Assembly (NCBI GenBank): GCA_964511435.1
Contig: CAZEFH010000001.1
Coordinates: 9,346 to 73,345 of the forward strand
DNA from: an uncultured Candidatus Saccharibacteria bacterium
GTDB taxonomy: Bacteria > Patescibacteriota > CPR2 > UBA1875 > CAIMLA01
DNA length: 64,000 bases
Direction: 5' to 3'
Shown here: one piece after another, positions 1 to 64,000 of the stretch
How the letters are laid out: each line of letters starts with the position of its first letter
Position numbering within the stretch: the first letter of the stretch is position 1
Translations under genes and position numbers: made by a program
The notes under the pieces: model-generated
The model's database searches: none
What the model was told of the DNA's origin: nothing
What the model saw: the letters and a program-made list of their open reading frames with translations, nothing else

Positions 1-618
1 TGGTGTGCCAAAACCCTCAACCACTCCAAGATTTGGCACGACTGTCGTAAACTGATAGTCTGCAATCTTGGGTTTTGCTGCTGAAATTACGGAAAGTAAA
101 GTAGATTTACCAATGTTTGGCAGTCCTACCAGCGCCACGTCGGCTACTAGCTTTAGTTCAAGGCGCAGTGGCAATTCTTCGCCCTTTGTGCCAAGTTCGG
201 CGAACCTAGGTGTCTGGCGAGTGGATGAAGTAAAGTGAGCGTTACCAAAGCCACCTTCGCCACCACGAGCAACAACAGCCTCGGCGCCATCATGGTCAAG
301 ATCGGCAATTACCTTGCCCGTTTCAGCATGATATACGGTAGTTCCTACTGGAACATCAACAATTAGATCCATTCCATCGCGACCGTGCTTTCTTCTACCC
401 TTTCCCTGTTCTCCAGGTTCAGCCTTCAAGTGTCGGTTAGTTTTATAAAAGTAAAGAGTATTCCAGCTAGGATTTACGCGAAAGATAACATTACCACCGT
501 TTCCGCCATCACCGCCATCTGGACCTCCGAATTCGCGATATTTTTCATGCAAAAAACTAAGCGACCCGTCGCCGCCATTTCCCGCCTTGATATTTATCTC
601 AACCTTGTCACAAAACAT
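1..618 (-). CDS. obg: GTPase Obg/CgtA, 3'-partial (C-terminus runs off the window start)
   Basis: Minus-strand translation from the ATG at 618 gives [44 protein letters not shown]... (glycine-rich Obg fold) then the GTPase G1 motif [11 protein letters not shown]; AGGAAG RBS upstream. Not in the ORF track as a single ORF because it is truncated. Confidence 0.85.
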
Positions 619-685
619 AAGAAAAATAACTTCCTATTAGAAAGTTATTTTAGCACAAAAATGTATTTTTGTCACCACTTCGGCT

Positions 686-2014
686 CTATCCGCTACAGCC
701 ACCGAAGTAGTTACATGGGTTCTGCTGAGAGCCGCCCAATAAAATCTCAAAGTGTAGATGAGTACCTGTAGAACGACCCGTACTACCCATATACCCTATT
801 ACCTGCCCCTTGGAGACATAGCCGTCAAGAATCTCCAGACTGGACATATGGCCATAGCGAGTAAAGTAACCGTTTCCATGGTCTATGAGAATAGTATTAC
901 CGAATCCGCCGTTCCAGCCATATTTAGCCTCCACAATCCGCCCCGAATCAGATGCATATATTGGAGTACCGTAACCACCAGGAATATCTATTGCCCAGTA
1001 GTGATAGCCATTGTAATACCCTTCTGCATTAACCGTTGGGAAAATGAAGTTGCCATTGCCGAACTGGGCAGTTGAGCTGCCACTACTACCCCCCGACCCA
1101 TAATTATCTTCACTACTGCTTGTGGTGGTCTCTACTGGCTTCGGTGCTTCTGGAATTGCGCCATCTGGTATCAAAAGCTGCATACCGTCAGAAATATCTA
1201 CACCCTCGAGGTTGTTAGTCGACACAATGACTGACTCCGTCACCTCAAACTGTGTAGCAATTCCAGCAAGAGTGTCGCCAGTCTTCACTGTATAAAGCAC
1301 CCCTGTCACTGGCAAGATTGTAAGCTCGACTCCCGGTTTGATATCATCAACATTCTCAATGTTGTTTGCATATCTTATAGTATCGGTCGAGATACCGAAC
1401 TTAGCAGCGATAGTAGATAGAGTGTCACCTGCCTGGACTACGTATTTCTTTATTTCCTTGGTTGAACCTATGGCCGTAGGGCTAACACCAAGTATTGGTA
1501 TCGTTGATATTGAATCTATAGTTGTTCCAAGCATATTGTATTGATTATTAAGTTTATCGGCGACAGTGGCGGCATCAGCACCAAGCTGTCTGCTATGCCA
1601 TCCGGCAATAGTCGCTACTACGTCTGCTTCGAGTACGCGCTGCCTTTCTTCTGAGATATAGGTCGTCTTTGTTTTGTTCTCTGTGGTCGTCAGCATCAAC
1701 GGGTTTACCTTTTGTTCCTGGGTATCAAGTGAAAAAGTTGAAAAACCACTAAAGAGTGCGAGAGCAATCACCATCATAATAGAAAGATGAGAGATGTCAG
1801 ATAGCGGACGCTTGAAAGTCGCGGTAATCTTGCGACGCGCACCAAAAATTCCCTTCTTTGCAGCTAGGGCCTTTTCACTGGTTTCTTCGATTATTGCAGG
1901 AGCTGCCTTACGGGCTCCTTTATGTAAGCGACTAAATGTCTTTACTACTCCGGAGGTAACATTTCTGATCCATCCGGTTAGTCTCTTTGTGTGAGTAGCG
2001 ATACCCACCTCCAA
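686..2014 (-). CDS. LysM-repeat peptidoglycan hydrolase with C-terminal M23 (LytM) peptidase domain
   Basis: Two or more LysM-like repeats (YVVQAGDTLSTIAAKFGIS, YTVKTGDTLAGIATQF) and M23 signature GNTILIDHGNGYFTRYGHM...GSTGRSTGTHLHFEI; N-terminal TM segment. True start may be internal to the track ORF. Confidence 0.8.
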   Translation of the reverse strand: MEVGIATHTKRLTGWIRNVTSGVVKTFSRLHKGARKAAPAIIEETSEKALAAKKGIFGARRKITATFKRPLSDISHLSIMMVIALALFSGFSTFSLDTQEQKVNPLMLTTTENKTKTTYISEERQRVLEADVVATIAGWHSRQLGADAATVADKLNNQYNMLGTTIDSISTIPILGVSPTAIGSTKEIKKYVVQAGDTLSTIAAKFGISTDTIRYANNIENVDDIKPGVELTILPVTGVLYTVKTGDTLAGIATQFEVTESVIVSTNNLEGVDISDGMQLLIPDGAIPEAPKPVETTTSSSEDNYGSGGSSGSSTAQFGNGNFIFPTVNAEGYYNGYHYWAIDIPGGYGTPIYASDSGRIVEAKYGWNGGFGNTILIDHGNGYFTRYGHMSSLEILDGYVSKGQVIGYMGSTGRSTGTHLHFEILLGGSQQNPCNYFGGCSG

Positions 2015-2061
2015 AACTTAAAACAGCTAATATTTTACTTGGTATCGTAGTCAGAGTCAAG

Positions 2062-3105
2062 CTAACGTAAGTACTTCTCGACCAGGGCATTGTGCTCATC
2101 AAGTGTCTTTGCATAGTACATTTGTGAGTCAGCAGCGATAAAGTAACGAAAATCCGTAATCTCTGGGTAGAGAACCGCCGTGATAGAATCTAGCCCGGGG
2201 TTACAAATCGGTCCGACAGGTAAACCGTCAATCTTATAGGTATTATAGGGTGATTCTAGCTCAAGATCGACGGCCGTTAGATCCTTGCGGTCTTCACCAA
2301 GAGCGTAAGCAACCGTGACATCAGACTGCAACCTCATTCCCTCGTTTAACCGGGAAATAAAAATACCCGCAACCACCTTACGGTCAGCTGGCTTATCAGC
2401 CTCTCTTTCCACCACTGAAGCTAGTACAATAGTTTTATAGAGACCTAGCCCTGATTTTCCCGCCACGGCGCGCATATCAGCGGTAATTCGTTTGTCAAAA
2501 TTAGAAAGCATCATCTGCACGATACTATCTGCAGTTGATGTTACTGAGACCTGATAAGTATCGGGGAAAAGGAACCCCTCGAGATCTACATTGTCTGGTT
2601 TTTGTTTCAGGAATTCGTAATCATATCTTTTCTTTGTAGCCGCAGTAAAGTCTTTCGCCTCTACTATTCCCTTATCCTCGAGGTAGTTACCGATATCTTT
2701 AATAGTCCAGCCCTCAGGTATGGTAATTGTTCGACTTGCTATCTTACCCTTGCTCAAAATATCTGCAATTGTAAGCGGTGTCATGGATGCAGATAGATTA
2801 TAATCACCAGCCTGAATATTGCCAGAAAGTCCAGAGACCTTCATATAAACCATAAACATGATATCGCTCGATATTATCTTATTCTTCTCTAGATTACTCG
2901 AAATCACCCGGAGGCCATCGCCGTTTACCACCGTGAAACGCTGCTCGGAAGCAGTTTTTGCCTTCGGAGTATGTATAAAATAGTCAAAAACAGCAACAGT
3001 AAATATCGCTATCGTTACCAGAGAAACAAGACTTATGGTTAACCACATAATCCATTTATGAGCAGCGAAATATTTACCCATATTCTGTATAAAGTTATTA
3101 TTCAA
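2062..3105 (-). CDS. mltG: Endolytic murein transglycosylase MltG (YceG family)
   Basis: N-terminal TM helix, YceG-like core (TIPEGWT, VVAGIFISRLNEGMRLQSDVTVAYAL). Confidence 0.8.
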   Translation of the reverse strand: MNNNFIQNMGKYFAAHKWIMWLTISLVSLVTIAIFTVAVFDYFIHTPKAKTASEQRFTVVNGDGLRVISSNLEKNKIISSDIMFMVYMKVSGLSGNIQAGDYNLSASMTPLTIADILSKGKIASRTITIPEGWTIKDIGNYLEDKGIVEAKDFTAATKKRYDYEFLKQKPDNVDLEGFLFPDTYQVSVTSTADSIVQMMLSNFDKRITADMRAVAGKSGLGLYKTIVLASVVEREADKPADRKVVAGIFISRLNEGMRLQSDVTVAYALGEDRKDLTAVDLELESPYNTYKIDGLPVGPICNPGLDSITAVLYPEITDFRYFIAADSQMYYAKTLDEHNALVEKYLR

Positions 3106-3508
3106 GACGTTTCCTTTCCATATAACTCTCGAGAATTACACAAGCCGCCATCGCATCGGTATCACCTTTTTCACGGTTCTTGTCACCTATCTCTGAGAGT
3201 CTACGTTCTGCCTCCTTCGAGGTCAAGACTTCATTCTCAAAATCTAGCGTAGTACCGGGGAACGCTTCTCTCAATTCATTTATAAAGTTCTTTACATCCG
3301 CAGCCTGAGATCCTAGCCCACCACTAGGAAGATATGGCATCCCGATTACCAATACATCTGGCTGTTCCATCTCTATCATTGTCCTTATTTCGGGCAAAGC
3401 CTTTTCACGAAGAAAATGACCTTTAGGAGAAGCGATGATGCCCAGATCATCACTTGCGGCCACACCAATTCTCCTTTCCCCTACATCTAGAGCAATATAT
3501 TTTGACAC
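3098..3508 (-). CDS. ruvX: Holliday-junction resolvase-like RuvX/YqgF
   Basis: MSKYIALDVGERRIGVAASD... RNase H-fold YqgF signature; about 136 aa. Confidence 0.85.
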   Translation of the reverse strand: MSKYIALDVGERRIGVAASDDLGIIASPKGHFLREKALPEIRTMIEMEQPDVLVIGMPYLPSGGLGSQAADVKNFINELREAFPGTTLDFENEVLTSKEAERRLSEIGDKNREKGDTDAMAACVILESYMERKRLE

Positions 3509-5154
3509 TATTTCCTCGAACTATCTGAAGCGGTTATTACTAGATAGATATTATTTTTTATTCTAGGGAAGCTCCTAACAAATGGTGGGAAGTATTCTAG
3601 CTTAGTACTATCTACTCCATCGAGAGACTGGAGGTAATTTGCGGCTTGAGTATTATTTAGCCCGGTTAACTCCGCTTTAATCTTGGACTCATCGAGCTTC
3701 ACTGATGTATAGGCCGTGGTAGATACAGCTCCAGATATTTTGCCTGTTTCTAGATTACTACTATCAACCTTAAGTTCTAGTGTCGATGAACCGTCATCAA
3801 CAATAGTGAGAGTCGATCCAAGCTGCCTGTTCACCTCTGCCTTTACAAGCTCTGAGAGGTCCTTCAGACTCACCGCGACTGCCTTCACCGACAGCTTTAC
3901 GGTTATTTCAAAATTATCACCCTCATCTCCAACCTTCGGAATCGCAGTCGCTGAAGTAACTTCGGTTTTCTTACTATCTTCAATTACCTTGAGTTCACTG
4001 GACTTGGTCGCAAACTCGGCTGTCGCTTCATTAGTAGCCTCCTTTGATAATGATTCCTTGGCATTATCAAAGTCACTTTGGGAAACGACCTTTACCTGCT
4101 TGGTCGTACCGCCAGAAATAGCAGTTTTCGATGATACGTCAGGAACAGGATCATTAAGAGCGCTAAATGTCTTACCGACACCTACATTGTATTTTTCACC
4201 AGGGTTTACAGCTGTAACGCTTACAGACTGAACAGAGCCAGGCGCAAGGGTTACAGCAGTATCGGTAGTATAGATTAGGCTCGAATCTGAGCCAAGAGAA
4301 ATTCTAGTTCCGGAAATCCATGTACGAGCTGCATTGGCTGAGGACAGATAAATTTCAATTGTACCAGTCGCCTTTGTCCCTGCGTCCTTAGTACCAGTAG
4401 CCTCAAACTTCTTACTACTCTCCTTTGTCGCCTCAACTATTTGTGTTGGCACGACTGCTTTCTCAGTATCAAGGTTAGCGTCTTTATCGCCAGCGATATT
4501 GATATTCACCATCTTGCTCTCAGCCTTCATATAGATAGTTGCCTTGGCCCGTGGCAAATAGATGTAAGCAAGAATAAGCAGAAATACTACTGGAATACCA
4601 CCAAAAAGTAAAACTTTCTTCCAAGGAAACTTTGGCATCAAGTTATCAGACTTCTTCTTTGGTGCTGCAAGATCATATTCTCCATCGGCTCCTTCTTCGA
4701 GTGAAACGGATTCAAACTCAGCATCTTGCTCATCCTCTGACCCCTCGGTGATAGTGATCTCTTCTGGTTCTTCAGTAACCACTGGAGCTACAGGTGGCTT
4801 TTCACCAATAACTTCACTAGTAGCTAGGAGCGGATCTGCCTCACGGACCGACGCCTCCTTTACTGCTGGCACCTCAGGAACTGCTGATAAACCGTGGATA
4901 TTACTAGCCGCTGCTATGCCAATCTTTTCTGCCAGTGTTCGCGCGACCTTATCACCAGTCACTATCGAAATAGTCTTCGAGAGCTCATCTGCTTTCCGCT
5001 TGATAAGTTTGAGATTCACGACGCTTTGAGAAATACTAGCACCCTTAGGAACCACGAGAACAATGTTCGAATACTCAGTTTTGCGTATTTTTTCTATAAC
5101 AGAGGTAATCTCTTCATCAACCTCAAGATAAATTGTCTTTGGACTCACAGCCAT
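3508..5154 (-). CDS. Hypothetical bitopic membrane protein with a cytoplasmic N-domain and a Ser/Thr-rich extracytoplasmic domain
   Basis: 548-aa ORF with one TM helix (VLLFGGIPVVFLLILAYIYL) after a roughly 175-aa N-terminal domain and low-complexity S/T/A/V-rich C-terminal region; translationally adjacent to the upstream FtsA-like gene (stop/start 5154/5156). Confidence 0.55.
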   Translation of the reverse strand: MAVSPKTIYLEVDEEITSVIEKIRKTEYSNIVLVVPKGASISQSVVNLKLIKRKADELSKTISIVTGDKVARTLAEKIGIAAASNIHGLSAVPEVPAVKEASVREADPLLATSEVIGEKPPVAPVVTEEPEEITITEGSEDEQDAEFESVSLEEGADGEYDLAAPKKKSDNLMPKFPWKKVLLFGGIPVVFLLILAYIYLPRAKATIYMKAESKMVNINIAGDKDANLDTEKAVVPTQIVEATKESSKKFEATGTKDAGTKATGTIEIYLSSANAARTWISGTRISLGSDSSLIYTTDTAVTLAPGSVQSVSVTAVNPGEKYNVGVGKTFSALNDPVPDVSSKTAISGGTTKQVKVVSQSDFDNAKESLSKEATNEATAEFATKSSELKVIEDSKKTEVTSATAIPKVGDEGDNFEITVKLSVKAVAVSLKDLSELVKAEVNRQLGSTLTIVDDGSSTLELKVDSSNLETGKISGAVSTTAYTSVKLDESKIKAELTGLNNTQAANYLQSLDGVDSTKLEYFPPFVRSFPRIKNNIYLVITASDSSRK

Positions 5155-5155
5155 A

Positions 5156-6415
5156 CTAGCTCATGCTCCTTACAATCTTATTCAATATTCCTGGAAGTAC
5201 TTCGTCTTCGACATCCATATCCACCACCAAGCTACCCAGACCCATCGGTGTAATATCTTGTTGGTCTTTGATATGACCAGTCTCATCTACCATATTTACT
5301 ACTTCAGATGGCTTAATAAAGCTAATCTTTGGCTTCTTTGCAAATGGAAGGTCCTTATACCAGTCACTACCATCAAGGGCTTTTTTAATCTCTGGCAGGG
5401 CCGCACCACCGCCACAGAGTAATATGCGCGATGGCAATGAATCTACTTCAGAAAACTCAGAAAGACTGAGTTCTACCCCCGAAAGCCATACTTCAGCATC
5501 AAGCTCGAGCGATGCACGGACTTTTTCACTATCCTCTTTTTCTAGCTGATCTGTCGCATAGGCAATTTTGATTTCCTCAGCCTTCGCAAACGGAACATTA
5601 AACGACTGCGCTACACGCTTCGTGAAGCTACGACCACCAATGGCAAACATCTTTGTTCCCTCGAGGCCACCGTTGCGTACCACGGCAATATCGCTAGTAC
5701 CACCACCAATATCGATAAATATCGCCGAAAACTCTCCTGCCTCGTCCACACCGACCGACTTCGCTACCGCGTATGGCTCAGCCGCAATACTGATGAGCTC
5801 CAGTCCTAGATCGGCTGCAATGGTCTGCAGCGCTCCCAGATGTACCATTGGTGCAAAAGCATTGAAAATGCCGATTTGAACGTCCTTGCCCTGAAATCCG
5901 ACCGGGTTGGTCACCTTATAACCATCTATTTTGACATCGACAATGGAGGCCGAAACTAGCTTCACGTCTAGTGCCTGCTGGCCTGTTTCCCAAGCCAGCT
6001 GCTCGCGTGCAGCGTCAAAAGCCTTCCACTGGACCTTATTTACAATATTTTTTAGCTCTGCGAGATCAATCTTCTTGGTTGGATTCAGACGTTCATAGTG
6101 AACTGTAGTGGTAGTCCCCTTCACGAGCTCCCCGGCGATACCGATAATACATTCATCTGCTACCACGCCACTCATTTCCTCCGCCTGATCTAGTGCCCTT
6201 GAGCAGTTCTCTACCACCCCGGCAATATCGGTCACAGTCCCACCATGCATATCACCGAGTCGCTGACGTGCCCTGCCAGTACCCACAATAATGCCCTTAC
6301 CGTCCTCGATCTTAAAAATAAGAGCCTTAACAAACTCGGTACCAATGTCGAGTGAGACATAGTGTGGCACCTTAGGCTCTTTTGTGGTCTTCAGTTTTTC
6401 AAGAATGTTCTTCAT
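5156..6415 (-). CDS. Actin-fold ATPase, FtsA-like (FtsA/PilM superfamily)
   Basis: Phosphate-1 motif VSLDIGTEFVKALIF, phosphate-2 IFIDIGGGTSDIAVV, AIGGRSFT, AEEIKIAY, matching the FtsA pattern (IDIGGGTTDIAV / IPVGG / AEEIKI). No ftsZ in the window. Confidence 0.7.
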   Translation of the reverse strand: MKNILEKLKTTKEPKVPHYVSLDIGTEFVKALIFKIEDGKGIIVGTGRARQRLGDMHGGTVTDIAGVVENCSRALDQAEEMSGVVADECIIGIAGELVKGTTTTVHYERLNPTKKIDLAELKNIVNKVQWKAFDAAREQLAWETGQQALDVKLVSASIVDVKIDGYKVTNPVGFQGKDVQIGIFNAFAPMVHLGALQTIAADLGLELISIAAEPYAVAKSVGVDEAGEFSAIFIDIGGGTSDIAVVRNGGLEGTKMFAIGGRSFTKRVAQSFNVPFAKAEEIKIAYATDQLEKEDSEKVRASLELDAEVWLSGVELSLSEFSEVDSLPSRILLCGGGAALPEIKKALDGSDWYKDLPFAKKPKISFIKPSEVVNMVDETGHIKDQQDITPMGLGSLVVDMDVEDEVLPGILNKIVRSMS

Positions 6416-6466
6416 AACCCTCTCGTACTATTCTAGTGTACAAGCCAAGAATATTCAACTGATACC

Positions 6467-6949
6467 CTAAAATAACAGGTCGAGACCGACAATCTCTAGA
6501 TTCGTATTTCCACTCGGCAGAGCTATCTCCACCGTGTCCCCAAGCCTGTGCCCCAGAAGCGCCTTCCCCACAGGACTTTCCGGCGTCACGGCTAGCACTC
6601 CCTTAGGTAGTTTCTTGTCCAGCTCCGCAAGAGTCAAGTAATATTTTGAGGTCTTTCCAGTCTCGTCACTTACTGTAACCAATGAGTAGTGGTTAATGCT
6701 CTCACCACTAATCTCACTCTGTTCAACTTGCTGGTATTTATCAAATATTCTCTTTAGAAAGTCGATGCTCTGCTGTAAGTTTTTCATATCCAGATGCACG
6801 GCCGCATATTCAGGGCTAGAAGCTGGGAATGAACCAGTCCTACTCATAGCATCGCCAAGTCCAAGGCCAAGCTGAGAGAGCTTCGCTTCCTTTTCATTAA
6901 TTCTTTTTCTTAGAAATTCGCCGTCTTCTGTGGTGAGAAACAGCTTCAT
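6467..6949 (-). CDS. greA: Transcription elongation factor GreA
   Basis: N-terminal coiled coil plus C-terminal FKBP-like domain (VSDETGKTSKYYLT...LLGHRLGDTVEI); 160 aa. Confidence 0.8.
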   Translation of the reverse strand: MKLFLTTEDGEFLRKRINEKEAKLSQLGLGLGDAMSRTGSFPASSPEYAAVHLDMKNLQQSIDFLKRIFDKYQQVEQSEISGESINHYSLVTVSDETGKTSKYYLTLAELDKKLPKGVLAVTPESPVGKALLGHRLGDTVEIALPSGNTNLEIVGLDLLF

Positions 6950-6951
6950 TA

Positions 6952-8835
6952 TTACTCCAGAACAGCTTTTATTCGCCTTACTCCAGAGGAGCTGGACTCC
7001 TCCTTTTTGATGCGGAATTTACCAAGTTCACTGGTATTCTTTACGTGCGGCCCACCACATATCTCTTTCGAGAATGCATCTGTTGAATATAGGTCTCCAC
7101 CGATAGTATATACTTTTACCTTTTCACCATATTTAGAATCAAAAATACCTGTAGCCCCATTACCCTTTGCGTCCTCTACTGTCGTAATAGTTTCAAACAC
7201 TGGTAAATGAGAATTAATTTTGTCATTCACCATTTCTTCGACAGCTTGTTTTTGAACGTCAGTTAGCTTGTCTGGATGAGAAAAATCAAAACGAATTCTC
7301 TCTGATGTGATATTCGCACCACGCTGGCTAACATGTGGCCCTAGAATTCGACGAAGCGCCTCAAGCATCAAATGAGCGGCAGTGTGATAGCGAACTGTTT
7401 GCTCTGAAGTATCCCCTAGGCCGCCTTTGAATTTCTTTTCAGCGCCTTTACGTGATAAATTTTGGTGTTCGGAAAATTCTTTATCAAATTCTGCTTTTAT
7501 TTCGTTAATCTTGTCCGCATCAAATTTGGGGTCTTTAGATAATTCTTCAATCGTCATTTCGTATGGAAACCCATAAGTTTGAAACATATGAAATGCTAAG
7601 CTTTTCTCAAATTTATTGCCCGATAACGATTGCTCACGTCCCTTTTCAAATACCTTTAACCCATTCTCAAGCGTTTTATTAAACTTCTCTTCTTCCTTTT
7701 CCAACGCTGCATAAATAAATTGTTCATTTTCCTGAAGAAGCGGATATACTTTGCCCATTTTCGCGACCACTTCACGGGCAACAGATGAAGTAAATAACCC
7801 GGATATCTCCAAGTTCCGTCCATGACGAATTGCCCGGCGAATCAATCTACGAACTATATAGCCGCGATCGATATTTGAGGGCTCCACGCCTTCGGCAAGC
7901 ACAAAAGTAGCGGCTCTCAAATGGTCAGCTACTATCCTCATCGATTTCATGGTTTCCAGCCAGCAATCAGGCATAGTCTCATAGCCCAAGTCTCCAGGTG
8001 TAAATTCATATTTCTTTTTTGAAAGCTCTTCAATTTTGCCAATGATTGGCTGGAAAAGGTCAGTTTCAAACACAGAGCTTTTCTTTTGAGCAAACATCAA
8101 TTGTCTTTCTAATCCAATACCAACATCTACATTCTTCTGCTCTAGCTTCTCAAATTTACCTTCAGCATTCTTAAAGTACTCCATGAAGACATTGTTACCA
8201 ATCTCCACATACTTATCACAGTCACATGCAGGATCACAACTAGGACTACATTTTGGCAATCCAGTATCGATAAACATCTCTGTATCTGGCCCGCATGGTC
8301 CAGTCTCTGCCGCTGGTCCCCACCAGTTCTCTTTTTTGTCATATTTATAGATTCTATCTGCCGGAATTCCGATCTCATCTTTCCAGGTATTGTATGACTC
8401 TTCGTCAAACGGAGCGTCGTCATCACCTGCAAAAACTGAGATAGATATCTTGTCTTTATCAAAACCCAACACTTTCGTATAAAAATCAAACGTGTAGCGG
8501 ATCGATTCCTTCTTAAAATAATCACCGAGTGACCAATACCCAAGCATTTCAAAGAATGTCAGGTGACAGGTATCTCCGACTTCATCAATGTCTTTAGTCC
8601 TGAGACAAATCTGAGAATCAACTAGTCTCTTGCCAAGTGGGTGCCTCTCGCCCATCAAATATGGTACTAAAGGGTGCATACCGGCTGTCGTAAATAGTAC
8701 TGACGGGTCATTCTCCGGCACTACGGGATATGAAGGAATCGGCGCGTGGCCACTTTCTTTCATAAAATCAATAAATTTTTGTCTTAGTTGTTCTGAAGTC
8801 ATATTATATTTTTTACGAATTTCACTTATTGTCAT
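6952..8835 (-). CDS. alaS: Alanine--tRNA ligase, short form (catalytic plus editing domains, no C-Ala domain)
   Basis: LFTTAGMHPLVPY class-II AlaRS core; editing-domain HTAAHLMLEAL...CGGPHV; only 627 aa versus about 870 for full-length bacterial AlaRS. Confidence 0.9.
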   Translation of the reverse strand: MTISEIRKKYNMTSEQLRQKFIDFMKESGHAPIPSYPVVPENDPSVLFTTAGMHPLVPYLMGERHPLGKRLVDSQICLRTKDIDEVGDTCHLTFFEMLGYWSLGDYFKKESIRYTFDFYTKVLGFDKDKISISVFAGDDDAPFDEESYNTWKDEIGIPADRIYKYDKKENWWGPAAETGPCGPDTEMFIDTGLPKCSPSCDPACDCDKYVEIGNNVFMEYFKNAEGKFEKLEQKNVDVGIGLERQLMFAQKKSSVFETDLFQPIIGKIEELSKKKYEFTPGDLGYETMPDCWLETMKSMRIVADHLRAATFVLAEGVEPSNIDRGYIVRRLIRRAIRHGRNLEISGLFTSSVAREVVAKMGKVYPLLQENEQFIYAALEKEEEKFNKTLENGLKVFEKGREQSLSGNKFEKSLAFHMFQTYGFPYEMTIEELSKDPKFDADKINEIKAEFDKEFSEHQNLSRKGAEKKFKGGLGDTSEQTVRYHTAAHLMLEALRRILGPHVSQRGANITSERIRFDFSHPDKLTDVQKQAVEEMVNDKINSHLPVFETITTVEDAKGNGATGIFDSKYGEKVKVYTIGGDLYSTDAFSKEICGGPHVKNTSELGKFRIKKEESSSSGVRRIKAVLE

Positions 8836-9084
8836 AAGGGTATTTTAGCAGTAAAACGCTCTTATCTCAATACACGAAAGTCCTTTCGGACGGGCGCCCT
8901 TAGGCGCCCGTCCGGCCTAGACCACTCGGGACCAGCGCTTCCGAGCAGCAAGGTTCACGCAGGCGCGCCTGAAGCGCCGCCTCTGATCACCCGACAAACC
9001 ACCGATGTTGTCTCGATAGAACTTCTTGAGTTCCTTCCGAGTCCGAACCATTCGAAGACGAAACCACAGCATACAGCTGCCTCC

Positions 9085-9555
9085 CTAGTCGATGAGCCCC
9101 TTTTCTTGGAGCTCCCTTACTTCTTCCATGGAATAGCGAATGCTCGGCTCAAACTCAGCAATTCGAGCTAGAAGCTGTTGCTTTCCAGGATATCTAGACG
9201 GAACAGACTTGAGAGTCTTACGAAGCCGAATGACTTCATTTCGTGCCTCAAGCCCCTCCAGTCGCCAAATCAGAACAAAGCACTCGCGAACGTACTGGAT
9301 TCTCTGGTGATAAGCCGCTTCTCGCTTCCGACGCTTTGCCTCCTCCGGGTCTGCCTTGACGATAGCTTGCGGACCCAGAACCTCGATCCGTGATTGCTGA
9401 TCACGTTGACGTATGGCCGTAGCAACTCTCTGTGACTCTTCTCGACTATACCACGGGAAGTCGTTACTCACTCCCGTAAGGGTGCGCGTCCCCATATGAG
9501 GGAAGCAGTGAAACCCTCTTGTGCCGGCTCCGATGGTCGTTGAAACATCGATCAT
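9085..9555 (-). CDS. Hypothetical protein (156 aa) in GC-rich island
   Basis: Intact ORF with strong RBS (GGTAAGGAGGGAGC-ATG) and promoter-like TCGACA-N15-TATAAA upstream; markedly higher G+C than flanking genes; basic/charged composition; no family recognised. Confidence 0.55.
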   Translation of the reverse strand: MIDVSTTIGAGTRGFHCFPHMGTRTLTGVSNDFPWYSREESQRVATAIRQRDQQSRIEVLGPQAIVKADPEEAKRRKREAAYHQRIQYVRECFVLIWRLEGLEARNEVIRLRKTLKSVPSRYPGKQQLLARIAEFEPSIRYSMEEVRELQEKGLID

Positions 9556-9747
9556 TAGCTTCCCTCCTTACCAGACTCGCCTGCTGACTTGTCTCACGGG
9601 CATTTTATAGCAAAATCGACGTCTTGTCGATGCTTTTATAAGGACGAAGGCCACGCGCGCTAATGATGCACGGTGGCCTTCAGTTTGCGGCATAGCCGCT
9701 ACCTACAAACGATGTCTTTCCTGACATAGAACGGGTGCGCCCCCTCA

Positions 9748-9993
9748 CTAGTTGAAGTACAGAAGCTTCGCGCGTTCGATCGTACGGCGTTCCTCCGCGG
9801 CAGAGGCGAAGAGATTCTTCATCGCGCTTCTGGCATTGCGGAGCTCTGCTGCGGTGCCCTCGTTCTGGACCAGTAGCCGAGTCCGCTCCGCCTTGAGCAA
9901 GCGGATGAGCGCCTTCGCCTGAGCTGGAGTGACCCCCATCTCCCGAACCAGAGTATCATCGACAAGCTCCTGGACGCTCGACATCGTTCTCAC
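9748..9993 (-). CDS. Hypothetical small protein (81 aa) in GC-rich island, possible DNA-binding/antitoxin-like
   Basis: Intact ORF with GGGAGGTGAG RBS; preceded by a perfect 9-bp inverted repeat (10033-10056); helical, Arg/Ala-rich; no confident family. Confidence 0.5.
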   Translation of the reverse strand: MRTMSSVQELVDDTLVREMGVTPAQAKALIRLLKAERTRLLVQNEGTAAELRNARSAMKNLFASAAEERRTIERAKLLYFN

Positions 9994-10103
9994 CTCCCTT
10001 CCAGGGAAGTCGTAGGTACGCCGATATGCAAACGGATCCGCATTCTAGCGGATCCGAGTAAACTACATATCTGACGCCTATATTGTAACACTTCGGTCAA
10101 TGG

Positions 10104-11255
10104 TTATATAGTAGACACGATGATTCCCCCACCGAGTAGTTCTTCGTCTTGGTAGAAAACAACTGATTGTCCAGAAGTGATGGCTTTTTGCGGCTCAGTA
10201 AATTTAACTGTGATACTATTTGTTTTCTTTTTGGTAATTTCACACTCCGCAAGTTCAGCTTGATATCTTATTTTTGCCTTACAGTGGAAAGGAAATTCAA
10301 CTGGATTTACCCAATGCGGATTTTCAACTATAAGTCCTGAACCATAAAGCTCGTCTTCAGGACCGATAATTACTTCGTTTTTATCGACATTCAGTCCTGT
10401 AACATACATTACTTCAAAAAATCCCCCACCGAGACCCTTCCTTTGCCCAATTGTGTAGAATGGAAGGCCATTATGTCGACCCAAAATATTCCCCACCGAG
10501 TCGACTATGTTGCCCGGTTTTGCCTTCACTTTCCCAGTCAGAAACTCTTGAGTGGTCGTCATTACAAAGCAAATGTCCTGACTTTCGGTTTTCTGTGCTG
10601 TCTTGAGACTATATTTTGCCGCCAGTTTTCTGGTTTCGGTCTTTTCGAGCTCTCCGATTGGAAATTCGACACGTGCCAGCTGCTCCTGCGTTAGGTTGTA
10701 AAGGAAATAGGACTGGTCTTTTGTTCGATCAAGACCTCGCAGTAATTTGTATCTGGTAGTTGGTAGTTCGCCCCTTTCTGCGTCATTCCTGGTCGTACCC
10801 GTCCGCTCCGAAGCCTTTGGCGAAGGCGGAAGCCAGGAATCCATTCCCTTTTCTTGGACCCCAGCCTGTGATGGGGTGACGGGGATGGAAGAAACCCTTA
10901 CATAATGTCCGGTCACCAGCTTATCGGCACCTATTTTCTGGGCTTCTTCCAGCAACCGTCCAAACTTAATCAACCGATTACAGCGTACACACGGGTTGGG
11001 CGTCATACCAGCTTCGTATTCCGCGATAAAATCATCAATTATCTCCTTTTGGAACTGCTTTCTTAATTCAACAATAAAATGTTTGATACCAAGCTGTTCG
11101 CAAACGTCCCTCGCATCATTTATTACATCTTCATTTCCCAAGAGGTCCATAGTCAAACCGATGACACCATCCTTGCCATATTTCTCAACCATCAGCGCGG
11201 CAGCGACCGATGAGTCGACTCCTCCACTCATAGCAACTGCTATCTTACAATTCAT
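10104..11255 (-). CDS. mnmA: tRNA-specific 2-thiouridylase MnmA (carries a roughly 45-aa GC-rich in-frame insertion)
   Basis: PP-loop SGGVDSS, catalytic CVRCN, GHYVRV...LLRGLDRTKDQSYFLY; insertion SSIPVTPSQAGVQEKGMDSWLPPSPKASERTGTTRNDAERGELPTT lies between conserved blocks. Confidence 0.85.
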   Translation of the reverse strand: MNCKIAVAMSGGVDSSVAAALMVEKYGKDGVIGLTMDLLGNEDVINDARDVCEQLGIKHFIVELRKQFQKEIIDDFIAEYEAGMTPNPCVRCNRLIKFGRLLEEAQKIGADKLVTGHYVRVSSIPVTPSQAGVQEKGMDSWLPPSPKASERTGTTRNDAERGELPTTRYKLLRGLDRTKDQSYFLYNLTQEQLARVEFPIGELEKTETRKLAAKYSLKTAQKTESQDICFVMTTTQEFLTGKVKAKPGNIVDSVGNILGRHNGLPFYTIGQRKGLGGGFFEVMYVTGLNVDKNEVIIGPEDELYGSGLIVENPHWVNPVEFPFHCKAKIRYQAELAECEITKKKTNSITVKFTEPQKAITSGQSVVFYQDEELLGGGIIVSTI

Positions 11256-11676
11256 GTTTTATTCCTAATAAATAATCGTAAAGATTCTGAAATTGACCCT
11301 TATTTTCTGGATTTAGCTTTGCTAATGCACCTTGATAATCGAGCCAAATTAACTCATCGTCACTGTTTTCTTTAATCAAAGTTCCGGAAACCGGTAAAAG
11401 TAAGAACATTTTTACCCTAACGTTTTTCCCAACGAATTCATTAAAATACTCCAGGTTGGGCAAACTTTTCAGAATCTTGGTTTTTAAGCCTGTCTCCTCA
11501 TAAACTTCTCTAACGGCCGTTTCCTCGGCAGTTTCCCCCTTTTCGACGTGACCTTTAGGAAAAGAAAAACTAGTATGCTCACCCTTATAAAGCAAGATTT
11601 GATTGTCAGAATTTACGACTACTCCGCCGCCTTTTAATATCGCGCCGTCAGAATCAAAGACCTCATCACTTCTCAT
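11245..11676 (-). CDS. NUDIX hydrolase
   Basis: Nudix box GHVEKGETAEETAVREVYEETGL. Confidence 0.8.
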   Translation of the reverse strand: MRSDEVFDSDGAILKGGGVVVNSDNQILLYKGEHTSFSFPKGHVEKGETAEETAVREVYEETGLKTKILKSLPNLEYFNEFVGKNVRVKMFLLLPVSGTLIKENSDDELIWLDYQGALAKLNPENKGQFQNLYDYLLGIKHEL

Positions 11677-12260
11677 TATTTATCCCCCAAACTTTGAGCA
11701 AAATTGATAAAAATCTTGCTCACTTCCCCAAATGTAAGATATCGAGCCACATTGTTATCCCACCAGTTCTTCTTACTCCAGTTCTGATCCTTGGCAGAGT
11801 GATTGATAATTTTGAAATCCTCTCCTAGTTCTTTCTTGAATAAATTATTTGCACGGCGTTGATGATAAGGCGAGGTAACTAAGATTATGCCTTGATAGCC
11901 ATTTTCACGAATAATTCTAGCACTAAACTGAGCGTTTTCCGCGGTAGTTTGTGACTTCTCTTCGAGAATTATCGCATCGGCAGGGATGCCTGCCTTTATC
12001 GCGATTCTTGCCATGGCTAGGGCATTTGAAACATCGCCTTCGGCAGCCGCACCCGAGAAGATTATCTTTGGCGCCCATCCCTGCTCATAGAGTTTCACGC
12101 CTTCCGTGATGCGTGAATCAGTATCACCTCCAGATACAACAACGATTACATCTGTCTTTTCTAGTGGGTTCTGCGGCGATAAGTAGAGTGCCAAGGCAAA
12201 TGGAATAAAGACAACTATCAGCACAGCTATCAAGATGGCGGCTATTAGTTTCTTAATCAT
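11676..12260 (-). CDS. DUF218/YdcF (SanA/ElyC-like) membrane-anchored protein
   Basis: N-terminal TM, VIVVVSGG...RITEGVKLYEQGWAPKIIFSG...VTSPYHQRRA pattern of the YdcF/DUF218 family. Confidence 0.7.
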   Translation of the reverse strand: MIKKLIAAILIAVLIVVFIPFALALYLSPQNPLEKTDVIVVVSGGDTDSRITEGVKLYEQGWAPKIIFSGAAAEGDVSNALAMARIAIKAGIPADAIILEEKSQTTAENAQFSARIIRENGYQGIILVTSPYHQRRANNLFKKELGEDFKIINHSAKDQNWSKKNWWDNNVARYLTFGEVSKIFINFAQSLGDK

Positions 12261-13216
12261 CAGTCTATAAACTCCTGGACAAATATCTTGCCATCAGCAC
12301 CACAATCAATTACCGCTATCCCTATTTTGCTGTAATCACCGGAAAGAATGTTCGCCTTGTGCCCAGAAGATTCCATTAGCCCTTTCATAGCCGCATCGGC
12401 ATCCTCGGCGAGCGCCAGGTTTTCGCCAGCAAAGAAGAAGCTTATACCCGCCTCCTTCATCCGATCAAATGGAGACTTCCCGGCTAGGTTAATGTGGGAT
12501 AAATAGCCTTTCTGAGCCATATCCTTACCGTGAGCCTCTGCTACCGAAGACAGCTTTTTATCAAGTACCAGGTCTTCAAATCCTGCCCGCTCTCTTTCAA
12601 GATTCACACTTGCAAGCATCTCCTTGGCACTACTTTGATCCAAAACCGGATGTGTTAACTTAAAGCTGAGAGTCACCTTGTCTGTACTGCCACTAGATAT
12701 AGTCGTAAATCGAGCGATAGTGGAAGCAGCTTCGCCAAATGTTTTCTCAAAGGCTCGAGACAGTGGTGCAGTTGATTTTGCGACAACTTTACCAGAAAGT
12801 GAACTCGATAAATCGTCTTCAACATCACCGCCAAGAGGCAATATCATCAAGGTACTAGAGATTGCAAAAAGGAATATTGAGCCCTTCACTAGGCCCAGGA
12901 CTATTCCTCCCCAGATATTCCAGCGTGAATCCAAAACCTCATCGTCAACTCTGCCTAGCATATATAACATCGCTATATAACAAGCTATCTCTATGATAAA
13001 CCAAATCAGAAAAAAGCTCCCTGCCTTAATGAATGACTGTGGGATTGATAGAAACTGATTCCCTACCTTTGCAAGACTCCCATATAGAAAGAAAGCACAT
13101 CCAAACGAGACCACCAAGATTAGTAAGTCACCAGCTTCTTTGATGAGGCCTCTGCGATAACCGAGCAAACCAAAGAGACCAAGCCCCAATAAAATAATAA
13201 GGTCAATATAATTCAT
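12260..13216 (-). CDS. CvpA-like membrane domain fused to a CAP/SCP (PR-1-like) domain
   Basis: N-terminal four-TM colicin-V-production-like region (MNYIDLIILLGLGLFGLLGYRRG...) and C-terminal CAP-like block GHKANILSGDYSKIGIAV. Confidence 0.65.
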   Translation of the reverse strand: MNYIDLIILLGLGLFGLLGYRRGLIKEAGDLLILVVSFGCAFFLYGSLAKVGNQFLSIPQSFIKAGSFFLIWFIIEIACYIAMLYMLGRVDDEVLDSRWNIWGGIVLGLVKGSIFLFAISSTLMILPLGGDVEDDLSSSLSGKVVAKSTAPLSRAFEKTFGEAASTIARFTTISSGSTDKVTLSFKLTHPVLDQSSAKEMLASVNLERERAGFEDLVLDKKLSSVAEAHGKDMAQKGYLSHINLAGKSPFDRMKEAGISFFFAGENLALAEDADAAMKGLMESSGHKANILSGDYSKIGIAVIDCGADGKIFVQEFID

Positions 13217-13283
13217 CGCTATACTATTTTAACTTTTCAGACAAATAAAAGCCACCGCCGGCTTCGGCGGTGGCTAGGACAGG

Positions 13284-13538
13284 CTACTTAAGGCGCCCCA
13301 CCATGCACGAGGCAAATGACTTCGCCTTTTTGACTAGACTTTGAGCTTCCTCACTACCAGCCCTTGGATAACCAAGCCTAGTGAGAACCTCCTCGGCGAC
13401 TTTTACATCACCCGTAAATTCAACCGTCTGACAGCTGGGATCTACTTTCACGTCTGTGAGACCATTTTTCAATAGTGCATCTTCAATGCTCTTGGCACAG
13501 CCGCCACACTTAATGTTGACTACTTCTATCTTTGACAT
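13284..13538 (-). CDS. Heavy-metal-associated (HMA) domain protein, CopZ-like with CGGC metal site
   Basis: VVNIKCGGCAKSIEDAL ferredoxin-like HMA fold; AGGAGG RBS. Confidence 0.75.
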   Translation of the reverse strand: MSKIEVVNIKCGGCAKSIEDALLKNGLTDVKVDPSCQTVEFTGDVKVAEEVLTRLGYPRAGSEEAQSLVKKAKSFASCMVGRLK

Positions 13539-13555
13539 TCCTGCCTCCTATATTA

Positions 13556-13660
13556 TTAGCAGCCACAGCCGCATGAACATTCTGATCCACAAGTACACTC
13601 TGCACCACTGGCACAGCCACACTCGCAAGTACATTTGCTTCCGCAATCACACTTTGACAT
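13556..13660 (-). CDS. Cysteine-rich metallothionein-like peptide (34 aa, 13 Cys), unannotated sORF
   Basis: Minus-strand ATG at about 13660 preceded by AAAGGAG RBS (5 nt spacer); translation MSKCDCGSKCTCECGCASGAECTCGSECSCGCGC*; below the 60-aa cut-off of the ORF track. Coordinates may be off by 1 nt. Confidence 0.6.
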   Translation of the reverse strand: MSKCDCGSKCTCECGCASGAECTCGSECSCGCGC

Positions 13661-13662
13661 CC

Positions 13663-15000
13663 TTACTCCTTTCTTTCTTTATATTTAAACACACCACTAT
13701 ACATCCCCATCGAGCAAGTAAACCGCAGTTCGTCACCCTTGGGTGGAATAAACGTAATTACGTTTTTACCTCGGAGCAGCAATTTCTGTACATCAATCTC
13801 CGGAGCAAGGATAAAGGCCGCGCAAGTAGAAATGTCCTGTACATCGATAATCCATCTGACTGGGATATTGGGATCAATCTCAAAACTACTTGGTTCATAC
13901 CCATCGCGAGTTACCTTCATCCTTACGATTTGCTCCCCATCTTGTATTTGGACATCACCGTGAGTCAGCTGTTCTACTACTTGCGGCAAAGGAATACCCA
14001 CAAGTCTAGCGCCAGCAATACCGTTCAAAACAGCAAAAACAACCACGATAGAACCAACAATAATATAAAACTTTTCTCGAAATCCCTTGGTAATGATTGA
14101 ACTAGCTCCTCCTACTATTACCAGCCCAGGTACCGTCCCAAGAGCAAAAGCCGCCATCAGCAGTCCTCCACCCCAGAAGCTGCCGGTACCAATAGCAATT
14201 AGTTGTGTTGCCTGGGTAAAGCCACATGGCAAAAAAAATGTTGCTACACCGCCGATAAATGCGCCCAAGTGACTATAACGATTTTTCTCTCTGATAGTAC
14301 GCTGTGAAAATGAAGCCCATCGCGGTAAGGGAAGACTAAATCTAGAAAGTTTGGGGATGGTTCCAGTCAGCTGAATACCAATTATTAGCATCGTTATAGA
14401 AACCAGCAATGTTGCTACCCCATTGCCAAGGGAAGATATACGAAACGATTGACCGATAGATCCGAGAAGTCCTCCAAGGATAAAGAAACCGAGTATACGT
14501 CCAAGGTTGAAGTAAATATTAGGGACAAATGTTTGCCAAGTCCCAACCTCAGGATGAAGCTCACGATATTTGGCAGAAATACCCAAAACGAGACCCCCCA
14601 CAAGAGCCATACATGTAGACAGCCCTGCCACTAAGCCCAAAATAAGTGCCGCTGATAGATTGTATCCGTTAGTAAGGGTTGACGGCAATATTTGCGCAAA
14701 CCCCATGACACTGCCAAGAATAAGTAGTGTAGAGAAACCAATGCCCGAAATTATGACCCACAAATATCTGCTACCATCACGTGAAAACCAGCGCTCATTC
14801 GAGTCGTTAATAAAATATCCAGCACCCTTGATAGCCGCCACTACAGCAGCAATTTTGTAGTTACCAGACACTACAATCTCGCCACGAGCATTACTTGCGC
14901 GTACACTCACTACGCCATCGATTCTACCTACCTTCTGCTTCAAGAGAGTCTCGCAAGCAGGGCAATGCATTCCGCTTACTTTGATAGTTTCTTTGGGCAT
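13663..15000 (-). CDS. Membrane metal-handling protein: N-terminal HMA domain (GMHCPAC), DsbD/CcdA-like polytopic core, C-terminal extracytoplasmic domain
   Basis: Start moved to the internal Met (MPKETIKVSGMHCPACE) at 15000, 1 nt after the iscU stop (translational coupling); multiple TM helices with conserved Cys (LSTCMALVGG, FLPCGFTQ); the Cys/Met-containing C-terminal domain (TCSMGMY) is cupredoxin-like but only tentatively so. Confidence 0.65.
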   Translation of the reverse strand: MPKETIKVSGMHCPACETLLKQKVGRIDGVVSVRASNARGEIVVSGNYKIAAVVAAIKGAGYFINDSNERWFSRDGSRYLWVIISGIGFSTLLILGSVMGFAQILPSTLTNGYNLSAALILGLVAGLSTCMALVGGLVLGISAKYRELHPEVGTWQTFVPNIYFNLGRILGFFILGGLLGSIGQSFRISSLGNGVATLLVSITMLIIGIQLTGTIPKLSRFSLPLPRWASFSQRTIREKNRYSHLGAFIGGVATFFLPCGFTQATQLIAIGTGSFWGGGLLMAAFALGTVPGLVIVGGASSIITKGFREKFYIIVGSIVVVFAVLNGIAGARLVGIPLPQVVEQLTHGDVQIQDGEQIVRMKVTRDGYEPSSFEIDPNIPVRWIIDVQDISTCAAFILAPEIDVQKLLLRGKNVITFIPPKGDELRFTCSMGMYSGVFKYKERKE

Positions 15001-15001
15001 A

Positions 15002-15388
15002 CTATTTTTTATTTCGATAGTCTTTGATTGCTGCCTGTAGCGCATTCGCTGCTAGGTTTGAACAGTGCATCTTCACTGGAGGAAGACCACCAAGAGAGGC
15101 TGCTACCTCGGCGTTGGTCACCTTTTCTGCCTCATCCAGGGGCATTCCTTTTACCATTTCGGTAATACGACTAGAAGTAGCAACGGCAGCACCACAGCCG
15201 AAGGTCTGAAACTTCACATCCTTGATAATTTCTTTACCGTCAACTTCCTCAATATCGAGATAGATCTTCATAATGTCTCCACAGGTAGGATTCCCTGTCT
15301 CTCCCACACCGTTTGCATCCTTAATTGTTCCCACATTGCGTGGGTTCATAAAGTGATCCATCACTTCCTTCGTATATAAATCTGCCAT
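15002..15388 (-). CDS. iscU: Fe-S cluster scaffold protein IscU/NifU-like
   Basis: Conserved Cys ligands in GNPTCGD, FGCGAAVATS, HCSNLA; 128 aa. Confidence 0.9.
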   Translation of the reverse strand: MADLYTKEVMDHFMNPRNVGTIKDANGVGETGNPTCGDIMKIYLDIEEVDGKEIIKDVKFQTFGCGAAVATSSRITEMVKGMPLDEAEKVTNAEVAASLGGLPPVKMHCSNLAANALQAAIKDYRNKK

Positions 15389-15390
15389 AA

Positions 15391-15753
15391 TTAGTCTCCT
15401 ATTCTTTTTATACTTTCAACTGTTACCACTATCGCCCCTTTGGCCGGGAACCCTTCGTGGATTTGTTTAACCTGGTTATGCCAGATATCATTTACGGAGT
15501 ACGATGCTCGCCCCGTCATCTTATAGCCGAAACACTCGTCCTCCCAGTTTCTGTTCCATACTACCAGGACCACCTTATTATTTTTTGCAATGTTCGATAC
15601 TGTCTTTGTGAGGTAGTTGTCACCTATCAGAAGCTTATCTTTCTCCACCACTTTCACGTCAGCAACTACGGCAACATCTGGGTTGTCAAGAACACATGTA
15701 GCTATTGCCACAGGGTTCTTCTCTATTAATCTGACTGCTTCTTGATTAATCAT
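15391..15753 (-). CDS. Pyridoxamine 5'-phosphate oxidase-like FMN-binding split-barrel protein
   Basis: Size and pattern (AIATCVLDNPDVAVVADV...VVLVVWNR) fit the PNPOx-like family; weak call. Confidence 0.5.
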   Translation of the reverse strand: MINQEAVRLIEKNPVAIATCVLDNPDVAVVADVKVVEKDKLLIGDNYLTKTVSNIAKNNKVVLVVWNRNWEDECFGYKMTGRASYSVNDIWHNQVKQIHEGFPAKGAIVVTVESIKRIGD

Positions 15754-15755
15754 CT

Positions 15756-16958
15756 CTACTCTATCGGGCTCATTTTTCTTAACTTTTCTACTATTCCTGG
15801 TAAGTAATTCATCATCTCATCTATGTCTTCACGCTTATTTAACTTGCCCAGACTGAAACGTACCGCTCCATGGGCATCAATATCGGCAATCCCCATCGCC
15901 TTCGTGACATTGCTTGGCTCGAGACTGCCAGAAGTGCAAGCGGAGCCAGAAGAAGCGGCGATGCCCACCATATCAAGATTAATTAGAATTGATTCACCCT
16001 CTATTCGCTTAAATAGAATAGTAGCTATATGTGGCAATCGTTTAGAGTCATCATCAGGTCCTAGCAGCTCCACGTCAGGAATTTCCTTTACAACCCGTTC
16101 CGTAAGATAATCTCTAAGTACTGTTATTTGCTTTTTGTTATTTGCTTTTTGTTCGCTTGCAAGCTCCATTGCCTTGACCATACCCACGATATACGGCACA
16201 TTTTCAGTCCCAGCTCGTAGGCTTCGTTCCTGCGCTCCACCGAGCTGCTGTGGTCGAAACTTGGTGCCAGACTTTACATATAGAAGACCGACTCCCTTGG
16301 GACCATAGAATTTGTGTGCGGTAAGGCTAAGCATATCGACGCCGAGGTCATGAACATTTGTATCAAGGTATTGAAAGGCTTGTACGGCATCGGTATGAAA
16401 CACTATTGGCAGGGTGTTGCTCTCCTTTTGCCTTTTTGATTTTACATCTTTAATTATTTCACCGATTTCCTTAATCGGCTGAATAGAACCAACTTCATTA
16501 TTACCATACATAATGGTAACTAGAGCGGTGTTGTCCTTAATTGCGGCAGCCACATCAGCCGGGCTTACTAAGCCTTGACCATCAACCGGCAAAATAGTAA
16601 TCTCGGCGCCGTAAGCTTTTTCAAGTCGCTTTACGACATCCAGAACACAGTGATGCTCGATGGCGCTTGTTATAATGTGTGGTCGGTTTTTAAGGATATT
16701 AGCTGCTGCCTCAGCCACGCCAAGAAGAGCCAGGTTATTTGACTCTGTGGCACCGGAAGTAAAGATAATTTCACCCGGTTTGGCAACACCAAGAAGCTTC
16801 GCAGCCCTTTCACGGGCGTTGTTCAGAGCATCCTTAGCCTCACGACCAAGTGCATAAATGCTCGATGGATTCCCCCAAACATCAGTAAAATATTGGCACA
16901 TTTCTTTTCGGACTAGCTTATCAATCGGCGTAGTTGCAGCATGATCAAAATAAATCAT
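15756..16958 (-). CDS. iscS: Cysteine desulfurase (IscS/NifS class)
   Basis: PLP-fold motifs SGATESNNLAL, SLTAHKFYGPKGVGLLYV, SSGSACTSG active-site loop. Confidence 0.9.
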   Translation of the reverse strand: MIYFDHAATTPIDKLVRKEMCQYFTDVWGNPSSIYALGREAKDALNNARERAAKLLGVAKPGEIIFTSGATESNNLALLGVAEAAANILKNRPHIITSAIEHHCVLDVVKRLEKAYGAEITILPVDGQGLVSPADVAAAIKDNTALVTIMYGNNEVGSIQPIKEIGEIIKDVKSKRQKESNTLPIVFHTDAVQAFQYLDTNVHDLGVDMLSLTAHKFYGPKGVGLLYVKSGTKFRPQQLGGAQERSLRAGTENVPYIVGMVKAMELASEQKANNKKQITVLRDYLTERVVKEIPDVELLGPDDDSKRLPHIATILFKRIEGESILINLDMVGIAASSGSACTSGSLEPSNVTKAMGIADIDAHGAVRFSLGKLNKREDIDEMMNYLPGIVEKLRKMSPIE

Positions 16959-17176
16959 TACCTTATCTCCTTTTTCACATGAGCGATGCAGCCCTTACAC
17001 TCATTAATCTGGTCGCGTTCGAGATTCTCGATCTTCTTGTAGTCATCCCAGGAAATAAGCACCCCTACTGGATCAGAGTAACGCAAAATCACCGTCCCAG
17101 TACCACTTTTTAGTCCTGTAAGGATTTTTGACGCATTATTGGCTAGTTCCGCGGTCGTAATAAATTTTTCTTTCAT
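16958..17176 (-). CDS. Phd/YefM-like antitoxin-fold small protein (orphan)
   Basis: MKEKFITTAELANNASKILTGLKSGTGTVILRYSDPVGVLISWDDYKKI resembles the Phd/YefM N-terminus; stop overlaps the iscS start; no cognate toxin adjacent. Confidence 0.5.
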   Translation of the reverse strand: MKEKFITTAELANNASKILTGLKSGTGTVILRYSDPVGVLISWDDYKKIENLERDQINECKGCIAHVKKEIR

Positions 17177-17243
17177 AATGTCCTTAAATAAAATGTTACC
17201 CTACTTCTAGGGTAACATTTGAGGTAACATTGTGTCAATGTTT

Positions 17244-17735
17244 TTATGGTGTGGTGGTAAACTCTTTCTTAATCCAGCCAGTCTGGCTCTGATAAACTAC
17301 CTTAAGCCATTCATTCACCTCTTGGATGACTTCGAGCTTCGTCTTATCGGCGATTATACCAAGTGATTCCGACTCCGCACTGGCTTCTTTGCGCAGATTC
17401 AACCCACCTTCTGCATTGATATAGATATACTTTGGAAGCGGCCTCGAGTCAACATCCTTTACGACAGATCCCTCTATTTTGTTCTTATTCTCAACCGAAT
17501 TCTGGCTTTGATAAACTCGGTAGCCCGTATAAGCAACGCCTCCTATCATAAGGAAAATAATCACGTAGAGCAGAATCTGAATCCAGACGTTTCTGTTTGG
17601 CTCATCGAGAGAAATAGTATCAGAAGGCTGCTCTAGCTTCAGCTCCTCTTCTGGAACCGCTGCCATAAAATCTTCGAGCGTTTTCTTCCTTTGTGCATCC
17701 ATACTACACCTTGATGTTAAATAGTCTCTCTGCAT
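17244..17735 (-). CDS. Membrane-anchored bacterial SH3 (SH3b) domain protein
   Basis: TM helix (ILLYVIIFLMIGGVAY) then SH3b block GGLNLRKEAS...WLKVVYQSQTGWIKKEFTT; real start probably downstream of the track start; paralogous to 32996-33820. Confidence 0.65.
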   Translation of the reverse strand: MQRDYLTSRCSMDAQRKKTLEDFMAAVPEEELKLEQPSDTISLDEPNRNVWIQILLYVIIFLMIGGVAYTGYRVYQSQNSVENKNKIEGSVVKDVDSRPLPKYIYINAEGGLNLRKEASAESESLGIIADKTKLEVIQEVNEWLKVVYQSQTGWIKKEFTTTP

Positions 17736-18540
17736 TCATTGTAGTCGCATCTAGTACTTCCTGCAAAGTAATTTGTTTCACTTCAGCGATTGTTTCTGCT
17801 ACCTTGAGTACATTAATCGGTTCATTCCTAGTTCCTTTAAGATCTCCGGGTCCAAGATATGGGCAATCCGTTTCTACTAGAATGTTTGCGAGACTAGTTT
17901 CGCGGATTAGACGATGATAAGCGTCAGAATAAGTAACTATTCCATTCATCCCGATAGCGTAGCCGAGTTCGATGAATTTACGTGCCGTCTTATACCCACC
18001 GTTAAAACTATGAATCACACCATTCTTTTTTACAGGATGCTCTGACAAAATCTTGAGCAAATCTGGGTATCCATCCCAACAGTGTACAATAATCGGTTTC
18101 TGAACTTCATTTGCAAGACGGATGAACTCTAGTAAAACCTCCTTTTGCTTAGATTTAAGAGTTTCAATATCGTCGCCTACTTCAAAATGATGATAGTCTA
18201 GCCCTATCTCCCCAATAGCAACTACTTTCTCATCCCTAGCTAGTTCTAAATATTTCTGATAATCAAATTCTTCGCCAATGGTATGAATTTCGGTTGATTC
18301 CAGCTCATCCGTATCCGCGTAATCAAAACTCCCCTTCTTCAGATGTACCGGGTGAGTGCCGACCGCTGCCCAGACCCCGCTGTATTCGTGAGCCATAGCA
18401 ACCGCCTTCTCACTAGTAGTGTATTGGGTTCCGACATTAATCACCGCCACCCCAGCATCATGGGCCCTGCAAATAACTGCATCATAATCGTCTTTAAATG
18501 CAGCAAAGTTTACGTGGGCATGTGTATCAACGACTTTCAC
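17704..18540 (-). CDS. tatD: TatD-family metal-dependent hydrolase/DNase
   Basis: VVDTHAHVNF, IGEIGLDYHH, HCWDG..., VETDCPYL TatD signatures. Confidence 0.85.
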   Translation of the reverse strand: MKVVDTHAHVNFAAFKDDYDAVICRAHDAGVAVINVGTQYTTSEKAVAMAHEYSGVWAAVGTHPVHLKKGSFDYADTDELESTEIHTIGEEFDYQKYLELARDEKVVAIGEIGLDYHHFEVGDDIETLKSKQKEVLLEFIRLANEVQKPIIVHCWDGYPDLLKILSEHPVKKNGVIHSFNGGYKTARKFIELGYAIGMNGIVTYSDAYHRLIRETSLANILVETDCPYLGPGDLKGTRNEPINVLKVAETIAEVKQITLQEVLDATTMNAERLFNIKV

Positions 18541-19774
18541 GAACTGGCCTCAGCTTAGGAATTAATCTGATCTTCTTGTCAGTATCACAATACGGTAATT
18601 CACATTTTGACCTGGGCATCAGCCCCGCGAGCATCGCTCCAAGTGCGCCAAAGAGCAGACCCACCACAAGAACCTCTCTAGTACCAAGTAGAAATGTGGC
18701 CCCAATCAATATCAGGTAAACCAAAATTTTAACAAAATCAATCACTGACTCCATGTACAGTATGTACTCGGAGCGGCTATTTTCGTCTGCATGAAGATAA
18801 TACTCCGAAGTATATGGAGCCTGACGCATCGAAGCGGCGACAGTTTGTACCAGGTTGAGTGTTGCCACCTGAACAAATGAATCTACAAAGATAAATAGCG
18901 CAAAAAGCACACTGTCAATGAAGCTTGACTCCTTTATAAAGCGATGTCTATTTTTGTTATTTACTTTTCTACCAACGAAATATGTCGTCACAATCGTAAG
19001 GACCAGAGCAATCGAAGTAACAAAGCCAACGTTTTCATACGTCTTAACAATCAAATAAACGAACATTGGCCAAATGACCAAAGAGATAGTAGCCTCTATG
19101 CCGGCTCCACCATATGACAAAAGGTCTCTCCAGATATCACGAATTCGTATTTTAGAGAGATTGATCGGTTGCTTCTCATGTCTTTCACCCTTCTTAAGTA
19201 ATGGAAGAAAAACAACCGAAAGAGCCGCAATCACAATCAGATAGAGATAATTAAAACCAAAGTTTGTCGCTATCCAGCCACCGGTAAATGGTGCGATTGC
19301 CCCCAGAATCGCCAATATTATATAGATATTACTCACATCCTTGGTAGCCTGTCCTTTGTGCTTGGACCGAGAAAAGTCGTAGTGATAAGCTTGCCAATAT
19401 AGTGCTAAGTGAAGACCACCACAGATTGCCGGGAACCATAATGGCCAGTGATAGGTAGGAATTGTAGCAAATAGCCAGAAGTGAGCGACTAGAAACGGCA
19501 TTGATAAAGCAATCGCATGTTTTGGTCCAAACTGATTCCGCAGTTTTGCCGCAAAATACTCGGCACAAAACTCCACCGTAAACATAGTAAGGTTTGTGAG
19601 CAGAATATCGCGCAATGTAAATCCGAGATTATACAGATACAGAGGTATAAACATCGATATCATTGAACTTACAAAGCCACGTAAGCTCATCACAAAAAAG
19701 ATTTCATTCAGCTCTGTATGCCGAATACGAAACATTTGATGCGAGATATTGGCGCGATGGTCTCCGACTGACAA
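18527..19774 (-). CDS. Polytopic membrane transporter, MFS-like
   Basis: About 12 predicted TM helices in two halves, no soluble domain; family assignment by topology only. Confidence 0.55.
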   Translation of the reverse strand: MSVGDHRANISHQMFRIRHTELNEIFFVMSLRGFVSSMISMFIPLYLYNLGFTLRDILLTNLTMFTVEFCAEYFAAKLRNQFGPKHAIALSMPFLVAHFWLFATIPTYHWPLWFPAICGGLHLALYWQAYHYDFSRSKHKGQATKDVSNIYIILAILGAIAPFTGGWIATNFGFNYLYLIVIAALSVVFLPLLKKGERHEKQPINLSKIRIRDIWRDLLSYGGAGIEATISLVIWPMFVYLIVKTYENVGFVTSIALVLTIVTTYFVGRKVNNKNRHRFIKESSFIDSVLFALFIFVDSFVQVATLNLVQTVAASMRQAPYTSEYYLHADENSRSEYILYMESVIDFVKILVYLILIGATFLLGTREVLVVGLLFGALGAMLAGLMPRSKCELPYCDTDKKIRLIPKLRPVRESR

Positions 19775-19791
19775 ATTCCCTCCTACTGTGA

Positions 19792-21267
19792 TTATTTTTC
19801 AACTTCTAGACGTGGAAAGACTGGCTCTGGCTTCTTGGTTTCGAGCTGATGACGAATCTTTTCAATCGCTGTCGGCATAAATGGTTCAAGATAGTCACAA
19901 ATCAGAAATATCTCATTATATACGTTAGTCATTACTGTTAGTAGTTCTGCTTCATCAAATTTGGCAAGTTCCCAAGGCTTCTTTTCCTCGAGATACTGAT
20001 TTGTTGGACGAATCACATTCTGCCACACATCTGTAAGAACCGCCTCGAAGTGAAGGTCTTTCATATTTTCAGCTATCGCCTCACGCATCTTGGCGTCTTC
20101 GTAGCATTCACCTATTTCACATACCGGATTGTCACGTTTCTCTGGCTTCAGATTGTAACGGTTAATCATTGATAACGTACGCTGAACCAGGTTACCCAGC
20201 CCGTTGGCTAGCTCATAGTTGTAGCGATCCGCAATCTTTGACTCTGAAATGTCGCCATCAGATCCAAAAGGAAACTCACGGAGCACTGCATAGCGCACCG
20301 CATCAGCACCAAATTTTTCCACTAATTCATTCGGTCTTAGAACGTTGCCGAGTGATTTACTCATTTTTTTACCATCGACAGTAAAGTAGCCGTGGACAAA
20401 CAGTTGCCTCGACGTCGGGAGGTCAAGCGACATTAACATCGCTTGCCAGATAGTGGCATGAACACGCACAATATCCTTTGCCATTAGCTGAACGTCAGCT
20501 GGCCAAAACCTATCTGATAGTTTGGTATCAACTGGCCATCCGAGGCCCGTAAGATAATTGAGGAAAGCGTCAATCCAGACATAAGTTGTCATATTTTCAG
20601 CAAAAGGTAAATCGATACCCCATGACACCTGGTCCTTTCTCCTGGAAACTGCAATATCCTCAAGGCCACTGCGAATGAACGATAGGATCTCATTTTTCCG
20701 AGCCTCCGGACGTATCAATATCTCATCATTCTCAATTCGCTTCTCCAATTCATCCTGATATTTCGAAAGCGCAAAAAGATAAGCATCCTCTTCTTGTACT
20801 TCGCACTTCCTGTTGTGATCCGGGCAAATATCGCCTTCTAAAAGCTCCGATTTAGTTTTATATTGCTCACAACCTACACAATATAACGCTCTATAAGAAC
20901 CCTTATATATGTCACCATTATCATACATTGCCTGTGTTGCTCGTTTAACTGCCTCTTCATGGTCATCGTCCGTAGTTCGGATGAATCGGCTATACTCGAT
21001 ATCAAGATTCTTCCAAGTATCCTTGAAGTTTTTTACTAATCCATCCGTAAATTTTTTTGGAGACATGCTCTTTTGTTCCGCGACTTCCTGAATCTTCGCC
21101 CCATGCTCATCTGTGCCAGTCATAAAATAAACGTTTTCGGCACCCAGATGAGAACGATAATATCTTGCTAGAACATCGGCAGCAATCGTCGTATATGCAC
21201 TGCCGAGATGTGGCTCAGCATTTACATAGTATATCGGGGTGGTAACGTAAAACTTCTCTTTAGACAT
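19792..21267 (-). CDS. metG: Methionine--tRNA ligase (core only, no C-terminal tRNA-binding domain)
   Basis: HIGH-region PIYYVNAEPHLGSAY, zinc knuckle CVGCEQY...CPDHNRKCE, KMSKSLGNV. Confidence 0.9.
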   Translation of the reverse strand: MSKEKFYVTTPIYYVNAEPHLGSAYTTIAADVLARYYRSHLGAENVYFMTGTDEHGAKIQEVAEQKSMSPKKFTDGLVKNFKDTWKNLDIEYSRFIRTTDDDHEEAVKRATQAMYDNGDIYKGSYRALYCVGCEQYKTKSELLEGDICPDHNRKCEVQEEDAYLFALSKYQDELEKRIENDEILIRPEARKNEILSFIRSGLEDIAVSRRKDQVSWGIDLPFAENMTTYVWIDAFLNYLTGLGWPVDTKLSDRFWPADVQLMAKDIVRVHATIWQAMLMSLDLPTSRQLFVHGYFTVDGKKMSKSLGNVLRPNELVEKFGADAVRYAVLREFPFGSDGDISESKIADRYNYELANGLGNLVQRTLSMINRYNLKPEKRDNPVCEIGECYEDAKMREAIAENMKDLHFEAVLTDVWQNVIRPTNQYLEEKKPWELAKFDEAELLTVMTNVYNEIFLICDYLEPFMPTAIEKIRHQLETKKPEPVFPRLEVEK

Positions 21268-21868
21268 TTTCTCTCTCCAAGAGTAATTTTAGCTCATTTT
21301 CGCACTGCTGTGGAGACTGAAACAGAATTGTCCTCATCCCAAGCTCACGTGCTGGCACAAGATTCTCTTCACGATCATCAATAAAGACACATTCACCTGT
21401 CAACACGCCAAGCCCATCCAATGCTACTTGGTAAAATCTAGAATCGGGCTTTGCTAGATGTAATTTCGAAGAAACATATATATTACTCACATCAAATATA
21501 TTTTCGTAGTGCCAATTCGCGCCGTTTATACGGTCGAATGCGTCAACAAAGTTCGTGAGAAGAGCAATCTTATAGTCAGCCCTAAGCTTTTTAAGTAATT
21601 CTTTCATTTCCGGCTTAGACTGATAGCATTCTAGAAAAAACGGCCAAATTTCCTCTGGCTTGCACTCTTTTCCTATAGACTCGGCAAGACGATGGAAAAA
21701 TACATCTGTTGTAATTTCTCCTTTATCAGCAGGTGCAACAACCTCATGGAAAATAGGGCGTAAATACTCAACATCGACACCATAATAGCTCGCAAATGCA
21801 GGTATCGTAGTATCATTATCACACGTCGTTAGCACACCGTTATTGTCAAAAATCACCGCCTTAATCAC
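21260..21868 (-). CDS. HAD-superfamily hydrolase
   Basis: Motif I VIFDNNGVLT; typical HAD size. Confidence 0.65.
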   Translation of the reverse strand: MIKAVIFDNNGVLTTCDNDTTIPAFASYYGVDVEYLRPIFHEVVAPADKGEITTDVFFHRLAESIGKECKPEEIWPFFLECYQSKPEMKELLKKLRADYKIALLTNFVDAFDRINGANWHYENIFDVSNIYVSSKLHLAKPDSRFYQVALDGLGVLTGECVFIDDREENLVPARELGMRTILFQSPQQCENELKLLLERENV

Positions 21869-22523
21869 GTTTCCCCTCCAAGATTACGACAAACTCACCC
21901 TTTTCCTTTAGTTGAGACAAGACGTCGCTGACTCTACCACGATATACTTCTTCGAATTTCTTCGTTAGTTCACGGCAAACCGCCACCCGTCTGTCGCCTA
22001 CAAATTCAAGTAACTCCGTGAGAAGCCTCCGGATCCGAAATGGAGATTCGTACAAAATAATTGTTCGATTTTCGAGAGCGATTTCTTTCAGCTTTGTCTG
22101 CCTGCCCTTTTTATGAGGCAAGAAGCCAATAAAGACAAACTCATCTGTATTTAGTCCAGAGACTGATAGTGCGGTGATTGCCGCTGACACACCTGGAATT
22201 GGTACTACTTCAATCTGATTTTCGATTGCCTCGCGAATCAGAGCTTCACCTGGATCACTAATACCTGGTGTACCTGCATCAGTTACAACCGCCACGTCTT
22301 TACCGCTCAAAATCGAATCAATTATTTGTTCAACTTTGCTATCCTTAGAGTGCTGATGATATGAAATAAGAGGCTTCTTAATCTCAAAATGATTAAGGAG
22401 CTGTAATGAGTGACGTGTATCCTCACAGGCAATCATATCAACGCTCTTCAATGTCTCCAGCGCACGTAAAGTAATATCAGCAAGGTTACCTATCGGTGTT
22501 GATACAACGTATAATTTCCCCAT
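21861..22523 (-). CDS. rsmI: 16S rRNA (cytidine1402-2'-O)-methyltransferase RsmI (short form)
   Basis: MGKLYVVSTPIGNLADITLRALETLKSVDMIACEDTRHS tetrapyrrole-methylase fold N-terminus. Confidence 0.8.
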   Translation of the reverse strand: MGKLYVVSTPIGNLADITLRALETLKSVDMIACEDTRHSLQLLNHFEIKKPLISYHQHSKDSKVEQIIDSILSGKDVAVVTDAGTPGISDPGEALIREAIENQIEVVPIPGVSAAITALSVSGLNTDEFVFIGFLPHKKGRQTKLKEIALENRTIILYESPFRIRRLLTELLEFVGDRRVAVCRELTKKFEEVYRGRVSDVLSQLKEKGEFVVILEGKRD

Positions 22524-22792
22524 TACCTTATCTCAAACGGCTTCTCTTCGCCGGTTGGCTTCTCTTCTGTTACGTCAACATTTTCTACGGTCGCTAAGGC
22601 TGAGCCATCTTTTGCCCATTTTACTAGTTTATCTACGTTTTTATCATCCCCTTCAAATACAGCAAATACGCTTCCATCTGGCTCGTTACGGCACCAACCC
22701 AAAAGCTCGAGAGCTTTCGCTTCTTTCTCCATATTATGACGGAAGAATACCCCCTGCACATCACCCGTGATGACTAATTTAACTCGCTTCAT
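22523..22792 (-). CDS. acyP: Acylphosphatase
   Basis: VITGDVQGVFFRHNMEKEAKALELLGWCRNEPDGSV acylphosphatase signatures; 89 aa. Confidence 0.85.
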   Translation of the reverse strand: MKRVKLVITGDVQGVFFRHNMEKEAKALELLGWCRNEPDGSVFAVFEGDDKNVDKLVKWAKDGSALATVENVDVTEEKPTGEEKPFEIR

Positions 22793-23634
22793 CGCTCCCC
22801 CTCTCCCTGATGAATTTCTAAATATGCGTTATATATATTATACCAGTCGGCCATAGAGAGACCTTCTGCTCGAATTTGAGGATTAATTCCAATTCCCTTA
22901 AGCATTTCTTCAATAACATCCTTGCGAATCAAGAGACCTCCAGAAAGTGAATTCACAAGCTGCTTGCGCTTCTCACCAAATCCCGCTTTCACTATTCTAA
23001 AGAATAACCTCTTATCCACGTCAAAAAGTGGCTTTTTATATACCCGAATTCGTAAAATTGCTGAGTCTACCTTGGGCGCTGGGAAAAATGACGCTCTGGG
23101 AACTACCTCAACGATACTGGGATTACCATAGAATTGCACCGAAACTGCGAGTACGCTCATTCTCGAAGGCTTGGCACAGATCCGCTCTGCGACTTCTCGC
23201 TGTACAAGAAGAACCATTTCCTCTGGCTTGTTCTCTGACTCCAAGAATCTACGGATAATAGCACTGGTGATGTAATACGGTACGTTAGCAACTACCTTAT
23301 ATTCGCCTAACTCATGAGTATCGTATTTCAGAATATCAGTATTCTCTACTTTCAGATTACAATCTTTGATACAGGTAGTCTTGACGATGGCCGCCATCGA
23401 CCGGTCAAGCTCCACTGCAATCACTTCCTTGGCCTTTTTACAAAGTTCCTTCGTTAAAATACCGAGCCCCGGACCAACCTCGACTACTCGCTCAGAACCC
23501 GTAAGCTCAGCCGCCTCCACAATAGTCTCAAGTGCCCGTTCATCGATAAGAAAGTGTTGTCCGAGTTCCTTCTGTGGATATGCCCCATAGGCTTTGAGTG
23601 TCCGCTTAATCTCTGTAATATCAGTTAAATCCAT
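22789..23634 (-). CDS. rsmA: 16S rRNA (adenine1518/1519-N6)-dimethyltransferase RsmA/KsgA
   Basis: QHFLIDERAL...VVEVGPGLGILT SAM-binding motif. Confidence 0.85.
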   Translation of the reverse strand: MDLTDITEIKRTLKAYGAYPQKELGQHFLIDERALETIVEAAELTGSERVVEVGPGLGILTKELCKKAKEVIAVELDRSMAAIVKTTCIKDCNLKVENTDILKYDTHELGEYKVVANVPYYITSAIIRRFLESENKPEEMVLLVQREVAERICAKPSRMSVLAVSVQFYGNPSIVEVVPRASFFPAPKVDSAILRIRVYKKPLFDVDKRLFFRIVKAGFGEKRKQLVNSLSGGLLIRKDVIEEMLKGIGINPQIRAEGLSMADWYNIYNAYLEIHQGEGER

Positions 23635-23692
23635 AAAAATAGGGCTCCTTCGGCCCTTATTCTAGCGCATTTTGTGCTTAAAGTCTATGTAA

Positions 23693-24904
23693 TTAGGCTC
23701 CTGAGCAGCCGCCCCAGGCTCCCCAACCATTCTGACTGACACGGAGGGCTGTCGCATATATCTGTGCGTTGACGTCATACATATTCGAGGCTGGATGTCC
23801 AGCCCTGGCTGCCCATGAGTATAAACTGCCATCCCACTGGAATAGGCCATAATATCCATATGGACTCTGCGAGTAAACATTAGCATGGCTCTCGCACATC
23901 ATCACGCGGGCCATCTTGCCAGCGTCTATTCCATACTGATTTGATGCCGCAACAATAATGGGCCATAAATCATCGATGCCATAAGGCTTCACACCAATCT
24001 CAATAACCTTGTTTTGTGGAGAAGCCAAGACTTCGCTAGCCGTTACTTCACGTGAAACCTCGACGCCATTATGATAAACAATGTGGACCGATTGCCTCTT
24101 ACTACCATTTACACCACCCTGAGTCACCCTGCTCTGACCCTGATACATCTCGTAGTTGTCTTGATTGATGGTCTGATAAACAATGGTCACTGTCTCCTCG
24201 ATATCAGCATAGTTCACCCTAGTCACAATAATATGGCCGCTTGAAGGTGCTGGCGCAAGCCTGTCAGGGTCAGTAGAGTCGTTCTGGTTCAGAGTAATAC
24301 CACCGTCACGAAGGACATTAGTCACTGTCTGAGCCCAGCTATGAACAATAACTTCCTTGTCATCAACGGACACTGTGTAGACAGGGGCTCGCTTGATAGT
24401 AATCATCTGTCCGGCCATGTTTTCGGTCGCGGGATCAAGAATGAGCTCCTTCGTGATGATATCTGCCTTATCATAATTAACCTTGAGCTGACTTAGAATA
24501 CCCGGAATGTCAGTATAGGCCGACTGGCCAACCCAAGACTGTCCATTATCATTAATGAGAACTGGGACGGCCGGAATAAGCTTCGCACTGATGTCTTCAC
24601 CAACAAGCGGTGTATCAAGGTCTGGAGACGTAATATCATTCTTCGCGAGTATTATCCCCTGTTTCTCGAGCGCATTACCTAGTGTATTCTCGGTGGTAGT
24701 GAATGTGGTTGTTTTGGCTCCTGCAGTATAGCTCACCTTGGTAGTTATAGTTGGCACCACACTTTCGCCCTTCACTTGCTGTGAGAGGCAAGCAAGGAGT
24801 AGAAAAGACAAACAAAAAACGACTAAAAAGCCGTTTTTGAGGCGTAAATAATGGTTATGTAGTCTATCTATAACAAAGTTTATCTTCAAAATAAGTGGTC
24901 GCAT
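23693..24904 (-). CDS. Secreted RpfB-like protein: G5/DUF348-type repeats plus C-terminal resuscitation-promoting-factor (Rpf) lysozyme-like domain
   Basis: Signal/TM anchor, then C-terminus MCESHANVYSQSPYGYYGLFQWDGSLYSW...QNGWGAWGGCSGA parallels the Rpf domain consensus (CExGGNW...NGYYGGLQF...W...GWGAW..C). Confidence 0.65.
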   Translation of the reverse strand: MRPLILKINFVIDRLHNHYLRLKNGFLVVFCLSFLLLACLSQQVKGESVVPTITTKVSYTAGAKTTTFTTTENTLGNALEKQGIILAKNDITSPDLDTPLVGEDISAKLIPAVPVLINDNGQSWVGQSAYTDIPGILSQLKVNYDKADIITKELILDPATENMAGQMITIKRAPVYTVSVDDKEVIVHSWAQTVTNVLRDGGITLNQNDSTDPDRLAPAPSSGHIIVTRVNYADIEETVTIVYQTINQDNYEMYQGQSRVTQGGVNGSKRQSVHIVYHNGVEVSREVTASEVLASPQNKVIEIGVKPYGIDDLWPIIVAASNQYGIDAGKMARVMMCESHANVYSQSPYGYYGLFQWDGSLYSWAARAGHPASNMYDVNAQIYATALRVSQNGWGAWGGCSGA

Positions 24905-24943
24905 TTAGCGTACTCGTCATTGTATCTTGGATTAACAGTCGTG

Positions 24944-25453
24944 TCAATCTTTGTCCACAGACCCAAAATCAAGGTAGTAAATATCAGTTTCTTGCCTATT
25001 ATCATTCGTCGTATGCTCCACGAATTTCCAACCAAGCTTTTCGTAAAGAGCCTGCGCGTTCTCGGTGTGTAGGTACAGTCGACTATAGCCAAGCCTCTTC
25101 GCTTCAGAGACAACACGACTAACTAGATCGCTTGCAATCCCCTGCCTACGATACTCTGGCTTTACCAGAACGCCCACAAGCCAAGGTGAGAATGCAGGCC
25201 GCGTCTCTAGATCATGTTCAGCAAGACCAGCTGTTCCAAGAATCTTTTTATCTTGGTGTGCTACAAGTACGAATGGGACCGATCCAATATTGAGTCGTTC
25301 GCGATATTTTTCCTTTTTCTGCTCAATAAACTGCGAGTCTTTCCGCTGTCCCCACTCGTTTATCCATAGCTCGGTCAGCTCATCCAAAAACTCTGGTCTT
25401 TCACCAAGGTAGGACACGTCATATTTCATTTTAGATTTTCTTGAGCTTCGCAT
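24944..25453 (-). CDS. GNAT-family N-acetyltransferase
   Basis: Acetyl-CoA binding block RRQGIASDLVSRVVSEAKRLGY. Confidence 0.75.
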   Translation of the reverse strand: MRSSRKSKMKYDVSYLGERPEFLDELTELWINEWGQRKDSQFIEQKKEKYRERLNIGSVPFVLVAHQDKKILGTAGLAEHDLETRPAFSPWLVGVLVKPEYRRQGIASDLVSRVVSEAKRLGYSRLYLHTENAQALYEKLGWKFVEHTTNDNRQETDIYYLDFGSVDKD

Positions 25454-27545
25454 AGCTCAGCGAGAGCCACTTGATGCCATAGTCATCGAAGTTGACCGTA
25501 ATCTCATCGTCATCAATCTCAGTAATCATTCCTTCACCAAAATCTTCATGTTCCACTCGATCACCAGATTTCAGATAGCCCCCAATTTTCTCTTCCGCTA
25601 CCACCTCAACTTTATTAGTAAGAACATTTTCGTATCCAGTTATCAGGTGACTAGGTATGTCGGCCAGGAAGCGACTCGGGGAGTTATTCATTGTTCTACC
25701 ATAAAGCATACGGGAGTTTGCAAGAGTAAAGTACAGCCGCTCACGCGCTCGAGTAATACCGACATAACAGAGACGGCGCTCTTCCTCCAACTGTTCATTA
25801 TCCCAGGCGGAGTTCGAGTGTGGAAAGAGATTCTCCTCCATCCCCGCCATAAAAACAGCCTTGAATTCAAGTCCTTTGGCAGCATGGAGTGTCATCAATG
25901 TCACTGCTTCTTCATCCGGGTTCCAATTATCAATATCAGCTATAAGGGCCACTTCCTCAAGGAATTCTTCAAGCTTTGCTTCGGCATGATTATTCACATA
26001 CTCTTGTGCAACAGTTAGCAATTCTCGTACGTTTTCTACTCTTTCCTCACCAACAGTAGTACCGTCATTTAGAAAATCTTCGTAACCGCTTTTCTTAATT
26101 ATAAGCCCCACTAGTTCTGGTAGAGTTTCGACTTCAAGAGAGCGTCTAAACACCTCAAGTAAACGAGCAAAATCCGTGAGTGCACCAGTTTGTTTTGGAC
26201 CCAGCCCCATTTCGGGCACTCTATCTAGCAGAGTCGAAATATTTATATTGTGCTGTCTTCCAAAATCGATCAATTTCTTCACGGTTGTATCACCGATTCC
26301 TCGTCCAGGTACATTAATAATACGCTCAAACGCTACCCAGTCGCTGTCTGAGCTAACTATTCTAAGATACGCGATGATATCCTTGATTTCCTTGCGCTCA
26401 AAGAAGCGAAAACCACCGATAATACGATAAGGTACTCGGAAGCGTACAAATTCTGACTCAATCGCCCGTGACTGAGCATTTGTCCGATACAATACTACGA
26501 TATCAGATAGTTTGTAGTGCTCCTCTCGCACCAGCCTTTCTGACTCACGGATGATAAGCTGGGCTTCGTCACGTTCATCGCGAGCATCCATCGTTACTAT
26601 CGGGATGCCAGCTTCATTTACGGTAAAAAGTTTCTTATCACTCCGGTTCTCATTCTTCGTAATCACATGATGAGCTGCATCCAGGATTGCCTTGGTTGAG
26701 CGATAATTCTGCTCTAGTTTGATGATCTTGGCATCAGGCCAGTCGCGTTCAAAGTCGAGAATGTTGCGAAAGTTTGCCCCACGCCAAGAATATATTGACT
26801 GCCAGTCATCACCTACTACGCAAAGATTTCGACTCTCTGCAGACAGTAACTTGGCAAAAAGATATTGAGCATGATTGGTATCCTGATACTCGTCGATGTG
26901 AATATAGCGCCAACGTGTTTGATATTTGTGTAACACTTCTGGAAATTTCTGAAAAAGGACCACCGTCTGCATCAGTAAATCATCAAAGTCCATCGCATTA
27001 TTGCGCATCAGATTCTGTTGATAAAGAGGATATGCCTTAGCGGCTATTTCCTGCCAGTAGCCACTAGCAGCACCAGCGTACTTCTCAGGACCCATCAGCT
27101 CATTCTTGGCACTTGAGATATAGTTTAGCAAAGTAGAAGCAGACGTTTTCTTGTCTTCTACCACTAGCTCATTCATCACCTGCTTCATTGCCGCCTGAGA
27201 GTCAGCCGTATCAAAAATCGTAAAGCTACGCTTGTAGCCGAGATGGTGACCGTCCTCTCTCAGAATCCGAGCACAAATAGAGTGAAAAGTTCCCATCATT
27301 GGCTGTGCATTATCACCCACCAGGCTGCGTACCCGTTCTGCCATTTCTTTCGCCGCCTTATTGGTAAAGGTGACGGCGAGAATATTGTCAGGCTTCACAC
27401 CTTTCTCACGGATAAGATAGGCTACCCGGTGAGTCAGGGCTTTTGTTTTTCCCGATCCAGCACCAGCCAGAATTAAAACTGGCCCCTCAGTGGCCAGTAC
27501 GGCTTCTTTTTGTGAGTCATTTAGACCCGTGAGAATTTCTTGCAT
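25431..27545 (-). CDS. pcrA: ATP-dependent DNA helicase PcrA/UvrD
   Basis: LNDSQKEAV...LILAGAGSGKT (Walker A), DEYQDTN, helicase motifs III-VI; 704 aa. Confidence 0.9.
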   Translation of the reverse strand: MQEILTGLNDSQKEAVLATEGPVLILAGAGSGKTKALTHRVAYLIREKGVKPDNILAVTFTNKAAKEMAERVRSLVGDNAQPMMGTFHSICARILREDGHHLGYKRSFTIFDTADSQAAMKQVMNELVVEDKKTSASTLLNYISSAKNELMGPEKYAGAASGYWQEIAAKAYPLYQQNLMRNNAMDFDDLLMQTVVLFQKFPEVLHKYQTRWRYIHIDEYQDTNHAQYLFAKLLSAESRNLCVVGDDWQSIYSWRGANFRNILDFERDWPDAKIIKLEQNYRSTKAILDAAHHVITKNENRSDKKLFTVNEAGIPIVTMDARDERDEAQLIIRESERLVREEHYKLSDIVVLYRTNAQSRAIESEFVRFRVPYRIIGGFRFFERKEIKDIIAYLRIVSSDSDWVAFERIINVPGRGIGDTTVKKLIDFGRQHNINISTLLDRVPEMGLGPKQTGALTDFARLLEVFRRSLEVETLPELVGLIIKKSGYEDFLNDGTTVGEERVENVRELLTVAQEYVNNHAEAKLEEFLEEVALIADIDNWNPDEEAVTLMTLHAAKGLEFKAVFMAGMEENLFPHSNSAWDNEQLEEERRLCYVGITRARERLYFTLANSRMLYGRTMNNSPSRFLADIPSHLITGYENVLTNKVEVVAEEKIGGYLKSGDRVEHEDFGEGMITEIDDDEITVNFDDYGIKWLSLSYAKLKKI

Positions 27546-27590
27546 AGATATAATTATACCGGCCTTTCGGCCGGTATAAAAGTGTACAAA

Positions 27591-27830
27591 TTAGTCCTTC
27601 ACCCTTATTGCCATGTCTGGGCAGATACGTTCGCAACTTTTACACTGGATGCAATTCGCAATATCACATTTTACGGTTGGTCGGCCGAAGTATCCTAACA
27701 CTTCTTCATCCCAACTAAGTACTTTCTTGGGGCAAATCTCAATACAAAGACCGCAGCTCTTACATTGCTCTGGAAACTGAGTCCAGACTTTTCCCTTTTC
27801 TTCAAACGTTTTCGGTTCTGCGTTTTGCAT
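27591..27830 (-). CDS. porD: 2-oxoacid:ferredoxin oxidoreductase delta subunit (2x[4Fe-4S] ferredoxin)
   Basis: CKSCGLCIEICP and CIQCKSCERICP. Confidence 0.8.
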   Translation of the reverse strand: MQNAEPKTFEEKGKVWTQFPEQCKSCGLCIEICPKKVLSWDEEVLGYFGRPTVKCDIANCIQCKSCERICPDMAIRVKD

Positions 27831-27831
27831 C

Positions 27832-28443
27832 TTAGACTCCTAGCTCCTCAAAAACTGACTTTCCCTTCTTCTTTGGTGAATATGCTTCTTTCGCAAGCGA
27901 AACCCCAAGCTCTAGTGCCTTGCGGTTCAAGCTCTTTAACTGTGGCTTTTTTAGATATTTTGTGGCAAAATGCTTGTCCATTGCTGTTTCCACTATTTTC
28001 TGGTCTAGGATTTTCATCTCTGATACTATTGCGCCCATCAAAATCACGTTAAAAACCTGTGGTACAAGCTTATCTTTTGCAAGAGAAGTCGCCGGTACCG
28101 CCAGTTTCTCAGCGGCAACATTACGAAGCTCTGATCCGAGTATCGTATCGCTGTCATAGATATAAAGAGAAGTATCACCAATATATTCTTGTACTCGATG
28201 AATCGCCCGATCGCGTAAAACAACTATGATATCTGCAGTTGAGAATTTCGGAAACCCGATAACGCCTTTACTTATTTGGAGAAATCCTAAAGAAACACCA
28301 CCACGCTGCTCCACACCATAGTTGGGCATATACGAAACATTAAGACCAGCAACAAAAGCTGCCTCCGCCAAAATATGAGAAATCGCCTGGACGCCTTGAC
28401 CTCCCTCGCCGGCAATAAGAACTCTATATACTGCTTTATCCAC
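27832..28443 (-). CDS. porC: Pyruvate/2-oxoacid:ferredoxin oxidoreductase gamma subunit
   Basis: IAGEGGQGVQ...PNYGVEQRGG pattern of POR gamma. Confidence 0.8.
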   Translation of the reverse strand: MDKAVYRVLIAGEGGQGVQAISHILAEAAFVAGLNVSYMPNYGVEQRGGVSLGFLQISKGVIGFPKFSTADIIVVLRDRAIHRVQEYIGDTSLYIYDSDTILGSELRNVAAEKLAVPATSLAKDKLVPQVFNVILMGAIVSEMKILDQKIVETAMDKHFATKYLKKPQLKSLNRKALELGVSLAKEAYSPKKKGKSVFEELGV

Positions 28444-29155
28444 GAAGTACCCCCACAGGATAAATTTCCTCTAATTTCTTTGAGAACTCTATGGTTGCAG
28501 CAGCGTCCGTTTTCCAATTTGTCGGACAATATGAAACAATCTCGACCAAGGAAAAATTTCCTGCCAGCTGTGCCTGAATCGCCTTTTTCAAAGTATTTTT
28601 GAGGCCAATAATGTTGTTCACACTAGCTCGCGCGATAAATGCCTTTTCTGATGCCACATTTAGTAGTAGTTCGGGGCCATAGATTGGCTTATCAGCCGTA
28701 AATTTTCCCTCCGGTGTCGTATCAGTCACTTCATGCGAGAAAGTTGTCGGGCTTGACTGTCCCCCCGTCATCGCGTAAACGCTATTATTTACCCCAATGA
28801 TAGTCACGGGTTCATTTCGATGCGCTGTATGAATAAGACCCTGAAGGCCAATAGCATAAAGACCGCCATCCCCCGCGATACCAATAGCGACACTTTCCTT
28901 CTGCGCCCTCTTATATCCCGAAACCATGGGTGTCACTCGACCATGATGAGATTGAGCCGTATCAAGATTATAATAATTCCAAGCTAGTAGATTACAGCCG
29001 ATATCGATCCCAAATACTGTTCTCGGAGCAATCTCAAGCTCGTCAATCACTTCTCCAAGAGTCTTTAGAATGATGCCGTAGCCACATCCAGGACAGAAAT
29101 TACTTGGCTTACTAGTAGGCTTCACTACTTTAGGCATTCGTGGACCTTCCATCAC
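28436..29155 (-). CDS. porB: Pyruvate/2-oxoacid:ferredoxin oxidoreductase beta subunit (TPP-binding)
   Basis: NFCPGCGYGIIL, GIAGDGG TPP motif. Confidence 0.85.
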   Translation of the reverse strand: MMEGPRMPKVVKPTSKPSNFCPGCGYGIILKTLGEVIDELEIAPRTVFGIDIGCNLLAWNYYNLDTAQSHHGRVTPMVSGYKRAQKESVAIGIAGDGGLYAIGLQGLIHTAHRNEPVTIIGVNNSVYAMTGGQSSPTTFSHEVTDTTPEGKFTADKPIYGPELLLNVASEKAFIARASVNNIIGLKNTLKKAIQAQLAGNFSLVEIVSYCPTNWKTDAAATIEFSKKLEEIYPVGVLRG

Positions 29156-30225
29156 AGTGCCTCCCGTATCTTTTCTTCTATATCCTCAACCGTAATACCT
29201 TCTGCTGGCTTGTAAAGGCGAATAAACTCCGCATCTGTCGCTTGAGCCAATGTCTCGCGAACAATGCGGCCAAAGTGTCCGGCACTACTCTCAGCAATAA
29301 TGATTTTCTTCGCTTTTGCAACTGACTTTATCGCTCCCGCTGTATCAAATGGGCGCATTGTGATTGGGCGAAATAGTCCTACCTTCGCCCCCGCTTTGCG
29401 CATTTCAGCCACCGCAACCTTGGCAGCATAACCTACGGTGCCCCAAGCAAAAACAACTATGTCAGCATCAGCCGTGCGAAAACTTTCCGATTCAATTATT
29501 TGAGGAGAGACCTTAGCAAATTCGGAAAATAGATCTCCTAAGTGTTCCACTAATTCTTCTTCAATCGAGAAGCAATTGCGCATATTTTTGATATCACCAT
29601 TCAGAAAATATGGTTCTGAATCAGCAACTTCCACCTTCTCTGACAAGTCTACTGGGGCAAGAGTCTTCGAGAGATAGCCGTCACCAAGCACAATTACAGG
29701 AAAACGGTATTCCCAAGCTACGTCAAAGGCCTTCTGCATATAGTGGTAGAGTTCAGAAACAGTTGCTGGGGCATAGATAATACGAATACCTTCTCCGTTA
29801 CCACCGAAACGTGCAAGGGTCAGTTCTTGTTGGGAATAGATGACTGTACCCGTAGATGGACCGCCGCGCTGGCCGACATACATTACAAATGGTAGTCGAT
29901 ATGACTCCGCTACGGAGAGTGGGTCCTGCATCAGAACATGCCCAATACCGGCTGTAGCCGTCCAAGCTTTGCGGCCAGCAAGTAAGGCCCCTATAACAGC
30001 GAAGCCAGAAGCAGTTTCGTCTTCCATCTGCATGAATTCTAGTTTAGAATTCTTTGCCGCAACCTTCGCCCAGCCAGAAAGAACCTCAGTTGTTGGCGTA
30101 ATCGGATAGCCTGCAAAAAAGTCAGCTCCCGCTGCGAGTGCACCACGAAGAACGACTTCATTTCCGGTCAGTAGTTCTTTTTTATTCATGGTAATAGGTT
30201 TTTTAGCCAACTTCCCTCCAGACAA
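29152..30225 (-). CDS. porA: Pyruvate/2-oxoacid:ferredoxin oxidoreductase alpha subunit
   Basis: GNEVVLRGALAAGADFFAGYPITPTTE, MQMEDETASGFAVIGA, POR-alpha family. Confidence 0.85.
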   Translation of the reverse strand: MSGGKLAKKPITMNKKELLTGNEVVLRGALAAGADFFAGYPITPTTEVLSGWAKVAAKNSKLEFMQMEDETASGFAVIGALLAGRKAWTATAGIGHVLMQDPLSVAESYRLPFVMYVGQRGGPSTGTVIYSQQELTLARFGGNGEGIRIIYAPATVSELYHYMQKAFDVAWEYRFPVIVLGDGYLSKTLAPVDLSEKVEVADSEPYFLNGDIKNMRNCFSIEEELVEHLGDLFSEFAKVSPQIIESESFRTADADIVVFAWGTVGYAAKVAVAEMRKAGAKVGLFRPITMRPFDTAGAIKSVAKAKKIIIAESSAGHFGRIVRETLAQATDAEFIRLYKPAEGITVEDIEEKIREAL

Positions 30226-30240
30226 TGTATCTATTCTACT

Positions 30241-32319
30241 CTACTTCTTCTCTGGCTCAAAGACCATCTTTGCGTCCAGAGCGAGAATTCCATGATGATC
30301 AGTGTTCACTCGTATTGGATTTATATCAACTTCACGAATGTGAGGAAAATCCACCATCAATTGGGACAAACCCGAGATAGCCACAGCCAAGGCGTCGATA
30401 TCAAATTTCTCCCCTTTACGGTAACCGTGAAGAATCGCATTGTAGCGAATACCCTCTATCATCTCTCGTGCCCTTTCAATGCTAACAGGCGCTAGACCTA
30501 GGCGGAAATCCTTGAAAAGCTCGATATAGACACCCCCCAAACCAAACATGGTAATTGGTCCAAATAGTGGGTCTCTCTTCGCGCCTATCGCCACTTCCAC
30601 TGTCGAACGGACCATGTGATAAACTGTTACACCCAATATCTTCGCTTTTGGATGATGTTTCTTGGCATTCTTTAACACTTCCTGATATGACTGCCTCAAA
30701 TCATCCTCGTTCTCAATTGCCAGCTTGATAGCGCCTACTTCTGTTTTGTGTAGTATATCTGGTGAAGTTACCTTCAGTACCACTGGATAACCAATCTCTT
30801 TTGCTGCTTTCACTGCCTGGGTCGCATTTGTCGTTAACTTCGACCCTGCCATCGGAATGCCATAAGCCATAAATATTTTGGCAATGTCGGCGTCATCTAG
30901 CAGCTTATAAGCCTTAATTACTCTCCCTGCGATGTCCTTTCTCACCTTGGTATAAGTCTCTATTTTTGGCTTCTGATAGTAATATTTAGCGTATGCAGCA
31001 AGTTTATCAAGTGCTAGTATTGCCCGCTCAGGGTATAGAAATGTACAAATTTTGTGCTCAGAAAGATACCTTCTCGCATCTTCTAGTTTTGGACCACCAA
31101 TGAGGACAACCGCCATATCTCCGGACGAATACTTTGTAATAACCTCGGCAATTTTAACCGCATCAGTAGATGATTGCGGTGTCAAAATTACTAGCTTAAG
31201 ATCACTATCATGTTTACCCTTTAGCATTTTAAAGGCAAGTTCGAAAGTTCTACTAGTCGCATCTCCTAGGAGATCTATTGGGTTCTCTACAACAGCTCCG
31301 AATGGTAGCACCTTCGTTAGGGTTTCTTTTTGAATAGCAGTAGGAGTAAAGAAGCTTAGATTTTTGGAGGCGGAGACCGCGTCAGTGGCCATCACCGCAG
31401 GACCACCGGCGTTTGTAAGAATTAGTAACTTGTCGCCTTTTGGTAGCTTCATGTCAGCAAAGACAGTCGCAAGTTCGAACAGGTCTTCAAGTGTCTCGGC
31501 CCTAATTATTCCTGACTCTCTCAGAACCGTCTCAATGATTACATCATCAGCTGCTAGTGCACCTGTGTGTGAGCCGGCAATCTGTTCACCGCGTAAGCTA
31601 CGACCAGCCTTAAGTAAGATAAATGGTTTTCTTCTGGTCACTTTTCTCGATATCTCGAGAAAACGTTCCGGATCACTGATAGACTCAAGATATCCGATAA
31701 CGACATCGGTAGCCTTGTCGTTCGCAAAATATTCAAGGACATCTGCTTCATTAATGTCCATCTTATTCCCAAGACTAACAAAGTGAGAAAAGCCGACATT
31801 GTTGCCGTTTGCCCAATCTAGTATTGCCGTACAAGTCGCCCCACTCTGTGAAAGCACAGCGATGTTTCGTTTTTTAGGCATATTAACGGCAAAAGAAGCA
31901 TTTAATTTCGTCGTAGGATCTATGATACCAAGACAGTTCGGACCTAAAACTCGAATGCCATAGGTGGCAGCAATCTTAGCCACTTTCTGCTGAAGTTCTA
32001 CTCCCCTGGGACCGGCTTCAGCGAAACCAGCAGAAATAATAACCACACTACGAATGCGCTTTTTGCCACAATCTAGCATCACCTCGGGGACTAAAGCCGC
32101 AGGAACGACTATTACCGCGAGATCAATAAGAGAACTAATGTCAGCTAGTTTCTGGTATGTTTTGTACCCTAAAATATTGTCTTCATGTAAATTAATAGGG
32201 AATATTCGGCCCTGGTAGCCACCATCGATGACATTCTTAAGAACAGCAAACCCAATCTTGTTTGGATTTGCCGAAGCGCCAATAATAGCAACCGACCGCG
32301 GCTGAAAAAAGTCTTTCAA
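30241..32319 (-). CDS. Acetyl-CoA synthetase (ADP-forming), fused alpha/beta (CoA-binding plus ATP-grasp)
   Basis: N-terminal succinyl-CoA-synthetase-like CoA-binding fold (PRSVAIIGASANPNKIGF) and C-terminal ATP-grasp; 692 aa. Confidence 0.8.
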   Translation of the reverse strand: MKDFFQPRSVAIIGASANPNKIGFAVLKNVIDGGYQGRIFPINLHEDNILGYKTYQKLADISSLIDLAVIVVPAALVPEVMLDCGKKRIRSVVIISAGFAEAGPRGVELQQKVAKIAATYGIRVLGPNCLGIIDPTTKLNASFAVNMPKKRNIAVLSQSGATCTAILDWANGNNVGFSHFVSLGNKMDINEADVLEYFANDKATDVVIGYLESISDPERFLEISRKVTRRKPFILLKAGRSLRGEQIAGSHTGALAADDVIIETVLRESGIIRAETLEDLFELATVFADMKLPKGDKLLILTNAGGPAVMATDAVSASKNLSFFTPTAIQKETLTKVLPFGAVVENPIDLLGDATSRTFELAFKMLKGKHDSDLKLVILTPQSSTDAVKIAEVITKYSSGDMAVVLIGGPKLEDARRYLSEHKICTFLYPERAILALDKLAAYAKYYYQKPKIETYTKVRKDIAGRVIKAYKLLDDADIAKIFMAYGIPMAGSKLTTNATQAVKAAKEIGYPVVLKVTSPDILHKTEVGAIKLAIENEDDLRQSYQEVLKNAKKHHPKAKILGVTVYHMVRSTVEVAIGAKRDPLFGPITMFGLGGVYIELFKDFRLGLAPVSIERAREMIEGIRYNAILHGYRKGEKFDIDALAVAISGLSQLMVDFPHIREVDINPIRVNTDHHGILALDAKMVFEPEKK

Positions 32320-32337
32320 GAATACCCTCCCCTATAT

Positions 32338-32982
32338 TTAGCCGTCGGCACCAACTACAACCGTTTGCCCATTTTCATTTTGTTCTTCTTCAAGAACTTC
32401 GGTGTCGGTAGTTTGAATTTCTTCGGTCGTATCTGGGATCACGGTAGTTGTTTCTTCAGTTGTGGTGTCCTCAGTTGTGTCTGTCTCCTCGGTAACCTCA
32501 GGCTGAAGCGGATCGGGTGCCTCGTTCAGGACAGCCAGCTCCTTATTTAGTGTGTCTAGCTGCGCTTGCTGTTCTTCTAGTTTCTTATTATTTACCGAGC
32601 CAACGATAAAATAACTAACAACACCAAATATAAGCGTCGCTACCAGACCACTTAAAACAATCATCACTACACCTCTAGTATTCGCAGGTGAGTGCTTGCT
32701 ATAGCTCTGATGGATCTTTGTTTCTTCCGGTGCTGCGACCGGTGCTATCTGATCCATACTCACTCCGGGCTGAACCGGATCAGGAACGCTCGCTACAGGC
32801 TCATTGACTATATCTGAAGGCGTACTTACAGAGCTAGCAAGATTGATCTTTACGTCATCCGGTTTGTCAAAACCGCCATAAAAATGATCAGCCTGAGTAT
32901 TTACTGGCTCCTGCTGCTTTGCAGCTCCAGTAAAAGAATCTGGCTGATCAGTATTAGGATTAATTGTGTCTACCATCATCAT
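32338..32982 (-). CDS. Hypothetical acidic low-complexity membrane protein with coiled-coil
   Basis: Single TM (VVMIVLSGLVATLIFGVVSYFIV), coiled-coil EEQQAQLDTLNKELAVL, Thr/Glu-rich tail. Confidence 0.45.
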   Translation of the reverse strand: MMMVDTINPNTDQPDSFTGAAKQQEPVNTQADHFYGGFDKPDDVKINLASSVSTPSDIVNEPVASVPDPVQPGVSMDQIAPVAAPEETKIHQSYSKHSPANTRGVVMIVLSGLVATLIFGVVSYFIVGSVNNKKLEEQQAQLDTLNKELAVLNEAPDPLQPEVTEETDTTEDTTTEETTTVIPDTTEEIQTTDTEVLEEEQNENGQTVVVGADG

Positions 32983-32995
32983 GGCACTTCCCTCT

Positions 32996-33820
32996 CTAAC
33001 CTATTGTAAGAGTATTTAACATTTTCTGCAAATCATCGGCATAACCACCAGCTTCGGAAAAGATAAGACAACCAGCCCCAGCAGGGACGATTACGGTCGA
33101 TACTTGAGTATTTGAAGTTGGTGATGTAAAAGTATACTTCTGCGCTACTCTACCCGCAACCGTCATCGTTTCTACCTTCACTCCAGACATCGCCGCATAA
33201 GTCTTGTTAACTTGGTCGGCTGTTTTTGATGATAGATTCACTACCACTGGAGCGATAAAATCACTTCCTGCGGGAATAGTTGCCGGTAATGACTGATTAC
33301 TAAATGCCACCACGGAAATAAACCCAAGAGCGTCATTTTTACCATAATCCTGTAGATTCCAGCCAGTCTGATATTTAATCTTGTAGCCACTACCGTTATA
33401 AGTCTTCCAGTCCTTGGTTGGATCTATAGCGGCGGTAGCCGTAGTGGTATATTCTTTTGCAATCCAGCCTGTTTTATCCTGATAAGAAACTTTGTACCAT
33501 CCCTCAAGCTCCTCTGTCACGGTCAGCTTTGTCCCATTCGGTATTAGCAGTTGTCTTTCCGAACCAGCACTGTGGTCGGTACGTAGACTCAACCCTCCAT
33601 CAGCATTTACATAAACTACTAGCTCTTTTTTCACTGGCTGATCTCCAGTCGTGACAGCCACTTCAAGTTTCTTCCCGGTAGTCGGGGTCATATTTGTAAA
33701 GCGATAGAAAGTGAAGCCAATCAGCGTCAGAGCGCTGGCAATAACCGCAATGACGATAAATTTCTGTCTGCGCTTTGCTAGGGGCGATTTCTTCATTCGA
33801 TAAAGGTTTCTTGATAACAT
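32996..33820 (-). CDS. Membrane-anchored SH3b-domain protein
   Basis: TM anchor plus SH3b block ADGGLSLRTDHSAGS...GWYKVSYQDKTGWIAKEYTT; paralog of 17244-17735. Confidence 0.65.
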   Translation of the reverse strand: MLSRNLYRMKKSPLAKRRQKFIVIAVIASALTLIGFTFYRFTNMTPTTGKKLEVAVTTGDQPVKKELVVYVNADGGLSLRTDHSAGSERQLLIPNGTKLTVTEELEGWYKVSYQDKTGWIAKEYTTTATAAIDPTKDWKTYNGSGYKIKYQTGWNLQDYGKNDALGFISVVAFSNQSLPATIPAGSDFIAPVVVNLSSKTADQVNKTYAAMSGVKVETMTVAGRVAQKYTFTSPTSNTQVSTVIVPAGAGCLIFSEAGGYADDLQKMLNTLTIG

Positions 33821-34296
33821 TAAAGTGCACTTATCCCTTTAATTTTCCAGGCTTCATCCTCTTTCACCAAAAGGAACTGCCGTCCGTACAAATCCTCTCC
33901 CACCTGAACATTCATAGAAACATCCATGTCCTCTCCGTCTGCCACAACCTCTGATTCACCGATTGTTACATTCGAGAGATCACTCCCAAGTTTCAAGGTA
34001 TTCTTAATGTCCATGTTTTGGACCGAGGCAGCAAGGTATAGCTTCGCATTTACAGTGTTATCTGACTTTACTTCTGAAAGGAAAGTACGGACAACTTCTT
34101 CAGGTGTAAACCCGTTGATATCCTTTATCGCCCTTATGTCCTCAACCTGTTTCCTAACCGACGTAATTTTGTTAGCCACTTCGCTATTTTTGGCTTGAAA
34201 AACACTGTTTTGAAAAATCACTACGGCAGCAACAGAGACCACCAGTAGTATGGCCATGCAAATTGCTGTAACTAGCGGTAACCGATCTTTCAACAT
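33820..34296 (-). CDS. Hypothetical membrane-anchored protein
   Basis: N-terminal TM, about 130-aa soluble domain; stop/start overlap with neighbours suggests an operon. Confidence 0.45.
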   Translation of the reverse strand: MLKDRLPLVTAICMAILLVVSVAAVVIFQNSVFQAKNSEVANKITSVRKQVEDIRAIKDINGFTPEEVVRTFLSEVKSDNTVNAKLYLAASVQNMDIKNTLKLGSDLSNVTIGESEVVADGEDMDVSMNVQVGEDLYGRQFLLVKEDEAWKIKGISAL

Positions 34297-34308
34297 TTTA
34301 TCCTCCTA

Positions 34309-35292
34309 CTAACTCTCTTCGACTTTTGTTAATTCTATTTTAGCGCTAAGATCGCGAAATGTCAGTAGTCCATCCTGCGCACCTATCTTCTCTACTACAC
34401 TACCGGCGTTATAAGAGGCCGCCTTCATCGCATAACCTGTTCCGTAACCAAGAATTCTCATTGCCACAAACGTTGACCCAAAAGCATCACCGCAACCAGT
34501 AGTTTCCACTGCATTATGAGAACTCGCAGCCACAAAGTATTCTTTCTTTCCATCTGTAGCGTAACTACCATTACCACCATCAGTAATAACCACCGTCCCT
34601 TTGGTAATCTCATTTAGGCACTTCAGTAGCGCCTTTTCATCTCTCGGAAGAAACTTATCCCTACTCATCGCTAAAGATTCTGCCTCAGTTCGATTCAATA
34701 TCAGAATGTCGGTCTCCTCAAGATAACTACTGAGGTCTTCGTAGCCTCCAGCTAGCTGTTCGCTGCCTGGATTCCAGGCAATCTTTATTCCATGAACTCT
34801 AGCATAGGAAAATATCTCCGGTATCAGATCTGCCGACTTACCAGTAAGAGAAGTGATATAAAACCATTTTGTCTTAAGGCGACGCCAATCGTGGACGTTT
34901 AAATGGTCATTTGCACCCCGAAAAAGGAACATCGTATGATCCTTCCCAGGCAAGCCCACAATAATTGACATAGCAGTATGGTTCTTGATATCACGACTAA
35001 TGTGGTCGATATTCACTCCCAGGTTATAGAGCGTATCAATAACAAGACTACCTGTCCCTTCATGACCAATATTTAGAAGCGTAGAAACAGTAAGTCCTAG
35101 CTTCACAAAGGAAACAGCCGAATTCATACCTCCACCACCATAAGTAAAGAGACTATCATCAGGGATTATCTTACCACCATATTCAAAAGCAAGCAGCTTC
35201 TGATGCCTTTCCAGATTATTGATAACCTTGGCCTCTTTCGTCATAAAGAAAACGTCTCTAGAGGCACCACCAATTGTGATTACATCAAACAT
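34309..35292 (-). CDS. PfkB-family carbohydrate kinase (ribokinase-like)
   Basis: N-terminal GG motif region and C-terminal TGCGDAFGSTF anion-hole/catalytic Asp motif. Confidence 0.8.
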   Translation of the reverse strand: MFDVITIGGASRDVFFMTKEAKVINNLERHQKLLAFEYGGKIIPDDSLFTYGGGGMNSAVSFVKLGLTVSTLLNIGHEGTGSLVIDTLYNLGVNIDHISRDIKNHTAMSIIVGLPGKDHTMFLFRGANDHLNVHDWRRLKTKWFYITSLTGKSADLIPEIFSYARVHGIKIAWNPGSEQLAGGYEDLSSYLEETDILILNRTEAESLAMSRDKFLPRDEKALLKCLNEITKGTVVITDGGNGSYATDGKKEYFVAASSHNAVETTGCGDAFGSTFVAMRILGYGTGYAMKAASYNAGSVVEKIGAQDGLLTFRDLSAKIELTKVEES

Positions 35293-35293
35293 T

Positions 35294-36820
35294 TTATCTC
35301 TTGTCCTTTACTAATGATTTTGCAGTCATTTCTTGTGGTATCGGTAGCCCCATCAGCTCAAGGACTGTTGGTGCTACATTCGCTAGATTGGGTTCAGCTA
35401 TCTTCGCTAAGCGGTAATCATCGGAAGAAACTAGGATAAACGGTACTGGATTCGTGGTGTGCGCAGTATATGGGGTACTATCAACTTCCGCCATTTTTTC
35501 AATATTACCATGGTCTGCGATAATAATTACTTCATATTTTTGTCGATACGCTTCCTCTACGATTTGTCCAAGACAATCATCGACTGTCTCCGCCGCTTTT
35601 ACTGCAGCCTTCATCAAGCCGGTATGACCAACCATGTCAGGATTGGCATAATTAACAACGATAAAATCAAATTTACCAATCTTTTCAAGCAGTGCCTTCG
35701 TAACCCCACGGGCACTCATTTCCGGCTGAAGGTCATAAGTGGCTACCTTCGGCGACTGGACCAACATTCGGTCTTCACCCTTTTCCTGATATTCGTTGCC
35801 GCCGTTCAAAAAATAAGTAACATGCGCGTATTTTTCGGTTTCGGCGATATGAAACTGGGTTAATCCGTGCTCCGAAATCACATCGCTCAGTGTCTCTGGA
35901 ACACTCTGAAATGGAAACATTACCGCCGTCACTGGCAGTTTGGCATCATACTCTGCCATAGTTGTAAAATAAAGTTTTTTCACTACCTTATCGCGCTTAA
36001 AACTGCTGAACTTATCTGAAACAAGAGCCCTACTAAGCTGTCTCGGTCGATCACTACGAAAGTTAAAGAAAACTACCGCATCACCATCCGAGATTAGCCC
36101 CTGAGCATCTATCACTGTTGGTCGGATAAACTCATCGGTCACTCCAAGCTGATAACTGCTTGTAATAGCTTCCTCCGCGGTATCGGCAAGGTCGCCCTTA
36201 CCCGAGACCATGGCATCATAAGCAGCTTTAGTTCGGTCCCATCTATGATCACGATCCATCGCATAATATCTTCCGCAGACTGTGGCAATCTTACCTACTC
36301 CTAGGTCGCGAATTTTCTTCTCTAGTTTCTCGATACTACTTATTCCAGAGTGAGGATCAACGTCACGACCGTCAGTAATTGCATGAATATAGACCTCATG
36401 GACACCGTGCTCCCGCGCTGCGCCGAGCAGAGCGAACAGATGCTTTTCGTGCGAATGCACTCCTCCTGGACTAACAAGGCCCACTAGATGTAGCTTCCGG
36501 TGATTTTCCCTGGCATAACGAAGCGTTGAAATCAGGGCCTTGTTTTGATAAAAGGTGCCGTCAGCAATGGTTTCATTTATCTTTGGTAAGTCCTGCAATA
36601 CAACTCTTCCGGCACCGATGTTTAGGTGACCGACTTCTGAGTTTCCTATTTGCCCCCTGGGCAGACCAACAGCCTCACCAGAAGCCGCTAACTTCAGATG
36701 AGGGAAAGCAGACCAGAGATGGGTGAAATTAGGAACTTTGGCAACACTAAGAGCGTTGGCTGGTCCAGCGGGAGCCAGACCCCAACCATCAAGAATTACG
36801 AGCATTACCCTCCGTTGCAT
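35294..36820 (-). CDS. gpmI: 2,3-bisphosphoglycerate-independent phosphoglycerate mutase
   Basis: VMLVILDGWGLAP, alkaline-phosphatase-like core, GNSEVGHLNIGAGR; 508 aa. Confidence 0.9.
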   Translation of the reverse strand: MQRRVMLVILDGWGLAPAGPANALSVAKVPNFTHLWSAFPHLKLAASGEAVGLPRGQIGNSEVGHLNIGAGRVVLQDLPKINETIADGTFYQNKALISTLRYARENHRKLHLVGLVSPGGVHSHEKHLFALLGAAREHGVHEVYIHAITDGRDVDPHSGISSIEKLEKKIRDLGVGKIATVCGRYYAMDRDHRWDRTKAAYDAMVSGKGDLADTAEEAITSSYQLGVTDEFIRPTVIDAQGLISDGDAVVFFNFRSDRPRQLSRALVSDKFSSFKRDKVVKKLYFTTMAEYDAKLPVTAVMFPFQSVPETLSDVISEHGLTQFHIAETEKYAHVTYFLNGGNEYQEKGEDRMLVQSPKVATYDLQPEMSARGVTKALLEKIGKFDFIVVNYANPDMVGHTGLMKAAVKAAETVDDCLGQIVEEAYRQKYEVIIIADHGNIEKMAEVDSTPYTAHTTNPVPFILVSSDDYRLAKIAEPNLANVAPTVLELMGLPIPQEMTAKSLVKDKR

Positions 36821-36843
36821 ACTACTATTGTAGCAGAAATAGT

Positions 36844-36870
36844 ATAAAAAAGAGCCTCTTTTGAGGCTCT
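36844..36870 (-). terminator. Intrinsic terminator (minus strand) after the membrane-protein gene, before gpmI
   Basis: Minus strand reads AGAGCCTC-aaaa-GAGGCTCT followed by TTTTT. Confidence 0.6.
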
Positions 36871-37651
36871 AGCTCTTGATTTCCACTAAGTCCCGGTACA
36901 TCAGGTAAACGTAAAGAACCCCGATAATAGTAAGAATCATCGAAACCACCATATCAAGCACCGAGAATATCGAACCAGCTGTACCGCCGGTACTTGCAAG
37001 ACGCTGAGTAATATCACCAATGATGCCGGTCGCGATACCAAGGACAATAAACCGGCCTACTAGTGGCCAAAAATAGCCTTTTACCAGTTCTTTGCTTCTC
37101 TTTAGTACTTCTATACCCCGCTTTCCTTCGGCAACAAAAACAAGCGTAAACATCGAAAACCAAATTGCAACTACAAATCCCGGGATAATAAACAAAACAC
37201 TGCCAAGAATCACAGCAAATACGGTGGCTAGCGATACCAGTAAATAACTAGGTAAACTTGTGAGACCATACCTTAGTGTATCCGGTATATTGATTGCATC
37301 TTTGTTTAAACGCTGCCAGACATACTTGGAAAAAGCTAAATTCATCAAACTTCCTAGCAGTAGCGCTATGACTACAAAGGCAATAATCCAGGGATCTGTC
37401 ACAAACCCTTTTATCAAATCCCAGTATTTCTCTGGACTAGAGTGTGCTGGCAGATTAACAATTTCGCTTAATTTTGACCAGTTGGAACTAACAAAGCCCG
37501 CGGCAATTACTGCCACCGGTATGGAAGTAATAAGACCAGCTACAATCTGAAACAATAGATAGTCTTTCCAATATATCTTGAAGTTATCAATAGAGCCCTC
37601 GATAAGCTCCATGATGCCACGTATTTTAGTGCTTGTATCTGCCTTTTCCAT
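36869..37651 (-). CDS. Hypothetical polytopic membrane protein
   Basis: Five or six TM helices, no recognisable soluble domain. Confidence 0.45.
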   Translation of the reverse strand: MEKADTSTKIRGIMELIEGSIDNFKIYWKDYLLFQIVAGLITSIPVAVIAAGFVSSNWSKLSEIVNLPAHSSPEKYWDLIKGFVTDPWIIAFVVIALLLGSLMNLAFSKYVWQRLNKDAINIPDTLRYGLTSLPSYLLVSLATVFAVILGSVLFIIPGFVVAIWFSMFTLVFVAEGKRGIEVLKRSKELVKGYFWPLVGRFIVLGIATGIIGDITQRLASTGGTAGSIFSVLDMVVSMILTIIGVLYVYLMYRDLVEIKS

Positions 37652-37659
37652 TTGACCCC

Positions 37660-38952
37660 TTATCTTAGTTCGTTTTCAATTTCTAACAGTCTATTATATT
37701 TCGCTAACCGCTCACCGCGTGCTGGCGCCCCAGACTTAATCTGTCCCACTCCCGTTGCCACCGCAAGATCAGCAATTAAAGTATCACTAGTCTCACCACT
37801 ACGATGCGAAATCATACAATGATATCCGTTTGTAGTTGCCAGTTTTATTGCAGAAAGAGTCTCGCTGATGGTCCCTATTTGATTGACCTTAATAAGGACT
37901 GCATTTGCAACTTTCTGGTCAATTCCTTTTTGAATCCGCTCTGGGTTTGTCACAAAAAGATCATCACCAACCAGCTGGACCTTACTACCAATGCGATCAG
38001 TGAGCTGCTGCCAGCCTTCCCAATCATCCTCACTAAGACCATCTTCGATAGAAATTACTGGGTAACTTGCAATAATTTCCTTGTACCAGCTACCAAGCTG
38101 CTGTGCACTAAGACCAATTCCCTCGCTCGCAAGGATGTATTTCCCATCCTTATCTGGGTGATAGAGCTCACTAGCAGCGACATCGAGTGCGATAGCAACA
38201 TCTTTCCCTGGTTTATATCCAGCTGCAGTAATCGCTTCTACGAGTAGGTCCAGTGACTTCGTATTTGATTCTAGATTCGGCGCAAAACCTCCTTCATCGC
38301 CCAGGCCAGTAGATAATCCACGACTAGATAACAAACCCTTCAAAGCATGGTAAACTTCGGTTGCAATTCGTAGATTTTCGGCAACGGTATCTTTTTGTGG
38401 CACAATCATCGACTCTTGGATATCTATATTGTTGTCTGCATGTTTGCCGCCGTTTAAAACATTGAAAAACATCTTTGGCAGAACATAGTTGCTTTTCACC
38501 CCTAGTTCAGTCTGATATGAACCGTCGTTCTCATAAAGTGTCATCAAATATTTATATAGTGGCATTTCTAGTGCCTTTGCTGCTGCCACTGCGACCGCTC
38601 CTGAGACGCCAAGAATAGCATTCGCACCTAGTTTGCTTTTATTCTTAGTGCCATCAGCCTGAATCATAGCCTTATCGATTTCACTTTGGTTCAGGGGGTT
38701 CGCCTCAAGAAGCAAATCACGAATAGGCCCATTCACATTTTGGATAGCCTTCTCTACTCCCTGACCACCATATGCCTTTTTACCATCACGAAGTTCGAGT
38801 GCTTCATGAACCCCGGTAGAAGCGCCGCTTGGAACAGAAAAAATACCCGTAAAATCATCAACCGTTACACTCACTTGTAGGGTTGGGTTTCCACGAGAAT
38901 CAAGAATCTGGATTGCAGTAACATCTTTTATCTTCATAGCAATATTATTCAC
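37660..38952 (-). CDS. eno: Enolase
   Basis: [16 protein letters not shown]..., SHRSGETED-like [21 protein letters not shown]. Confidence 0.95.
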
Positions 38953-39027
38953 TACTATCGACTGAATTTCTAGTCTTATTGTCCCTTTTGCATCACAAAC
39001 TAATCGGGTGCTGACCTTTAAGGGACT

Positions 39028-39795
39028 TTACTTGGTTAGAATAAAGTAGACAGCCAAACCTCCACCTAGAAGCAATATTCCCAAGACAATACCAATGACA
39101 ACAATCATGAGCTCTTGCTTGTGGCTCATAGACATTGGTGCCTTACCATAATCTTGGTTCTGATTCACTTGAGTTGGCATTTTTTCAAGCTTTTCTTCTT
39201 CAGCTGACTCATTTTCAGCAAGAGGATCACGATAGATAGCGGGGTCCTGAGGTAGAGCCCCCTTAGATTCTGGCAATTTCACTACTTTGTTAACAGACTC
39301 TGTTTCTAGTGTATCAATTGCTGCTTCAGGAATTCTCATCGCCTCAGACGGTACTTCTTCCGGCGATGTTTCTTCTACAATTTCAGAATCCTGAGGAGAA
39401 GTATCTACTTCATTATCATTAACAGGAAGTGATGGCACTTCTTCCACTACTGGTGGTATGACTTCGATATTCATATTTTGTGGTGTATATATACCAGCCA
39501 CCTGTTCATCTTTAGATGTGCTTGGGTCTACAGTATCCGTAATCTGGGAAACATCTTCTGAGTGAGCAGCTGTATCAGCCATAGTTTCCGTACTCGAGGC
39601 GAGACTATCATCAACTGGGACATCTTCAGTAATTGCCTGGCTTCCTGGTTCAGTAACCACTTTCTCCCCCTCAAATGAGCCCTCACCCCAGCTGCCAACA
39701 TTAACTTCTGACTCCGGAACTTCTTTACCACAATCAGAACAAATATATCTTCCATTTATGTTCGCGAGTTCAGTTTTGCAATTAGGACAAAGCAA
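39028..39795 (-). CDS. Zinc-ribbon protein with acidic low-complexity linker and C-terminal TM anchor
   Basis: MLCPNCKTEL...YICSDCGK CxxC...CxxC zinc ribbon; Glu/Asp/Pro-rich middle; terminal TM. Confidence 0.5.
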   Translation of the reverse strand: MLCPNCKTELANINGRYICSDCGKEVPESEVNVGSWGEGSFEGEKVVTEPGSQAITEDVPVDDSLASSTETMADTAAHSEDVSQITDTVDPSTSKDEQVAGIYTPQNMNIEVIPPVVEEVPSLPVNDNEVDTSPQDSEIVEETSPEEVPSEAMRIPEAAIDTLETESVNKVVKLPESKGALPQDPAIYRDPLAENESAEEEKLEKMPTQVNQNQDYGKAPMSMSHKQELMIVVIGIVLGILLLGGGLAVYFILTK

Positions 39796-39804
39796 AGTTA
39801 CTCC

Positions 39805-42195
39805 TTACCCTTTATCACCGAGGCGGGCCTCGAGCTCTTTAATCTCATCTTTCATTTTCACAACTTCATTCAGAAGAATCTTTTCCTCAACTGCTGCTAC
39901 AAGGTGGCGGGTGCTGTCTATCATGTCGGGGTTAACAGAGATAGAAGTAGCGCCATACTCTACCATCTTCTGCGCCACCTCAGGATAAACACTCGGAGCC
40001 TGACCACAGATAGAACAAGTAACGCCATATTTAGCACAGGTTTCTACGGTCCGCTGAATCATCCACTGAACAGCCGGGTAGCGTTCATCAAATTCTTCCG
40101 CTACGACGCTCGAGTCACGATCTAGACCGAGGGTTAGCTGCGTCAAATCATTTGAACCAATTGAAACCCCATCGATGCCCATCTCACAATATTTGTCTAT
40201 TTCAATGACGGCGCTTGGCACCTCAACCATAATCCAGAGCTTGAAGTCAGGATCTGTCTGTTTATTAAGACCATTTGCTTCAACAATTTCCTTCACTTTC
40301 GCAAATTCATCAGTCCGACGAACAAATGGAATCATCAAGTGGAGATTGTTGTAGTTTTTACGCACTCGCTTGATGGCTTCTAGCTCAAGCGCAAATTCTT
40401 CTGGGTCCTTGAGATAACGAAAACAACCACGGTAGCCAATCATCGGATTCTCTTCCTGTGGTTCAAACTCTTCTCCGCCCTTTAGACCACGATACTCATT
40501 CGTCTTAAAGTCAGTCGCTCGATAGACCACATTACGCGGGTGAAATGCCTTGGCAAATGCCTCCATTCCTTCTGCCAACTTCGTAACATACTCTTCTTGA
40601 CGCCCCTCTTTGATCATCGCTTTTGGATGCTCACCAATCGATTCCATGATGATAAATTCGGCACGCAAAAGTCCAACACCATCAACGTTCATCGCCGCCA
40701 CTTTTTCGGCTAATGAAGGCTCTGCAAGATTAACATATATCTTAGTTGCAGTAACTGGCGCTGCAGCCTGAACGGTAGCCGTGCCCGCTGGCACCGCTTC
40801 GACCTTTGGTGCCTCCACTTTACCGTCATAAACATTACCACCCTTACCATCAACTGTAACAATCTGACCATCTTTCAGTGTCGTTGTAGCAGTACCAGTG
40901 CCAACTACGCATGGGATTCCCAGCTCACGAGAAACAATCGCGGCATGGCAGGTACGTCCACCAGCATCTGTAATAATACCCGCCGCCCGCTTCATGGCAG
41001 GCACAAAGTCCGGTGTCGTCATCTCAGTTACTAGGACATCACCTTCTTTAATCTTGTCGATTTCTGATGGGCTATGAATGATTTTCACTGGACCCGAAGC
41101 CATACCTACACTGGCAGCTTGCCCCTTGATTATTACTGCATGACTACCATTATCCGCTCCTGAGTTTTCTTCGGTCACTGATTCCTCCTTTTTATCTCCT
41201 AGTGTCGTCACTGGTCTAGATTGCACCATATATATCTTGCCACCCTCAAGTGCCCACTCGGTATCCTCTGGCTGACCATAATGTTTCTCAATTGCGAGAG
41301 CGAGATCAGTGAGTTGCATAATCTGTTCATCAGTTATCTTTTGAGCTTCCTGCTTCTCGGCAGATACGGGGATACTCTCTTTTTTGAGAACCGAAAGATC
41401 CCCTGTATCGCCCGATCCAGATTCACGAGTGAGCATCCATTCCTGTTTGAAGATTTCTTTCGAGGTGATTTTTTTGGTTTTCTTATCAACGAGGTATCGA
41501 TCTGGAGTCACCGCACCCAGCACCACTACTTCCCCTAGGCCATAGGCAGCTTCAATTGAAATATGATCCAGGTCATTGTTTGAAGGATCAATTGTAAACA
41601 TCACTCCGGCAGCTTCTGAATTGACCATTTTTTGAATCGGTACGGCAATACCAACATCGAGTTGCCCAAATCCCTGCTCGTCACGGTAATAAATTGCCCG
41701 AGCCTCAAAAAGTGAAGCCCAACATTTCAAAACTGCTTCCAGCACTGCTGCATCACCAAGCACGTTAAGGTAAGTTGCCTGCTGACCCGCAAACGACGCC
41801 CCAGCCAGATCCTCTGCGGTTGCTGATGAGCGAACCGCCACATACAATTCACTGATTGGTGTACCACTAGTTTCGGCCAGCTTGTGATAATTATCGAGAA
41901 TCTCGGTTTTTAGCTCTTCTGGCAAAGGAGTTTCAAGAATCAACTGCTTACACTTTTCGGCTCTCTCTTGCAAATCTTTCGAGTTTTCCTTATCAAAACC
42001 TTCTATGACCGAACTAATTTTTTGTTCAAGGCCAGTAGCCTTCACGTATGCAAAATAAGCATCGGCAGTAATAATGTAACCTGGCGGTACTGGGAGCCCA
42101 GCACGAGTCAATTCTCCGAGATTAGCGCCCTTACCTCCGACTATTGCGCCATCATCCTTACCTACTTCACTAAACCATACAACATCTTTTGCCAT
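39805..42195 (-). CDS. ppsA: Phosphoenolpyruvate synthase (pyruvate, water dikinase) family
   Basis: N-terminal ATP-grasp GGKGANLGEL, phosphohistidine domain TCHAAIVSRELGIPCVVG, C-terminal PEP-utilising TIM barrel; 796 aa. Confidence 0.85.
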   Translation of the reverse strand: MAKDVVWFSEVGKDDGAIVGGKGANLGELTRAGLPVPPGYIITADAYFAYVKATGLEQKISSVIEGFDKENSKDLQERAEKCKQLILETPLPEELKTEILDNYHKLAETSGTPISELYVAVRSSATAEDLAGASFAGQQATYLNVLGDAAVLEAVLKCWASLFEARAIYYRDEQGFGQLDVGIAVPIQKMVNSEAAGVMFTIDPSNNDLDHISIEAAYGLGEVVVLGAVTPDRYLVDKKTKKITSKEIFKQEWMLTRESGSGDTGDLSVLKKESIPVSAEKQEAQKITDEQIMQLTDLALAIEKHYGQPEDTEWALEGGKIYMVQSRPVTTLGDKKEESVTEENSGADNGSHAVIIKGQAASVGMASGPVKIIHSPSEIDKIKEGDVLVTEMTTPDFVPAMKRAAGIITDAGGRTCHAAIVSRELGIPCVVGTGTATTTLKDGQIVTVDGKGGNVYDGKVEAPKVEAVPAGTATVQAAAPVTATKIYVNLAEPSLAEKVAAMNVDGVGLLRAEFIIMESIGEHPKAMIKEGRQEEYVTKLAEGMEAFAKAFHPRNVVYRATDFKTNEYRGLKGGEEFEPQEENPMIGYRGCFRYLKDPEEFALELEAIKRVRKNYNNLHLMIPFVRRTDEFAKVKEIVEANGLNKQTDPDFKLWIMVEVPSAVIEIDKYCEMGIDGVSIGSNDLTQLTLGLDRDSSVVAEEFDERYPAVQWMIQRTVETCAKYGVTCSICGQAPSVYPEVAQKMVEYGATSISVNPDMIDSTRHLVAAVEEKILLNEVVKMKDEIKELEARLGDKG

Positions 42196-42212
42196 AACCC
42201 CTCCTATACTCT

Positions 42213-43067
42213 TTAGGCCTTACCGGCGCTTCCAAACATCACTATTTTCTTTTTCACTACTTCCTTAATCGCCTCGATTTCTTCTGGTAAATATTTATAA
42301 GGAACAATTTCATCCGGATTTTCATTTAGTTCTTCTCGCAAAGTATCGGTGTAGGCTACTCTAAGCTCGGTATTCACATTTACTTTGGCAATTCCTAGGG
42401 AAATTGCTCGCCTCACCTGGTCTTCAGGAATTCCAGAACCTCCATGGAGCGAAAGTGGAATCCCAATCTTCCCAAGCTCCTCTAGTCTCTCAAAGTCCAG
42501 CTTCGGTTCATTCTCATATATCCCATGAATATTCCCAATCGATGACGCTAAGACGTCGATTCCAGTCGCCTGTACAAAAGCCTTAGCCTGTTCAGGATCA
42601 GTATATGTACTCTTTTCCATCTTCGCTGATTCATCGTGAACTTCACTGGCACCACCAACATGACCCAGCTCACCCTCAACCGTAATCCCTTGAGAATGGG
42701 CGTAATCTGTAGATTCTTTTGTTAGCTTTAGATTTGATTCATAAGAAAGAGCAGAAGCATCGATATGTACAGAAGTATAGCCAGCAGTGATGGCCTCCTT
42801 AATCTGCTCGAGGCTTTGACCATGGTCAAGATGTATCGCAACTGGTACAGTCGAACCCTCAGCAATATTTGTTACGATATCTACCACGTTAGTGGCTCCC
42901 ATATAATTCATCTCACCTGGACTAGTTTCTATCACTACTGGAGCCTCTAGCTCTTCTGCGGCTGCTATTATCGCTTTTATGGCCTCCAGCGTAGAGACAT
43001 TGAAAGCACCGATAGCGTAGCCGCCTGCAAGGGCTTTCTGATAAAGTTCTTTACTTTTTACGATCAT
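42213..43067 (-). CDS. fba: Fructose-bisphosphate aldolase, class II
   Basis: GGYAIGAFNVS, HLDHG, class-II metal ligands. Confidence 0.9.
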   Translation of the reverse strand: MIVKSKELYQKALAGGYAIGAFNVSTLEAIKAIIAAAEELEAPVVIETSPGEMNYMGATNVVDIVTNIAEGSTVPVAIHLDHGQSLEQIKEAITAGYTSVHIDASALSYESNLKLTKESTDYAHSQGITVEGELGHVGGASEVHDESAKMEKSTYTDPEQAKAFVQATGIDVLASSIGNIHGIYENEPKLDFERLEELGKIGIPLSLHGGSGIPEDQVRRAISLGIAKVNVNTELRVAYTDTLREELNENPDEIVPYKYLPEEIEAIKEVVKKKIVMFGSAGKA

Positions 43068-43245
43068 TTTTCTTGTCCTTTTCTACTATTTTCCCTACGG
43101 TCTTCGGCCAAACATATCCAAACAGTTTCGCAAGCCCCCAGCCCATAAAAGCGACTATTCCAACCAGAAGCGCTACGAGGCCACCACCGAAAATCCAGTC
43201 GATAGCTCCCGTGTTGGGCTGAGTATATCCGGGCACGATTGACAT
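43051..43245 (-). CDS. Small hypothetical single-TM protein (64 aa)
   Basis: ORF bridging tpiA and fba with a hydrophobic core (GGGLVALLVGIVAFMGWGLAKLF) and Lys-rich tail; coding status uncertain. Confidence 0.35.
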   Translation of the reverse strand: MSIVPGYTQPNTGAIDWIFGGGLVALLVGIVAFMGWGLAKLFGYVWPKTVGKIVEKDKKNDRKK

Positions 43246-44051
43246 TATTTATTCTTCCCTTTAACAGGTTTTTTGGCAGATTTTGTAGGCACATTTTTCT
43301 TGTCAAACGCCTTCACGATAGTGCTAAATTTCTTGTGGTCTAGACTTGCGCCCCCGACCAGAACCCCATCTAGCTCTTTTGCTGCGGCAATCTTCTCGGC
43401 ATTTCCTTCATTAACACTGCCACCATAAAGAATCCTGACTCCACTAGCGGCCCTTTCACCATAGAGTGCTTTCACAAGCCCTCGGAAGTCTTTCGCCATT
43501 TTTTCGATATCACCATTCTCACATGTCATGCCAGTACCAATAGCCCAAACTGGCTCATATGCAACGACAGATTCAGCGATTTCTTCGGCGGTAAGACCAG
43601 AAAGCGCTGTTTCCAGCTGAGAAAGAACTACTACTTTCGATAAACCATCACCCTTCTCGTGGTATGTTTCACCGACACAAATGATAGGACGAATATTACT
43701 AGCCACTGCGGCGGCGGCTTTTTTCGCTATCTGCTTATCGGTTTCACCAAAGAGCGCCCTGCGTTCAGAGTGACCAACTATGACATACTTCACAAAATTG
43801 GCTAGTTGTAAGGCAGAAATCTCGCCGGTGTATGGACCCATTCCTTCATGATGAAGGTTCTGCGCCCCGATAGAAATGTCCCCAGATGCAAGCTCCTTTG
43901 AGGCTGCATATATATCAAGGTATGATGGACAAACAACCACCTCAGCATTTTTCACCTTTGATAGTTCCTTTTTGAGTTTCTCAATAAGGACCGTACTCTC
44001 AGGAACCGTAAGATTCATTTTCCAATTTCCAACAACGAGTTTCTTGTTCAT
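43245..44051 (-). CDS. tpiA: Triosephosphate isomerase (with Lys-rich C-terminal tail)
   Basis: VVGNWKMN, catalytic His/Glu context, GGASL; tail KKNVPTKSAKKPVKGKNK. Confidence 0.9.
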   Translation of the reverse strand: MNKKLVVGNWKMNLTVPESTVLIEKLKKELSKVKNAEVVVCPSYLDIYAASKELASGDISIGAQNLHHEGMGPYTGEISALQLANFVKYVIVGHSERRALFGETDKQIAKKAAAAVASNIRPIICVGETYHEKGDGLSKVVVLSQLETALSGLTAEEIAESVVAYEPVWAIGTGMTCENGDIEKMAKDFRGLVKALYGERAASGVRILYGGSVNEGNAEKIAAAKELDGVLVGGASLDHKKFSTIVKAFDKKNVPTKSAKKPVKGKNK

Positions 44052-44080
44052 TGTTTTTATCCGACAGCTATCGGACCCTC

Positions 44081-45250
44081 CTACTCTAATATTGCCACAC
44101 CCGGCAACGCTTTACCCTCTAGAAATTCCATACTAGCCCCGCCAGCCATGGAAACAAAACTAAATTTATCTTTTATCTCTTCTTCCAGCACTGCGATTGT
44201 GTCACCGCCTCCAATTACGCTAAAGGCACCCGAGCGTGCAATTGCTTTTCCGACTGCCACTGTTGCCTTGGCAAAGTTAGGATACTCTGCAATCCCCAGT
44301 GGACCATTCCAGAAAACCGTTTTTGCAGAGGCAATTTCCCGCTCGAACTCTGCCACCGTTTCGGCTCCCAAATCAACGATGATGTCTAGCTCACCTACTT
44401 CAGATACGGGCGTAGTGATACCGCGGGCATTCTCCGAAACATTCTTCGTTACAACCACATCTTTGGGTAGAACAACTTTTACTCCTTTTACCCTAGCATC
44501 AAGGATAATTTCTAGCGATTTTTTGACATATTCTTCCTCATAAAGTGAGCAACCGACCTCGACACGCTGTGAACAAAGAAAAGTATTGGCCATCCCACCA
44601 CCGATGAGCATCGTGTCTACTTTATCAAGCAGGTTATCAAGAATCCCAAGTTTATCAGAAACTTTTGCTCCTCCAGAAATAAAGACAAACGGCTTTTCTG
44701 CACCACTAAGTATCTTCGAGAGATTGTCTACCTCTTTCTGAAGTTGAAATCCAGCGTATGCTGGAAGCCATTTTGCCACACCTACAACTGAAGAATGCGC
44801 CCGGTGCGAGTCAGGAAAAGCATCATTAACATAGAAGTTACAGCCCCTTGCTAGTTGTTGAGCAAAGAAAGGTTCGTTTGCTTCTTCTTCGGGATGAAAT
44901 CTTACATTCTCAAGAAGGATAACATCGCCACTTTTTGCTTCTGCAACAGCTTTATCTCTCTTGTCTCCGACACAGTCATCAACAAAATGAACACTTTTAT
45001 TGATCAGCTTCTCCAATTCTTTTACAACTGGTTTAAGTGATAATTCAGGGTCTACTTTGCCATCCGGTCTCCCCAAATGAGCCGCCAAAATAACTACGGC
45101 GCCATGTTCAAGAAGAAAGTTAATTGTTTCAAGTGAAGATACAATACGTTCGTTATCCGTAACCTTTCCTTCTGCCATAGGAACGTTGTAGGTCACCCTA
45201 ACGTAGACTTTCTTACCCTCTAGATTGTCGAGATCCTGGATTCTTTTCAT
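44081..45250 (-). CDS. pgk: Phosphoglycerate kinase
   Basis: RVTYNVP..., ILAAHLGRP, GGGMANTF, PGK family length. Confidence 0.9.
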   Translation of the reverse strand: MKRIQDLDNLEGKKVYVRVTYNVPMAEGKVTDNERIVSSLETINFLLEHGAVVILAAHLGRPDGKVDPELSLKPVVKELEKLINKSVHFVDDCVGDKRDKAVAEAKSGDVILLENVRFHPEEEANEPFFAQQLARGCNFYVNDAFPDSHRAHSSVVGVAKWLPAYAGFQLQKEVDNLSKILSGAEKPFVFISGGAKVSDKLGILDNLLDKVDTMLIGGGMANTFLCSQRVEVGCSLYEEEYVKKSLEIILDARVKGVKVVLPKDVVVTKNVSENARGITTPVSEVGELDIIVDLGAETVAEFEREIASAKTVFWNGPLGIAEYPNFAKATVAVGKAIARSGAFSVIGGGDTIAVLEEEIKDKFSFVSMAGGASMEFLEGKALPGVAILE

Positions 45251-45251
45251 C

Positions 45252-46247
45252 TTATTTTCCTATATAAACACACATTTCGGCCAAACGACAGCTATAGCCC
45301 CATTCGTTGTCATACCAACCAATAATTTTAAAGAAGTTACCGCCAATGTTCTTGGTAAGTAGTGAATCATAGATTGCTGAATAGTGATTACCCTTATAAT
45401 CCATCGATACCAGTGGCTCGGTGGCGCAGTAAAGATAGCCCTTCATGCGACCCTTGGCAGCTTCCTGCATCTTGGCCGTAATCTGCTCCACCGTCGTCTC
45501 TTTCTCTAGCTCCACTGTCAGGTCTGTTACAGAGACAGTAGGCGTAGGGACACGTAGAGCAATACCATCTAGCTTGCCATCAACCTCAGGAATCACCTCC
45601 TTAAGCGCCTTTGCGGCACCTGTACTAGTAGGGATGATATTGATGGCAGCAGCCCTGGCGCGACGCAGATCCTCGTGTGGAAGATCAAGAATGCGTTGAT
45701 CGTTAGTATATGAGTGCACTGTGGTCATAAGACCGGCCTTCAGGCCAAAGTTATCAACAAGAACCTTCACTATTGGCGCGAGGCCATTAGTAGTACAGGA
45801 GGCATTAGAAACAATATTGTGTTTCTTTTTGTCATACTTTTCTTCGTTCACTCCGAGCACTAGGGTCACGTCAACGTTCTTGGCAGGTGCAGAGATCAGC
45901 ACCTTCTTTGCTCCAGCCTTCAGGTGCGCCTTCGCCTTTTCCCCGTCTGTGTAAAACCCTGTGCATTCGAGCACTACATCTACCTTTAGACCCTTCCATG
46001 GCAAAAGCGCGGCATCTTTTTCTGAATATACTTTCACCCGCTTATGATTAACGAATATCGAACGATCAGCTGGTTCAATACTGGCATTCCAAACCCCGTA
46101 GTTACTATCGTATTTAAGTAAGTGCGCTAGGGTCGGAACATCCGTAAGATCATTGATTGCCACTATTTCAACGTGCGGATATTTTTCAGTTAAGATCTTG
46201 AATACTTGGCGGCCGATACGGCCGAAGCCGTTGATTGCTACTTTCAT
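45252..46247 (-). CDS. gap: Glyceraldehyde-3-phosphate dehydrogenase
   Basis: MKVAINGFGRIGRQV, SNASCTTN active-site Cys. Confidence 0.95.
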   Translation of the reverse strand: MKVAINGFGRIGRQVFKILTEKYPHVEIVAINDLTDVPTLAHLLKYDSNYGVWNASIEPADRSIFVNHKRVKVYSEKDAALLPWKGLKVDVVLECTGFYTDGEKAKAHLKAGAKKVLISAPAKNVDVTLVLGVNEEKYDKKKHNIVSNASCTTNGLAPIVKVLVDNFGLKAGLMTTVHSYTNDQRILDLPHEDLRRARAAAINIIPTSTGAAKALKEVIPEVDGKLDGIALRVPTPTVSVTDLTVELEKETTVEQITAKMQEAAKGRMKGYLYCATEPLVSMDYKGNHYSAIYDSLLTKNIGGNFFKIIGWYDNEWGYSCRLAEMCVYIGK

Positions 46248-46248
46248 G

Positions 46249-46482
46249 CTATTTCCCTCTCCTTTTAGCCTTCGCTAGCTCTTCTTTTGCATATTCCTTA
46301 AGTCTATCTATAAACACAATCTTGATACCCAGGAGCTCTAGACCTACAAACACTAGTAGCCACCCCGGTAGTATTGGTAAGGCTATACCCGCAATCCCAA
46401 TCACGAGTGCCAATATACCAAGAATAAGCTTAAACAGGTCGAAAATACTCTCGTGTTTCCGACTAACCTTAAACTCCTTCAT
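46249..46482 (-). CDS. Small two-TM protein, PGPGW-like (DUF)
   Basis: ALPILPGWLLVFVGLELLGI pattern. Confidence 0.45.
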   Translation of the reverse strand: MKEFKVSRKHESIFDLFKLILGILALVIGIAGIALPILPGWLLVFVGLELLGIKIVFIDRLKEYAKEELAKAKRRGK

Positions 46483-46559
46483 AAATACATTGTATCAAGA
46501 AAGACAAAGGAACAATAGCAATAAAGCAAAAATCCCACCGTGAATGGTGAGATTTTAGC

Positions 46560-46581
46560 TGGCAGTCCCAAGGGGAATCGA
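46560..46581 (-). repeat. 22-nt exact duplicate of the 3' end of tRNA-Glu (att-like direct repeat/scar)
   Basis: tggcagtcccaaggggaatcga identical to 46746-46767; upstream copy lacks the rest of the tRNA. Confidence 0.7.
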
Positions 46582-46745
46582 GGCACAGCCTCTTCTCACC
46601 ACTATCACCGTCGTCATTCCCAACTATATTTAGGATCTAGCTCTCTCGTTTTAATCTGTAAACTGAATACTTACGTTTATCATTCAGGGGTTTTCATCCC
46701 CTTCAACTAAAAAGTAGATAACAACCGAAGTTATTACCTACTTTT

Positions 46746-46820
46746 TGGCAGTCCCAAGGGGAATCGAACCCCTGTTACCAGGATGAAAACCTGGCGTCCT
46801 AACCTCTAGACGATAGGACC
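46746..46820 (-). tRNA. tRNA-Glu (anticodon TTC), CCA encoded
   Basis: Cloverleaf by hand: acceptor GGTCCTA/TGGGACT, D-arm TCGTCTAGAGGTTAGGAC-like, anticodon stem CCAGG/CCTGG with loop TTTTCAT, T-arm GGGG TTCGATT CCCC; close to E. coli tRNA-Glu. Confidence 0.85.
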
Positions 46821-46851
46821 ACGTCAGAATTTGCTACAAGATTATAGCAGA

Positions 46852-49338
46852 TTACTTGCCTATTTTCAACATTTTCGAGGCGGATGTCCTAGTGCCACCG
46901 ACTAACTTTGTAAGTTCAAGTACAACTAGGAGACTGGCGGCGATACCGCCCACCATCCAGATGAGATGCCAGGGGAGTTCTCCAAAACGAAATACTTTTA
47001 CCAGAAAGCTAGTACTAGTCGCTAGTACTAGCATCACGTATGTAAATATAACTACGGCAATAAGCGCCCTGTTGTCATTACGAGGCAGCTTCGTAAGTAA
47101 TAATTCTTTCTTAGATAAATTTACCAGTATAAGTACTACATTTATTGTAACTAGCAGAGCAAAAACAAAGGTTCTCGCCGTATTTTCACCGACAACCGGT
47201 AGCAACTGCAGATACGATACCGTAAGCACAACACCACTCACGAACCCTAGTAAAATCGGTGATAGTAGATTGCGGAGAGATACTATGCGCTCACTAACTG
47301 TACGAGGCCTTCGATCCATGATGTCACGATCTTCAGTGTCCGATTCAAAGACTACCGTACAGGTCGGATCAATCACAAACTCCAGAAAGACTATGTGCGC
47401 GGGGAAGAGTACCAGCGGTAGTCCTAGAAGTACCGGTACTACTGAAAGAATAACGATTGGGATATGTACGGCGATGAGATAACCTATGGCCTTCTGGAGA
47501 TTGTCATAGATTCTCCGACCTAGTTTGACTCCTCCAACTATAGAATTGAAATTGTCGTCGAGAAGTACGATACTAGCCGCCTCGCGAGCGACATCAGTCC
47601 CCCTTTGGCCCATGGCAATACCAATATGAGCCGCTTTTAGAGCTGGAGCATCATTGACACCGTCTCCAGTCATTGCCACCACCTCCCCCATCTCTTTCAG
47701 GGTCTGGACAATCAGTAACTTCTGAGTAGGCACTACACGACTAAAAACAGATGTCTTCTCGAGTATCTGTCTCCTCTTTGCATCACTAGCTTTCTCAAAC
47801 TCCGCTCCACTGACCACACCCTCAGTCTCGATGCCTATCTGCTTGGCTATCGAAAATGCAGTTTCGTGATAATCGCCGGTGATCATGATTATCCGGAGCC
47901 CTGCTCGTTGTGCTAACACAACCGATTCGGGGACACCACGACGGATTGGGTCCGCCATCGCCGCAAGTCCTACGAATTCAAACTTAATATCATGACGATT
48001 CTCGGGTAATTCTGACCCTTGATATTCTGCTTTCGCTACTGCCAGTACCCGGAAACCATCATGAGCAAAGCTAGCCACACTAGTAAGAATCTGCTTCTTC
48101 TCCTTGACACTCAGATGACAAAGGTCGATTACCGCTTCTGCCGCCCCCTTCAGGGCTACCTCATAGTCTTCCCCGAAACGATATCCGTGAGCGACACAGA
48201 GAGATTCTGGCGTAACCGGATATTCTTTCACAAGTTCATAATGGTCATAAAGCTTATCAAGATCGAGGTATTTCTTCCCTTCAACCACAAATGCCGATTC
48301 CATGGGATCAAACGGCTTCTTTTGTGATGCTAGGAGACCGTATTTAATTACTTCTTTATCGGCAGTAAAGTCGTTCAGCATCACCTCTCCGCCTACTGGG
48401 ACTATTGCCTCGATTTTCATCCTGTTTTCAGTCAACGTGCCTGTCTTATCAACACAGAGTACTGTTGCGGCACCAAGAGTCTCTATCGAAGCAGAGCGAC
48501 GTGTCAGGACATTATGTCTTGCTAGCCTCCAGGCCCCCATCGTCATAAATAGTAGCAGAACGATTGGAAACTCTTCTGGCAGAATTCCGATAGCAAGAGT
48601 TAGCCCAGAAAGAATCCCCTGTATCAGATTGCCACGAGTTACTGTATAGACGGCTGCCAGAACAATACAGAGTAGTATTCCGATAATCGCAAGATATCGC
48701 ACCAGGGTAGTAATTTCTTTTTGCAGCAAGGTCTTTTCTATCTCTATTGATTTTAGCGACTTACCAATCTTCCCCAGCTCAGTCTGAACCCCTGTCGCCT
48801 GAACCACCGCTACGCCGTGTCCACTGACCACCATAGAACCAGAGAAAACTTTGTTCTGGTCCGATACATTCTTCTCGACCGCTACTGATTCTCCCGTCAG
48901 TAGTGATTCGTCTACTTGAAGATTAACTGCTTCCAGCAGTCTCGCATCTGCCGGTACTCTATCCCCTTCTACTAGATGGACAATATCTCCGACCACCACT
49001 TCGCGTCCAGGAATACGAACTTCGCGACCACCGCGTACAACGATTGCTCGCGGACTCGAGAGCTGAGTCAGGGCCTGTAGCGATTTTTCGCTCTTGCGTT
49101 CTTGATAGAGCGATATCGCCACCACTCCTACAATCGATAGTAGCAGCAGTAGCGCTTCGGCGACATCACCGAGAAATATATATAGTAGACCTGCTGCAAG
49201 AAGCAGAGAAATCATCGGTTCTTTGATTATTTCTAGTAGAAAATACCCCAAAGTTTTGGGTTTTGCGGTAGGAAGTTCGTTGTACCCATTTATCTTCAGT
49301 AATCGTGCCGCCTCAGCGGTCGTAAGGCCTGTCTGCAT
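46852..49338 (-). CDS. P-type cation-transporting ATPase (type II, Ca2+/Mg2+-like)
   Basis: Phosphorylation motif CVDKTGTLTEN, TGES-like actuator (TGESVAV), MITGDYHETA, GDGVNDAPALK; 10 TM topology. Confidence 0.85.
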   Translation of the reverse strand: MQTGLTTAEAARLLKINGYNELPTAKPKTLGYFLLEIIKEPMISLLLAAGLLYIFLGDVAEALLLLLSIVGVVAISLYQERKSEKSLQALTQLSSPRAIVVRGGREVRIPGREVVVGDIVHLVEGDRVPADARLLEAVNLQVDESLLTGESVAVEKNVSDQNKVFSGSMVVSGHGVAVVQATGVQTELGKIGKSLKSIEIEKTLLQKEITTLVRYLAIIGILLCIVLAAVYTVTRGNLIQGILSGLTLAIGILPEEFPIVLLLFMTMGAWRLARHNVLTRRSASIETLGAATVLCVDKTGTLTENRMKIEAIVPVGGEVMLNDFTADKEVIKYGLLASQKKPFDPMESAFVVEGKKYLDLDKLYDHYELVKEYPVTPESLCVAHGYRFGEDYEVALKGAAEAVIDLCHLSVKEKKQILTSVASFAHDGFRVLAVAKAEYQGSELPENRHDIKFEFVGLAAMADPIRRGVPESVVLAQRAGLRIIMITGDYHETAFSIAKQIGIETEGVVSGAEFEKASDAKRRQILEKTSVFSRVVPTQKLLIVQTLKEMGEVVAMTGDGVNDAPALKAAHIGIAMGQRGTDVAREAASIVLLDDNFNSIVGGVKLGRRIYDNLQKAIGYLIAVHIPIVILSVVPVLLGLPLVLFPAHIVFLEFVIDPTCTVVFESDTEDRDIMDRRPRTVSERIVSLRNLLSPILLGFVSGVVLTVSYLQLLPVVGENTARTFVFALLVTINVVLILVNLSKKELLLTKLPRNDNRALIAVVIFTYVMLVLATSTSFLVKVFRFGELPWHLIWMVGGIAASLLVVLELTKLVGGTRTSASKMLKIGK

Positions 49339-49344
49339 CAGTAA

Positions 49345-51576
49345 CTATTCCTTTGCTGATACAACTTCACTTGCTGTCGGTGGTGTTGCTGCAATAGTTT
49401 CTGTTGTCTTGGGCGCTGGTGCGCTCGCTAGCTTGGGCATAGAGCGCTTCTTTAGCGGGAATCTAAAACCAAAGATAGAGCCCTTACCCTCAGTGGAGTC
49501 AAAAATGATTTCTCCACCATGATCCTCGACTACACGCTTGGCGAGGTAGATACCTAGACCAGTTCCGTCTGGGCGAGCAGTGCGGGCATTATCAGCACGG
49601 AAGAATTTCTCAAAGAGGTGATCTCTTTGTGCCTTCGGTACTCCGATGCCGGTATCATGAACTTCGTAGATAAAGTCGTCTTTGTCATGACGAAGGACTA
49701 CGGTCACACCACCTGTATTGGTATAGTAGATGGCATTGTCCATAAAGTTCATCACTACCTGACGAATCTTCGTCTCATCAGCATAGATATGTGGCACCTT
49801 ACCCTTCTTCTCTACCTTAAGATAAAGCCCCTTCGCCTTGGCACTATTCGTCAGCTGCTTCATCTCCTCTTCCACTACCTTCTCGATGTCTACCTCTTTT
49901 GGTTCAAGGAAGAAACGGCCGGTATCCATACGAGAAACGTTCAGAAGGTCGTTGATAAGACCGACCATTCTATTTGCACCGCTGTAGGCCTCGTTGATGA
50001 AGTCGTACTGGCTCACCTTGATATCGCCCGCGTCACCCTCGAGAAGCATCGACAGATAGCCCTTAATGGCGGTCAGCGGCGTACGGAGTTGATGAGATGC
50101 CATCGAGATAAACTCGTCTTTGGCATGGTCGAGCTCCATCAGCTGCTCATTCTTCTGTTTCAATCTGTAAGTAGCTCTCTTAACTTCCTGACGAAGGGTG
50201 GTGTTGAAGCGACTAATTTCCTCATATGCCTTGGCATTCTCAACTGCAATCGCCAGCTCTGGTCCGAGAATTTCTAGCACACTTAGGTCCTGTTGTGAGT
50301 ACATATCGCCCGAGCTCTTCTCACCAAGGAGCATAACGCCGATAATCTCGCCCTCAGTCTTCAGTGGTATTGCTAGATTTGCCTCATATTCAGAGAGAAG
50401 GTGCTTCATGCGAGAGCCTTCCTCGAGGTCGTCATAGTGTATTACGCCATCATGAGTCATCTTGAGCACATCACGAGGATCGACATCCGGCGTCTTCTTG
50501 TAACCCGTCGCCTGGACGGTGTACATCCGAGTATCGTCCTTGATGAGTGCAAAGAGTACTCGACTAGCCTTCAGATTCTTGGTAATGATGTCGCCAACCT
50601 TGTATAGTAGCTCAATAAGGACGATGGTCGAGCCCATCGTATTTGAAAGCTCAGAGAGCAGCTCATCTTGATCATACTGATTGCGGAAAAAGATCTTGTC
50701 AGTAGCCTTGGTAATCCAGGTTTTAAGCGGCTGAAAAAGAAATACCATAATAACAGCGATGACGGTACGCATTGCGCCCTCGGCAAAATTGAATCCTTGC
50801 ATCTGCCCCGGGAAAAACAACATTTCTAGTCCTAGAACTGAAAGGGCGTAAAATGAAGCCAAAGAAGAAATTAATAGAATATATGCCAGGGATCTAGCAA
50901 CAACAAGCCTAATATCAAGAAAATGGTGTCTAATTATTGCGTAAGCAGAAAAACCTACAAGAATCATTGAACTTTGAGCATCAAATGGCACTGCGGGTGT
51001 TATATTAAATAAAGGCAAAATAAGCCCTATCAATATAGCTACAGCTGCATAAAATGATAATCCGAGCAAGATTATCGTTAACTGAGTCCTTTTTACGCCT
51101 CTTGAACCTAATCTTGCCTTTATTACAAGATAAAACAGATATAATAAGGCTACAAAAACTGCCACGCTGAACGCATTAAAAAGTGGACCTGTACCAAAAC
51201 TATAACCTGCAGCACCACCTTTTTCTAACGAGCTAATAATCGTCCCATCGATAAATGGAACTACAAACAATACAAGCGCAAGAAGGTAGAATAATACAAT
51301 CCCAAAAATCTTATTCTTATTTTCTAACAAAAATAAGAACCAAGGAACTAACAAAGGAGCTATAACTCCACCAGTTGCATAAACGAGTTTAAACGCAAGT
51401 AAATTTTTATCAAACACAAAGAAATAAAAATTTGCTAAAGCCCAAATCGCTGAGGCAAAGGAAAAAATAAGAAAAGTAATATTTACGGCTCTCTTTGGAT
51501 TCTTTAAAAAAACCAAAAGACCTAAAACTATGTTTGTTATCGCGGCTAAAATTGAAAGTGAATTTAAGGAATCCAT
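49345..51576 (-). CDS. Sensor histidine kinase with N-terminal 7-8 TM sensing domain, GAF-like linker, HisKA and HATPase_c
   Basis: Multi-TM N-terminus, H-box LDHAKDEFISMASHQLRTPLTAIKGY, N/G boxes (NAIYYT, HDTGIGV, GTGLGIYL). Confidence 0.85.
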   Translation of the reverse strand: MDSLNSLSILAAITNIVLGLLVFLKNPKRAVNITFLIFSFASAIWALANFYFFVFDKNLLAFKLVYATGGVIAPLLVPWFLFLLENKNKIFGIVLFYLLALVLFVVPFIDGTIISSLEKGGAAGYSFGTGPLFNAFSVAVFVALLYLFYLVIKARLGSRGVKRTQLTIILLGLSFYAAVAILIGLILPLFNITPAVPFDAQSSMILVGFSAYAIIRHHFLDIRLVVARSLAYILLISSLASFYALSVLGLEMLFFPGQMQGFNFAEGAMRTVIAVIMVFLFQPLKTWITKATDKIFFRNQYDQDELLSELSNTMGSTIVLIELLYKVGDIITKNLKASRVLFALIKDDTRMYTVQATGYKKTPDVDPRDVLKMTHDGVIHYDDLEEGSRMKHLLSEYEANLAIPLKTEGEIIGVMLLGEKSSGDMYSQQDLSVLEILGPELAIAVENAKAYEEISRFNTTLRQEVKRATYRLKQKNEQLMELDHAKDEFISMASHQLRTPLTAIKGYLSMLLEGDAGDIKVSQYDFINEAYSGANRMVGLINDLLNVSRMDTGRFFLEPKEVDIEKVVEEEMKQLTNSAKAKGLYLKVEKKGKVPHIYADETKIRQVVMNFMDNAIYYTNTGGVTVVLRHDKDDFIYEVHDTGIGVPKAQRDHLFEKFFRADNARTARPDGTGLGIYLAKRVVEDHGGEIIFDSTEGKGSIFGFRFPLKKRSMPKLASAPAPKTTETIAATPPTASEVVSAKE

Positions 51577-51577
51577 T

Positions 51578-52837
51578 TTAGATCAATCCGAGCTCTTTTC
51601 CAATTTCCTCGCAAGCCTTAATATATGCATCAAGATGTTTCTTTGTATGTGTTACCATAACGATAATTCTAAATCGACTCTCTCCCTCAGGAACGGCAGG
51701 CCATCGGACGATTGGTGACAGGAATTTCCGTTCAAAAAGTTTATTTCCGAACTCTACTCCCTTCTTCTCTGGACCAACCATTAGAGCCACTGAAGGAATA
51801 TTGTCATTACCGACTATCGTAAAGCCCCTTTTCCTTAATTCATCTCTAAGATACTGAGATTTTTCAAAAAGTTCTTTACGAAGCTTTTGACCCTTTTTAA
51901 TTTGCTTAACTGATTCAATCATCCCTCCTGACATCGAACAAGTCAAAGATGAAGATAAGATTGACGATCTTGTTGCAATTCTTAAGTAGTCAATTAACTC
52001 TTTTTTGCCGCAAAGATAGCCACCAGTACCTCCCATAGCCTTATCCATACAACCCATAAGTATGTCGATATCTTTTACGCAATGGAAATGCTCTGGAGTT
52101 CCCCCACCATTTTCGCCTAAGATACCAATGCTATGCGCGTCATCAAGCATTATTTTTGCATCATACTTCTTTGCAACTTTAATTAATGCTTTTAAGTCTG
52201 TTATTTCTCCATCAAGACTAAATACGCCCTCCGTGATGATTAACTTGTTCTGTATCTTATTATACTTCTGCAGTTTTTCTTCTAGATCAGCAAAGTCATT
52301 GTGTTTAAAAACAACCTTTTTGGCTGCACTTAATTTACAACCGTCAACAATTGACCCGTGATTATACTCATCACTGAAAATAACTCCACTGCCTTTTTTA
52401 TAAGGAAGACCCATCATAAATTCATCCATAACAGCTCGAATGACTCCGACATTAGCCATATATCCAGTAGGTAATGTCAGGCAGTCTTCCGTTCCCGTTA
52501 AGGACGCTATTTCTCGTTCTAGTTCTTCAATAATGTCAACGTTGCCGCTAATTACTCGCGAACCACCTGGACCCATCCCATATTTTTCAATTGCTGCAAT
52601 ACCGGCCTTCTTAACGGCAGAATTCTCAGACATTCCCAAGTAATTGTTTGCACAAAATATGGTAAACTTCTCACCATTAATTATACAATCTGGCTCGTTT
52701 ACCCCGTCTGAAATTACTGGGAACATTGGGTAAAGTTCCGTGTCTTTGAGATAATCGACCAAACGATATGCATTTTCGAAATGCTTCTTCTCTTTATTTA
52801 ATTTAGAACCAGCAAACAGCTTAATTTCTTTAAGCAT
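51578..52837 (-). CDS. Alpha-oxoamine synthase family PLP enzyme (serine palmitoyltransferase / CqsA / BioF / Kbl class)
   Basis: FCANNYLG, SGNVDIIEELE, DDAHSIG, PLP-lysine loop GCMDKAMGGTGGYL; about 60-aa N-terminal extension as in SPT/CqsA-type members; stop abuts the HK start. Confidence 0.8.
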   Translation of the reverse strand: MLKEIKLFAGSKLNKEKKHFENAYRLVDYLKDTELYPMFPVISDGVNEPDCIINGEKFTIFCANNYLGMSENSAVKKAGIAAIEKYGMGPGGSRVISGNVDIIEELEREIASLTGTEDCLTLPTGYMANVGVIRAVMDEFMMGLPYKKGSGVIFSDEYNHGSIVDGCKLSAAKKVVFKHNDFADLEEKLQKYNKIQNKLIITEGVFSLDGEITDLKALIKVAKKYDAKIMLDDAHSIGILGENGGGTPEHFHCVKDIDILMGCMDKAMGGTGGYLCGKKELIDYLRIATRSSILSSSLTCSMSGGMIESVKQIKKGQKLRKELFEKSQYLRDELRKRGFTIVGNDNIPSVALMVGPEKKGVEFGNKLFERKFLSPIVRWPAVPEGESRFRIIVMVTHTKKHLDAYIKACEEIGKELGLI

Positions 52838-52910
52838 CTTTCCTCCAGAATTATTTACTTAATTCAATTCTAGCACCGAAAAGCCAGCCGTTACAACCAC
52901 TCTACAATTA

Positions 52911-54656
52911 TCAGTTGTACATTTCGTCTATAAGTGCGGCCTGTTTCTCGAGTACGACTTGCCTCTTGAGCGAGAGCTTCGGTGTAAACTCCCCTGTTTC
53001 GATACTGAAGGGCTCTGTGAGCAAGCGGAACTTACGGACTCGTTCGATGGATGAAAGCCGATGTGTCTTTTCTATCGCCTCACCAGCGATGAGGTCGATA
53101 ACTTCCTGCATCTTGGCAAGCTTGTGGTTGCCCTTGATACCAAAGCGCTCTGAAAGCTTGGCATAGTCAGGTACGATAAGGGCAGCGATATGCTTTCGCC
53201 CATCCCCCATCACAAACGCTTGTTCGATATATTCGCTGCTCTCTAGGGCGGTCTCAATCGGTACAGGGGCCACCTTCTTGCCCGTTGTTAGAACGATAAG
53301 ATCCTTTTTGCGCCCAGAAATGGTCAGAAATCCTTCACCGTCGATATAGCCGAGGTCACCAGTCTTAAACCAGCCATCCTTTGTAAAAGCATCTGCAGTA
53401 TCACTTTTACGGATGTAGCCCTGAGTAATCGTAGGACCTTTTACTAATATCTCCCCTTCGCGAGTGAACCTTACCTTGACGTTATAGATTGGGTCACCGA
53501 CGGTACCGAAGCGATACTTTGCGAGCTGATTGACGGCGATAATCGGTGAAGTTTCTGTTAGGCCGTATCCCTCTATAACAATCATGTCTAGCTTCTCAAA
53601 GAAGCGACCAATCTTTGCAGGTAGACTTGCTCCCCCGGAGACGAAGAAACGGATGTTGCCGCCAAATATGGCTTTTACTTTCGAGAAAACAATCTTGTCA
53701 AAGACGGGGTAAAATATACTACCCTTCTTTGTCGCAAAAGCTAGCTTAAAGATAAGTTTTGTTACTGGACTCGCCTTGGCCTTTGCCATTACCTTTTCAT
53801 ATATCTTCTCAAATAGGCGCGGCACCGCGAGGACAATCGTGGGCTGATACTCCAGGATTTCCTGAGTCAAGGTATCGAGACTGAGACAGTAGCCGATGGC
53901 GGCACCGGCATAAATCGGAATGTAGTAGCCGGCTGTACGCTCAAAAACATGCGAGAGCGGTAGCACTGAGAAGAACTTGTCTGTTGGTAAGATCCATATA
54001 GACCTCGTTGTGCCCACAATATCCTGAATAAAGTTCTCATGGGTTAAGAGTACGCCCTTAAGATGTCCGGTAGTACCAGAGGTATAGATAATACTAGCCA
54101 GGTCACTTGGTTTTACTGCTAGGGCTCCTTTCACTATACTCGCCTGGTCTTCTTCGGTCAGTTTCACGTCGTCAATGTGATTTCTGAAGTAGTGCAGCTT
54201 CGAGAGCTTGCTCTCCTTGATTTTTGAATAGGAAAATAAATGACTCACCGTTGGCATATTATCGGCAATCGCCAGTAATTTATCCTCAATATAGCGCTCA
54301 GAGAAAAAGATTAGTTTCGGTTTCGTCTCCTTTACAATTTCGGCTATTTGCTCCGGTGAGAGCACCTCATGGACAGGCACCGTCACTCCCCCGAGAAGTT
54401 GCATCGCCAGGTCCGTAATTACCCACTCGGGACGATTCTCGGAAATAATCAGTGATTTGTCACCAGACTTGAACCCGAGCTCGGTCAGAGCCTGCGCTAA
54501 CTGCATTACCTTATTTTTTAGTTCAAAATACGAGAGACTTTCGTAGTGGTGCCCTTTTTTATACCGCAAGGCTTCATTGTCCGCCCTCAGCTCTGCTGAA
54601 GTCAGAAACATATCACCTAAGTTTATCGGAACCCATTGCTTACTCTTTTTTTCCAT
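52911..54656 (-). CDS. Long-chain fatty-acid--CoA (or --ACP) ligase, AMP-dependent synthetase family
   Basis: AMP-binding motif IIYTSGTTGHLKGVLLTHENF, TGDLGYIDGEG, 581 aa. Confidence 0.85.
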   Translation of the reverse strand: MEKKSKQWVPINLGDMFLTSAELRADNEALRYKKGHHYESLSYFELKNKVMQLAQALTELGFKSGDKSLIISENRPEWVITDLAMQLLGGVTVPVHEVLSPEQIAEIVKETKPKLIFFSERYIEDKLLAIADNMPTVSHLFSYSKIKESKLSKLHYFRNHIDDVKLTEEDQASIVKGALAVKPSDLASIIYTSGTTGHLKGVLLTHENFIQDIVGTTRSIWILPTDKFFSVLPLSHVFERTAGYYIPIYAGAAIGYCLSLDTLTQEILEYQPTIVLAVPRLFEKIYEKVMAKAKASPVTKLIFKLAFATKKGSIFYPVFDKIVFSKVKAIFGGNIRFFVSGGASLPAKIGRFFEKLDMIVIEGYGLTETSPIIAVNQLAKYRFGTVGDPIYNVKVRFTREGEILVKGPTITQGYIRKSDTADAFTKDGWFKTGDLGYIDGEGFLTISGRKKDLIVLTTGKKVAPVPIETALESSEYIEQAFVMGDGRKHIAALIVPDYAKLSERFGIKGNHKLAKMQEVIDLIAGEAIEKTHRLSSIERVRKFRLLTEPFSIETGEFTPKLSLKRQVVLEKQAALIDEMYN

Positions 54657-54718
54657 ATCTATCGCCTCTTAACCTGTAAATAATATCAAAGCGAAGCGCA
54701 AATGTCACTTTGACTGTC

Positions 54719-56137
54719 TTACTCTGAACCAAATAAGTCCTTCGCGATTGTCAGGAGAGATTCCTTTGAGGTGATTTTGGAACCGATAGGCAACTTTAGA
54801 CTCCCCTCATAACCATAGTTTGCAGTGAGTGAAAAACTATAGCTAGTAAGAACGGGCAAATTTTGAGTCAATCCTTCTTCTTCATCGATATTCTCTAGTC
54901 TGGTATTATTCTGCATCGCCATTGTCTTTGCCGTACCGCCAAGACTAATGACTCGTCTGCTTTTAGGTGAAACTATAAAGCTCAAGCTTAAGACTTCTTC
55001 GTCCTGAATAAGCTTATCTTCTTCTCCTGTGATTATCTTTGATATACTTCTTAGACTGTCGGCGTTCAAAACCAGGCGATATTTTTCGCACTTAACACCG
55101 TCAATATCTTCCTGGCCCTCAAATCTGATATTATTCGCTATTTCATTATTACTTGCTGGATTTGTAATAATCCCCTTGAGACCCTCGAGGTCAGAGAAGA
55201 TAAAGTCCCAGAAACCAGAAATATTACTGTACTGTGCAAATTTCCTTACACTAGTATCACCGTTTCTTAGAAACGCCGAGTCCTTAGTTTTTAAATACAA
55301 AAGGCCAAAGGTACCCGTATCACCACTTGCTTCTAACTTTGCATTTTTGCTTGAATCAACATCAAGTACAAAGTTACCGCTTTGTCCGTTGCCAGTAAAC
55401 TCAAATTTGTACTCAGACTGTTCTAGGTTGCTAATATTTTTGAGAGCATCAGAAAGTAGCTGTGCCCGCTGATTTTTACCATAAGAAATATAGCCGTAGT
55501 AGCCACCAACACCAAGAACTAGCACAATTGCGGCTGCAAAAACATATTTTAGATAACTAAATATTGGCTGCGAGGCCTTCTTCCTAGTAGGCTCACCAGG
55601 ACCAGAAACCCCACTAACAACTGGGTTTTTTATGGTACTGCCGTCCACAGCAACTCTCGGTGCTGGCTGTGGCGACTCAGGATAAAGCGGGTCCGGTACC
55701 ATTGCTGGGTTAGGAGTAGCCGCTACTTGTGGCATCGGGGAATAAGTTCTTTCCGGTGGCTCAAAAGTTTGAGGGCTAATCTCCGGCGCTGGTTCTGAAA
55801 CTTGGGCACTTGTCTCATTGGCAGAAACCGCTGATTCTGACATGAACATATCAGTCGGCTCGGCGTGATATGTCGATGCTACCTGCCCCAAGGCCTCACT
55901 GTTATTCGTCTGCGCCTGATAGATTTGGTTTGTTCCAATATCAAATTCAGCATTTTCTTCTCTAGGCGAAATTTGGTCGGAAAATGAAGGCACAGATACA
56001 GCTGGTGAGCTCTCTGTCTGGGCTTCTGCTTTCCCTCCGATATTGATGTCCTCAGGACGTACAATCGGTGGCATACTTGTGTCTTCGGGCTGACCACTAG
56101 TAACGGCATCAAGCTGATTGTCTAGATTATCTCCCAT
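54719..56137 (-). CDS. Hypothetical bitopic protein: Pro-rich N-terminal region, one TM, about 270-aa extracytoplasmic domain
   Basis: TM helix FAAAIVLVLGVGGYYGYI; Pro/Ser-rich N-terminus; lies between ABC exporter and acyl-CoA ligase genes. Confidence 0.5.
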   Translation of the reverse strand: MGDNLDNQLDAVTSGQPEDTSMPPIVRPEDINIGGKAEAQTESSPAVSVPSFSDQISPREENAEFDIGTNQIYQAQTNNSEALGQVASTYHAEPTDMFMSESAVSANETSAQVSEPAPEISPQTFEPPERTYSPMPQVAATPNPAMVPDPLYPESPQPAPRVAVDGSTIKNPVVSGVSGPGEPTRKKASQPIFSYLKYVFAAAIVLVLGVGGYYGYISYGKNQRAQLLSDALKNISNLEQSEYKFEFTGNGQSGNFVLDVDSSKNAKLEASGDTGTFGLLYLKTKDSAFLRNGDTSVRKFAQYSNISGFWDFIFSDLEGLKGIITNPASNNEIANNIRFEGQEDIDGVKCEKYRLVLNADSLRSISKIITGEEDKLIQDEEVLSLSFIVSPKSRRVISLGGTAKTMAMQNNTRLENIDEEEGLTQNLPVLTSYSFSLTANYGYEGSLKLPIGSKITSKESLLTIAKDLFGSE

Positions 56138-56155
56138 GTTCCCCTCCCCCCGGCA

Positions 56156-56983
56156 CTATACTGACAGGTCTCTTCTAACAAATCTGACCAGTGCCAGAAA
56201 GCCGAATACTGCTGCAATCCCAAGATAAAATACTAAGAAGTTGTCTACGAATGCACCTTTAACCAAGTTGACTCCCCCACCAAAGTAGTGAAAGATAGAG
56301 AAATACTGAATATCTACATAGTCTTTATTTAGTCCAGCGACAATATTCGCAATGTAACTAAGTAAAATAACTCCTACCGCCAGAAAAGAAGCTTTACTCT
56401 TTTCGGAAAATATTGAAGACGAAAAAGCAGCGAAGCTATAAACCGCAAGTGAAAAACATAGCCCAGAAATAGCAAGGTAGGAAAAATCGATACCAGTAAG
56501 ACTTATCTTATGTAGTGCGGCAAGTAAGTAAACCGAGTAGACTGTTACAAACGTAAATACTGCAAGCATAGCCACGCCGGCAAGGTAACGCTCTAGGAAT
56601 AACCTGGCTCTAGATACAGGAAGTGAGATAACTTGCTCAATCGTTCCTTTCTCCACTTCGCCCGCGATCATGCCATTAGCAAGCGATATTGCGAGAATGA
56701 TGACTATTACCGGCCAGATAAAGCTGTATTGTTCACTCGCAACAAAAACCTGAAACTTAGTAAAGTTCAGCATGGATGGGTCGAGACCGAAAACTGTCCA
56801 TATTTCCTTCGGATAACTATCGAGGAGAGTAGTAATTTTATCTTGTGCAAGGTTCCCGAAGGTCGGGAAAAGTGCTACATACATCTCGAGAAATACTACC
56901 GTTGAGGCGATATATAGCAGTAAGGATTTATAACGATCTTTGATAGTACGAAAAAAAATTGCAAACATCCTAACACCTCTCAT
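56156..56983 (-). CDS. ABC-2 type transporter permease
   Basis: Six TM helices, size and placement immediately downstream of the ABC ATPase (overlap 56970-56983). Confidence 0.7.
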   Translation of the reverse strand: MRGVRMFAIFFRTIKDRYKSLLLYIASTVVFLEMYVALFPTFGNLAQDKITTLLDSYPKEIWTVFGLDPSMLNFTKFQVFVASEQYSFIWPVIVIILAISLANGMIAGEVEKGTIEQVISLPVSRARLFLERYLAGVAMLAVFTFVTVYSVYLLAALHKISLTGIDFSYLAISGLCFSLAVYSFAAFSSSIFSEKSKASFLAVGVILLSYIANIVAGLNKDYVDIQYFSIFHYFGGGVNLVKGAFVDNFLVFYLGIAAVFGFLALVRFVRRDLSV

Positions 56984-57872
56984 AAAACTTCATGAACACA
57001 TCTTCGAGATTCGCATGTGTTACTTCGATATCAATCAACTTATGTTTGGAAACTGCGCCCATAACCTGATTAATGTCACCGCTCGCGGTGATTACAAGAC
57101 CGTCAGAAACTTCCTCTACTGAATCGACGCCCGCAAGTTCGAACTCTTTCTTTGTAAATTTATCTGCGAAACGTACCTCGATACGATGAAGTTTCTTGTC
57201 ACCTAAGTCTTTGATATTCTCTACCGCTGCCAGCTTGCCCTCTTTAATAATGGCGACTCTATCACAAAGCTTTTCTACCTCTGGTAGATTATGAGAGGAA
57301 ATAAAGATTGTCGTTCCCTTTTTCTTCATATCCAGAAGAATTTCGTAGATTGCATTCTGAAGCAAGGGGTCGAGACCGACTGTCGGCTCATCCATAATCA
57401 CTACCTTCGGACTATTCATCAGGGCGAGAATAAGACCAAGCTTCTGCTTGTTACCACTAGAGAGGTGTCGAAACTTCGCCAGTGGGTTGAAGTCAAGCTT
57501 CTTTATCAGTTCCTTCACACTATCCGAATTACCACGAATACTTTCGAAAAAGTGAATATGTTCCCAGCCTGTCCAGTTATCGTATAGTTTTACATTGCCT
57601 GGCAGATAGCCGATATGTCTCTTTTCTTTGATACCACTCTCAAAAAGCTTCTCTCCCAGAACTGTAACAGTTCCGCTGGTGGGTTGATTGAAACCCATCA
57701 GACAGCGAATTGTAGTTGTTTTTCCGGCTCCATTCGGTCCTAGAAAGCCAAATATTTCACCTTCTTTAATTTCGAAGCTGATGCCATCTACGGCGTGAAG
57801 CTTACCAAACTGTTTTTTGAGGTCTCGTACTTCAATAACGTTTTTCATATTTACCATTTTAGGCCTGAGCAA
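56970..57872 (-). CDS. ABC transporter ATP-binding protein
   Basis: Walker A GPNGAGKTT, signature LSSGNKQKLGL, Walker B VVIMDEPTVGLD; true start probably one of the internal Mets (MVNMKNVIEV). Confidence 0.9.
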   Translation of the reverse strand: MLRPKMVNMKNVIEVRDLKKQFGKLHAVDGISFEIKEGEIFGFLGPNGAGKTTTIRCLMGFNQPTSGTVTVLGEKLFESGIKEKRHIGYLPGNVKLYDNWTGWEHIHFFESIRGNSDSVKELIKKLDFNPLAKFRHLSSGNKQKLGLILALMNSPKVVIMDEPTVGLDPLLQNAIYEILLDMKKKGTTIFISSHNLPEVEKLCDRVAIIKEGKLAAVENIKDLGDKKLHRIEVRFADKFTKKEFELAGVDSVEEVSDGLVITASGDINQVMGAVSKHKLIDIEVTHANLEDVFMKFYERC

Positions 57873-57887
57873 ATATTTTGTCCATAA

Positions 57888-58405
57888 TCAAAAATGACCC
57901 TATGGGTCATGAGTTAGTAAGGTTAACGCGGGGAGATCGCGACGGTGTCGGGCAGCAAACCCAACCAGTTCTTCGTCGCGATCTCCCACGAAATCCGCAT
58001 GCGCCCCTTCCTCGAGTATGGGGTCGCGCCTGTCGCGGGTGGTTTCCAACCAATGGAGTCAGGAGCGCTATTGCGACTGGCTCGGAAGGCCTTATAGCCA
58101 CCACTTAAACGGCAAACATGCAGATCTTGCGTCACGGGAGTGACTAGAGCTTTGCTTCAACTAGGCGACTTCGTCTCATCAGGCTCACCTGACGAGCTAC
58201 CCCGTCCCTTACGTTTCGCTGTCTCCAATCCCGTCCCGTATCTCACAGCAGTTTCGCTCTTGGCGGTTGCTCACAATCCTCTTTACGAGGACGCCTCAGA
58301 CCATGAATCGTCTGGACAGTGTAAGCTATTAAGGTTTCACCCCCGCGGTAGGCTATTCGCTGCTGTTAGAATCTAGTTGTCAAACTGTCGTCTTAGACGA
58401 CAATG
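57888..58405 (-). ncRNA. Candidate large structured non-coding RNA or long regulatory leader (class unknown), GC-rich
   Basis: Minus-strand consensus promoter (TTGACA 58435-58440, 17-nt spacer, TATAAT 58412-58417) and intrinsic terminator (stem ATGACCC/GGGTCAT 57895-57911 followed by a T-run on the minus strand). The region is much more G+C-rich than flanks, full of long stems (e.g. 13-bp GGGAGATCGCGACG/CGTCGCGATCTCCC), and carries only R/P-rich pseudo-ORFs. Confidence 0.5.
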
Positions 58406-58411
58406 TTCAAG

Positions 58412-58440
58412 ATTATACACGAATATCGTATATTTGTCAA
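58412..58440 (-). promoter_or_regulatory. Sigma70 consensus promoter (minus strand) driving the GC-rich RNA / ABC operon
   Basis: Reverse complement reads TTGACA-aatatacgatattcgtg-TATAAT (17-nt spacer). Confidence 0.6.
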
Positions 58441-58452
58441 CACTTTTTTTAT

Positions 58453-58480
58453 TTGACACTGTCTACTCACAGTGTAAAAT
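58453..58480 (+). promoter_or_regulatory. Sigma70-like promoter for the receiver-domain gene, with a palindrome in the spacer
   Basis: TTGACA (58453-58458) - 16 nt - TAAAAT (58475-58480); spacer contains CACTGTCTACTCACAGTG inverted repeat; AGGAG RBS before the ATG at 58497. Confidence 0.55.
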
Positions 58481-58496
58481 GAAATTAGGAGATATT

Positions 58497-58886
58497 ATGG
58501 CAATCAAAGTTCTACTCGCAGAAGACGACATTCAGCTCGTCGATATGTATAGCCGCAAGTTTGCCCTGGACGGCTTCGAAGTCCGCCTCGCTGAAGATGG
58601 ACAGAAGGCAATCGACTTTCTGAAAGAGGGCTATGTACCCGATGTAGCTATACTTGACGTGATGATGCCAATGGTTGACGGCCTACAAGTACTTGCCTAT
58701 ATCAAGGACCAAAAGGAACTCGCTGACGTAATTGTCATTATGCTTACAAACCTCTCTGACGAAAAAACAGCTGAAAGAATCTACGAGCTTGGCGCCACTG
58801 AGTACTTAGTGAAAGCAGAGCTTACTCCCCTAGAAGTATCGGCCAAGGTGAAGGAATTAATCTCGTATTACAAAAAGGATAAATAA
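58497..58886 (+). CDS. Single-domain response regulator (CheY-like receiver only)
   Basis: VLLAEDDIQLVDMY...DVAILDVMMPMVDGLQVL...LTNLSDEK...EYLVKA; start set at the Met with RBS (58497) rather than the track start 58377. Confidence 0.8.
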   Translation: MAIKVLLAEDDIQLVDMYSRKFALDGFEVRLAEDGQKAIDFLKEGYVPDVAILDVMMPMVDGLQVLAYIKDQKELADVIVIMLTNLSDEKTAERIYELGATEYLVKAELTPLEVSAKVKELISYYKKDK

Positions 58887-58895
58887 TAGCTTTTA

Positions 58896-58922
58896 CAAAA
58901 AGAGCCAGGTAGGGCTCTTTTT
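58896..58922. terminator. Bidirectional intrinsic terminator
   Basis: AAAA-GAGCC-aggtag-GGCTC-TTTTT between the convergent response-regulator and thioredoxin genes. Confidence 0.7.
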
Positions 58923-58945
58923 AATTTTGCATTTTTAGTTTTTAC

Positions 58946-59464
58946 TTACTTTAGATATTTATCGATGAGTTCTTTAAATTCTGCCTTAGTTCTCTCGCCC
59001 GTAAAACTCTCTACTTTTTCTCCATCTTTGAAAATCGTAATCGCTGGAACATAGGCAAAATTCTTATCCCAATTTAGGATAAATTCACGATTCGCATCGA
59101 CTGCTACGCTCATTTTTGCCACAACTAGCCTATCACCATATTCATTCGACAGATCTGTTAGAATCGGTGCTATCTTCTGGCAATGCGAGCAGGTTGGTGA
59201 GTACATATCCACTAGCACCACACCCTTCCCTGTAGTCACCTGGTTAAAATTTTCTGGGGTTAGCTTTACTTCTCGCGCGTCAAGTTTATCTACGTCTGCC
59301 GTCGAAGTCGAGGTGTTCACTGTTTCACTGTTATTTGTATCGTCTGTATTAGTACTATTTGAGCCGGTATTATTCCACGCCAAATATATCACACCTACAA
59401 ATGCGAGCACTACGACTACCGCGACTATAGGTAACAACTTCTTGTTTTTTTCTTTTTCAGCCAT
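58946..59464 (-). CDS. Membrane-anchored thioredoxin-family protein
   Basis: N-terminal TM, low-complexity Asn/Thr linker, thioredoxin active site CSHC (YSPTCSHCQKIAP). Confidence 0.8.
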   Translation of the reverse strand: MAEKEKNKKLLPIVAVVVVLAFVGVIYLAWNNTGSNSTNTDDTNNSETVNTSTSTADVDKLDAREVKLTPENFNQVTTGKGVVLVDMYSPTCSHCQKIAPILTDLSNEYGDRLVVAKMSVAVDANREFILNWDKNFAYVPAITIFKDGEKVESFTGERTKAEFKELIDKYLK

Positions 59465-59596
59465 ATTTCTCCTTCCTGCCCGTCCGAAACTTATTGTGTA
59501 GGATGGTCGGTTTAAGTATTATATCACTGTTCTTTGATTGTAAAAACACTCCTGATAAGCTATAATCTAGTGGCTTTTTATAGCGAATTGTGACAC

Positions 59597-59672
59597 GCGC
59601 CCGTAGCTCAGGGGATAGAGCAGTAGCCTTCTAAGCTATTGGTCGTTGGTTCGAATCCAACCGGGCGCGCCA
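59597..59672 (+). tRNA. tRNA-Arg (anticodon TCT), CCA encoded
   Basis: Acceptor GCGCCCG/CGGGCGC, anticodon stem GTAGC/GCTAT, loop CTTCTAA, T-arm GTTGG TTCGAAT CCAAC. Confidence 0.85.
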
Positions 59673-59723
59673 AATATTATTGAATATTAGAGCAATTTCT
59701 GTTATAATCTTCTAGTCATTTGA

Positions 59724-59799
59724 GGGCCCGTAGCTCAGTCGGTAGAGCAATTGCCTCTTAAGCAACTGGTCGTGGGTTCGAGTCCCACCGGGCCCTCCA
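59724..59799 (+). tRNA. tRNA-Lys (anticodon CTT), CCA encoded
   Basis: Acceptor GGGCCCG/CGGGCCC, anticodon loop CTCTTAA, T-arm GTGGG TTCGAGT CCCAC. Confidence 0.85.
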
Positions 59800-59810
59800 T
59801 AGAAATTTCT

Positions 59811-59835
59811 CCCCGCCCAGGCGGGGTTATTTATT
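59811..59835 (+). terminator. Intrinsic terminator after the tRNA pair
   Basis: CCCCGCC-cag-GCGGGG followed by TTATTTATT. Confidence 0.7.
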
Positions 59836-59841
59836 GGAAAC

Positions 59842-61047
59842 ATGATGAAAAATAACACGCATACACTTGGTTTTGTTCTTGGTCGCGATACTGCCCTTTC
59901 AGTGGCAGAAATTTTTGCTTACCTAAAAAGACAAGAGATTACGGTTTACTCAGAAAATCTTATCGGCAATGTACTTATACTCGAGCTAAGTAGCGGAAAG
60001 GTTAGTATTGGTGATCTCGGCGGTACTATTAAGATATTTGAAGTAATCGGGACTTACGAGACCCCGGCCCAAATAATCGAGACCCTTATCACAAAGGTTG
60101 ATTTTGAATCAGAAAAACGTATCAATTTCGGCGTTTCTGGATACGGAAATGTGAACAAAAATCTTGTTCTAAAAGTAGGTTATGAGATTAAGAGTAAGCT
60201 TGCCGATAGCGGATATTCTGCCCGCTTCGTCACTGGTAAAACTGTCGACCTATCTAGCGTAATCGTAACCGAAAACAAACTACTAGAGAGAGGGTTTGAA
60301 GCCAATATTCTTAGAGTGAGCGATGGATATTTACTCGGGGTTACTAATCAGGTTCAGGACTATAAAGCCTACTCCAAGCGTGATTTTGGTCGCCCCGTCC
60401 GTGACGCTCGCAATGGTATGCTACCACCGAAGCTCGCTCAAATCATGATTAATCTCGCTGCAAAGCCGACTTCGGCTACTATTTATGATCCCTTCTGCGG
60501 TAGCGGCACCATCCTCCAAGAAGCCCTATTCCTCGGCTATAGAGACATTTACGGAAGTGACATCGAGAAGAAAAACATTGAGGATAGCAGAGAGAACCTC
60601 GACTGGTTATATAAGGGCTTCGGGATGCCGAAGGTGCCCGAGGACAAGCTTTTCGTCAGCGACGCCCTGCAGCCATGCAAAGTTGTAACTGCGGCCGCAA
60701 TAGTTGCTGAAGGATATCTTGGAGAGCCGGTACGAAGATACAAAGATATCGCCGTTAAAGACGCTCAGAAACTAGCTCAGTTCTACGAAGTCGCCCTAAA
60801 ACAGCTTATTTCACAGCTCTCTAGCGGGGGCACAATTGTACTCGCCATCCCCTTCTTCGTTGTCGGGAAAGAATATATCTACCTCCCAATCATGGATTCT
60901 ATCGAGCAGCTGGGTCTGACCCATGAAAACTACATCCCAAGTAGCCTAGGAATCAGACTCTTTGGCCGCGGTAATCTCACCTACTCTCGCCCCGACCAGT
61001 TCGTCGGACGAGAGATACTTATTCTTGAAAAAGAAGCTAAAAAGTAA
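59842..61047 (+). CDS. THUMP-domain RNA (guanine-N2) methyltransferase family protein
   Basis: SAM motif I DPFCGSGTILQEA typical of m2G methyltransferases (RlmL/Trm11/TrmN class) with an N-terminal THUMP-like region; 401 aa. Confidence 0.7.
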   Translation: MMKNNTHTLGFVLGRDTALSVAEIFAYLKRQEITVYSENLIGNVLILELSSGKVSIGDLGGTIKIFEVIGTYETPAQIIETLITKVDFESEKRINFGVSGYGNVNKNLVLKVGYEIKSKLADSGYSARFVTGKTVDLSSVIVTENKLLERGFEANILRVSDGYLLGVTNQVQDYKAYSKRDFGRPVRDARNGMLPPKLAQIMINLAAKPTSATIYDPFCGSGTILQEALFLGYRDIYGSDIEKKNIEDSRENLDWLYKGFGMPKVPEDKLFVSDALQPCKVVTAAAIVAEGYLGEPVRRYKDIAVKDAQKLAQFYEVALKQLISQLSSGGTIVLAIPFFVVGKEYIYLPIMDSIEQLGLTHENYIPSSLGIRLFGRGNLTYSRPDQFVGREILILEKEAKK

Positions 61048-61174
61048 TATAATATTCGAGTTATAATCAATTGGAGTCCCCGAAAACGGTAATTTTTAAG
61101 GGGAAGAGGAAAAGTCGCGTAAAGTTTGAGCTTTTACACCAGTGAAAGCGGCAACTGACAGCGAACTTTGACGC

Positions 61175-61251
61175 CGGGGTGTAGCACAGTTGGCTAGTGC
61201 GCGCGGTTTGGGACCGCGAGGTCGAAGGTTCGAGTCCTTTCACCCCGACCA
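61175..61251 (+). tRNA. tRNA-Pro (anticodon TGG), CCA encoded
   Basis: Acceptor CGGGGTG/CACCCCG, anticodon stem CGCGG/CCGCG loop TTTGGGA, T-arm GAAGG TTCGAGT CCTTT. Confidence 0.85.
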
Positions 61252-61252
61252 G

Positions 61253-61279
61253 AAAAAACTGCCTTTCGGCAGCTTTTTT
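61253..61279. terminator. Bidirectional intrinsic terminator
   Basis: AAAAAA-CTGCC-tttc-GGCAG-CTTTTTT; overlaps the stop codon of the minus-strand glycosyltransferase. Confidence 0.7.
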
Positions 61280-62780
61280 AATTCCGTCTCAGGAGATCAA
61301 ATGTATCATATGACTTCTCGAGATGATAATTAGTATCAAAATACTCTGTCATGGGCTTATTTTTGTAATATAGTGTACTACGGTCTTTATAGACAACGAC
61401 ATACTTTGTCTGTGACTTCTCCATTTCAGAGATAAATAGTTTATTCAAATCAAATCCATAGTGGTCACGGTAATCAAGCAGCAGCACACTGGCAGAGACA
61501 AAACGACTACCACTATCACGATGAGAGAGTTGATAGAAAGTAGCGCCATAATCTGCCGTAAAGACCTTATCTGTAGGCAAAGTATGACTCTCTACATATT
61601 TGGCAATCTCGCTGTACTCTTTTGCTTCTACACTAGTGTAACCATGATACCAGCGGTATACCTGAACATCAGAATAAGCCAAGTTGATAGCAGCCCCAAA
61701 ACAGAAGATGGCTATAAATATAATCCAGAGATATTTACCGACTTGTTCACGCGAAAAGATAATCGTAGTGGCTACTAGTGCATATACCGGCATCAGGATC
61801 TCAAAATAATATAGATATGGTACCCCCACTGCGAAAAATGCAAAGGAGCCAAATATTACTGATATAACAAGGTACCAGTAGGCCAGATTCTGATACTGTT
61901 TGCGTATCTGAATAAAGAAAAATAGTGGACCTAGGATAATCAGAGGAGAGGCGAAGAGAACTAGGACATAGAAAAGCGTTAGATTCGAGAGGTCGCCTTT
62001 CCAGGCACTAGTAGAATACTTGGCGCTGAAGGAGAAACAAGCGATAATTGCTTCATTTAAAGTACCCTTGGCAGCGAAATAACTTGCCCATGCACCAGCT
62101 TGAACAAATAGAGGTAATACAAATATCAGACTATGTCCGACAAGTTTCGCGAAATCCTTATAGAAGTCCACAAGCATCAGAATCCCAATAGGAACACCGA
62201 GCAGGAGGAAATTTCCTTTCATGAAGAAAAGAATCGAGAAACAGACGCCTGAGGCAAATAATTGCCAGATCTTGCGGTCACGCCGGTAAGTAAAGTATGA
62301 AAGCAACATCCCCAGATAGAACACAAGGCCGAAGTTCTCGTTATTGTTTCCACTACTAGTAAACTGCTGCAAGCTAGACCAGAAGGTAAAAATAATGACC
62401 GACACCTTGATTGCTAGTTCGGTTCGTGACTTTATTAGCTGAGGGAGTAGTAGCTTCGCAAGTAAATAAAACATGTATATACCAAGAAGTGCCACTAGAG
62501 TGAAAAATATTCGATGGAGAATAATATTGTCACCAAGAATTATGGACATCAGGCCATTGATAAAAAAGATTACTGGTGGCTTGTGATCCCAGGCAGTTAC
62601 ATACAGGCTCCCACCATGAAACCAGTTGTTGCCAACATAGTAAAAGATCCAATGGTCACTATCGTATGGATAAGACCAGGTGGAGAAACGACAAACCACG
62701 AAGGTAATCGCTACTAGCCCCCAGTAACCGAGCGTAGAATTCCACATTTTCAAACCAAAATCTTTGAGCCTTGCAAACAC
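61278..62780 (-). CDS. GT-C fold membrane glycosyltransferase (ArnT/PMT, GT39/GT83-like)
   Basis: About 12 TM helices with N-terminal loop motif region (YPYDSDHWIFYYVGNNWFHGGSLYVTAWDHKPP) typical of dolichyl/undecaprenyl-phosphate-sugar dependent transferases. Confidence 0.7.
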   Translation of the reverse strand: MFARLKDFGLKMWNSTLGYWGLVAITFVVCRFSTWSYPYDSDHWIFYYVGNNWFHGGSLYVTAWDHKPPVIFFINGLMSIILGDNIILHRIFFTLVALLGIYMFYLLAKLLLPQLIKSRTELAIKVSVIIFTFWSSLQQFTSSGNNNENFGLVFYLGMLLSYFTYRRDRKIWQLFASGVCFSILFFMKGNFLLLGVPIGILMLVDFYKDFAKLVGHSLIFVLPLFVQAGAWASYFAAKGTLNEAIIACFSFSAKYSTSAWKGDLSNLTLFYVLVLFASPLIILGPLFFFIQIRKQYQNLAYWYLVISVIFGSFAFFAVGVPYLYYFEILMPVYALVATTIIFSREQVGKYLWIIFIAIFCFGAAINLAYSDVQVYRWYHGYTSVEAKEYSEIAKYVESHTLPTDKVFTADYGATFYQLSHRDSGSRFVSASVLLLDYRDHYGFDLNKLFISEMEKSQTKYVVVYKDRSTLYYKNKPMTEYFDTNYHLEKSYDTFDLLRRN

Positions 62781-63359
62781 CTAAGCCTCCTCTACTACTT
62801 GTTTCTCTATTCCTAGCTTGATCATTAACTCATCCACCTTTTCAAAAAGTTTCTCTAAAGAGTCATTATTTTCAATCAAGTGGTCCGCATTTTCGATCAT
62901 AGAGCTAATATTCTGCTTGTGTTCCGACTCACTGTGCATCTCGACTTCCTCATCTTGTCTGAAATCCTCCAGCGAAACCCGATCACTGACTCGATTGCGC
63001 GCCTTCGCCCACTGGTAGCGCTTTTCGAGAGGTGCAAGCGTTGCGATAACGATTCCTTCGAGCTGTTTCACTGCTTTTAGTTCACCCACCGCTCTAATAC
63101 CGTCAACAATTACTCTACCGCCCCCGGCTGCAATCGCCTTTTTTACAAAATAATCCGCCCCGTGAGACAAGCGTAGGTCATTCGCCGTTTTTACCATCAG
63201 CTCTCTCGTGGGCTCACCTAAATCGTTTTTTGCAATATGGTCACGCACCAGCTGGCCCGTAGAAACATGTCTGAAGCCGTAGTGTTGCTCCAGGTATTTC
63301 CCTGCGGTGTCTTTCCCGCTCAGAGGCATCCCAACTAGCGCGATAATTGCTTTCTCCAT
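62781..63359 (-). CDS. P-loop nucleotide/nucleoside kinase-like protein
   Basis: Start moved to MEKAIIALVGMPLSGKDTAG (Walker A) at about 63359; the track ORF's extra N-terminus is read-through across the antisense of three tRNA genes. Confidence 0.6.
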   Translation of the reverse strand: MEKAIIALVGMPLSGKDTAGKYLEQHYGFRHVSTGQLVRDHIAKNDLGEPTRELMVKTANDLRLSHGADYFVKKAIAAGGGRVIVDGIRAVGELKAVKQLEGIVIATLAPLEKRYQWAKARNRVSDRVSLEDFRQDEEVEMHSESEHKQNISSMIENADHLIENNDSLEKLFEKVDELMIKLGIEKQVVEEA

Positions 63360-63447
63360 ATTTTGTATTATAGCAAACAGTGGTTGTCTACTGCGAATAT
63401 ATTGAAAAATGGGCCAATTTCTGCTAAAATAACTAGGCATTTTACGA

Positions 63448-63523
63448 GCGGGTATCGTATAGCGGCTTATTATGCGACCCTTCCAAGGTCGAGAGGCGGG
63501 TTCGATTCCCGCTACCCGCTCCA
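63448..63523 (+). tRNA. tRNA-Gly (anticodon TCC), CCA encoded
   Basis: Acceptor GCGGGTA/TACCCGC, anticodon stem CGACC/GGTCG loop CTTCCAA, T-arm GCGGG TTCGATT CCCGC. Confidence 0.8.
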
Positions 63524-63524
63524 A

Positions 63525-63602
63525 GCGCCTATAGCTCAGTTGGATCAGAGCGTGTGGTTTCGGCCCACAAGGTCGGGGGTTCGAGTCCCTCTGGGCGCGC
63601 CA
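63525..63602 (+). tRNA. tRNA-Arg (anticodon TCG), CCA encoded
   Basis: Acceptor GCGCCTA/TGGGCGC, anticodon stem TGTGG/CCACA loop TTTCGGC, T-arm GGGGG TTCGAGT CCCTC. Confidence 0.8.
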
Positions 63603-63617
63603 AAATAAAATGCACAT

Positions 63618-63694
63618 GGTGGTCGTAGCTCAGTTGGTAGAGCCGCGGTTTGTGGTACCGCTGGTCGCGGGTTCGAGTCCCGTCGACCACCCCA
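63618..63694 (+). tRNA. tRNA-His (anticodon GTG) with genomically encoded G-1 and CCA
   Basis: G(-1)-GTGGTCG...CGACCAC-C-CCA; anticodon stem GCGGT/ACCGC loop TTGTGGT; C73 discriminator. Confidence 0.85.
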
Positions 63695-63705
63695 TATAGA
63701 AATTT

Positions 63706-63734
63706 AAAAGAACCCCTTATGGGGTTCTTTTATT
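63706..63734. terminator. Bidirectional intrinsic terminator
   Basis: AAAAGAACCCC-ttat-GGGGTTCTTTTATT between the tRNA cluster and the convergent HU gene. Confidence 0.7.
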
Positions 63735-63739
63735 ACTGC

Positions 63740-64000
63740 TTATCGTACTTCTTCTTTGAGGTTCTTGCCGGCGCGGAAACGAGGCATCTTCATCTCAGGG
63801 ATGCGGATGATTTCGCCACTCTGTGGATCACGACCACGACGTGCAGCTCGCTTACCTAGGTCAAAGGTACCGAAACCGGTAACAGCAACCTTTTCGCCCT
63901 TTTTCACGGTGCGAGTAACTATATCTACGAATTTATCCAGAAAAGCATCCACTTCCTTCTTAGTAAGCTTGGTTTCCTTTGAAAGTACATCTATAAGTTC
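63740..64000 (-). CDS. hup: DNA-binding protein HU, 5'-partial (N-terminus beyond window end)
   Basis: ...VAVTGFGTFDLGKRAARRGRDPQSGEIIRIPEMKMPRFRAGKNLKEEV; upstream in-frame ...ELIDVLSKETKLTKKEVDAFLDKFV continues to the window edge. Confidence 0.85.
   Translation of the reverse strand, partial: ELIDVLSKETKLTKKEVDAFLDKFVDIVTRTVKKGEKVAVTGFGTFDLGKRAARRGRDPQSGEIIRIPEMKMPRFRAGKNLKEEVR

Follow-up and report, generated by a model that had tools for sequence, protein, structure and literature searches.

Introduction

The genomes of Saccharibacteria are tiny and densely coding. In the 64-kb window analysed here (the whole stretch of DNA under study, 64,000 nucleotides from an uncultured Candidatus Saccharibacteria bacterium), an ABC-2 ATPase gene on the minus strand and a gene for a 129-aa CheY-like response regulator on the plus strand (ATG 58497) are separated by a cleanly defined, GC-rich stretch, which is mildly surprising for so compact a genome. 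An original prediction made from the letters of the sequence had proposed that this stretch might encode a large structured RNA. The locus thus raises the question of what the stretch is: an RNA gene in its own right, a leader of the neighbouring ABC operon, the messenger of a small protein, a divergent housekeeping RNA, or DNA without a function that happened to be inserted between the two genes. We refer to the interval between these genes as the slot, both in the window and in related genomes.

Large bacterial non-coding RNAs of unknown function have been sought as long GC-rich intergenic regions by the GC-IGR/DIMPL approach (PMC11109978, PMC8723152). The 50-genome GC-IGR survey does not mention this phylum, and a transcriptome preprint on TM7x describes short intergenic regions without currently validated small RNAs (10.1101/2022.03.25.485537). 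In the literature that we searched, no large RNA was described for Saccharibacteria.

Results

The signals of a self-contained transcription unit

The conspicuous GC-rich block that had been noticed between the ABC gene and the response-regulator promoter was readily recovered, as G+C amounts to 0.52-0.59 across 57900-58399 and to 0.38-0.45 in the flanks, and the mean of the stretch is 0.547 versus 0.444 for the 64-kb window. High G+C is not unique to the stretch; the region 8890-10040 of the window is equally GC-rich.

Both transcription signals reported earlier on the minus strand were also found. The sequence TTGACA-17-TATAAT at 58440..58412 (minus strand) agrees with the sigma-70 consensus at 12/12 positions, and it is the sole 12/12 match in the window when both strands are scanned. 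Four other sites reach 11/12, located upstream of the response-regulator gene, of a protein gene ending at 24904, of tRNA-Glu, and of tRNA-Pro. On the same strand as the 12/12 promoter, the clean terminator-like site at 57910..57894 (ATGACCC-ata-GGGTCAT, then TTTTTGATTAT) has a 7-bp hairpin of -9.1 kcal/mol, which corresponds to moderate strength. By its signals, 57885-58440 on the minus strand is a self-contained transcription unit consisting of a promoter, about 515 nt, and a terminator, with a predicted transcript spanning from ~58405 to ~57890 (Table 1). An identical sequence is present in the independent Logan assembly of run ERR3839025, bringing the copies seen to two in all; the stretch is therefore no assembler artefact, but the second copy adds no sequence variation, a point that we counted against an RNA gene.

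Table 1. Features of the stretch and of its immediate context, with positions in the window.
Feature	Position	Strand	Basis or remark
A-rich tract upstream of the -35 hexamer	58441-58452		common, back-to-back, to the RNA and response-regulator promoters
-35 hexamer TTGACA of the RNA promoter	58435..58440	-	12/12 match
-10 hexamer TATAAT, 17-nt spacer	58412..58417	-	promoter scan
Putative transcription start	~58404-58407	-	standard -10 to +1 spacing
5'-terminal hairpin, 9 bp, AUUGUCGUC/GACGACAGU	58384..58404	-	pair probabilities 0.7-0.99; predicted 5' end
Domain I, multi-branch, closed by ACAGCAG/CUGCUGU	58241..58370	-	predicted; inverted repeat
Domain II, long irregular hairpin, 38 pairs	58133..58240	-	predicted fold
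Domain III, closed by GAUCUGCAU/AUGCGGAUU	57989..58132	-	predicted; interior poorly defined in the ensemble
Domain IV, 14-bp perfect stem plus 7-bp distal stem, 57-nt hairpin	57931..57987	-	100% complementary inverted repeat
Intrinsic terminator, 7-bp stem, 3-nt loop, then UUUUUGAUUAU	57889..57910	-	
70-aa candidate ORF	GTG 58135, end 57923	-	
25-aa candidate ORF	ATG ~58003, end 57923	-	
50-aa candidate ORF	57945-58097	+	
ABC operon promoter TGGACA-17-TAAAAT and leaderless ATG 57848	57846..57884	-	context, outside the RNA
Response-regulator promoter TTGACA-16-TAAAAT, ribosome-binding site, ATG 58497	58453..58499	+	context, divergent from the RNA promoter

The ABC operon has a promoter downstream of the terminator

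The stretch reads in the same direction as the ABC-2 operon, with its terminator immediately upstream of the operon, and the original prediction had accordingly left room for a very long cis-acting leader, an attenuator or riboswitch that would control read-through into the ABC genes. Given the moderate terminator, some read-through is plausible. The arrangement of the operon itself argues against such a leader. The ABC promoter, TGGACA-17-TAAAAT at 57884..57856 (minus strand), is found directly downstream of the RNA terminator, and its -10 hexamer lies 7 nt before ATG 57848. The same promoter, with the -10 hexamer 6-7 nt before the ATG, was seen at the five loci of related genomes with upstream sequence read (L002, L003, L004, L039, and L040). 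Because the -10 hexamer lies only 6-7 nt before the start codon, the ABC mRNA is predicted to be leaderless, which leaves no room for a riboswitch. Position 57872, previously given as the ABC start, should be replaced by ATG 57848 as the most likely one, as the ABC ATPase homologues of relatives align from the Met at 57848 (query residue 4-5).

Related genomes offer a further comparison, since the operon is retained in L004 and L044 with an empty slot upstream, where it is served by this same promoter and only the response-regulator promoter precedes it. The stretch has in common with riboswitch and attenuator leaders that it would be a structured RNA with an intrinsic terminator at its end and a transporter operon downstream. 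It differs from them in that the operon promoter sits past the terminator, that relatives keep the operon without the element, and that no riboswitch family matches in Rfam; moreover, a length of ~515 nt far exceeds that of known riboswitch leaders. Judged from the promoter layout, the stretch is not the leader of the ABC operon, which is an independent unit, and we consider a cis-acting role of this kind highly improbable.

The stretch lacks the signatures of coding DNA

No ORF in the stretch exceeds 78 aa, the longest having 76-78 aa, and the period-3 signal-to-noise ratio (SNR) is 1.17, which means no three-base periodicity. For comparison, the SNR is 10-19 for neighbouring genes and for the gene occupying the slot in relatives, and 1.9-4.3 for small orphan genes, those of the other GC-rich island. 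Together with the Arg/Pro/Trp-rich, nonsense-like composition of the translations, these values bear out the earlier statement that no plausible ORF is present. A local GC3-like signal at 57890-58070 was not significant family-wise, as it was reached by 237 of 2000 shuffles (p ~0.12). Searches with six ORFs against Pfam returned nothing above the gathering score; five ORFs were without any match, and the sixth had two sub-threshold ones (E 0.028 and 0.1) that fell well short of the gathering scores.

One plus-strand frame is nearly open, comprising ~149 codons with one stop. Its 149-aa translation found no relative among 5.8 billion proteins. The 56-aa GC3-like first part was compared with 1.84 billion representatives in a full HMMER search; the only three matches, all translated tandem repeats of eukaryotic origin, are spurious, and tblastn with two further frames against plasmids gave no match.

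The transcript could in principle be an mRNA for a small protein, for which the 70-aa and 25-aa ORFs on the minus strand or the 50-aa ORF on the plus strand are the candidates (Table 1). The stop codon of the minus-strand ORF is located ~13 nt before the terminator, resembling the layout of the protein cassette in relatives, and purine-rich GAGGAAGGGG is found upstream of the 25-aa ORF. However, a canonical ribosome-binding site at the proper spacing is missing, and no ORF on the minus strand is preceded by a site comparable to those of genuine small genes in the vicinity. In the other GC-rich island, a GGAGG-type site is located ~7 nt upstream of the ATG in every orphan gene. The codon-position G+C is atypical and the periodicity not significant, the compositions look like nonsense, and the searches described above yielded neither a Pfam match above the gathering score for the six ORFs nor a real database homologue. 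In addition, a candidate ORF would be buried in the 14-bp hairpin, and the plus-strand ORF is without a promoter. A small-protein messenger is therefore very unlikely.

Predicted folding of the minus strand

The 516-521-nt RNA has a minimum free energy (MFE) of -204.6 kcal/mol, corresponding to z = -5.3 to -5.35 relative to dinucleotide-preserving shuffles. The opposite strand over its full length gave z = -3.2, same-length controls from ordinary coding DNA gave 0.0 to -0.3, and values of -1.5 to -3.4 were obtained for GC-rich coding islands, both here and in related genomes. When 638 windows of 200 nt were scanned on both strands, with z-scores derived from only 20 shuffles each, 58091-58290 ranked first (z -5.07) and 57891-58090 third (z -4.67), both ahead of the windows holding tRNAs, including tRNA-Glu. 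The strands differ strongly for the top-ranked segment, with z only -1.23 on the plus strand versus -5.07 on the minus strand. The claim that the minus strand is unusually structured was thus well founded. The fold score is extreme, yet not in a class of its own, as other GC-rich windows are also quite negative: other GC-rich islands of this genome reach z -4.8 and -4.2 in single 200-nt windows, an observation that we counted against an RNA gene. Within the folding model, the energy lies beyond composition-matched chance and is specific to the strand that would be transcribed, and the strand asymmetry agrees with the orientation of the promoter.

The predicted fold begins with a hairpin at the 5' end, continues through a series of four domains that are each closed locally, and finishes with the hairpin of the terminator; most of the predicted helices have pair probabilities of 0.7-0.99 in the ensemble. 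Domain I has an MFE of -47.3 kcal/mol versus -39.9 for its antisense, whereas domain II, with -45.5 versus -29.0 kcal/mol, is the most strand-specific part of the RNA, an asymmetry that would be expected if G-U pairs matter. A motif is duplicated in this region: domain II holds the second AGCGAAAC...GGGACGGG copy together with the GGGACGGG half of the first copy, while the first AGCGAAAC is situated in domain I.

Two pairings had been singled out by eye. The long perfect stem, GGGAGATCGCGACG/CGTCGCGATCTCCC, is real, although it comprises 14 bp and not 13. The proposed long-range pairing exists as a complement, as 57924-57933 and 58341-58350 are 90% complementary over 10 nt. However, it does not hold as a global closing helix (RNA positions 56-65 with 473-482), because forcing this pairing costs ~16 kcal/mol versus the MFE and it is not adopted.

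Comparison with known RNA families

A search of the whole window against Rfam 15 (4227 families) at gathering scores returned tRNAs only. With lax filters and E<=10, the region 57750-58550 gave only five matches, all at chance level with 8-22 bits; a beta_tmRNA match of 8.3 bits covers the promoter only. The original prediction had left the class unassigned, and the stretch indeed matches no known family at these thresholds. Its suggestion that local blocks resemble RNase P RNA and tmRNA was not sustained. The covariance models RF00010 and RF00011 gave no match, either in the whole window at the gathering score or in 57750-58550 at E<=10. The P4 strands of RNase P RNA are GAGGAAAGUCCGGGC and ACAGAACCCGGCUUA in E. 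coli M1 RNA. Allowing up to 3 mismatches to this consensus, neither strand was found in the stretch, and the sole match in the window, at 34078, is at chance level. ARAGORN called no tmRNA, standard or permuted, and the pattern of a T-arm (GGUUCGAnUCC) with a CCA 3' end matched true tRNAs only, so that a tRNA-like 3' end was not detected. The Rfam covariance models of OLE, GOLLD, ROOL, raiA, HEARO, 6S, and SRP likewise gave no match beyond chance level; no confident match to any of the families named for checking in the original prediction (RNase P, tmRNA, SRP, 6S, OLE, GOLLD/ROOL, and raiA) was therefore obtained.

A highly divergent RNase P RNA, tmRNA, SRP, or 6S RNA might still escape such models. 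The stretch has the size and the G+C contrast that stable RNAs typically show, it contains short words reminiscent of RNase P J11/12 (GGGUGAAA, AAGAGCG), and none of these RNAs was found elsewhere in the 64-kb window. Against this stand the 0 of 4227 Rfam families matched beyond chance even at E<=10, the missing P4 strands, and the outcome of the ARAGORN and T-arm searches. Furthermore, the closest relatives have no such sequence at the locus and nothing similar nearby, where conservation would be expected of a housekeeping RNA. What the stretch has in common with bacterial RNase P RNA and with tmRNA, RF00023 as well as the permuted forms, is a stable-RNA-like size and G+C contrast, the strength of the promoter, and a handful of short words rich in purines, but the stretch is without a covariance match, P4, a tRNA-like domain, a tag frame, or conservation in relatives. 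We regard a housekeeping RNA in disguise as barely credible.

Repeat-based elements were also considered. Tandem-repeat arrays of the TIGR, type III antitoxin, or CRISPR kind were not found in the stretch, and a template of a diversity-generating retroelement (DGR) was rejected, as no second copy of any part exists elsewhere in the window.

Searches for homologues

Blastn against phage and plasmid collections returned no homologue of the stretch. Neither did nhmmer and blastn at 44 fetched loci of Saccharibacteria relatives, representing ~246 kb around the orthologous ABC gene, nor a covariance model of domain II searched against the 246 kb of Saccharibacteria DNA. Two scans of viral contigs for 18- and 20-mers, in which exact words were needed, found none. 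A pattern scan of metagenomes with the duplicated motif AGCGAAAC..GGGACGGG..AGCGAAAC gave a single chance match, to an unrelated repeat of 70% G+C (L038). When eight loci of relatives were searched with Rfam, their GC-rich ORF-free patches turned out to be tRNAs. The lack of a homologue in the collections searched was counted against an RNA gene. The original prediction had looked to conservation in relatives; the closest relatives lack the sequence entirely, and the claim of a conserved RNA class consequently fails.

A slot of variable content in related genomes

Homologues of the ABC ATPase place the host in Candidatus Saccharibacteria (Patescibacteria/CPR), and the ABC ATPase of the nearest other lineage is only 78% identical. 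The order response regulator, slot, ABC operon is restricted to the nearest clade; in Saccharimonas genomes at a greater distance, different genes precede the operon. Within the nearest clade, three states of the slot were encountered. It is empty in L004/L005 and L044, with 125-133 bp between the two genes. In L002, L003, L039, and probably L040, it holds a cassette with its own promoter and terminator that encodes an orphan protein of 188-198 aa (L002 3332-3898, L003 3298-3894, and L039 1-441). Only in the window does it contain a non-coding stretch, of ~556 bp including promoter and terminator.

The protein genes in the slot have ~60% G+C, a GC3 of 0.76-0.80, and a period-3 SNR of 10-19, with 29-57% mutual identity. 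Their family corresponds to no Pfam or PHROG family, and a phage origin was dismissed, as no match was found in viral contigs or PHROGs. The promoter of the L003 cassette, read from the sequence, scores 11/12. The protein cassette and the stretch share position and orientation, their own strong promoter and terminator, a G+C content ~10-15 points above the genome, and the lack of known relatives. They differ in that the cassettes contain genuine coding genes, whereas the stretch is without an ORF, periodicity, or detectable similarity.

The lack of similarity was consistent over several kinds of comparison. Frameshift-tolerant alignment of the stretch with the slot cassette gave z 1.3 and -0.4, as opposed to z 33 for the positive control; an HMM of the slot family, built from three members, found no match in the six frames of the stretch; scores of DNA Smith-Waterman alignments between stretch and cassette were not above those of shuffles; and tblastn with the slot protein gave no signal in the stretch. 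A pseudogene of the ~190-aa family was rejected, as the stretch retains neither residual similarity nor codon periodicity. Transposon-like ends were also rejected, since the borders carry direct and inverted repeats whose arrangement is not that of a target-site duplication with terminal inverted repeats.

As the slot of relatives is either empty or occupied by an unrelated protein cassette, the stretch is a lineage-specific insertion of ~556 bp (~58440 to 57885) in a variable slot between divergent promoters. For the same reason, an RNA encoded there would be dispensable for the clade. Strong promoters are a property of the slot; this, and the empty or protein-filled slot of relatives, was counted against an RNA gene.

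Discussion

What, then, is the most probable identity of the stretch? An orphan, independently transcribed, structured non-coding RNA is the reading that fits best, and we assign it a rough probability of 0.45, that is, somewhat short of even odds. The support comes from the promoter and terminator, the lack of any coding trace, the top-ranked and strand-specific predicted fold, and the high G+C, which stays at ~55% without an ORF in a genome with AT-rich intergenic DNA. As far as can be read from the DNA, the stretch has the attributes of an independent RNA gene, namely its own promoter and terminator, both on one strand, and no apparent coding capacity. Of the original proposal of an independent structured RNA, the non-coding nature, the separate promoter and terminator, and the predicted structure on the minus strand were retained, while membership in a conserved class was not.

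The main rival is that the stretch is functionless DNA, foreign or decayed and GC-rich, in an insertion hot-spot, with an RNA that has neither a structure under selection nor a role. Such DNA might be left over from a cassette that lost its gene, or might have been acquired as a fragment of a GC-rich donor genome, for example that of an actinobacterial host, and it would be transcribed only because the promoter and terminator of the cassette remain. The variability of the slot speaks for this explanation, as it is empty in L004/L005 and L044 and filled by the ~190-aa orphan cassette of ~60% G+C in L002, L003, and L039, so that the stretch is dispensable in relatives. A second GC-rich orphan island exists at 8890-10040, negative fold z-scores are a general trait of GC-rich islands, the sequence remained an orphan in every search, and one plus frame of ~149 codons is nearly open with a single stop. 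On the other hand, the stretch shows no similarity to the cassette of relatives at the DNA or protein level (z 1.3 and -0.4 versus 33 for the control), and a recent pseudogene of a GC3-rich gene should show some residual codon periodicity, which is not seen. An old relic should have drifted to the AT-rich composition of intergenic DNA. Moreover, the excess in folding is specific to one strand, in agreement with the orientation of the promoter. We therefore view functionless cargo as possible, albeit on the unlikely side.

For an independently transcribed structured RNA, the following sequence of events can be proposed. A cassette of ~556 bp would have been inserted where the promoters of the response-regulator gene and of the ABC-2 operon point away from each other. 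The consensus sigma-70 promoter would drive a non-coding RNA of ~515 nt, ending at the terminator upstream of the ABC promoter, and the RNA would fold into the 5' hairpin, the four domains in series, and the terminator hairpin. Such an RNA may be stable and trans-acting, most likely as a protein-binding scaffold or sponge, with protein binding possibly mediated by the duplicated AGCGAAAC...GGGACGGG motif. It would act neither as a cis-regulator of its neighbours nor as an mRNA. That the stretch is transcribed, that its fold is under selection, and that the RNA acts in trans and binds protein are steps that we infer.

With the best promoter of the 64-kb window behind it, a non-coding RNA of 515 nt would come at a cost and hence probably be a meaningful addition to the genome. 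If the RNA is real, it is best described as an unclassified, lineage-specific bacterial non-coding RNA and not as a demonstrable new class, since a class needs homologues. With a candidate in a single lineage, the main value of the locus is as a well-defined target, with an exact promoter, ends, and domains. More ambitiously, the stretch could be the first example to be seen of a new class of structured RNAs in Saccharibacteria/CPR that are large (~500 nt) and highly expressed; we deem this idea decidedly doubtful. If it were true, a self-contained promoter-RNA-terminator cassette would occupy the same hypervariable slot that houses a rapidly evolving orphan protein in sister lineages. A single accessory locus of an epibiotic bacterium with a reduced genome would then receive either an RNA or a protein as its cargo. 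The two cargoes might then perhaps have analogous roles, for example in host interaction or defence. An RNA cargo in one lineage and an orphan-protein cargo in its sisters, both at the same hot-spot, would show the turnover of accessory genes in CPR bacteria from an unusual side.

The stretch also invites comparison with the large structured RNAs of other bacteria. With OLE, GOLLD, ROOL, raiA, and the smtA-type candidates, it shares a length of several hundred nt, high G+C in an AT-rich genome, the lack of an ORF, its own promoter and terminator, a multi-domain predicted fold, and a size too long for a riboswitch. These classes are defined by many homologues with covariation, whereas the stretch is a singleton that matches none of them in Rfam 15. 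It further differs from them in its location, a variable slot in which sister lineages have a protein gene.

The interval between the response-regulator gene and the ABC-2 operon in related Saccharibacteria

The variable interval occupied in the window by the predicted RNA houses a protein-coding gene at orthologous loci of sister Saccharibacteria (L002, L003 and L039), and such a gene probably also lies upstream of the locus L040. The encoded protein of 188-198 amino acids is a fast-evolving orphan. Its genes have about 60% G+C and a GC3 of 0.76-0.80, and its members share 29-57% identity with one another, while the ATPases of the same genomes, encoded by the first gene of the ABC-2 operon, are each 77-78% identical to that of the window. 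The protein carries two conserved motifs, DLDHP and YGI(P/K)Y, the latter C-terminal. Relatives were found neither in 5.8 billion proteins by word-index search nor in Pfam, PHROGs or viral contigs.

In the window, one plus-strand frame (57927-58376, frame 0) is nearly open over the whole length of the stretch, with 56 codons, a TAG at 58095-58097 and a further 92 codons. We sought a homologue of this frame and found none, and its openness is within chance for a sequence of 55% G+C read in six frames. The sole HMMER matches to the 56-aa frame, the predicted proteins P0122-P0124, are translated long tandem repeats, and the sole match of the metagenome pattern scan, the locus L038, is a simple repeat of 70% G+C. 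Both are unrelated to the stretch and are database artefacts.

The RNA promoter and the response-regulator promoter have their -35 boxes back to back, separated by the 12-bp A/T tract ATAAAAAAAGTG (58441-58452). Because of this close arrangement, the inserted strong RNA promoter may affect response-regulator expression. On the other side of the interval, the -10 hexamer of the ATPase gene lies 6-7 nt upstream of the ATG in all lineages for which this region was read (the window, 57846-57884, and L002, L003, L004, L039 and L040). Judged from this spacing, the ABC-2 operon mRNA appears leaderless; the ATPase starts annotated at 57857 and 57872 probably lie too far upstream, and the likely start is 57848.

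The gene next after the ABC permease encodes another orphan protein, which is without a Pfam domain in the window and at the orthologous positions. Its length differs greatly among the lineages (472, 551, 562, 638 and 552 amino acids across the window, L002, L003, L004 and L039), and the N-terminal half of the window protein is of low complexity and rich in Pro, Ser and Glu. Therefore, the whole neighbourhood is fast-evolving.

Features of the window and of orthologous loci
Feature	Locus	Coordinates	Strand	Remark
Orphan protein gene in the variable interval	L002	3332-3898
	L003	3298-3894
	L039	1-441
Orphan protein gene next after ABC permease	window	54719-56137		orthologous position in L002, L003, L004, L039
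Enolase gene	window	37660-38952	-	complement at about codons 168-172
GC-rich island	window	8890-10040	-	between alaS (6952-8835) and mnmA (10104-11255)

Complementarity to enolase mRNA

Positions 58110-58124 of the predicted RNA are perfectly complementary, over 15 nt, to positions 38435-38449 of the enolase mRNA; chance would give about 0.03-0.06 matches of this kind. The target site lies in the interior of the enolase gene, and its RNA side sits in the closing helix of the predicted domain III. The complementarity is probably a coincidence.

Other GC-rich regions of the window

A second GC-rich island (0.55-0.60 G+C) holds three small orphan genes, whose products have 77, 156 and 51 amino acids. 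Each gene has a canonical ribosome-binding site of the GGAGG type, about 7 nt 5' of its ATG. A Pfam search with the three genes returned no match, and the PHROG search a single weak one (phrog_20158, E 1e-3). GC-rich hairpins also occur within the island, and the fold z-scores of its 200-nt windows (-4.8 and -4.2) are among the lowest of the window.

The ORF-poor screen flagged as GC-rich the region 13290-13660 (minus strand), a tandem pair of tiny genes. One encodes a Cys-rich, metallothionein-like peptide of 34 amino acids (MSKCDCGSKCTCECGCASGAECTCGSECSCGCGC) and the other a protein of about 84 amino acids with a GCGGC-type metal-binding motif (MSKIEVVNIKCGGCAKS...), whose gene is followed by a strong terminator.
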